NCBI GenBank assembly: GCA_024137785.1
Contig: JAHRHZ010000019.1
Location: 1,024,155 to 1,069,314 of the forward strand
DNA from: Ginglymostoma cirratum
Lineage: Eukaryota
Direction: 5' to 3'
DNA: 45,160 nucleotides
Below are positions 1 to 45,160 of this stretch, in pieces. Both the position numbers and the translations under genes were made by a program. Under the pieces are notes generated by a model. It had not been told where the DNA came from, did not search any database, and saw only the letters and a program-made list of their open reading frames with translations. The number at the start of each line of letters is the position of its first letter. Position 1 is the stretch's first letter.

Positions 1-153
1 TGAACCTGAGCTCAGCTTAGTCCCCAGAGTGAATCCATCCCCGAAATCGCTCTCTATTACCTCCTAAATCTACTTGATCACAGACAGATCTCCAACTTGA
101 TCATTGAGCTAGAGGTTATTGCTGGAGGAGATTGCCATGTTATCTCTATTTAC

Positions 154-497
154 TGGTGACATTGAACAGGCTTCGGGTCCCATAGATTCTTCCCAGGACT
201 GAGCAGTAATAGACCCCAGTGTCACTGGGCTGCTCGTTTGTTATGATCAGAATGAAGCCATTACTGGCGTGTTCTCTGGAAGATTGCAATCCCTCAGTGA
301 ATCCTGGGCTCCATTACATGGAACCAGTTCATGGATGTGTTAAAATGTGCTCCATAATTTGCTGTATGGACAGCCAGTACCAGTGAACATCGATATATGT
401 CACTGTGGTGTTCCTCATGCCGCACTGTAACTGGGCAGTGTGACCCTCGGTGACATGTTCCAGGCTTGGAACTGGAGAAGGACTGGAACAGTGATAT
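154..497 (-). pseudogene. Germline-joined VJ-type Ig V-domain exon (copy 1), pseudogene
   Basis: Manual translation: (Y)ITVPVLLQ/PSLEHVTEGHTAQLQCGMRNTTVTYIDVHWYWLSIQQIMEHILTHP*TGSM*WSPGFTEGLQSSREHASNGFILIITNEQPSDTGVYYCSVLGRIYGTRSLFNVT, then gtaaat donor (phase 1). B-strand Cys, C-strand Trp, DxGxYYC and a J-like G strand are all in one exon. Lesions: two stops, a 1-nt deletion, and acceptor AG>AC by alignment to copy 2. Confidence 0.9.
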
Positions 498-574
498 GTT
501 TAAAGGAAAGGATAACAATAAATTTATTCGCAAAGTAGCAGATTCTCTGTACTGCCTTATTGAAAGGATCTGAC

Positions 575-611
575 AGGATGGTAGGAGTTTCCAGTTAAAC
601 AGAGAGAACAT
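575..611 (-). pseudogene. Probable leader (signal peptide) exon of VJ copy 1
   Basis: acaacATG reading MFSLFNWKLLPS + T|gtcaga, phase 1, 77-nt intron, joining in frame to the V exon start. A homologous ATG sits at the same distance upstream of copy 2. Confidence 0.6.
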
Positions 612-789
612 GTTGTTACACAAAATCATTGAGATGCATCTGTGACTGATTCAGATCAAACAAAATCCATCAACATAAACTGAAATAATTAAATAAACAG
701 TGTGTTAAATCATATTTCTCAACTCTCTTCAGAATCTCATCAACATTTTGACATGCCAACATCTCCTGATTGAAGATCAAAACCTACAT

Positions 790-995
790 GTACTTCCATC
801 TAGGACAAGTGCAGCAGAGACATAGGAACACCACCCACTGAAGATTCCAAGCCACTCACCATCCTGACTTGGGATTATATCGCCTATTCAGGGTAACTGG
901 GTGAAAATGCTGGAATTCCTTTCCTAAGGCCAATGTGGGTCTACCTACAGCAAATCGACTACAGCAGTTCAACAAGGCAGCTCACTCCAGTACTG
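790..995 (+). mobile_element. CR1-group LINE 3' fragment
   Basis: Matches the family at 19250-19465 and 44150-45160 (ccactcaccatcctgacttgg...cagcagttcaa). Confidence 0.7.
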
Positions 996-1589
996 GCCAC
1001 AACAACAACAATAATAATAATGACGCTGGTGATGACAGTATCAGTAGAACATTTAGAAATGTGTAATATGATCCAGAAGAGTCAGCATCACGTCATGGAG
1101 GATAAATAATGCCTGGCAAATTTGCTGTAATTCTTTGATGAGGTAAGAAGCAGAATAGATAAAGTGTCCAGTCAATGTATTTGGAATTGCAAAATGCTTT
1201 TGATGAGATCTCACACATTGGTCTACTTAATAAGATGAGAGTCCTTGGTGTTGGAGGTTGTATGAATAGAACATTGCCTAACTGAACAATGACAAAGGGA
1301 TGGGATAAAGGTGGTATTTTCAGGGTAGCAACCTGTAATTTATAAATTGCCACAGGGCTCAGTGCTGGGGCCGCAATTATTGACTATATATTAATGACTT
1401 GATGAGGAAAGTCAATCTACTGCAACAAAATTTGTGGATGGCACAAAAATAAATGGGAAAGCAAGTGAAAAATGACACAATGAGTCTGCATAGGGCTATA
1501 GACAGGGTCAGTGAGTGGGCAAGAAGTTGGCAGATGGAATACAATGCTGGTAAATATAAGGTAAAGCACTCTGGCAGGCAGAATATGAT

Positions 1590-1905
1590 TTTTGTTCCCC
1601 ATTCAGGATCTCAACATGGGTGGATAAGCCAGCATTTATTGCCCATGGGGCTGTTAAGAGTTGGTGTTGTTATTGTGGGTTTGGAGTCACATGTAGGGCA
1701 AACTAATAAGGGCACCAATGAATCAGTTGGGCTTCTCCATAACAACTGTTTCATGGTCACCATTAGACTCTTAATTCCAGATTTTTGAAGAATTAAAATA
1801 CCAACATTTTCCATGCAGGGATTTGAACATGGACTCTCAGAACATGACCTGGGTCTTTGGATTAATAATCTAGTGATGATGCCATTTGGTGATTGCCTCC
1901 CATGC
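1590..1905 (-). mobile_element. tRNA-derived SINE with CR1-like tail
   Basis: Reverse complement matches the copies at 4295-4650 and 34646-34980 (B-box-like gttcaaatcc; ctacatgtgactcc; gggcaataaatgctgg tail). Confidence 0.8.
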
Positions 1906-2469
1906 GGAGAAAGACTGCTGACAGTCCAGCACAGAGGGACTGGGAGGGTTGAAGAATGTATATGAATCACTGTAAGCTAGCATCAAAAGGTCAGCAGAGA
2001 GCAGGGAGGCCAGATGGAATGGTGGCCTTTATTTCAAAGGAAATGGAGGATACAAAAAGGGAGACTTTGCTACAACTATACAAGACACTAATTAGACCAG
2101 ATCTGGAATATTATGGGCAGTTTGGGGTCCTTTACCTGAGGAATGATACACTGACATTGAAGGCAGTCCAGGGAAGGCTCACTCAGTTGATCTTGGGTGT
2201 GGAGGGATATTTTTGTGAAGAGATGGTGAGTGGTGGAGCCTGTACCTATCTGAGTTTAGGAGAATGTGAGAAGATCTTAGTGAAACATAAAAGATTGTTA
2301 GGGGGGCTTGACAAAGTCGATGCAGAGAGGTAGTTTTGTGGGAGTCTTGGGCTAGAGGGTCACGAGACAGAGATGAGGAGGATTTTCTTCTGTCAGTAGG
2401 TGGTAAATCTGTTGAACTCTCTATCGCAGAGAACTGTCATGGCTGGGTTATTTTGTATATTCTAAGTAG

Positions 2470-2705
2470 AAAATCATACAACACCAGACTATAGTCCAGC
2501 TGATTTATTTGAAATCACAAGCTTTTGGAGCGCTGCTCCTTTGTCAGGTGAAATGAAGGGTGCTTGTGTGCCTTCCTTCACTTCACCTGATGAAGGATTA
2601 GTGCCCCGTAAGCTTGTGATTTCAAATAAACATGTTGGACTATAATGTGGTGTAGTGTGATTTCTGACTTTATCCACTCCGGTCCAACACCAGCATCTCC
2701 ACATC
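2470..2705. mobile_element. Palindromic Penelope pLTR-derived mini-element (family B) with degenerate hammerhead-like cores
   Basis: Arms ~2478-2555 and ~2581-2658 are reverse complements. CACCTGATGAAGG...agcttgtgatttcaaataaa on the + arm, with a degenerate equivalent on the - arm. Confidence 0.75.
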
Positions 2706-3429
2706 ATGAATATATTCAAGGCTGAAATAGACAGTGAGGGAGTCAAGGGTGTTGGGGAAAAGGCAGGAAAGTGTGTTGACGGTTATCAGATCAGTCATGA
2801 TCCCATTGAATAATGGAGCAGACTAGATGGGGAAAATGGCCTATTTCTATTCCTCAATTGTATTATCTTATTACAATATCCAATCTCATTATAGAACAGG
2901 CATTGCTGTCCTCAGAACTATGACCCTAAATTCTCACAATTGTTCCACTGTCATGCACACAGAGCTCCTGACTATTCACTGGCACTCAGTATCGCCTGAC
3001 TACTAACTGACCCTGTGCTCCAATGTACGCAGGAGTTGCAGAGACTCCCAGGGTCCAGCTTCTCACACTCACACTTCACACACCAGCTTTCAAACACCTT
3101 GTCCCAAACTATCCTGCCATCCATCTCAGATTCATGAATACTGCCATATTACCTTTCCCCAAATCAGGAAAGGGCTGGAAAAATATTTATCCCCAAATAA
3201 TTATCTTCATCAGCCTGATCCTTAACATTTTCTCCAACCAGCACATCCCACTGCCTCCCCCACCCCTACCCACACACTCCACACCCCCCCCACCATGGCC
3301 TCATAAACGTAGACTCATTTTTGGGGACTGGTTTGGCCAGATTAATGCTGATAACCCACAATTACAGAATGTCCAAAGGAGGTTCTAGATAAAGAACAGT
3401 TCCAGGAACAGGCTTCTGAGATCTTTCCA

Positions 3430-5020
3430 TCATATAAAGGAACCAGAGTGATGTTAAGAAAATCCATCAATAAGGGTTGATGAGACACCACAAACAAATG
3501 AAAGGGTGTCTGAAACTTTCCTGGAAGATGAAGATAAGTCAGAGGGAAGTTTTGCTCTGATGTCTCGAACTGAGGATCAGAAAGAATGAAATAAATTCAC
3601 AGTCAGCTCCTGCTTAGATAGGGACTGAAGAAGTTCCAGAGCACTATTGTTTGAGGAGTGGAATGTTGTTGAGGAAGTAGAGAGACTCTAATGAGCCCAA
3701 AGATGAGGAATGGATGGTTATACATCAGATAGTGGCATCACACAGCTATAGAAGTGAGATATTGCAATTGAAATTTCCAAGGCAGGACATTTGGAGATCT
3801 GAAAGGTTCAGGCCCCTATGTACAGGTATTTTGTATCTGGCCACAGTTGTAGAAAGATTTAGTGAAGTTGAGTACAACATGCCATATTTNNNNNNNNNNA
3901 ATTTCTGAGGAACCATTCAGCTGTATACTAATGGATTGTGTAGGACCAAAACCTAAACCAAAACCTGCAAGTGAATCTATCCTTCCCATTATGGAAATAA
4001 TTCTTTTGATTTCCAGAGGCCAACCCCTTAAGAACAATCAGAGCTAAGGTGGCAGTGGAGATATTTTCACCCATTATGGTCTACCAATGGACGTACAGGC
4101 CGATCACGAATCAAACTTTACGTCAAACGTTTTTCAGCATATCCTCAGTAACTTGGGGATAAAATGCCTGAAACCATCTCCATGCCATCCAAAGACCCAA
4201 GGTTCTTTGGAAAGGTCTCATCAGACTCTAAATAAACTGTAATGGAAGCCTATTGTTAGGAGTGTCCAAAGGATCGGGACAAAGGGCTAGATTGAGTGGA
4301 AGGAATAGCCTAGTGTGTTATTGCTAGATTGATATCCCAGAGACCCAGATAATGTTCTGGGGACCCTCATTCGAATCCAGCCACAGCAGATGGCAGAATT
4401 TGAATTCAATGCATTTCTATAATTAAGAGTCTAATGATACCCTTAAATCTATTGCCAATTGTTGGAAAACCCATCTTGGTCACTAATGCTCTTTCGGGAT
4501 GGAAATTTCCATCCTTACCTGGTCTGGCCTACATATGACTCCAGACCCACAGCAATGTGGTTGACTTTTAACTGGCCTTGGGGCAATTAGGGATGGCAAT
4601 AAAAGTTGCCTAACCAGTGATGCTCTCTTCCCATGAATGGATAAAGAAAAATCTCTAACTTGCAATCGGAGATTGCCCAAATGAATCCTTTGGCTTCAGT
4701 CCATTTGAATGAGTGGATGGCCATAAATTGGAGTAAGAGGACCATTAAAACAGATTCAAGATAAATTTCTCAGCCAGGAAAATGAGTCTTCAATGTTAGA
4801 GAATGTGCCCACATTTCCAGAGAGGTTTACAGGAACATGTAGCTGAAGCTGAGTGGAAGCACGTTGAAAACTGAACAAAACAAAATGGCAGCATAGGCAG
4901 ACAAACATGGGACGACTAAAAATTTTAAAGCAGCAGATGAGGTTTTGGAATTTGCTGTAGACCAGACCAAACACCTTCAAAAATATTAATAAGATAGTCT
5001 AGATGCTAACTATTTCTTAT
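3430..5020 (+). mobile_element. Gypsy (Gmr1-like) integrase fragment, interrupted by a SINE
   Basis: VIHQIVASHSYRSEILQL, EEPFSCILMDCVGP, YGLPMDVQADHESNFTS...HPKTQGSLERSHQTL (DDE core). 10-N gap at 3890-3899. Confidence 0.8.
4295..4650 (+). mobile_element. tRNA-derived SINE with CR1-like tail
   Basis: gcctagtg...ttcgaatcc head; tail gggcaattagggatggcaataaa...cccatgaatg. Confidence 0.85.
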
Positions 5021-5033
5021 TTTAAAGTTAAGT

Positions 5034-5590
5034 TGTGCTATGCTCCAGACGTAATTTGATTAGTTGAACTACTAGACTTTAAGCAAATCACGTTATTTTT
5101 AACACTAAAGTTAAAATACACACAAAATAAAAATAAAAGAAAGAATTTGCTTAACTGCAACTCTATCAAAATGCTTAATAGACGCTAAAATGCTAAATAT
5201 TAACTATTACTAATTATCTGTTCCAACATCCCATAAACACGTCCTTGGCAAAGGCAAATGTAGTAAAATAGATTGTCTCAAATGCAATTATAGCAGGAAG
5301 AAAAGAACACCAGCTTTTAGCTGTAATAGAGAAAGGAATAAGAACTTTCACATCCAGTGTCAAGACCTCAGTAACTACAGAAAGTTAAAACTCAAAAACC
5401 TGATTCTGTGAGAGCTTGGCCCCACCCATTCAGGCTACTCCTGTTGTTCCAACTTTATTAAAAAAATCTCAGGAGCTTACAATCTGTTTAATCCGTTGCC
5501 TTGAGCAGACTGCTCATCACAGCTGTCCCAAACCTTCCTAACAAAAATGACAAGGACAAGATGCACCTCTCAAAGCCATAGAATTGTCAC
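5034..5590 (-). repeat. 3' LTR of the Gmr1-type element
   Basis: Follows the PPT (plus-strand ctctcccctcc, 5590-5600) and ends ...gcaca. Segment 5224-5400 aligns with a diverged copy at 8590-8778. Confidence 0.7.
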
Positions 5591-6470
5591 TCTCCCCTCC
5601 TTAAAAATATGAATGATCATTATACAAAGGTGGCTTCATTTTTAAAACCGTTGATCGCGCACTGTTAGTGCACTATATTACTAATAAATTACATTGAAAC
5701 TAAGCTTGCAAACATTCACCACTACAATCCATTTCAGTTTTGATTTTACCCACCACCAAATGCCTCCATCTTCCATTGTCAAAGTTGTCACAATGCGTCG
5801 GCAATTATTTTCCCTCATCCTGTTACGTGCGTAAGTTTTAAATTGAATGGCTGCAATAATAAACTCTGTTTCAACAGTCTGAAAATTTCATCCTTAAATC
5901 TGTCGAAAAATTTTAAGGGCTTATGATCCATACACAATTGTTTCAGATACATTCCTAGTAATATATATGTTGAAATGTTGCAAGGCCAACACTATTCTTA
6001 AGGACTTCTTCTCAACTGTGGAATATGTACGTCAATGAACATTCAATTTTCTGGAAAAATACTCAGTAAGTCTTTTTTTTAATCACCTCAGCATATTTGT
6101 GCAAGTGTACGGCACTGACACCCACATCATTTGCATCAATAGCCACCTTGAATGTTTTGCATAATTAAGTATGGCTAGCACTCGGGCTGTGGTTAACACT
6201 TTCAGGCGGTCAAATGCCTTCTGATATTTCTCCATCTACTGAAATTCTCTGCTCTTCTTCAACAAGTCAGTCAGCAACCACACTGTTAAAATTCAGTGCA
6301 AACTTCTGAAAAAAAAAAACACTCAATCCCAGGAATGGTAGTACGTCCCTCCTCATCAATGGTACGGGAAACTCCCCAATAACCTTTGATTTCACATGCA
6401 GCCATCTTCCCATGCCCAATAACATGGCCAAAGAACATGGCTTGGGCTTTGCAAACTTACTCTTAATCAG

Positions 6471-7180
6471 AGATAACAAGCATGGGGCTGGATGAACACA
6501 GCAGGTCAAGCAGCATCATAGGAGCAGGAAAACTTGATGTTTCGGGCCTAAACCCTTCATCAGAAATGGGGGAGGGGAAGAGGGTTCTGAAATAAATAGG
6601 GAGAGAGGGGGAGGCGGATAGAAGATGTATAGAGGAGCGGATAGGTGGAGAGGAGGCAGACAAGTCGAAGAGGCGGGGATGGAGCCAGTAAAGGTGAGTG
6701 TAGGTGGGGGCGGTAGCGAGGAGATAGGTCTTGATTGAAGTGCCTGGAGATGCCTGCGCATTGCTGCAAGTGTGTGTTTCAGGAGTCGCAGGGAGAAGCG
6801 CTTCTGGAGGGTCTCAATGTTCTCCATGTAGATATTGTCACGGTTGGGGCCAAATTGGGAAGGCTTGAATGTGGATTGTAGTCCATTGGGGATGATCTGG
6901 TTCCGTAGGTAGGTACTAAGAAAGGTGATGTGGCTGTAGTACCTGGTTTGCTTCAGGACGTGGTCGAGCAGTTTCAAGGCCGAAGAGATTATGAGAGAGT
7001 TGCAGTGGGAGAGAGATTCCCTGAGGTTTGTCCGGAGGGAGGAGGGTAACTTCTTCAGGGTAGGCATCCTTAGAAGAGGCTTCACAGTTGGGTTAAAATT
7101 GTATCAGAGATAAAAGGTACTGCAGATGCTGGAGAATCCGAGATAACAAGCATGGGGCTGGATGAACACAGCAGGTCAAG
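6471..7180 (-). mobile_element. Internally deleted Penelope-like element (pLTR - ORF N-terminus - pLTR) inserted in Gypsy RT
   Basis: Direct terminal repeats 6471-6510 and 7141-7180. ORF 6516-7085 begins with the PLE N-terminal motif SHITFLSTYLRNQIIPNGL and is fused to the 3' pLTR. Flanked by ATCAG duplication. Hammerhead-like core on - at ~6533-6565. Confidence 0.85.
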
Positions 7181-9029
7181 ATCAGGTTTGTCATGAAACC
7201 CACTTCCTGAAATTGATCAAATAATTCCAATAAATGCTCCAAATGTCAATGTACACCACACAATTGGGTAATCCTGAACTGATTTGAGTGGGTAGTCTTT
7301 GAAACGTTGCTGGTGCAGTTTTTGTACCAAATGGCATGATTTTAAATTGGTACAGTCCATTTGGTGTCACGAAAGCCAAAATTTCATTCACTCTTTCAGT
7401 CAAGGTACTTGCCCTTATCCACTGAATAAGTCCAACTTAGAAATATAAGTTCCTTGTCCCACTTTTCCAAAACAGTCTTCCAAACAAAGAATAAGATATG
7501 AAAAAGATTTTGTAACTACATTGACTTTGCGATAGTGCACACATAATCATTGGGGACCATCTGTTTACTGCACCGTTACTATGGGTGAACTCCAGTCACT
7601 GCAACTCACTTCAATTATGTTGTTTTTGAGCATGCATTCATTCTCTTTTGAACCTGTGCCAACTTTCAGCAGTCAAGTCAATAAGGATGTTGTTTAATTG
7701 GAACAGCATTTCCTATATTTCTTTCATTTGTAATTAGGTTAGTATTTGCCAGCTTATTCCCAAGTATGTCTCCCTGTGATTGTAATATCTCTTTCAGGTA
7801 ATTTTGATTTTCCTCTGAAAAGTAACTCAATAATTTATCTCAAAGTTTGAGAACTTCCTCATTATCCAATTTAATTCGAGGAATGTCCACTTCATAATCA
7901 CCTGAACTTGGTTCTTCACCCTGTCTTGTAACCAGTAACACAGACTCCTTTTGCTTTCCTTCCCTATCAAAACACCTTTTGAGTAAATTCACATGACACA
8001 TTCTGTGAGATTTCTCTCTACCTGGTGTTCTTATCAAATAATTCACCTCACTCAATCTCTTTTAGGTTTTGTAAGGCCTATTAAATTTTGCTTTTAAAGA
8101 TTCACCTCTCACTGGTGGTAACATTAACTTTTAATTTCCACTTGAAAAATTGCAAAATTTTGATTTCTAGTCAGCTTCCTGTTTCATCACATGCTGTGCT
8201 ACTTTTAAAAGGTGTTTAACCAACTCACCTGCTCTATTTAATCTTTCACTAAAATTCCCTAAAACATAATCCAAACATATGCCTTTGAACTCTGAATTGC
8301 CAACTTTTCCTAAATGAATTTCAGTGTTCATCTCACCTCATGCCGTAAAACCTAATTCAAGTGGACTGAATTGAGTTGATTCATTAGGTACATTCCTATT
8401 TGCAAAAATTACAAGTGGAATTTCTTTATCCCAATCCTTTGGATAGTCTTGATAATAAGCCCTCAAATGTTTGATGCCACCATTCTAGTGCTGTCTGTGA
8501 TTCTGAATGGTACATAGTGGCTTTAAAGTGTTTAATTCCAAAGCTATCTATAGCTTCCTTGAATAGCTTTGATGTATGCTGGATCTGATTGTAACATCCT
8601 ATAAACACACCCTTGGCAAAAACAAGTTCAGTGAAATAGATTGTCTCACATACAATTCTCGCAGCACAAAGAGCACCCCAGCTTCTAGCTGGAACAGAGA
8701 AAGGAATAATTGGTTCCACATCAAGCTTCAAGACCCCAGCAACTGCAGAAAGCTAAAACTCAAAATTCCCTTTCTCTGAACAGTCCTAAACTATCACCTC
8801 TCATCAGGAGAAACTGTTTTATATGTCTAATACCCTCCAGGATTCCGTGAATTGAAACATGAAGGCTTTAAAGCAATATGTCTTTCTCCCAAATAGAAAA
8901 CAATCCAATTCTATCAAACAGAAAGAACCTTAATGATTTCAACGTTCTGCTCACAAAATCTCTCCCACTGAAAACAAATTCCCATTTGCACTCTAAGAAC
9001 TATCAGATTGATTTTTTTAAAAATGGTAC

Positions 9030-9330
9030 CATGAGGGAGTAAGTTTAAGATAAGATAGGAAAGATTTCAAAGGGACCTGAGGAGCAACATTTTCACTCAG
9101 AGGGTGGTGTGTGTATTGAACAAGCTGCCAGAGGAAGTGGTGGAGGGGGGTACAATGACAACATTTGAAAGGCATCTGGATGGGTATATGAACAGGAAGG
9201 GGTTAGAGGGATGAGAGTCAATGCTGGCAAATAGGACTGGATCAGTTTAAGACATTTGGCCAGGTGGATGAGTTGGAATGAAGGGTCTGTTTCCGTGCGG
9301 TTTGACTCCATGACTCTCGGACTCTATAAT
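9030..9330 (+). mobile_element. CR1 LINE 3' end fragment
   Basis: ..ggcatctggatgggtatatgaacaggaaggg..; tail (atgactct)-like repeats. Confidence 0.8.
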
Positions 9331-10084
9331 CCCAGAAATATTGACATTATCATCTTTAAATCCACTCTCACACGCAGAGACCAAAACCTACATGTCACTC
9401 ATTCAAAATCCAAATCCCAAACTAATTGATATTAAAATCATATAGAAACCATACACCTCACGTCACAGCGTTTAGACTCTAATGGAGGGAGTGCTCTTGT
9501 AATCAAGCACCAACTAATCACAAGCCACACTAAATGTGTCATCAAATCAAAAATACGGCCAATTTATCTCTCATCTGTGCTCCAGTTCAAAGTAAAAAAT
9601 AGTTCATTAAGGACCTCAAAAATAACTTATTTGTTATCACCAAGATAGATTCTTGAAACAAGCAGAAAATGTCATTAGCAGTTGCATTTCTATCTGGGAT
9701 TAAACTATATCCGATCAATCTCAAACATATATTCATTCACAGACAAGGTAACATGGCTATGTAGAAATAGCTCAGGCTGATTTTTAATCAAAGAATGCCT
9801 TAAACAAAGACCATCCCAGTGGGGCAAGGAAATCACATTAGAAAGTAGAATGTGTTGGCTTCTCAGAGTTCTGTCAATTTCTAGACAATGACACTGATTC
9901 CTGAAAGTTATACAATGATGAGAGATCTTCTGACTATCCCTCAGATTCCGATGGGAACTAGTCAGAAATCCCGATATTGGAAACCTTATCTTTACAAATC
10001 CATTATGAAAAGATCTCATTAGCTTTTGGCCTGTCTTTTACTGACTGATAGGGAGAAATCGTGCAGCTGGTCCTACTTGAAGCT

Positions 10085-10562
10085 GAGATAACAAGCATGG
10101 GGCTGGATGAACACACAGCAGGTTAGGGAGGTCCCCCAACCGCATTCCAAAACCAGCCTAGCTCATTTCCACCTCCCTAACCTGTTTTTCCTCTCACCTC
10201 AAGCCACACCCCCATCTCCTATCTACTAACATCATCCCGCCCCTTTGACCTGTCCGTCCTCCCTGGACTGACCTATCTCCCCCCTACCCTCCCACCTACA
10301 CTCACCTTTACTGGCTCCATCCCCGCCTCTTCGACTTGTCTGCCTCCTTTCCACCTATCCTCTCCTCTATCCATCCTCTATCCGCCTCCCCCTCTCTCCC
10401 TATTTATTTCAGAACCCTCTTCCCCTCCCCCATTTCTGATGAAGGGTCTAGGCCCAAAACGTCAAGTTTTCCTGCTCCTATGATGCTGCTTGACCTGCTG
10501 TGTTCATCCAGCCCCATGCTTGTTATGTCGGATTCTCCAGCATCTGCAGGACCTTTTATCTC
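10085..10562 (+). mobile_element. Penelope pLTR with short inverted 5' piece and 14-bp TSD
   Basis: TSD tcctacttgaagct at 10071-10084 and 10563-10576. 10085-10124 is the inverse of ~10492-10530. Hammerhead core CTGATGA at 10436 with GAAA mutated to AAAA. Confidence 0.85.
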
Positions 10563-11846
10563 TCCTACTTGAAGCTTCCTTCTTTTTTAATATCAGAAGA
10601 GAGGTCAGCCTAACAATTTTACTTCAGCTGCTCATCTTTCAGTCTGTGAGAGCACACAACTTGCACCCAGAAACTGTTGTTCGGCTGCATTCAAAATCAG
10701 TCAGTCCAGCAGCTCAGCAATAAAACCCATTGTTTATCTTTTCTTGACATTCTTGATTGATTCGAAATTTTTTGAACTTAGTAAACCACAATAGATTTTT
10801 GTTTCTTCAGATCCAAGAGATCACGTGGTAATCCGTCTTCAAACAAGGAATGTGGAAACAATTCCACATTCCAGTTTCTCACAGTCCATATATTTTTATG
10901 TCGACCTAATATGGGTTTCTGTTCTGTGTTTTCTTTTTACAACAGAACTTTAAGGGGGGGGCAGGGGGAGGTCTTATGTTCCCTGATAAATTTAATGACT
11001 TTTTTCAGCTAAATCTGCTCCTGCACACCTGTTAGAATTGCACTTTCAAATAAAACTGTCTCCACTGATCCTATTTCTCCATCCAATCTGAGTATATTCA
11101 TGTCTGTCTGCATTACATCTGATTTCCTATTGTCTGCCCTCTCCCGCACAATGGGGCAAGTAGAAAGTCCCAGAAACTACCTGACCCAGGATGCAGACTG
11201 AAGCCAGGTTCACAGCAATATCCAACACGAAGCTCCAGCTCATTATGTTGGAAAATCCCAGATTACAACGATCACTCTTCCCTAGTCACATGGCTGGGAT
11301 GACTGGAGTATAATGTAGAATAATAACTCTGTCTCATCTTCAATCCCAGTCTTATCCGCGGAAGCTCACGAAGACTGCGGTCCTCCCCTTGCTCTGTGCT
11401 CAATGTGGAGTGGTTCCCTTTAACCTGGACCAAATCAATTTTCTCTCGAATGGAGAGAGAGACGTGTGTACCTCTGCGTGCTCCATTGTTCATTCAAAAT
11501 CTCTGGGAGATTTCCTGCAGATGTGGCACCTCACAGAGCAATCGCCCTGACTGTCCTCACCCAGCCTGATGGCACTGACACTCTTGTGAGTTGAATGGAA
11601 TTAATATCACTCATTATCCAGGATAGAGCTTCATATTTCCCACAAAATCCTCCTCCCATTGTCATAAAAAAATCCCCTTTCTTCCACAGCCAACCAACAT
11701 TGAACTTCAGCTTGGCTTCCTCCCCACAGTGAATCCATCCCTGAGATCATTCCCCATCTCCTCCTCAAACTTCTTGATCACAATCTGATCCCCTATTCAT
11801 TCAAAAGATTACTGCTGGAGGAGATTGTCATGTAAATGCCACTTGC

Positions 11847-12190
11847 TCTCGACAATGGGCTGGCTTCCTTCACCAGTGACACCTTTAGAAACCCCACAGT
11901 AATAGACACCAGAGTCATTGGCCCGCACGTTTGTGATGGTCAGAATGAAGGCGTTGTTGGAGGGGTCTCTGGAAGACTGGAAACGCTTAGTTAACCTTGA
12001 GTACTTATATACACAATTCATTGTGGGATGTATGAAAATCCACTCCCTCTAATGCCCTGGTCGCTCCCGGCCCCAGTAAACATTGGTGTGTGTCATTGCT
12101 GCGTTCCTCACGGTGCACTGTAACCGGGCAGTGTGACCTCGGTGACACGTTCCAGGATCGGAGACTGGAAAAGGACTGTGTTATTTCAGC
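11847..12190 (-). pseudogene. Germline-joined VJ-type Ig V-domain exon (copy 2), pseudogene
   Basis: Acceptor ttttgttttattttgaag|. Translation: x*NNTVLFQSPILERVTE/HTARLQCTVRNAAMTHTNVYWGRERPGH*REWIFIHPTMNCVYKYSRLTKRFQSSRDPSNNAFILTITNVRANDSGVYYCGVSKGVTGEGSQPIVE|gcaagt. J-like GxGS strand present. Lesions: two stops, a 1-nt deletion, and a GC (or mutated GT) donor. Confidence 0.9.
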
Positions 12191-12267
12191 CTTCAAAATA
12201 AAACAAAATGAATAAATGAACAGCAGTCTGATTGATCCAAACCCTGCCAGGATTTAAAGGTTCCTCT

Positions 12268-12303
12268 TAGGAGTCTGAGTCCTACATTAAAGAGAGGGAG
12301 CAT
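12268..12303 (-). pseudogene. Degenerate leader exon remnant of VJ copy 2
   Basis: acaacATGctccctctctttaat aligns with copy 1 acaacATGttctctctgtttaac, 113 nt upstream of the V exon. No donor site recognisable. Confidence 0.45.
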
Positions 12304-12654
12304 GTTGTCAGATTGAGCCAGTTGTGATAATTTGTTCCTGATTGATATCCTGGCAAATAGTCACTGTGTGCTGAGAACAGCGAAATAAATGGTGTTATAA
12401 CAGTGAGCTCACACTGTTGAACCACTGTATGACACATATTAACTTGCCAAACACCGCAATTCTCTTCCCTGGACTATTCATATTGGGAGAGGCTTTCTCA
12501 CACACACAGCAGATGTGAGGATTGGAACTGGGAAGTGTTTGCTGCATTGGAAACGGTAGCCAGACAACATTGAAAGAGACAGGATTTTCCCAAAGACCGA
12601 CAGAGATACAGCGTCTCCACCCTCAGTAAATTGAGGCCTGCCTGCAGGTAAGGG

Positions 12655-13345
12655 TCCCAGAAAAGTAGACAGTTAATGGCAGGACTCTGAAGAGCATTGA
12701 CATCCAGAAAGATCTTAGTGTTCAAGTCCATAGCCCCTTGAAAGTGGCCATGCAAGTAGATAGAGCGGTAAAGAAGGCGTATGGCATACTTACATTTATT
12801 GGTCAGGGAATAGAGTACATGAGTCAGGAAGTCATGTTTTAGCTTCACAAAAGTTGGGTTAGCCACATTTGGAGTGCTACATTCAATTCTGATCGTCACA
12901 TTATCGGGGGTAATTGGAGACTTTAGAGATTGTGCAGAAGACGTTTACCGGGGCTAGAAGGAGAGGCTAGGAAAACTCAGGTTGTTTTCTCTGGAGTGGC
13001 AGAGGCTGAGGGGAGACTTGATTAAAGTATATAAAATTATGAGCATAACTAGGGTTGCCAGTCAGAATCTTTTTCCCAGAGTTGAAATGTCCAATACTAC
13101 GGGGCATACATTAGAGGTGAGGGGGAAAATTTCAGATGAGATGTTCAGGGCAATTTTTTTACACAGAGTGGGAGGAGTCTCGCAGTGGAGGCAGATACGA
13201 AAGGGGTGTTCGAGGGACTTCTCGATAACAATATGAATGTGCAAGGAAAGAAGGGATTTGGAACAAGGGCAGGCAGACGGGATTAGTTTAATTTGGCGTC
13301 ATGTTCGGCACATCATTGTGAGCCAAAGGACCTATGTTCTACGTT
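12655..13345 (+). mobile_element. CR1 LINE 3' fragment
   Basis: FSLEWQRLRGDLIKVYKIM...GHTLEVRG plus 3' UTR. Confidence 0.85.
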
Positions 13346-13536
13346 TTCCTAGGAATGTTTTATCAAGCGCACTCTTCAAGATATGGAAGCTACTCAAAGA
13401 TGGACTCAATTGAGGAATGTGGAAACAATGAAGGTCGCTGACGTGCGCAGAGAAACTGGGGGCAGGAGCGAATCAGATCGGTTTCTGGAACAAGACAGGA
13501 ATTGAGTGAGTAGATGGAGAACAGACTTGTTGGTCC

Positions 13537-14296
13537 AGTAACAAGGTGGAGAGCTGGCTGAGCACAGCAGGCCAGGCAGCATCAGAGGAGCAGAAAAACT
13601 GACGTTTCGCGTCTGGACCCCTCTTCAGAAATGGGGGAGGGGAAGGGCTCTGAAATAAATAGAGAGGGGGAGGTGATGATGGAAGGTGGACAGAGGAGCA
13701 GATAGGTGGAGAGAAGATGGACAGGTCAAGGAGGTGGAGATGGAGCCAGTAAAGGTGAGTGTGGGTCAGGAGTTGTGATGGGGCTCGGTCAGCTGAGAGG
13801 GAGGGACGGGTAAGTGTGAGGGAAGACTGACAGGTCAAGGAGGCAGGACGGAGCTGGGCTGGTCTTGGGATGTGGTCGGGAGTGGGGAGATTTTGAAGCT
13901 TGTGAAGTCCACATTGATACGATTGGGCTGCAGGGTTCCCGAGCGGAATATGAGGTGCTGTTCCTCCAGCCTTCGGGTGGCATCGTTGTGGCACTGGAGG
14001 AAGCCCAGGATGGACATATCGTCCAAGGAATGGGAGGGAGCGTTGAAGTGGTTCGTGACTGGGAGGTGCAGTCATTTGTCACGAACCGAGCGTAGGTGCT
14101 CCACAAAGCGGTCCCCAAGCTTCCGCTTGGTTTCCCCGATGTAGAGGAGGTCACATCAGGAACAGCGGATGCAGTATACCACATTGGCAGATGTGCAGGT
14201 GAACAGCTGTTTAATGTGGAAGGTTTTCTTGGAGCCTGGGATGGGTTGAGGGGAGAGGTCCAGGGGCAGGTGGAGCATTTCCTGCGGTTGCAGGGA
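13537..14296 (-). mobile_element. 5'-truncated Penelope-like element: GIY-YIG endonuclease + pLTR
   Basis: FTCTSANVVYCIRCS*CDLLYIGETKRKLGDRFVEHLRSVRDK*LHLPVTNHFN...RRLEEQHLIFRSGTLQPNRINVDF. pLTR with CTGAAGA-ggggtccagacgc-GAAACGTC at ~13600-13628. Confidence 0.9.
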
Positions 14297-14448
14297 ATTT
14301 TTTTCAGCAGTTCAACTGTCCGTTATTACTTTCTTGCCTGTTTCAGTAAAATCAAACATCAATGCTGCAAAATGTGACAATTAAAGACATTTGCAATGAA
14401 CGTCTCAGGTCTCAGGTTTGAGCTCAGCATCTTGAGCTTTAATACAGG

Positions 14449-14562
14449 TGCGTACGGTTACTCCGGATCGCAGGGACCTGTCAGTACAGTCACTCCCGAC
14501 CGCCGACACAGGTCAGTATGGTCACTCTCGGTAACAGGGGCCCTTCAGTACGGTTACGCGGG
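14449..14562 (+). repeat. Degenerate 32-bp-period minisatellite (~3.5 units)
   Basis: (t)cagta(c/t)(g/a)gt(t/c)ac motif at 14449, 14481, 14513 and 14545. Confidence 0.75.
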
Positions 14563-14910
14563 CGCGTGTGTGTGAGTTAATCAAATTGCAGAGATTGATT
14601 TCCACACAACATTCAGTGACACACAGCTCTAATGATGTCCTGACACCAAATGGGACTGACTGCTCTCCGCTGGTTTATGCAGCTTTGCTCTTCATTTCAG
14701 TGAAGCTTTCCCAGACTGTTCCTCATTTATACAAAATGTAGCAGATCCACAAGCTTCTCCTGAGCCCTTGTTGGTGTTCCAGAAACGTATCGTTAAGGTC
14801 TCTAATAAACAGACTGATCCACTGGCTGTAATATCTAATAGAAAACAAAGAAATTTTACAAACTGTGAACTAGCAACAGATGCACAATGTAAGGATGTTT
14901 GTAATATTAC

Positions 14911-14978
14911 CTTATTGTAACATTTTAAATTCTCGCCGAGTACATAGCTTTGGAATCTTCCGCAAAATCTCCTGAGAA
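14911..14978 (-). pseudogene. Cytoplasmic-tail exon (FSGDFAEDSKAMYSARI*)
   Basis: Acceptor atctctttccag|, donor aag|gtaata. Phase 0 matches the upstream exons. Stop at 14925-14927. Confidence 0.55.
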
Positions 14979-15116
14979 CTGGAAAGAGATGTACAGAAGT
15001 GTTTAAAACATTGTTCCAATTGGTTTCTGAGGTCCCTGGGATGATGCACTGTCTTTGGTTGTTTCTTCAATCAGCTGCGCATCATATTTAAACCCGGAAC
15101 AGCTATTAAGTCTGAC

Positions 15117-15137
15117 CCGAACAGATTTGTAAAGGAG
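15117..15137 (-). pseudogene. 21-nt cytoplasmic micro-exon LLYKSVR (ITIM-like)
   Basis: Strong acceptor ctttgtgtttctctgcag|, donor cgg|gtcaga, phase 0/0. Confidence 0.5.
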
Positions 15138-15823
15138 CTGCAGAGAAACACAAAGCGATGGATATTCCCCAAATTGATAATAATGTGTCTCAATCACAGA
15201 GAATACGGTCGAAAGAATCATGCAGATACAAAAATAAAGTTCTGGGAACTGCATCAAAACCCAATCAGCTGAGGGGGTGAGGAATTGTCACAGAGCAGAT
15301 TTCATGGTCCCAGCCACTGACGCAAACGATGAAAGTACAAGGTCATCTTTCATGAGCTGAAGATGTGAAAGATTAGATTGGAAAGCTTTACACACTGCCC
15401 ACAGTGTCCCTCTGGTTATGGGGTCCCAGACACACATTCGCAGCAAATCGTGCAGATGAAGAGGATCACGTTAAAGAACAGGGACCTCTGATGGAATGAA
15501 AGTCACCCTTGCAGCCCGCCCCTCCCACGAGGAGGTGCTATTCCTCAGAAGTGATACTATCCACAAATAACGCCTGGTCTTTCACCAAAGACTAGTGATC
15601 TAACATGACGCTATTGAACGGTAGAGCGGGCTCGAAAGGCTGATGACCCACTGGTCTTCCTATTTCCTACGATCTCCATAGACCCTCGATATCAGGATGT
15701 GTCACACCTCTTGCTCCAACTTGGAAATTCGGCGCTCAGTGGCAAAGACTCAAAACACACGGTCAGACGTGTCCCATCAGACAGAGCCTTGCCAAGACAG
15801 AATTCAACAACTTTAAAAACTAC

Positions 15824-15881
15824 CGTTCTCATATTTTCATAATCTGCAGTTGTGTTTGGATCATCACTGCTCCAGATTGTG
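15824..15881 (-). pseudogene. Cytoplasmic exon TIWSSDDPNTTADYENMRT
   Basis: Acceptor ttgatctttgctttcacag|, donor acg|gtagtt. This is the only open frame and contains YENM. Confidence 0.65.
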
Positions 15882-16355
15882 CTGTGAAAGCAAAGATCAA
15901 ACACTTCTTGCCATCAGTTCAAATAATTTTCATTACATTGATCTGCTGCCAACAGTCTCTCCATTCCCAGCTTGCTGAACACGTTGTTCTGGTCTTTCCT
16001 GTTCTAGTAGGACAGTTGGGGGCAGAGTGGCAATATCACTGTTTATCGGAATCTAGAGGCCCAGGCAAAAGCTCTGGGAGTTGATTTTGGATTTGGGTCC
16101 AAATTTGGATCTGATTTGGATGCCTCTTCTGGTAAGTTGTGGCCTGGTCAATGTTCGGATGGTTTCCTATCCCTCAGAGTAACTATCATTGGATCCTGGG
16201 AGGTTTTTGTAAAATTCCCTTCATTTACACTTAATGGCCTGGGCGATAGGGCATCCCTTTCAGTTACAGAATACTCATTCTTCATTCTTCAGAATCTCAC
16301 ACCTGACTACTAATGTCAATGTTACCTTATCCTCTCCATCACTTGCTCGTTACTG

Positions 16356-16560
16356 GGGGTGGGGGGGGGGTGGTTAGCTCAGTTGGTTGGTTGGCTGGTT
16401 TCTGATGCACTATGACAACAGCAGCTGAGGACACCATGTAGGACTCTCCTTCTCAATCTGTCCCATCATCTGAGGCATGTTAAAGCACCCCCAGTCGTCC
16501 CTCTTTCGTGAGAGAATAGCTCTATGGTCCAGTGAGATTATGTAACTTTATGTGACTTAA
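16356..16560 (+). mobile_element. tRNA-derived SINE (second family)
   Basis: Head ggttagctcagttgg; a related copy lies on - at ~43380-43565. Confidence 0.6.
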
Positions 16561-16564
16561 GGTG

Positions 16565-16830
16565 CATTGGTTCCAAACCCAGCAGATTTCAGTTATTATT
16601 TATTGTTAAAACAAATTCTGGAATTAAATCCTAGTCTCAATGATGGTGACCATGAAACTGTCTTTGATTGTTGTAAACACCCATTTAGTTCACTAACACC
16701 CTTTAAGGAAGGAAACTACCATCCCCATGTAGTCTGTCCTGCATGTGACTCCAGGTCAACAGTAATGTGGTTGGGTCTGAACTGCCCTATGGGCAATCAC
16801 AGATGGACAATGAATACTGGCTGTGAATGA
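16565..16830 (+). mobile_element. tRNA-derived SINE with CR1-like tail, 5'-degraded
   Basis: gaccatgaaac...gttcactaa...catgtgactccag...gggcaatc, as in 4295-4650. Confidence 0.75.
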
Positions 16831-16881
16831 ATCAAACAGAGCCAGATATAATAATCAAGACAAAGTGAATGATTAACTCAC

Positions 16882-17001
16882 AGGTGGAGGTCTGTTTTTT
16901 TCTGAGATATGTGGATGCAATGAATACAATTACTCAAATAATTCCCAACACAGCCCACAGAATGAGCCAAATAAGTTTCATCTTCCAAATGTGTTTGATT
17001 T
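16882..17001 (-). pseudogene. Transmembrane exon of a type I receptor with internal TGA
   Basis: gttcctttcacag|(E)IKHIWKMKLIWLILWAVLGII*VIVFIASTYLRKKQTST|gtgagt. 120 nt, phase 1/1, hydrophobic span followed by an RKK stop-transfer signal. TGA at 16934-16936. Confidence 0.75.
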
Positions 17002-17889
17002 CTGTGAAAGGAACTGACATGTTTAAGCTGTTATACGTCGCATCTACTTGGACAGAGGTGGCAATTGGTGCCCAACGGTGATTGATATCTGTGTGATCAC
17101 CCTTTACACATGCAAACACGATAGCACCATTTATACTTTCCTGTAGAAGATCCATGATGGTGTTGTGCTTCCCAGAATCTTTGTAATTACAGAATTGTCG
17201 AAATTTTACCCAAGCATCTAATGCAGGTTCAAAGAGTAAGTTATTTTTAATTTACCCATTTTTCTAATCAGCCCGTTCAGGGATGTTATTTTACACCTCT
17301 TAAACTGGCAGGGCTTGAAATTACGGTTCACGATACTGAGGTAGAGACTCTACCACCATGCACAACAAGGTTTTCATTAACAGGAAAATCACGATTTACT
17401 GCAAATTCTGGTCCCAGTCAGAATCACACACATCAATGAGTTGCTATATGACTTGCTGAGGTAATGAGCATTCTCTGCTCACTGTTTGAGACAACATTTC
17501 CGTGTGTTCCAGTAATCTTTAACGGTAAAACTACAAACACCTTCTCACACAGTTTCCTTGATTTAAAGCAGTATCTTCTTCCATTTTTGGTCCACAGTCC
17601 ACAAAATACAAATGGTCTTTACATGGCTGCACCCTTGGGAGAGATGAAGCATCATTTCAGAAAAAGGGTTTGATCTCGAGGACAAACTGTTGGAACAGGC
17701 ACCCTTCTCCGATACACAGACAAATATCAGGCTCCACAATCAGTCAGTTCCGTGAGGAAATGTTGGGAACTTTCCAAGCTGGTGTTGACCTAAAAGGCCA
17801 CACTTCAGTATGGCAGTAATCAACATCATTGGCTGAACTCGATCGGACATGATGTGGGTCTGAACACAGTCACAAAGTGCAATGACAGT

Positions 17890-17903
17890 CCAGCAGAGGG
17901 CAA
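17890..17903 (+). promoter_or_regulatory. Candidate CTCF site
   Basis: ccagcagagggcaa closely matches the CTCF core CCAGCAGAGGGCGC, in apparently non-repeat DNA. Confidence 0.35.
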
Positions 17904-18749
17904 CTGAGTGCTCTCAGTGTGTGACCAGTTTGGCTACTTCAGAAAATGCTGTGTTAACAGCATCTTCATTACAGAACAAAGATCAGTTCCTGCAAGAGGA
18001 GAATGGAAAATGGAAGTTATTCAACAAGGATAGAGTTCAAGGAAATAAACATAGAAAATAAAGCCTGTACCCCTAGAGCAGGTCAAAGAGAGACATAACA
18101 GATTCTGAACCATCAATGTGAAGGTGCAAGGCTTTGAAAAAGCTTGGAAACGTGGCACAGGAGTAGCTGTTTCAATGCAGGCAAACAGCTTGCCTCTGTT
18201 GAAGTCAGTGAGAGTCAGAAAGATCTCCAAGGACCAGAAGGCACAGATCCTCAGGAGTGAAGACTGATCACAGCGAAGATTAGTTACTGTGAGTGAAATT
18301 GCACTGAAGCATTATGTATCCTGGACAATCAGCCTGCCTCATTGCTGAACAGTAATGCAAATATTTGCCTAGATTTCTGGAAGACTGAAACCACTCAGAG
18401 AATCCTCTCGATTGACAAACATTGCCGCCTGCAAAATGCGGCAACATCTTAGGCCCATTTCATGAATGTTGCCGGTGTACATGATATTTGCCTATCATGT
18501 GATCAACATTGCTGGCCCACAGATCACAGTGAAATGTTAGAGTGCACCTTCAGTCACTGTCACAGCTTCACAGTATCTACCTGACCTGTGAATAGAAAAT
18601 TACAGATCAAAACAGATGAGAAACCTCAAAAATGATCACTTGGAAATGAAGCTATGATAAAATCTCTTGGATAGCATCAATAATTGTTATGAATTCTCAC
18701 TAGTAAGTCTGAACAAAATTGTTTTAGACAAGATTAAGCACAAAAGGGT

Positions 18750-19197
18750 AACTACGCAGAAAATAGAGCCCCTTCAAGATCAGCAAGGCTGCTGATGTGT
18801 GGAACTGCAGGAGATGGGAGAGTACCAAATGAACACTTTGCATCAGTGTTTGCTGTGGAGAAAGATGGAGAATGTGGGGAAATAAATAGCAACATCTTGA
18901 AAAATTTCCAAATTAAAGGGAAGGTGGTGTTTGATGGCTTAAAATGCATAAAGGTGGATAAATCCCCTGTACCTGATCAGGTGTATCCTAGAATTGTATG
19001 CGAAGCTGGGGAAATGATTGCTGGGCTCCTTGCTGAGATATTTGTATCATTAATAGTCGCAGGTGAGGATCCAGAAAACTGGAGGTTTGCTAATGTGTTG
19101 CCACTATTTAAGAAAGGTGGCAAGGAAAAGCCAGGGAACTATAGACTGGTGAGCATTACATCAGTGGCGGGCAAGCTGTTGGAGGGGATCCTGAGGG
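18750..19197 (+). mobile_element. CR1 ORF2 internal fragment
   Basis: NEHFASVF...KVDKSPVPDQVYPR...PENWRFANVLPLFKKGGKEKPGNYRLVSITS. Confidence 0.85.
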
Positions 19198-19249
19198 GCC
19201 TCGCCAATGTCTTGTACAAAACAACTTCCTTCTAGAAAGTCAACTTAAG

Positions 19250-19465
19250 GTTCCTCTCCAAGCCACTCACCATCCTGACTTGGAAATATATTGTCATTCC
19301 CTCACTGTCGCTGTGTCAAAACCCTGGTATTCCCTTCCTAAGGGCATTGTGAGTCTACCTACGGTACATGGACTGCAGCGGTTCAAAACAGCTCGACACC
19401 ACCTTTTATATGGCAATATATTGAGCAGTGCAGCCAGTGATGCTAACATCCTATGACTGAACAAG
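19250..19465 (+). mobile_element. CR1-group LINE 3' end fragment
   Basis: Same family as 790-995 and 44150-45160. Confidence 0.7.
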
Positions 19466-19849
19466 GTAAAACTGAGTAAATAAATAGACTGGATTAAGTA
19501 GGAGGATTTATTTGACCATCCATTGAATATGCAGCCTGCACAGTGGAACAGTGAGTCATTGCTGGTATTTCAGGAGCTGGTCAGCGTGGAGCACAGTCTC
19601 TGCTTTGACACTACCCCACAAGCAAACTGCCATGCTGTCCCCGAGGATGGGGAACAGGTTAGAGACACCAGCATGAGTGTATTAATCCCCACCTCTGCTG
19701 TGGAGTCTTGTTTCCAACCGCCTCAGTCATCCCTGCTATTGGACAAATCCCCTGCTCTGTCAGGGCCGTGTGGCACTTGGTACGTAAATCAACTTCCCAC
19801 GTTTAAAGAACTCATGCACTGGCCTTTTCTGGTTCCCACCCAAAATATA

Positions 19850-20800
19850 TGAAGCTCAGAGCTGGGACATTAGAACCCTCCTGTGCCCCAACAACACTGG
19901 ACATGATCGTTCCACTGCAATCATAGCCTGGGATGTTGTACACTCTAGCAGTTGCCTCACTGCCCTGAGAGAGACACTGGGCAGGATGAAGTCAGCGCCA
20001 AGAACATGGTGGCAGATAAACTTTTTTCTGGAAGCGAACATTGAGGAAACACACAACTCCATGGGGTAGTTCCATCAGAAAAAAATGAGCAAGTTTAAGA
20101 TCTCAGTGAACTTCCAAGTGGGATAAACAAACGGGTCATAACCATCTCAGTCAAGCCCAGAAACAGGAGATCACGGTCATTAGTGAGTACGTACCAACAC
20201 CGGAAGCAATGGAGGAGGCCAAAGAGGAATCCATCTCCAGCCTTGGTCAGTCATTGTCTTGCCTGCCAAAGGAAGATGAGCTAATTCTCCTTGAATGATT
20301 TCAATACCAGAGGTTTAAAGTGCACAACCCTCTGGAGAAGCCTGACTGGCAAGGAAGGAGTAAGAAAGGCAAACACCAACAGAGTCCTCCTCCTGACTAA
20401 ATGAGGTGAGCATGGCCTCAACATAACATGCACCCTACTTTGTCAAAGAGGCAAATATGACAAACCCCCTGCCACAGTCACTGGCACCTGTTTGGCCACA
20501 TTATCCATGTGCTCAGGGACCATAAGGATGTTGGTATCACCTTCCCTAGGACAGATGCTTCCATGTATTAGATGGCACATCGATGAACCGACTCTACCAT
20601 CTCCATCACCAGGCCCGAACTGGCAGCAGCAACAGAAACACTGCCAGGGGAAACACAATGTTGATGGACCTGAGGACTTTGTGAAGGAAGAGCTACTCAG
20701 TCAGCATCTCACCACCAACAAGATGATGGTGAATGAACAGGGGCCACAGACTGTCCACACCAACTGGTCTACCCTTAAATCTATCAGAAACAGCAGCTGA
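19850..20800 (+). mobile_element. RTE/BovB-like LINE endonuclease fragment
   Basis: Frameshifted WDIRTLL..., ITVISEYVPTPEAMEEAKE...LPKEDELILL, LWRSLTGKEGVRKANTNRVLLL: the APE domain of the RTE clade. Confidence 0.7.
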
Positions 20801-20834
20801 GAGGGGGCCTCTTGGGCTTTTCAAGGAAGTTTTT

Positions 20835-21415
20835 TTAATCATTCTTGGGCTGAGGACATCAGTGGCTGGGCCAGCATTTATTGCCCATCCCTAACTACCT
20901 AGAGAGCAATTGAGAGTCAGTCACATTGCTGAGGGTCTGGAGTCACATGTAGGTGTGACCAAGTGACAATAGTAGGGTTCCAGGTGGATTTTTTTCAACA
21001 ATTGACAATGCTTTCATGGTCGCCAGTTGATTTTTAATGTCAGATTTTTTTTTATTGAATTCAAATTCCACCATTTTCCCTGTTGGGATTCAAACCCGGT
21101 CCCCCGCACATGAGAGATAGTAGGAACTGCAGATGCTGGAGAATCTGAGATAACAAGGCGTAGAGCTGGATGGACACAGCAGGCCAAGCAGCATCAGAGG
21201 AGCAGGAAAGCTGACGTTTCAGGTCTAGACCCTTCTTCAGAAAGGTTTTCAGATTTTCCGAAGAAGGGTCCAGACCTGAAACTTCAGCTTTCCTGCTCCT
21301 CTATGCTGCTTGGCCTGCTGTGTTCATCCAGCTCTGCACCTTGTTATCCCCAGTACATTAGCTGATTTTCTGCATTATTAGCCGAGCAAAAATATGACAA
21401 GGCCATTGCTTCCTT
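20835..21415 (-). mobile_element. tRNA-derived SINE with CR1-like tail, split by a Penelope palindrome
   Basis: Reverse complement of the 4295-4650 family, interrupted at 21113-21348. Confidence 0.8.
21113..21348. mobile_element. Fold-back Penelope pLTR mini-element (family A)
   Basis: Arms ~21148-21243 and ~21255-21348 are inverted. Hammerhead core CTGAAGA..GAAACGTC on -. Diverged ~11-bp TSD (cccccgcacat / ccccagtacat). Confidence 0.85.
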
Positions 21416-21539
21416 CAAATATCAAGACCAGTTTGAGGACAATGAACAGGGAGTCCATGGGCAACTAAGTCACAAAGTCAGTCATCCCTCAAGTGGGACA
21501 CCACCAACATTGAAAGGAAAGAAATCAGGTCTACAGACA

Positions 21540-22905
21540 TAAGAATCTCAGAAATAGGAGCAGGGGTAGGCCATTGGGCTCCTCAAGGTTGTCCCATCAT
21601 TCGACGAGATCAGGAGTAGTCTGCTCTAGGCCTCAACCCCTCACTTGTGCCAGCTCCTCGATTCTTCAATTCCTCAATGTTTCAAAATTCTGCATCTGTC
21701 CTCTTTAAATCATTTCATTGATGTATCCTCCACAACTCTTAGAGTAGAAAATTCTGGACGTTCACCACCGTCTGGGAGAAGAAATTCCTTACTATCTCAG
21801 TTTTAGATGTGTGTGTCCCTTATTCAGAAACTATATCCCCTAATTCAAGATTTTTCCTCTCGTGGGAATATCTTCCCAGTATCTACCCTGTCAAACCCCA
21901 CCCATGTTTCAATAGAATCATACTGCAATCCTATATACTTTCATGAAGAAAGTCATAACTTGTTTAGCCGCTAATGATTAGCCACCCCTTCATTCCAGGA
22001 AGTAGCTGAGTGAATCTCTTTGAACAGTCTCCCATGCCTGTCCATCTTTTCTTAAATATAGGGATCAAAATTGGACAAAGTACTCCAGGTGCAGCCTTAC
22101 CAACACCCTATGCAGTTGCAACAAGTCTTTCCTTTTAAACTCCAGCCGCCACCAGCAATAAGACTCAAAATTTCATTTAGGGATAAACAGGTGTACAGCT
22201 GGATGAACACAGCAGGCCAAGCAGCATCAGAGGAGCAGGAAATCTGACATTTCGGGCCTAGACCATTCTTCAGTCCAAAACATCAGCTTTCCTGATCCTC
22301 TGATGCTGCTTGGCCTGCTGTGTTCATCCAGCTCTACACCTTGTTATTTCAGATTCTCCAGCATCTGCAGTTCCTACTATCTCTCTCAAAATTTCATTTG
22401 TCTTCTTAATTACTAACTCTACCTGATTGCTTGCACTCGGTGTTTCATGCTCAAGAACACCCACATCCTTCTGTGCTGGAAATCTTTTGGAGTCACTGCA
22501 CTTAAACAACAGTTCATTAAAGTTTCACCCACTTACTCATTTTATCTTTACCTTGTTACAGATTCCTTATGTCCTCATCACACCATGCCCTCCGATCTGT
22601 TAAGTATCACCAGGAACTTTGATTGCATTGCACTGTGCCTGCTGCTCACACTCATGGATATCAATTGTATAATTATTTATAATTCATGTCCTGGGACTGA
22701 TACTTGTGGCATTCCACAAGTTGCATCTTTCTAACCTGAAAAAAATCCACTAATCCCACCTTTCTGTTTCTGTGTTTTAACTAATCCTCAATCCATGCTC
22801 ATACATTATCCGAACACTCTGAGCTCCTTCACTGTGCAACAGCCATTTATGTGGCACCTTATCTCCTGCCTTATGGAGATACAAATAAACTGTATCTATA
22901 TCTAT
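21540..22905 (-). mobile_element. Decayed CR1 LINE 3' portion
   Basis: 3' tail near 21540-21580 (agaaataggagcagg..ggccatt); RT-like remnants QKDVGVLEHE..QVELVIKKTNEIL. Confidence 0.75.
22179..22384. mobile_element. Fold-back Penelope pLTR mini-element with 15-bp TSD
   Basis: Perfect TSD ctcaaaatttcattt at 22164-22178 and 22385-22399; inverted arms. Confidence 0.85.
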
Positions 22906-22989
22906 TCCCCTTTATTAACTTGGCATTGACGCTGTAAGCAGACACCCTAAACCCTTTGGGAAATATTATCATCAATACTTCCATTAAGT

Positions 22990-24480
22990 TTGTTGATACT
23001 TAACATTGACAAGGCACCAGGATGGGATGAGATGCATCCCAAGACATTGAAGGAAGAGAAAGCAAACAATTCAAGGGCCTCGGCCACAATCTCTCAGTCT
23101 TCTTTCAGCATGGGGGATGTGCCGAGACTAGAAACTTGCAAACATTACATCCTTGTTGAAGAAAGGTTATGACAACAAGCCCCACATTAACTTCAATGGC
23201 AGGATGATTTTGGTGATAATTATTTGGGATAGAATTAATAATGGAAAAATGCAGATTGGCTTGGAAGAACCAGCGTAGATTTCTAAAGGGGAAATGATGT
23301 CTCACTTAATTGCTGGAGTTTTTCAAAGAGGCAGTAGAAAGGTTCAGTGAAGGTAATGCTGCTCATGTGGACCATAAGGATTTCAAGAAGGCAGTAGATG
23401 CAGTGCCACATGATGGACTTGTGAGGAATGTAATCAGTCAATATAAAAGGGACAGTGACAATGTGGATACAAAACTGTCTGCGTGATTGGAAACAAGAGG
23501 TTAACGGTCAATGGATATTTTTTGGGCTGGGTGAGGTTTGTAGTGGAGTTCTCCAGGGGTTGTAATTGGGTCTGTTGCTTTTCCTGATATATATGAATGA
23601 TCTGACTCATTGTGTGCAAGTGACAGCTACAAAGTTTCTCGATGACATGGAACTTCGAGGAATTGTAAACCTTGAAGAAGACAATATGAGAGTCCAAAAG
23701 GACATTGGCAAGTTGGTGGAATGGGCAAGTAGGTGGCGGATGAAATTCAATGCAGACAGTAGTGTAAGATGTAAGGTCAGAAGAACATCCAAAAACAGTC
23801 TAAAATAGGGGGTGCAATTCTAAAGTGGAGCAGAGGGACCTGGGTACATCTGCGCACAGAGCATTGAAGTGACAGACAGGTGGAGAGAGCAGTCAATAAA
23901 GTAAACAGTGGCCTCAGCTTTATTAACAGAGACAGAGAGTGTACAAGAGCAAAGAAGTGTGGAACTTGTACAAGGCACTTGTTCGTCCTCAGCTGAAGTA
24001 TTGTGTACAGTTGTGGGCACCACATCATAGGAAAGATGTGATTGCATTAGAGAGGGAGTGCAATGGTTCAAGGGATAAGGAACTTCAGCGATGAGGGCAG
24101 ATTGTCGAAGTTGGGGCTGTTCTCCCTGGAGAGAAGTCTGAGAAGAAATCTGATAGTGGATTTCAAAATCATGAGCTGGTGTAGATGGGTAGATGGGGAG
24201 AAGGTGTTTCTGCTTGTAAAAGGAACAAGAATGAGAGGGATGTGGATTTAAAGTGACCTGCAAAAGGTGGAAGTGTGATGTGAGACAAAAGCTTTTTTAA
24301 AACAGCACTGCCTGGAAATGTGGTGGAGGCAAGTTCACCTGAGGATTTCAGGAGGATATTTGATGCTGATTTGGACTGAAATGGTTTGCAGGGATATGGA
24401 GAAAACACAGGAGATAGTGACAAGGTAATGATGTTTATTTGAAATTCAGGGTGGCCTCCTGTGCTGTAATATTTTTCTGA
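22990..24480 (+). mobile_element. Decayed CR1 LINE RT/3' fragment
   Basis: LNIDKAPGWDEMHPKTLKE; LLFLIYMNDL...KFLDDMEL...EWASRWRMKFN; LSKLGLFSLERSLRRNLI. Confidence 0.85.
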
Positions 24481-24799
24481 TTCTGCTCTTCCCCTTTGAG
24501 CCTACACTTGTCCCCATCCCCTAACCATTCTGGCCCTGATCCACACACCTCCCTCCACCCCATTGTCCAAGCTCCTGTTTCTGTAACATTCAGTGATACT
24601 CCACCCCGCTAAAACTATCTGCTACCACAGTCCTGAAATTCAATTCACCCACATCCCACTCCCTCCTATCATGAATATTTGCTCTCAGTGCTGTCAGTCT
24701 AACCCCGCAACCCCATATTAGAAGGTACAAACCCACCCTTGAAATCTATCCCTCTTCCATCACACTTGCCTGGAAACGCTCACACCTCCCCCACCTCCC

Positions 24800-27700
24800 T
24801 TATGTGATCTATTTGGATGTCAACAAGATCTTTGACAAGGTGCCATATAGGAGATTGTGAAATAAGATCAGAGCCCATGGAATTAGGGATAAGGTACTGG
24901 CATGGACAGAAGATTGTCTAATTGGCAGAAGGCAAGAAGCAATGGTAAAGGCTCTTTTTCAGGATGGCAGCCAGTGATTAGTGGAGTTCCACCGGCTCAG
25001 CGATGGGATTACAACTGTTTGCATTATACATTAATGATCTGGACACAGGAACTGAGACCATTATTGCTCAGCTTACGGGTGACATAAAAATAGGTGAGGG
25101 ACAGTTAGTGTTGACTAAGTGGGCAGGCTGCAGAAGGACTTGGACAAGCTCGGAGAGTTGGCAAAGAAGTGGCAGATGGCATACAATGTTGGAAAGTGTG
25201 AGGTTATGCACTTTGTTAGGAAGAATAGAGGCATGGACCGTTTTCTAAATGGAGAAAGGCCTCAGAAATCTGAAGCATAATGGGACTTGGGAGTCTTGAT
25301 TCAGCATTATTTTAAGGTTAACAAGCAGGTTAAATTGCTGGTTAGGAAAGTAAACACAACGTTAGCATTCATTTCAAGAGGGCGAGAAAACAAGAGCTGA
25401 GATAGACCGCATTTGAAATATTGTTCACAGTTTTGGACTCCTTATCTAAGGAAAGATCTACGACCATTGGAGGGGGTCCAGAAGAGGTTAATATAAATTA
25501 TTCTGGAGATGAAGGGCTTGTCATACGAGTATCGATTGAGGACTTTGGGTCTGTGCTTAATGCAGTTCAGAAGGAAGAAAAGGGATTCGATTGAAACTTA
25601 CAGAATAATGAGAGGCCTGGACAGAGTGGGTATGGAAAATGCTCCCACAAGTAGGAGAGACTAGGTCCATAAGACCGTAAGACCATAAGACATAGGAGCA
25701 GAAATTAGGCCATTTGGCCCACTGAGTCTCCTCTGCCATTCAATCATGGCTTATAAGTTCCTCAACCCCATTCTGCTGCTTTGTCCCTGTAACCCTTGAT
25801 CCCCTTGACAATCAAGAACCTATCTATCTCAGTCTTAAATGTACTCAATATCTCGCCTCCACAGCCTTCTGTGGCAGTGAAATCCATAGATTCACCACTC
25901 TCTGGCTGAAGAAGTTTCTCCTTATCTCCATTCTAAAAGGTCTTCCCTTTACTCTAAGGCTGTGCCCTTGGGTCCTAGACTCTCCTACCATTGGAAGCAT
26001 CTTCCCAACATCCACTTTTTCCAGGCCATTCAGTATTCTGGAAGTTTCAATTAGATGCCCCCTCATCTGTCTAAACTCCAGTGATTATAGTGCCACAGTC
26101 CTCAAATGTTCCTCATATGTTAAGCTTTCCATTCCTGGGACCATTCTCGTGAACCTCCTCTGAACCTGCTCCAGGGCCAGTATATCCTTCCTAACATATG
26201 GGGCCCAAAACCGCATGCAATACTTCAAATGTGGCCTGGCCAGAGCCTTATAAAGCCTCAGCAGTATATTCCTGCTTTTATATTCAAGTCCTCTCAAAAT
26301 AAATGCCAACATTGCATTTGCCTTCCTGACTACTGATTCAACTTGCAAGTTTACCTTGAGAGAATCCTGCACGAGAACTCCCAAGTCTTTTTGCACTTCA
26401 GACTTCTGAATTTTCTCCCCATTTAGAAAATAGTCCACGCTTTTGTTTTTCTTACGAAAGTGCATGACCTCACACTTTACCACATTGTACTCCCTCTGCC
26501 ACTTCTTTGCCCACATTCCTAACCTGTCCAAATCATTCTGCAGCCTCGCCACCTCCTCAATACTACCTGTCCCTCCACCTATCTTTGTATCATCTGCAAA
26601 CTTAGCCAGAATGCCCACAGTTCCTTCATCTAGATCATTAATGTATAAAGTGAAAAGTTGTGGTCCCAACACTGACTCTTACGGAACTCCACTTGTCACC
26701 AGCTGCCATCCTGAGAAAGACCCCTTTATCCCTACTCTGCTTTCTGCCAGACAGCCAATTTTCTATTCTTATCTTACTCAGCAGCCTCCTGTATGGCATT
26801 TTATCAAAGGCGTTCTTGAAGCCCAGGTAAATAACATGTATTGGCTCTCCTTGGTCTACACTGCTCGTTACTTCCTCAAAGAATTCTAGCAGATTTGCTA
26901 GAACTCCCCTTGATGAAACCATGCTGACTTTCCCTACTTTACTATGCACTTTCAAATATTCAGCAATCTCATCATTTACAATGGACTTCAAAATCTTACC
27001 CACGACTGAGGTTAGGCTAATTGGCCTGTAAGTTTCCGTCTTTTGCCTCACACCCTTTTTAAACAGGGGTGTCATGTTAGCGGTTTTCCAGTCCTCTGGG
27101 ACCCGCCTTGACTCTAGTGATTCCTGAAAGATCACCACTAACACTTCCACTATCTCTTCAGCTATCTCCTTTAGAACTCTGGGGGGTCGTCCATCTGGTC
27201 CTGGTGATTTGTCCACCTTCAGGCCAATCAGTTTTACTAGCACCTTTTCCTTGGTGATGGCCGCCATACTCAGCTCTGCCCCCCTGATTCTTTTGAATTT
27301 TTGGGATATTACTTGTGTCTTCCACCGTGAAGACTGATGCAAAGTAATTATTCAGTTCCTCAGCCATTTCCTTGTTCCCCACTACCATCTCTCCACCGTC
27401 ATTTTCCAGTGGTCCAATGTCCACTTTTGCCTCTCTTTTGCCCTTTATATACCTAAAGAAACTCTTACAGTCTCCATATTTATTACTGGCTAATTCACCC
27501 TCATATTTAATCTTCTCCGTCCTTATTTCTTTTTTTGTTGCCCTCTGTTGGTCTTTGTAAGCTTCCCAGTCCTCTCGTTTCCCACTGCCCTTCGCCACAT
27601 TATATACTTTCTCTTTTGATTTTATGCTATCCCTGACTTCCTTAGTCAGCCATGGATGCCTCCTGAGTGCACAGCCTCGGGAGTGAAGGGACAACCCTTG

Positions 27701-27950
27701 AAAACTGACATGAGGAGGAATTTCTTCAACCAGAGGCTGGTTGATCTGTGCAATTCATTGCCTTGAGGGCTGTGGAGACCAAGTCTTCCAGTGTATTCAA
27801 GACAGAGACTGGTCAGTTTTTCATTAGTTAGGGGATCAAGGTCTACAGAGAGAAGGCAGGAGAATGGGTTGAGAAGCATATCAACCATGATTGAATGGTG
27901 GAGCAGTCCCAATGGGCCAAATAGTCTAATCCTGTTCCTGTATGTTATGA
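24800..27950 (+). mobile_element. CR1 LINE (host) interrupted by an opposite-strand CR1
   Basis: RT pieces in 24800-25667 (LQLFALYINDLDTG). The sequence gagactaggtcc resumes as tcctgagtgcacagcctc at ~27661 and continues into the 3' UTR. Confidence 0.8.
25667..27660 (-). mobile_element. Younger 5'-truncated CR1 LINE (RT)
   Basis: ORFs 27158-27694, 26638-27342, 26085-26672 ([16 protein letters not shown]) and 25845-26066; (tcttatgg)n tail at 25667-25692. Confidence 0.92.
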
Positions 27951-28168
27951 CCTTATCGGGGTCACCATATGCCAGACACAATTGTCCTCCTTCATTTTGA
28001 ACTGGACACTCTTCTTTTCTTTACAAGCTCTGTCAGGCTACCTGTCTGCTTCCTGCTTGGTTGGACAGCACCATCATAAGACCATAAGACCATAAGACAT
28101 AGGAGTGGAATTAAGGCCATTCGGCCCATCGAGTCCACTCTGCCATTTAATCATGACTGATGGGTATT

Positions 28169-31115
28169 TCAACTCCACTTACCTGCATTCTCCCTGTAGC
28201 CCTTGATTCCATGCGAGATCAAGAATTTATCAATCTCTGCCTTGAAGACATTCAACGCCCCGGCCTCCACTGCGCTCCGTGGCAATGAATTCCACAGGCC
28301 CACCACTCTCTGGCTGAAGAAATGTTTCCTCATTTCCGTTCTAAATTGACCCCCTCTAATTCTAAGGCTGTGCCCACGGGTCCTAGTATCCCCACCTAAC
28401 AGAAACAACTTTCCAGCGTCCACCCTTTCTAAGCCATGCATTATCTTGTAAGTTTCTATTAGATCTCCCCTCAACCTTCTAAACTCTAATGGATACAATC
28501 CCAGGATCCTCAGCCGTTCATCGTATGTTAGGCCTACCATTCCAGGGATCATCTGTGTGAATCTCCGCTGGACATGCTCCAGTGCCAGTATGTCCTTCCT
28601 GAGGTGTGGGGCCCAAACTTGGACACAGTATTCTAAATGGGGCCTAACTAGAGCTTTATAAAGTCTCAGAAACACATTGCTGCTTTTATATTCCAACCCT
28701 CTTGAGATAAATGACAACATTACATTCACTTTCTTAATCACGGACTCAACCTGCAAGTTAACCTTTAGAGAATCCTGTACTAGCACTCCCAGATCCCTTT
28801 GTACTTCGGCTTTATGAATTTTCTCACCGTTCAGAAAATAGTCCATGCCTGTATTCTTTTTTCCAAAGTGCAAGACCTCGCATTTGCTCACGTTGAATTT
28901 CATCAGCCATTTCCTGGACCACTCTCCTAAACTGTCTAAATCATTCTTCAGCCTCCCCACCTCCTCCGTACTCCCTGCCTATCCACCCAACTTCGTATAT
29001 CGGCAAACTTCGCCAGAATGCCCCCAGTCCCTTCATCCAGATCGTTAATATATAAAGTGAACAGCTGCGGCCCCAACACTGAACCCTGCGGGACACCACT
29101 TGTCACCGGTTGCCATTCTGAAAAAGAGCCTTTTATCCCAACTCTCTGCCTTCTGTCAGACAGCCAATCCCCAATCCATGCCAGTAACTCACCTCGAACA
29201 CCATGGGCCCTCACCTTACTCAGCAGCCTCCCGTGAGGCACCTTATCAAAGGCCTTTTGGAAGTCAAGATAGATAACATCCACTGGGTTTCCCTGGTCTA
29301 ACCTACTTGTTACGTCCTCAAAGAATGCTAACAGGTTTGTCAGACACGACCTCCCCTTACTAAATCCATGCTGACTTGTTCTAATCCGACCCTGCACTTC
29401 CAAGAATTTAGAAATCTCATCCTTAACAATAGATTCCAGAATTTTACCAACAACCGAGGTTAGGCTAATCGGCCTATAATTTTCCATCTTTTGCCTTGAT
29501 CCTTTCTTAAACAAGGGGGTTACAACAGTGATTTTCCAACCTTCTGGGACTTCCCCTGACTCCAGTGACTTTTGAAAGATCACAACCAACGCCTCTGCTA
29601 TTTCCTCAGCCACCTCCCTCAGATCTGTAGGATGTAGCCCATCGGGGACAGGAGATTTATCAATTTTTAGACCTTTTAGCTTTTCTAGCACTTTCTCTTT
29701 TGTAATGCCTACCATACTCAACTCTGCCCCCTGACTCTCCTTAATTGTTGGGATATTACTCATGTCTTCCACTTTGATGACTGATGCAAAATACTTATTA
29801 AGTTCTTCAGCTATTTCCTTATCTCCCATCACTAGCCTTCCAGCATCAGTTTCGAGCAGTCCAATGTCTACTTTTGCCTCTCGTTTGTTTCTTATGTATT
29901 GAAAGAAACTTTTGGTATCATTTCTAATATTACTGGCTAGCCTACCTTCTTATTTGATCCTCTCCTTCCTTATTTCTCTCTTTGTTATCCTCTGTTTGTT
30001 CTTGTACCCTTCCCAATCTTCTGATTTCCCAGTGCTCTTGGCCACTATATAGGCTTTCTCTTTTTCTTTGATACATTTCCTGACTTCCTTTGTCAGCCAT
30101 GGCTGTCTAATCCTCCCCCCGGATAATTTTTCTTTTCTTTGGGATGAACCTCTGTATTGTGTCCTCAATTACACCGAGAAACTCCTGCCATTGTTGCTCT
30201 ACTGTCTTCCCCGCTAGGCTCTGCTTCCAGTCGATTTTCGTCAGTTCCTCTCTCATGCCCTTGTAGTTGCCTTTATTTAACTGTAACACCATTACATCCG
30301 ATTTTGCCTTCTCTCTTTCAAACCGCAGACTGAACTCTACCATGTTATGATCGCTGCCTCCTAAGTGTTCCCTTACTTTAAGGTCTTTTATAAAGTCTGG
30401 CTCGTTACATAGCACTAAGTCCAGAATAGCCTGCTCCCTTGTGGGCTCCATCACAAGCTGTTCCAAAAAGCCATCCTGTGGGCATTCCATGAATTCCCTT
30501 TCTTTGGATCCACCGGCAATATTATTCACCCAGTCCACCTGCATATTGAAGTCCCCCATGATCACCGTGACCTTGCCTTTCTGACATGCCCTATCTATTT
30601 CCCGGTGCATCTTGCACCCCTGGTCCTGACCACTGTTCGGAGGTCTGTACATAACTCCCATTATGGTGTTCTTTGCCTTTGTGGTTCCTCAACTCCACCC
30701 ACACAGACTCCACGTCATCTGACCCTGTGTCATTCAGTGCTATTGATTTAATTTCATTCTTAACTAACAAGGCAACCCCACCCCCTCTGCCCACCTCCCT
30801 GTCTTTTCGATAAGTTGTAAATCCTTGGATGTTTAACTGCCAGTCCTGAACCCCCTGCAACCACATCTCTGTGATGCCTACCACATCGTAATCATTCAAG
30901 ATGATTTGTGCCATTAATTCATCTACTTTGTTACGAATACTACAAGCATTTAGGTAAAGTTCCTTAATGCTAACTTTCTTATCATTATTAGAGATGTTGG
31001 AAATCATAAGATGTTCTAAGTTATCCTTCCTTTTTGCTGCATTCTTAGTCTGCCTCGAGCTTAAACCCACCTGCTCACATGCTATCCCGCTGCTTATCAT
31101 TCCATTTAACTCCAT
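28169..31115 (-). pseudogene. CR1 ORF2 (APE endonuclease + reverse transcriptase), broken by several frameshifts
   Basis: YLNACSIRNK, VGITEMWL, GVMYRPPNS, MGDFN, SDHN; [34 protein letters not shown]. Confidence 0.9.
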
Positions 31116-31146
31116 ACACCCTGTCGCTTTCCCTTCCCCCGCTGAC

Positions 31147-31677
31147 TCAGAAGTTTAAAGTCCTACTGACCACCCTATTTATTCTTTTCGCGAGAACACT
31201 GGTTCCAGATCGGTTCAGGTGGAGACCGTCCCAACGGTACAGATCCCCCCGGTTCCAAAACTGATGCCAATGCCCCATGAAATGGAATCCCTCTTTCCCA
31301 CACCAATCCCTTAGCCGTGTGTTTACTTCCCTAACTTTCTTATCCCTATGCCAATTGGCACGTGGCTCGGGCAGTAATCTGGAGATTATGACCCTTGAGG
31401 ACTTGTACTTCAATTTCCTTCCTACTGCTTGATAATCCCTGAACGGGTCCTCTACCCTAGCTTTGCCGATGTCGTTAGTCCCAACATGGACCGCAACAAC
31501 TGGATCCTCCCCCTCCTGCTCCAATATCTTTTCAAGCCGATCGGAGATGTCCTGCACCCTCGCACCGGGCAGGCAACACACCATGCGGGACTCCCAATCC
31601 GGCCTGCATAGGATACTATCTGTCCCCCTAATTATCGAATCCCCTATAACAACGACTTGTCTTTTTGCTCCCCCCAT
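31147..31677 (-). CDS. CR1 ORF1 SGNH-hydrolase/esterase domain
   Basis: VVVIGDSIIRG, CLPGARV, VHVGTND and DGLHLN blocks (GDS, GxND, DxxH). Confidence 0.85.
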   Translation of the reverse strand: MGGAKRQVVVIGDSIIRGTDSILCRPDWESRMVCCLPGARVQDISDRLEKILEQEGEDPVVAVHVGTNDIGKARVEDPFRDYQAVGRKLKYKSSRVIISRLLPEPRANWHRDKKVREVNTRLRDWCGKEGFHFMGHWHQFWNRGDLYRWDGLHLNRSGTSVLAKRINRVVSRTLNF

Positions 31678-31871
31678 CCCATTGCCTCAGTGAGCAAAGA
31701 GTGTACAGTCATTGCTGCTGTCTGAAATCCATCAGGAAAACATCATTGCCCTTTACATGTTGCTACCATCCAGTTAGGAATCTTAAAACAGGTTTTGTAC
31801 AATCATCGAAAACTTCATTGTAAAGGGGAACTTAATTTGAGCTTCCTGAAACTTAATATCAAGAAATTCAG

Positions 31872-32520
31872 GGACAACAAGGTGCAGAGCTGGATGAACA
31901 CAGCAGGCCAAGCAGCATCAGAGGAGCAGGAAGGCTGACGTTTCGGGCCTAGACCCTTCTTCAGAAAAGGGTCTGANNNNNNNNNNNNNNNNNNNNNNNN
32001 NNNNNNNNNNNNNNNNNNNNNNNNNNNNNNNNNNNNNNNNNNNNNNNNNNNNNNNNNNNNNNNNNNNNNNNNNNNNNNNNNNNNNNNNNNNNNNNNNNNN
32101 NNNNNNNNNNNNNNNNNNNNNNNNNNNNNNNNNNNNNNNNNNNNNNNNNNNNNNNNNNNNNNNNNNNNNNNNNNNNNNNNNNNNNNNNNNNNNNNNNNNN
32201 NNNNNNNNNNNNNNNNNNNNNNNNNNNNNNNNNNNNNNNNNNNNNNNNNNNNNNNNNNNNNNNNNNNNNNNNNNNNNNNNNNNNNNNNNNNNNNNNNNNN
32301 NNNNNNNNNNNNNNNNNNNNNNNNNNNNNNNNNNNNNNNNNNNNNNNNNNNNNNNNNNNNNNNNNNNNNNNNNNNNTCAGACCCTTTTCTGAAGAAGGGT
32401 CTAGGCCCGAAACGTCAGCCTTCCTGCTCCTCTGATGCTGCTTGGCCTGCTGTGTTCATCCAGCTCTGCACCTTGTTATCTCAGATTCTCCAGCATCTGC
32501 AGTTCCTGCTATCTCTGAAA
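31872..32520. mobile_element. Fold-back Penelope pLTR mini-element spanning a 400-N gap, 12-bp TSD
   Basis: TSD caagaaattcag at 31860-31871 and 32521-32532. The gap flanks are exact reverse complements. Intact CTGAAGA-agggtctaggccc-GAAACGTC on both arms. Confidence 0.8.
31977..32376. other. Assembly gap (400 N)
   Basis: Run of N. Confidence 1.
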
Positions 32521-32979
32521 CAAGAAATTCAGCTTGCTTTAAAATTCCAAGAATTTAATTCCAAATGATCATCCCACCTCCTGGAAATTGGTTTTCATCC
32601 CAAGAAGTCCTCCCTCCTGCTTTGTTCCCATTCCCAAGAATGGCACAAGATTCTACCCTCTACCTTAGAGTGGAGTATATCTCATTAGAATAACAACAAA
32701 AAAACAGACACATGCAACACAGAAAATAAACACTGCATTCTCCTTCCACTGGGGAATTAGCAACACAGGAGCAACTGCTGATACCAGTATGAATCCACAG
32801 TGACTTATTCCCTTCCTCTCTCAGTAACTGGTTATCAGAGGATCTCACTTCTACACAGGACACTATCATCAGTAACTCTCAAACACTGTCTTGCCTCGAA
32901 GTCACTCTTCCTCTCACAAGACCCACTGCCAGACTTGATGGACAATTCAGTTAAAGAGGTGGTGCACTATCCTCTCTCT

Positions 32980-33222
32980 GAAAATCATGGAACAGAAGTC
33001 GGCCATTCAGCCCCTCTAGACTGCCCCACCAGTGAACACGGTCGTGGCTGATCTCATCTTGGCCTCAACTCCACTTTAATGCCCATTCCTCATAACCCTT
33101 TGAAATGTTACCATTAAAAAGCTGTCTCCTCCTTAAATTTATTCCATGTCCCAGTATTCACCACTCATTGGGTTAGTGAATTCCACAGATTCATGGCCCT
33201 ACGGAAGAAATATTTCATCCTC
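32980..33222 (-). mobile_element. CR1 3' end fragment
   Basis: ggaacagaagtcggccattcagccc...gaattccacagattc 3' UTR signature. Confidence 0.7.
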
Positions 33223-33229
33223 AAGAGAG

Positions 33230-36030
33230 AACCAAGAACAAAGGAGAAGTACAGCACAGGAACAGGCCCTCCAAACCTTATCATCATGCCTTACACAACT
33301 ATAAAAACAAACCATCTGCCCTTATTCAGTCTGTATGCCTCTATTCCGTCCCGACTCATGTAACCATCCAAATACATCTTAAATGTCTCCAACATGCCTG
33401 CTTCCAGCACCTCTTCTGGCAGTGCATTCCAGGCTCCTAACAGTTTTGGCATGAAAAACCTCCCTCACACATCTCCCTGAACCTTCTCTCTCTAACTTTG
33501 AAGCTGTGCCCCGTTGTAACTGAAACTTCAACTCTGGGAAAAAACCTCTGACGATCCAACCTATCTATGCTCCCCAATTTTGTAGACCTCTATCAGGTCT
33601 CCTCTCTGTCGTCATCTTTCCAGTGAAAACAATCCTCATTTTTTTAAAGTTTTCCCCATAGTCAATACACTGGAGACCAGGCAACATCCTGGTGAACCTT
33701 CTCTGTGCTCTCTCCAAAGCTTCCACATCCTTCTGGTAATGTGGTGACCAAAATTGCACACAACACTCCAAATGTGGCCTAGCCAGGGTTTTATATAGCT
33801 GCAACATGGTTTGCCAGCTCTTGTACTCCATGCCCTGGCCAATGAACGTGAGCATGCCATATAACTTCTGAATCTCTTTGGCTACTTTTAGGTAACTGTG
33901 GACCTGCATGCATCTGTTTGTTAATGTCACTAAGGGTTCTGTCTTTTACAGTGTAATTCACACCTAAATTTGATCCTCCAAAATGTGTCATCTCGCATCT
34001 GTCTGGATTAAACTCCATCTGCCATTTCTGTGCTCACGTCACCAATTTATTTATATCCTGTTGTATCCTTTCACAATGATCAGCACTATCAGCAGCTCCA
34101 CCAACCTTCATGTCATCTGCAAACTTCCTATCCAGACCACCCACATTTTCCTCCAGATCATTTATATATACTACAAACAGAGGACCTAAGACTGATCCCT
34201 ATCGAACATTAGTTACCAGTCCCCATCCTGAAAAGCACCCTTCTACTGCTACCTTCTGTCTTCTATGACCAAGCCAGCTTTGCATTCATCTAGCAAGCCC
34301 ACACCAAATCTCATGTGATTTCAGTTTTTGTACCAATCTGCCATGTGGGACTTCAATCAAATGCCTCACTAAAGTCTGTATAAACTACATCCGATCAGAT
34401 TGATGAAACATGAACTTTTTCATACAAAACCATGCTGCCTGTTGCTAACTAGTTCAATTTCTTCCAAATGTGTATATATCTTGTCCCTCAGTATCTACTC
34501 CAAGAGCTTCCCCAACACAGATGTCAGGCTCACCAGACTATAATTTCCTGGATTATCCCTGCTTCCTTTCTTAAACAATGGAACGACATTGGCTAATCTC
34601 CAGTCCTCTGGAACCTTATCTGTGGTCAAAGAGGATGTGAAGGCGAGGGGGAGGCCATGGCATAATGGTATTATCGCTGAACTGTTATTCCAGATAATGT
34701 TCTGAGGACCTGGGTTCAAATTCCCCCTCAGCAGACAAAGGAATTTGAATTTAAAAAAGAAAATCTGAAATGAAGAGTCTGACAATCACTATGAACCCAT
34801 TGCCAATTGTTGGGGAAAAACCCATCTGGTTCACTCATGTCCTTCAGGGAAGAAAACTGCCATCCTTACCCAGTCTGTCCTACATGTGACCCACAGCAAT
34901 GTCATTGACTCTTAATTGCCCTCTGAGCAATAAGTTCTGCCGAGCCAGCTACACCCTCATCCCATGAAAGAATAAAGAAGATATCAGCTAAAGTCCCAAT
35001 TATTTCTTCCACTGCAACCTGTGATAGACCCCATCTGGCTCTGGAGCCTTGTCTACTTTAATGCAATTCAGGATACCCAAAAATTCCTCCTTCAATATAT
35101 TGACATTCTCTAGAGTATTCACACACTCATCCCTGACCTCATCAGCAGTCATGTCCTTCTCCTTGATGAATACTGATACAAAGTACTCATTAAGGATCTC
35201 GCATAATTCCTGTGGCTCCATGCATAACTTCCCACTTTTGTCCTTGAGTGGGCCTACTCTTTCCCTTGCTACATTCTTTCTTCTAATATATGAATAAAAA
35301 GCCTTGGGATTCTCCTTGAATCTGTTTGCTAAAGACATTTCACAGCCCCTTTTAGCCTTCCTAATTCTGCATTTAAGTTCCTTCCTAATTTCTCTATACT
35401 CCTCAAGGGCTTTGTCAGTTTGTAGCTGCCTAGACCTATTGTATGCTTCCTTCTTCCTTTCATTTCAGCTTTGAATTTCCCGTGTCATCCATGGTTTCTG
35501 AATCCTGCCATTGCTATCCTTCAGTTTTGCAGGGACATGCACGTCCTGCACTTAAATCAACTGGTCTTTAAAAACATCCGCATGCCAGACATAGATTTGC
35601 CCTAAAATACCTGCCGATAATCCACATTCCTGAGTTCCTGTCTAATTTGGATGTAATTGGCCCTTGCCAAATTAAACACCCTCACCCAAGGGCCACTCTT
35701 GTCCTTGTCCATGACTACTCAAAATCTTATGGAGTTATGGTCACTAAGCCCAAAATGCTCTCCTACTGTAACATTGATAACCTTTTGTGGCCCATTCCCT
35801 AATATCAAGTCTCGAATGGCCTCCTCTCTGTTTGGATTGCCAACATATTGTTTCAAAAAGCCCTCCTGGACACATCTAACAAATAGCTCTCGTTCTGAGC
35901 TCCTGGCTCTAAGGGAGTCCCAGTCAATCAGAGGAAAGCTGAAGTCACCCACCACAGCTACCTTGCTTTTTTCACACCTTTCCAGTATCTGACTACATAC
36001 CTGCTCCTCTGTCCTCCTCATTTGTTTCAA
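33230..36030 (-). mobile_element. Decayed CR1 LINE (EN-RT-3') with nested SINE
   Basis: VAVVGDFSFP..SDHNSIRF; KENPKAFYSYIR; VPEDWRLANVVPLFKKG; LQLYKTLARPHLECCVQFWSP. Confidence 0.9.
34646..34980 (+). mobile_element. tRNA-derived SINE with CR1-like tail
   Basis: gaggccatggcataatggtattatcgct...gggttcaaattcc...cccatgaaagaataaag. Confidence 0.85.
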
Positions 36031-36216
36031 ATCTGCTATTTTTTCACCTTAAACTATGGTCTCTCATTCTAAGTGGTGTCCACATTAGATATAAATGGTG
36101 TCCACACTGTATCTCAGTACGTGCTCAGGAATTGCCCACAGCAATCCAACACTCTGAATATTGATTGCTTTGGTTCTAAGATTGCCCAACAACCCACAAG
36201 GAAACACAGTCAGATG

Positions 36217-36307
36217 TAACAAGCATGGGGCTGGATGAACACAGCAGGTCAAGCAGCATCATAGGAGCAGGAAAACTTGACGTTTCGGGCCTAGACCCTT
36301 CATCAGA
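36217..36307 (-). mobile_element. Penelope pLTR fragment beginning at the hammerhead core
   Basis: Reverse complement tCTGATGAagggtctaggcccGAAACGTCaagttttcctgctcc...ccccatgcttgtta, near-identical to 6471-6565. Confidence 0.85.
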
Positions 36308-37423
36308 TATAAACAGGAGCGACAGGGATTCTCCAGGAGACTGAGTTGACAAACCAACAAAACACAAACCTGAATTGCTTTGACTGCCAGTGCCGCAGAA
36401 ACCTGACATCTTCCTGCCCGGCTCATGATCCTGTGAGTTTACTGAAGGTTTCAGTGTGGATAAGAATTCAGGATGGATACACCACAATCCCTGGTCACTT
36501 GTTAACATCATAGAATTCTCACGTCTCAGTTTGCTGGATCTATCTGTTGGAGGTTGGAATATAGACAAAGATAAACAAGATCTATGTTCAGGGCTCATTC
36601 CAGTTTAGAACAAAAACAGGATTTGCTGGAGAAAATCAGCAAGCCTGGCAGTATCTGAGGAGAGAGAAACCAAGTTGACATTTTGAGTCCAACATAACTT
36701 TTGACCATACTGGACTCAAAATATTGACTCGTTTCTCTGTCCAAAAATACTGTGCCAGGCCTGCCGAGTTTCTCTGCAGCTTTTGTTTCCAATTGTCAGC
36801 ATCCATCCTACTTTATTTGTAAATGATTGTAGTTTGCTGTGTTCTGTGTAATATTACAATGCAACATGTATATCACTTCAGGAAGCTGAGCAAAGAAATG
36901 GTGACACCAAATAAAGTACGATGGATGCTGGCAATTGGAAACAAAAGCTGCAGAGAAACTCGGCAGGCCTGGCATAGTATTTTTGGACAGAGAAACGAGT
37001 CAATATTTTGAGTCCAGTATGGTCAAAAGTTATGTTGGACTCAAAATGTCAACTTGGTTTCTCTCTCCTCAGATACTGCCTGGCTTGCTGATTTTCTCCA
37101 GCAAATCCTGTTTTTGTTCTAAACTGGAATGAGCCCTGAACATAGACCTTGTTTATCTTTGTCTATATTCCAACCTCCAACAGATAGATCCAGCAAACTG
37201 AGACGTGAGAATTCTATGATGTTAACCAGTGACCAGGGATTGTGGTGTATCCATCCTGAATTCTTGTCCACACTGAAACCTTCAGTAAACTCACAGGATC
37301 ATGAGCCGGGCAGGAAGATGTCAGGTTTCTGTGGCACTGGCAGTCAAAGCAATTCAGGTTTGTGTTTTGTTGGTTTGTCAACTCAGTCTCCTGGAGAATC
37401 CCTGTCGCACCTGTTTATATCTG
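36304..37423. repeat. ~515-bp inverted duplication (arms 36304-36819 and 36908-37423, ~88-bp spacer)
   Basis: Mirror ORFs MSPEHR.. and METKAAE.. on both strands; only about 9 substitutions by eye. Confidence 0.95.
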
Positions 37424-40400
37424 TCAGCCAAGACTTCTTGATTGGACCAGATTAACAGCCTATATATCCTACGGCTGATCATATTCCAATCATTACATCC
37501 CTCTCCTTGCAAGTCCTGTGATGCAGACCTATTCTTTTTTCTTAGCTTTTCCTGAATCATTTTTGCACCAGTTCCAGCTCCTCCTTCCCTGCCTCAGATA
37601 GTGGTGGTGTGCACTCGTCCGTAGCCCGTCTTGTGCAACCAGAGCGCCTTGGCCAAATCTCATCTTATTTAAGCAGTAACGGTGTCGAGGCTGCGACATC
37701 TGCTGTGTACATCTCGTCCTCAGAAATTTCTTGAAAGCTACGCGGAAAGGGAGAACCCATGGATTCTGACAGCTTTGTCGGATTTTCTGAGGGTCTGGAT
37801 ATATTTTGTTCCTGCCCCGTTTGTGAGGTTGCAGATTTCGTGTGGTCCATGTGCCTTTTCAGGACCACTTTACCTCCCTTAACTTTGTATGTCACAGGAT
37901 CTGACATTGTGTCAACCATGCCTCGTACCCATGCAGGGCCATTCCCATGGTTCGGCACTGAGCTTCATCTCCTGTAGTAAACTGCCTCTCTCGCTTAGAG
38001 GACTCTTTTGTCATATGCAGTTTCACTCTCCTCCCGAGGAGTCTCCTCGCCACCAACAACACTGTGGAGCTGTCCCTGAAGTTGCATGAGCATTGGTCCT
38101 ATATTCAAACAGGAACCGGGACAGTTCCGTAGCGAATGAAGGTATAAGCTATTTCTTTAAGGCTGCCTTCAAAGTTTGGACTGATCTTTTCACTGGACCG
38201 TTGAACAATGGATGGTATAGAGCTGTCCTTGCATGCCAAATGAATTCCCTGCTGGTAAATGATGGACCATTATCTGTGGCCAACACCTCTGCACATATTT
38301 TCATTATGCAAGAAATTCACAAATTTTCACTTGTTGTCCACCTGTTTGACAAATAAACTCTATGCACATCCAACCACTTTGACTGGGTGTCCAGAAAATG
38401 AATGAAAACACAGAGCTCATGAAAGGACTGGCGCGGCTGAAATGCAACCAAGTTCAGGACTTGCCTGGCTATTCCCACGAATGTTAGGGAGCTGCTGGCA
38501 GTCCGTTTTGTCCCTGTTGGCGTTCCAACTGCGGCTGTGTTGGCATCCAATCCTGGTCACCAGATGTGACTTCTTGCCAACAGCTTCATTTTGGAAACCC
38601 CTGAACGATCCTGGAAATGTTCAGCCAGTATCTCGTGGCGATCTTTGCTGGGGGCAATCGTTCTTGCAGCCCATAATTATATGCCATCCTCTACAGTGAT
38701 CAGGTCCTACCGGGTCCAGAAAGATTTCAATTCTGGTTGTGATGCCCCCTTTGTTTCTCAAAATGTTTCAGTTTTGCCAAGACGGGATCTTTTTGTGCCC
38801 ACGGTCTGTTATTATCAGGGGTGACTGGAAGGGTGTCCAGTATATTTACAACCAAAATGGAGTCTTCTAGTGGTGGCACCACTGGTGTTGTATCTGCCAG
38901 TGGGAGGCAGCTCAATGCACCCACATTTGCCACTTGGCCCTCTGGATGGTGTTCCAACTTGTCATTGTATGCATTTAGAATAAGGGCCCACTGCTGAATT
39001 TTACCTGAAGCTATGGGCAGCGCGGCAAAGTACGTTTTGTCCTTGTTGGTATTCCAGGCACTGGAATGGTAGGTCACTTGGACTGCCTGGAACACTCATT
39101 TTTTCTCCCTTGGAGAAATGTTTTAGCACCGTGTCCAAGTTCTCCAATTGCTTTTTACTGGTCTTCCTTTTTATTAGTGCATCATCCAGATAAATGGCAA
39201 TCTGGAACAAAAACAAAGTCGCTGGAAAAGCTCAGCAGGTCTGGCGGCATCTGTGGAGGAGAAAACAGAGTTAACGTTTCGGGTCCGGCGCCATTAATTT
39301 TGTTTTCTCCTCCACAGATGCCGCCAGACCTGCTGAGCCTTTTCAACAACTTTGTTTTTGTTCCTGATTTACAGCATCTGCAGTTTTTTTTGGTTTTTAA
39401 ATGGCAACCTGGGGTTGACCTTGTAAAATATTTTCCGTTGTTCGCTGCGAAATGACACAGGCTGATGATACCCCAAAAGACAGTCTAGTATATTGGTACA
39501 AACCCTTATGTTTGTTAATTGTAGCGTATCTTTGAGAACACTCATCTAATCACAACTGCAGGTATGCATTGCTTTTGTCCAGCTTCATGAAGGACAGATG
39601 CCCTGCCAGTTTTGCTTGCAATTCCTCTACGCGAGGGATTAGGTATTTATTCAGCTGTGAAAAACAGTTCACTGTTTGATTGAAAACCCCACTGAAGGGG
39701 TCCAAGGCACTTTTGGGGATTGGGGTTAGGACATGGTTAGGACTTAGTGAGGGGAGAACTTGTTTTTTTCTGCTGAAGATTGCGAAACTAAATACAGTGT
39801 TAAACTGTGACTGACCTTGCACAATTTGTAGGCAGCAACACCAGATAGAAGCTGTTGCAAAGGCGATTGTACAGCATGTGTCTTGGCGTGGCCTTGCTCT
39901 AATCTCTGAGTGATGATAAGAAGCCGCAGAACTTTGGAGTGGGGTTGTACGGCCGAAGTTTTTGTTATTGTAAGACTAGTATGTCGAACGCAAGTAATAG
40001 AATTGAAAGAGTTAATACAAGTAGTGTTAACACTGCAGTAACCGAAATAGCATGAATGTAGAATGTAGTGAAATAGTGAGTAAGAGATATACAAATGAAT
40101 ATATATATTTTTGAACAATAGGGAAAGAAGAGAAAATGGGAGAATGGATACAAGTGCCTGGATATTAATATGCTACCTTCTCCTTCTGAATAACAGGAAG
40201 TGCACCTGCTTTGCTGTATTTGGCAAAGACCAGTTCCACAATCACTGATATAACTCCACCAGTATCAATCTCCATTAGGACTTGGTGACCATTTAATCAG
40301 ACATTTATTTTGATTGATTCTAATTTGGCTGTCGTTAAGCAATTTAATTTTTCCAAACCAGCTGTAGGTGGACTTTCCAGGTATTCTCCTGGATCTGTGT

Positions 40401-41496
40401 CCTTTTACTCATTTCAGGTCTAGTTTCAGGTCCAGTCAGACTCTTTTGCTGTCTTGAGTCAACATATCAGCAGCAACTATAACGTCCTGCCAGCCCACAT
40501 CCTTGAGAAAATTTTAACCATTTGGCCGAAGCTTGGTTTTGTTTTGAGGTTTTCCTGTGGGCTGACCTAGACTTCCTCTGTTCAGGATATCTCCTGAGTT
40601 AAACTGTGCAATTGCCTTCGCTCACATGGCATTCCCCAAGCTCAGTCAGCCCAGCGAGGGTGTCTACCTCCATCAGCATACACTACAACTCATCTGCTCC
40701 ACTTGCTGCATTTTGTTTCAATGAAGCCAGTTGTAGTGCCTGTTTGAAGTCCAGTTGCGTTTCAGCTAGTTGGTGCTTTTTGCAGGGTTACATCATTTAT
40801 CCTACATACCAAGCGGTCTCTAAGTATCTCACTTAGGGTTAAACCATAATCACATTCCTCTGCTAGTTGTCTTACCCTCTCAAAAATTCTCTTATGTATT
40901 CCCTTGGTTCTCTAACTGTTGAGTAAACGCGATAGCATCTCAGAATCGGAGGAGACGTATGGTTGTAATATTCCTTAGCTAAATTCATCAACTCTTGAAA
41001 GGTTTTAGTATCTGGTACCTCAGACAAAGTTGTACTCCTAATAACCGAAAAAGCTGCAGGTCCACATACTGGCAGGCGAATTACTCATTTCTTTTCCCCT
41101 GCCCTAATGTAATTTTCCTGGAAAATTTAACACATTCTTTCCACACACTGGGCCCAGTCTTTGACGATTGGACTGAACAAGTCAATCTTCACAAATAATG
41201 GTATGCTGTGAGAAATGCTCACCCCAATTCAAGGATGACTGTCATGAGTGAGTCTCTGCAGGGGCATGTTTTCCTCTCATCGCCATTGTAATAACTCCAT
41301 GAAGGCCAGTATTCCATGACCAAGTCACCTATTGTTTATGTGCGTATAATACAAGACACTGACTCAGCTGGCACAGAGCCAGCATCGAGACCCCCTAACA
41401 CTCATGGCTGAAAGATATAAACAGGACTCCCTGAGTGGAACAGCTTAACAGTCCCAATCAGGGATCTCAGAGATCCACCTGGCTGACTTCATTACA
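37375..41496 (-). mobile_element. Decayed Gypsy LTR retrotransposon (Mag/K02A2.6-like; gag-PR-RT-RH-INT)
   Basis: 5' LTR 41287-41496 (TG..CA), PBS tggcgatgag (41276-41285), PR LNGHQVLMEIDTG (~40255-40295), RT YLIPRVEELQAKL..KLDKSNAYLQL and IYLDDAL, RH end IQQWALILNAY, INT remnants, PPT 37498-37508, 3' LTR from 37497. Confidence 0.85.
39206..39397. mobile_element. Fold-back Penelope-type mini-element (family C) in Gypsy RT, 15-bp TSD
   Basis: TSD taaatggcaa(t/c)ctgg at 39191-39205 and 39398-39412; inverted arms; GAAACGTT half-core on -. Confidence 0.8.
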
Positions 41497-41654
41497 ATCT
41501 CAAACACCATACAGCCTGTTTTCCCCACCATCTCTCTGGAAGGAAGTGAGCTGCTGAGGTGTGAGTTGCAGCTCTATGGTGAGTAATTTTAGCATTGCAG
41601 GCACAGTCCCAGCAGCAAAATGGTGTTCACATTGGGTTCATTCATATCCCAAAC

Positions 41655-41850
41655 AATAACACTATCTCCTACCAGAACCTCACGCCCAAATTAACCCTAT
41701 CTTGTATAGGAAGCATGTCCCTCACATTAACCTTATCTCATAAAACCATATCCTCCAGATTAGCTGTATCCTGAATGGGAGCCATGACCCCCAAGGCTAA
41801 CCCTATCTGTTATAGGAACCATATCTTCCACATCAACTGGACTGTTATAA
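41655..41850 (+). repeat. Degenerate ~35-bp minisatellite (5-6 units)
   Basis: attaaccctatc...aggaaccat..cc units starting at ~41655, 41690, 41726, 41759, 41796 and 41832. Confidence 0.7.
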
Positions 41851-41854
41851 GGCT

Positions 41855-42620
41855 ATAAGAAATAGGAACAGGACATTCATCCCTTGAACCTGTTGTATCA
41901 TTCAATAGAATTGTGACTGATCCAACATTCCTCAAGTCCACTTTTGCTACTCTTTCCCCATTAACCACGATTCTTCGACTGATTAAGTTTTTCTCTCTCT
42001 ATCTCAGCCTTAAATATACTCAAAGACTCTATTCCCACAAGTTCTACGGCAAGGACTTCCAAAGATTCAAAACCCTGTGAGAGAGGAAATTCCTCCTCAT
42101 CTCACTTTTAAATTGGTTGTCCCTTTATACTGAAACTATTGCCTCTGATCCTAGGCTCTCCCATGCGGTACTGAAAGCCTGCATTTTCAAATAAACCTGA
42201 TGGACTGTAATCCGGTGTCGGGTGATTTCTGAATTTGTCCTATGAGGGGAAGCATTCTTTCAGCCTTTGCCTTGTCAAGCCAATTAAAAATCCTGTATGT
42301 TTCAATGAGATCACCTCTTGTTCTTCTAAACTGTAGTGAGTAGAGCCTCAACCTGTTTAGTCTTTGCTTATATGATAATCTCTCCATACCAGGGATCATC
42401 CTGGTGAACCTTCTCTGAATTGCTTCTCATGAAATGCTATATTTTCTTTAATAATGGAACCAAAACTGCTCAGAGTACTGCAGATATGGCTTCACCTGCA
42501 ACTTGTAATGTTTTAGGACTTCCCTACTCTAATACTCCAACTCGCTTCAAAAAAAGGCCAACATTTCATTAGCCTTCCTGATGATCTACTGTCCCTGCGT
42601 GTTAACTTTCTGTGTTTTGT
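41855..42620 (-). mobile_element. CR1 LINE 3' fragment
   Basis: MIPGMERLSYKQRLNRLRLYSLQFRRTRGDLIETYRI plus 3' UTR. Confidence 0.85.
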
Positions 42621-43769
42621 GCACAAGGTCTCTCTTATAGGAAACATATCAAGGTGGCAACATCTGCAGGGCAGGAAGTGTCCGAGCTCTCAGCCTGTAC
42701 AGTCCTGCTCACTTGGTGGCCGCTATCTTCCTCGCTTTATTTTTTGTTTTGTTTCTTCATTTCTCTTTTGTATCAACATTCACCTTTTCTTCTTTTCTGT
42801 GACTATGGTGGAGGAAGTTGGTTGCGAGGGCCTGCAGCAGCAGCAGCAGGGTGTGAATCCAATGTCCTTTCCCTGTGGCCAGAAGGGCCATGGTTTTATC
42901 AAAGGCTTCATTGTCGATGGGTCTGGCCTGTTCCTCCTGGCAGTGGTTCCGCAGTTTCAGAGGTGACTATAGCCGTGGTGGCATGATGTTTCTGGTTCGT
43001 TCCTTGTGCCTATTGTGGCTTTGGGCGGTGACTGAAGTGGTGCTGGTTTGAGTGACGGCTTGAGTGATGGTGACTTGGTAGGACCAGTCTGTCCCTCCTC
43101 GTTATGTCAGTGATGCAGTGGCTTCCATTTGGCTTCAACGGTGGCAGCATGGTGGATTTGGTCTGGAAATTCTTGCTTTGGCAGCATCAGGGGCCACTCC
43201 ATAAACCCAGGAGCCACGGATGGAACAAAAGATATAAATAAATATATGAATATACATAAATCACACACCTATAGCACATCACCTTGTAAAGAATAATAAA
43301 AGAATAATGTAGTTGCATTACCCTATCTAAAGTTATCTCGGCCGGATTGCACATTTACAGCAGTCACATGTTGACATTGAAGGAAAAGTTGCTAGAATCC
43401 TACTGTCTCATTGGAGGGAGATATTTGGTTGTATTTCAGTCTGAGAGTTCCGCTTGATCCAAGACGGGACCTCCACGGTGACCTCAAACCAGCTCAGGAA
43501 CTAAATCCACATTGTTGGCATCTCTCTACATTATAAATCAGACATCCAAGCTACCGAATTGCCCAAAATGCTGCTCTTAAACATACAATGAGTTATACAG
43601 TAACCACATTCGACACGAGTCCACGGGGGCCACAGCACTCACCATCCTTCATCTGTGCTCTCAATAAAAATTTAATTTCTGTGGCAATTATTTGAAAGTC
43701 TTCAAATTATACAGCTGAAGAATTCATCTCCATTGAAATAGTTGTAAGTTTGCTATGACAGAACCCCTC

Positions 43770-44023
43770 CAGTGTGGAAGCAGGCCATTCAGCCCATCAA
43801 GTACACACCAACCCTTCAAAGAGCATTCCACCCAGAGCCAACACCCTCTGTTCAGTTTAGTATAGCTAATCCACCTAACCTACACATTTTTGGACTGTGG
43901 GAGGAAGCATGCACAAACACAGGGAGAATGTACAAACTCCATGGAGTCACCCAAGGCTGGAATTGAACTCAGGGCCCTGGTGTTGTGAGGTGATAGTGCT
44001 AACCACTGTACCACTGTGCCTCC
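43770..44023 (-). mobile_element. HE1-like V-SINE
   Basis: Reverse complement ggcacagtggtacagtggttagcact..gagttcaattccagcc..ggagtttgtacattctccc..cctcccacagtccaaa..ggttaggtggatt (tRNA head + V-domain). Confidence 0.85.
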
Positions 44024-44149
44024 ACAGGAATAGGAGTTGACCATTCAGCCCATTAAGCCCCTCCTAACCACATAATTCAGTCATGTCTGATCAAGCACTT
44101 CAACAGTTTTTACACTTAATATCTCTGTATTCCCTTACGATTTTCATTC

Positions 44150-45160
44150 ATTGGTGTGACATGGACATTTTTGTCTGGCCAATATTTGTTGCCCGTCTCT
44201 AGCTGTCATTTGAGAAGGTGGTGGTGAGTTGTCTTCTTGAACCGTTGCAATTCAAGTCCTGCAGATTGATCCACAATGCCCTCAGGGAGGAAATTCCATG
44301 ATTTGACCCAGTGACACTGAAGGGACAGTGTTATATTTCCAAGTCAGGATGGCGAAAGGAACTTGTAGGTGGCAGCATTCCCATGTATTTGATGCCCTTG
44401 CCCTTCTATATGGAAGTGGTCGTAGGTTTGGAAGGTGATGTCTAAGGATCTTTGCTGAATTTCTGCAATGCATCTTGTAGATAGTACACACTGTTGTTCC
44501 TGGACATTTGTGGTGGAGGGAGTAGACGCTAATGGATTTAGTGCCAATCAAGCAGGCTGCTTTGTCCTGCATGATGTTGAGCTTCTTGAGTGTTGTTGGA
44601 GCTGCACGCATCCAGGCAGTGGGGAATATTCCATCTCACTCCTGAATTGTGCCTTGTAGATGTTGGACAGGCTTTTGTGAGTGAGAAGGTGGTTACTCTT
44701 TTCACTATTCCTTGTATCTGACCAGCTGTTGTAGCCACTATGCATATGCAGTGAGTCCAGTTGATTTTCTGGTCAATGGTAACCCCCAGGATGTTAATAG
44801 ACGGGTGTTCAGATTTTGTAACGTCACTGAATGCTAAGGGGCCGTGGTTAGATTGTCTCTCAGCAGTGATGGTCATTGCCTGATATTTGTGTGGCTGTTA
44901 TTTGTCCGTGTCAGCCCAAGCCTGGATATTGTCCAGATCTTGTAGCATGTGAACATGGGCTGCTTCAGTGTCTGAGGAGTCACAAATGATGCTGAGCATT
45001 GCGCAATCATCGGCAAACATCCCCACTCCTGACTTTATGATGGAGGGAAGGTCAATAATGAAACAGCTGAAGATAGTTGTCCCGATGACACTACCTTGAG
45101 GAATTCCTGCAGGGATGTCCTGGAGCTGAGATGACTGACTTCCAACAACCACGACCACAT
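44150..45160 (-). mobile_element. CR1-group LINE RT/3' end (runs off window)
   Basis: GIPQGSVIGTTIFSCFIIDLP..GMFADDC; NILGVTIDQKINW; SNIYKAQFRSEMEYSP; tail shared with the SINE family. Confidence 0.9.

Follow-up and report, generated by a model that had tools for sequence, protein, structure and literature searches.

Shark NCR3/NKp30, the CD28 family and UrIg/UrIg2 have non-rearranging single-exon VJ (or GxG) domains, and NCR3 signals through a charged transmembrane (TM) segment. NITRs of ray-finned fish form a clustered multigene family with joined VJ domains and with inhibitory and activating forms, as described in the accessible parts of two reports (PMC3022915, PMC11599192). NILTs of carp and salmonids and CEACAM1/CEACAM3 are paired receptors that carry an ITAM or ITIM in their own tails, distributed over small exons. 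The ITAM of the CEACAMs is split by a phase-0 intron, and such an intron inside the first YxxL is typical of ITAMs according to the available text of PMC2110893. Among immunoglobulin light chains, the IgL sigma-2 class (sigma-cart, NS5, type I) is germline-joined in skates, coelacanth, gar and turtles, as far as the accessible text of PMC5985310 and PMC5192425 goes.

The window analysed here, a stretch of 45,160 nucleotides from Ginglymostoma cirratum, holds what is very probably a dead gene, and its importance lies in the family to which this gene belongs. The large receptor family is apparently undescribed in the literature searched, a provisional statement since key subscription papers lie outside that search. 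A search of longer proteins with an intact neighbouring V exon gave 107 homologs among 146 candidates, and all named organisms among the 107 are sharks and rays. Callorhinchus, a chimaera, has members as well, one of which comprises three V domains and a TM in a model without a tail. The homologs are gene models, and the family structure given here is the predicted one. A search with the TM and tail of Heptranchias returned six proteins, all within the existing homolog set. The database names of the family proteins are automatic and inconsistent. In an Atlas search, the whole protein matched V-set clusters at 0.94-0.97, the first of which is probably its own, followed by NCR3-like and CD7 clusters, and the tail alone matched nothing above 0.83. 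Only antibody fragments appeared among the 60 matches listed in a PDB search.

The ectodomains consist of tandem single-exon VJ domains, exclusively V-set, numbering one to nine per homolog and mostly two to four. An RSS is absent after all 14 family V exons checked, and each of these exons continues through the J strand to a splice donor. The GxG of the J strand lies seven residues after the Cys in 286 of 310 domains, and the junction reads C-x-V/I-W-G-x-I-F/Y/S-G, with the Trp kept in 279 of 296. Like the NITRs, the family is clustered, has joined VJ domains and includes inhibitory and activating forms; however, the second NITR domain is of the V/C2 type, whereas the domains of this chondrichthyan family are all VJ exons of one V type. 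NILT domains are NKp44-like with extra CX3C-CX7C cysteines, whereas 251 of 290 family domains have just two cysteines, together with the J-type GxG strand. More than two cysteines occur in 39/290, so that the extra V-domain cysteine pair of the NILT/CD300/MDIR type is not the rule. NCR3 and CD28 members have one V domain each, compared with at least two in 101 of the 107 homologs. The family does not fit the single V with a PPP/EIP CDR3 motif that the accessible part of PMC11599192 gives for the CD28 family. UrIg, unlike the family, has C1 domains. Rows of the NCR3 and CD28 kind show only 23-24% identity to the family (UrIg stands outside the tree). The IgL sigma-2 class has V frameworks up to 54% identical to those of the family, aligns without gaps to its commonest domain type, and shares the short W-G-x-I-x-G junction in the joined light chains P0111-P0115. 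In contrast to these light chains, the family is without C1 domain or RSS, has tandem V exons, a TM and a tyrosine tail, and is no antibody chain.

TM segments were called by a hydropathy cut-off and are present in 82 of the 107 homologs. A charged residue was found in the TM 19-mer of only one of these 82, unlike the TM of NCR3/NKp30. An ITIM+ITSM pair is carried by 35 of the 82, and 20, from 13 species of sharks and rays, carry the ITAM YxxL/I-x7-YxxL/I with a spacing that is always 7. Two YxN sites are found in 6/82, and the tails are of other kinds, short or truncated in 21/82. The genome of G. cirratum holds at least roughly fifteen gene units, intact and broken and with all three tail kinds, at the starts of contigs C18 and C19. 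ITAM and ITIM+ITSM tails alternate within one cluster. The multi-VJ receptor genes there (C19 783-1040 kb and C18 12-259 kb) lie in both orientations, and many copies are broken. Both clusters stand at the starts of long contigs and are likely one locus split by the assembly. Of 248 C1-set candidates, 150 matches were scored, and none has a place on C18 or C19. As to linkage to the MHC, a trait of NCR3/NKp30, the class I matches lie on C2, C146 and C197 (28/28) and none on C18 or C19, contigs not being chromosomes. Some ITAM and ITIM genes (P0004, P0018 and P0069 vs. P0003) have the same TM and first tail exon, which suggests that tails may have been swapped between genes. A plus-strand gene at C19:999888-1009596 has five open V exons and a tail seemingly without the ITIM+ITSM last exon; it faces the ITAM exons of a gene on the minus strand that yielded no TM exon. 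A divergent single-V member (P0152, P0255; C19:893263) lacks a clear TM in its model, which closes with two Y-A-N motifs.

Intact relatives with ITAM tails are likely type I receptors and the activating members of an on/off family. Their predicted layout is a row of VJ domains, a TM free of charged residues, a YxN site and finally an ITAM. From known ITAM biology, both ITAM tyrosines would be phosphorylated by a Src kinase once ligand had clustered the receptors. Syk/ZAP-70 would then dock on the phosphorylated ITAM, and the YxN site could bring in Grb2-type adaptors. By the same analogy, members with an ITAM would need no DAP12 or FcR-gamma adaptor chain, and members with ITIM+ITSM would recruit SHP-1/2. 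Ectodomains common to both tail kinds would make these paired receptors under birth-and-death turnover, and the window copy would be a casualty of such evolution. Shark NK and myeloid receptors are little known, and the family provides a large conserved candidate set, activating as well as inhibitory.

Outside the family, the best match to the query in the genome, at 88.8 bits, is a joined VJ exon of C168 that precedes a light-chain C1 exon; the VB type of the family itself scores lower, 75.5 bits. This germline-joined exon with a six-residue junction and its C1 exon (L073:6370-6714 and 7852-8109) adjoin split V genes of the same class, and its orthologs in three other carpet sharks (P0113-P0115) are 81-90% identical. 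Its relatives are annotated light chains in 11 of 18 hits, with the short junction in some and the longer split-gene junction in others. We take this class to match type I of the horn shark. An assignment of the C168 V exons to TCR-gamma was dropped, as they adjoin light-chain C1 exons. Further single-exon VJ genes (L093 and L094 on C166, and the L071 region at C168:36860) are unrelated to the receptor family; one of them, closely followed by a C1-set match, is presumably PRARP-like.

Comparisons of the V domains gave the same IgL class as the nearest non-family V for all 22 domains tested. The mean identity between the family and the class is 38.7%, vs. at most 30.4% for 14 other groups. A family HMM gives IgL-class domains 93-130 bits, and 66 bits to the next best in a set of other new search hits and 59 V exons of the same genome. 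A framework-only tree of 80 rows, out of 114 prepared, places the family and the IgL class together with a support of 99/98. In a second framework-only tree of 71 rows (14 long or redundant non-family rows dropped, 15 family rows kept and 17 rows added, with divergent members, teleost sigma and tetrapod-type lambda among the additions), the corresponding support is 92/50. Both trees were built without shark sigma, UrIg and NITR rows, and their outgroup labels (IgH, TCR, NCR3-like, CD28-like) come from motif recognition rather than from database names. Both trees place the family beside the IgL class, as its sister, rather than within it. AU tests on 94 columns have no power and rejected none of three alternatives, namely IgL monophyly without the family (p 0.106), the family with NCR3-like rows (p 0.31), and the family with three of the joined light chains P0111-P0115 (p 0.33). 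Thus, the kinship rests on similarity and bootstrap. The CDR1 and CDR2 lengths are 8 and 7 in the VA and VC types, with small indels in the VB type, and these are the sigma-2 lengths in the accessible text of PMC5985310. The nearest IgL class is likely sigma-2, as judged from CDR lengths and mixed split and joined loci rather than from a named record.

We infer from these comparisons that the ectodomain would come from the IgL sigma-2 lineage, as a VJ exon joined in the germline and duplicated. Our tentative account, plausible but far from secure, is that more than 400 million years ago, in cartilaginous fish, a sigma-2 VJ exon joined by RAG gave rise to germline paired innate receptors, in which the exon multiplied in tandem and was fused to ITAM, ITIM+ITSM or YxN tails swapped between genes. 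If the family VJ exon had instead never been split and dated from before RAG, as a relic with IgL sigma-2 for its sister or with ties to NCR3, the split sigma-2 genes would require a second RSS insertion or homogenisation, and we regard such an origin as unlikely. The sister rather than nested position in both trees fits a relic, as do the extension of the family to a chimaera, the joined state of sigma-2 in skates, coelacanth, gar and turtles (PMC5985310, PMC5192425, in their accessible parts) and the AU tests, which reject no other placement. However, the family identity is 24% to NCR3-like rows vs. 39% to the IgL class, the family junction has the same form as the short one in the joined light chains P0111-P0115, and a grouping with three of those light chains is likewise not rejected. 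The commonest family junction (93/296) has a Ser at the J-strand position occupied by Phe in light chains. The light-chain Phe packs against VH, and its replacement hints that the family domains may bind ligand without a heavy-chain partner.

Single-exon VJ genes have been sought as relics of the gene that RAG invaded, according to the available text of PMC12227049, and germline joining has been proposed, in the accessible part of PMC2193156, as a possible source of a new gene family. A VJ family nearest to one light-chain class would represent a relic far closer than the ones considered so far, or else an instance of a new gene family made by germline joining. If the sigma-2 origin is true, innate immunity would have regained parts from the adaptive system, and the mere fact that a VJ occupies one exon would not mark a pre-RAG relic.

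The TM and tail exons of the window are on the minus strand. DNA and protein searches of the same genome gave only two copies of this TM and tail (2/2 matches), the one in the window and the other at ~255-259 kb on C18. The two copies show ~83-86% identity, and six intron stretches are 81-88% identical; therefore, the copies are paralogs and each can be read against the other. The TM and tail of the C18 paralog are open; each splice junction is AG/GT, and the phases are 1-1-0-0-1. Its tail reads a YxN site and then YxxL-x7-YxxL, an intact ITAM that is broken in the window copy. The membrane-proximal V exon of the paralog is frameshifted, and the paralog may be dead or may skip this exon.

The TM exon of the window (17001-16882, 120 nt, AG..GT, phase 1/1) encodes an uncharged segment, as a sequence-only reading of the window had stated for this strand, and contains a TGA at 16936 in place of the Gly codon of the paralog. 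Cytoplasmic exon 1, with the YxN site, follows at 15881-15824. Its paralog counterpart is 65 nt long, entered in phase 1 and left in phase 0. Compared with the paralog, the window exon is 1 base short at 15867/15866, and a 16-nt deletion between 15825 and 15824 took its last codons and its donor. The sequence-only reading had let this exon start in phase 2 and had postulated a missing or decayed exon between it and the TM exon. However, the exon starts in phase 1, as seen in the paralog and in the TM-skipping isoforms P0257, P0258, P0262, P0263 and P0265, where the direct joining of V to cytoplasmic exon 1 fixes this phase. The phase clash is due to the 1-nt deletion, and therefore no exon is missing. 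Four homologs (P0052, P0061, P0054 and P0041) align to the TM and tail exons of the window in order, and in them the YxN exon is followed directly by the first ITAM exon. The GT at 15823, taken earlier for the donor, is not the original one, which was lost with the 16-nt deletion, and the reading 'TIWSS' is out of frame ('IWS..D' occurs in 0/107 homologs). A candidate for the missing exon near 16003-15937 opens with a stop, leaves a 55-nt intron and is not followed by a donor in the paralog; given the 1-nt deletion, it is needless. In the TM-skipping isoforms the TM is skipped in frame, giving predicted soluble forms that retain the ITAM tail.

Cytoplasmic exon 2 (14978-14937, 42 nt) has phase 0/0 in both copies. 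In both, its final codon is the one after the first ITAM tyrosine, and the first YxxL is split by a phase-0 intron as in the CEACAMs. The exon 2 donor is GC in the window and GT in the paralog. The terminus 'YSARI*' proposed earlier arose by intron read-through, since the exon ends at 14937 and 'ARI*' lies beyond it; two later exons had been missed. The first of these, cytoplasmic exon 3 (14834-14791), carries the remaining part of the ITAM and has 44 nt in the window vs. 43 nt in the paralog. The 1-nt insertion produces a stop immediately after the second tyrosine, and the donor is AT in the window and GT in the paralog. The model P0260 reads past the exon-3 donor, as expected from the paralog DNA. 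The last coding exon (14337-14312, phase 1, seven codons and a stop) is the only window exon free of lesions, which affect the other 5/6. The tail is thus a YxN site and a split ITAM rather than the mix of YxxM and ITIM suggested before; the Met after YxN is Val or Ile in most homologs.

The gene's own V exon, of type VB, is decayed and retains only its 5' half (18585-18373, minus strand), with deletions of 22 nt and 1 nt, a stop and 75% nucleotide identity to C18:229749-230132. The match to the intact paralog exon stops at 18373, and the 3' half is absent. Beyond it, at 18372-18044, the paralog match skips from the middle of the V exon to the intron preceding the TM, and ~330 nt of unrelated DNA lie at the break. 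A large deletion that took the membrane-proximal V exon(s) is implied here by the alignment. No leader or further V exon was found upstream of the TM and tail within the window. An open frame of 105 codons (17251) that precedes the TM was rejected as a domain exon, as it has no homology in the relatives and is partly unalignable with the paralog. With high confidence, the window copy is a pseudogene, the 3' half of a gene for a shark cell-surface receptor, and most likely has no protein product. The earlier proposal of a 3' receptor half that signals through tyrosines and comes from the same VJ-exon family is borne out.

The acceptors at 15881, 15137 and 14978, on which three tail exons had been proposed, are present, and the quoted peptides can be read there. 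The exons at 15881 and 14978 are real. The 21-nt micro-exon encoding LLYKSVR (15137-15117, minus strand) is probably intron sequence, at most an alternative exon. For this candidate, 19/22 bases are identical between the copies, vs. 81-88% for the six flanking intron stretches. An ITIM-like micro-exon of this kind occurs in 25/1535 tiles of 845 nt, and any Tyr-bearing one in 408/1535. A genuine ITIM exon at LLYKSV, perhaps used alternatively to make an inhibitory isoform of the ITAM receptor, is very improbable, as YKSV is absent from all 107 homologs and from all 16 further cluster members. The pyrimidine-rich AG acceptor and the tyrosine are kept in both copies, the frame in the paralog runs through an ITIM-like hexamer, two codons and a stop as expected of an alternative last exon, and the scarcity of such micro-exons (just 25 tiles) also speaks for it. 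However, the paralog has no GT donor, the conservation equals the intron background, and the reader who proposed the exon was free to pick among several introns and motif types. Junction reads for it are lacking too, a weak point at a depth of at most ~2-3 reads.

RNA data from four runs over 14600-18700 contain no splice joint of any kind at this depth, and one run has no match. One run gave 24 reads (10 at 99%+), and two runs gave 13 and 23 contigs, mostly repeat-derived. The YxN exon has zero coverage in the same thin data, which neither back the junctions proposed earlier nor establish silence. The near-exact reads and the contigs on the window copy are unspliced, sparse and in the sense direction, and the window copy is not wholly silent in transcription. 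That it still functions as a secreted decoy or a regulatory non-coding transcript is hardly credible: the stop inside the TM would free an ectodomain, some relatives have annotated isoforms without a TM and the sparse reads are sense-directed, but the V exon is frameshifted and without its 3' half, no leader or other V exon precedes it within the window, the reads are few and unspliced, and the exons are conserved between the copies no better than the introns (TM 81%).

Two further VJ exons lie on the minus strand of the window, one frameshifted (12190-11847) and the other with two stops (497-154). Both sit 3' of the last exon of the TM and tail gene on the same strand and therefore cannot be its ectodomain. 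The VJ domain at 154-497, offered earlier as the model for the N-terminal domain of this gene, thus belongs to another gene. The two exons are parts of a further broken family gene downstream, which runs past the left edge of the window. On the other side of the TM and tail gene, dense LINE-like fragments (reverse-transcriptase/endonuclease) occupy the minus strand at 24000-36000, and an inverted repeat of 1.1 kb with 94% identity is located at 36304-37423.
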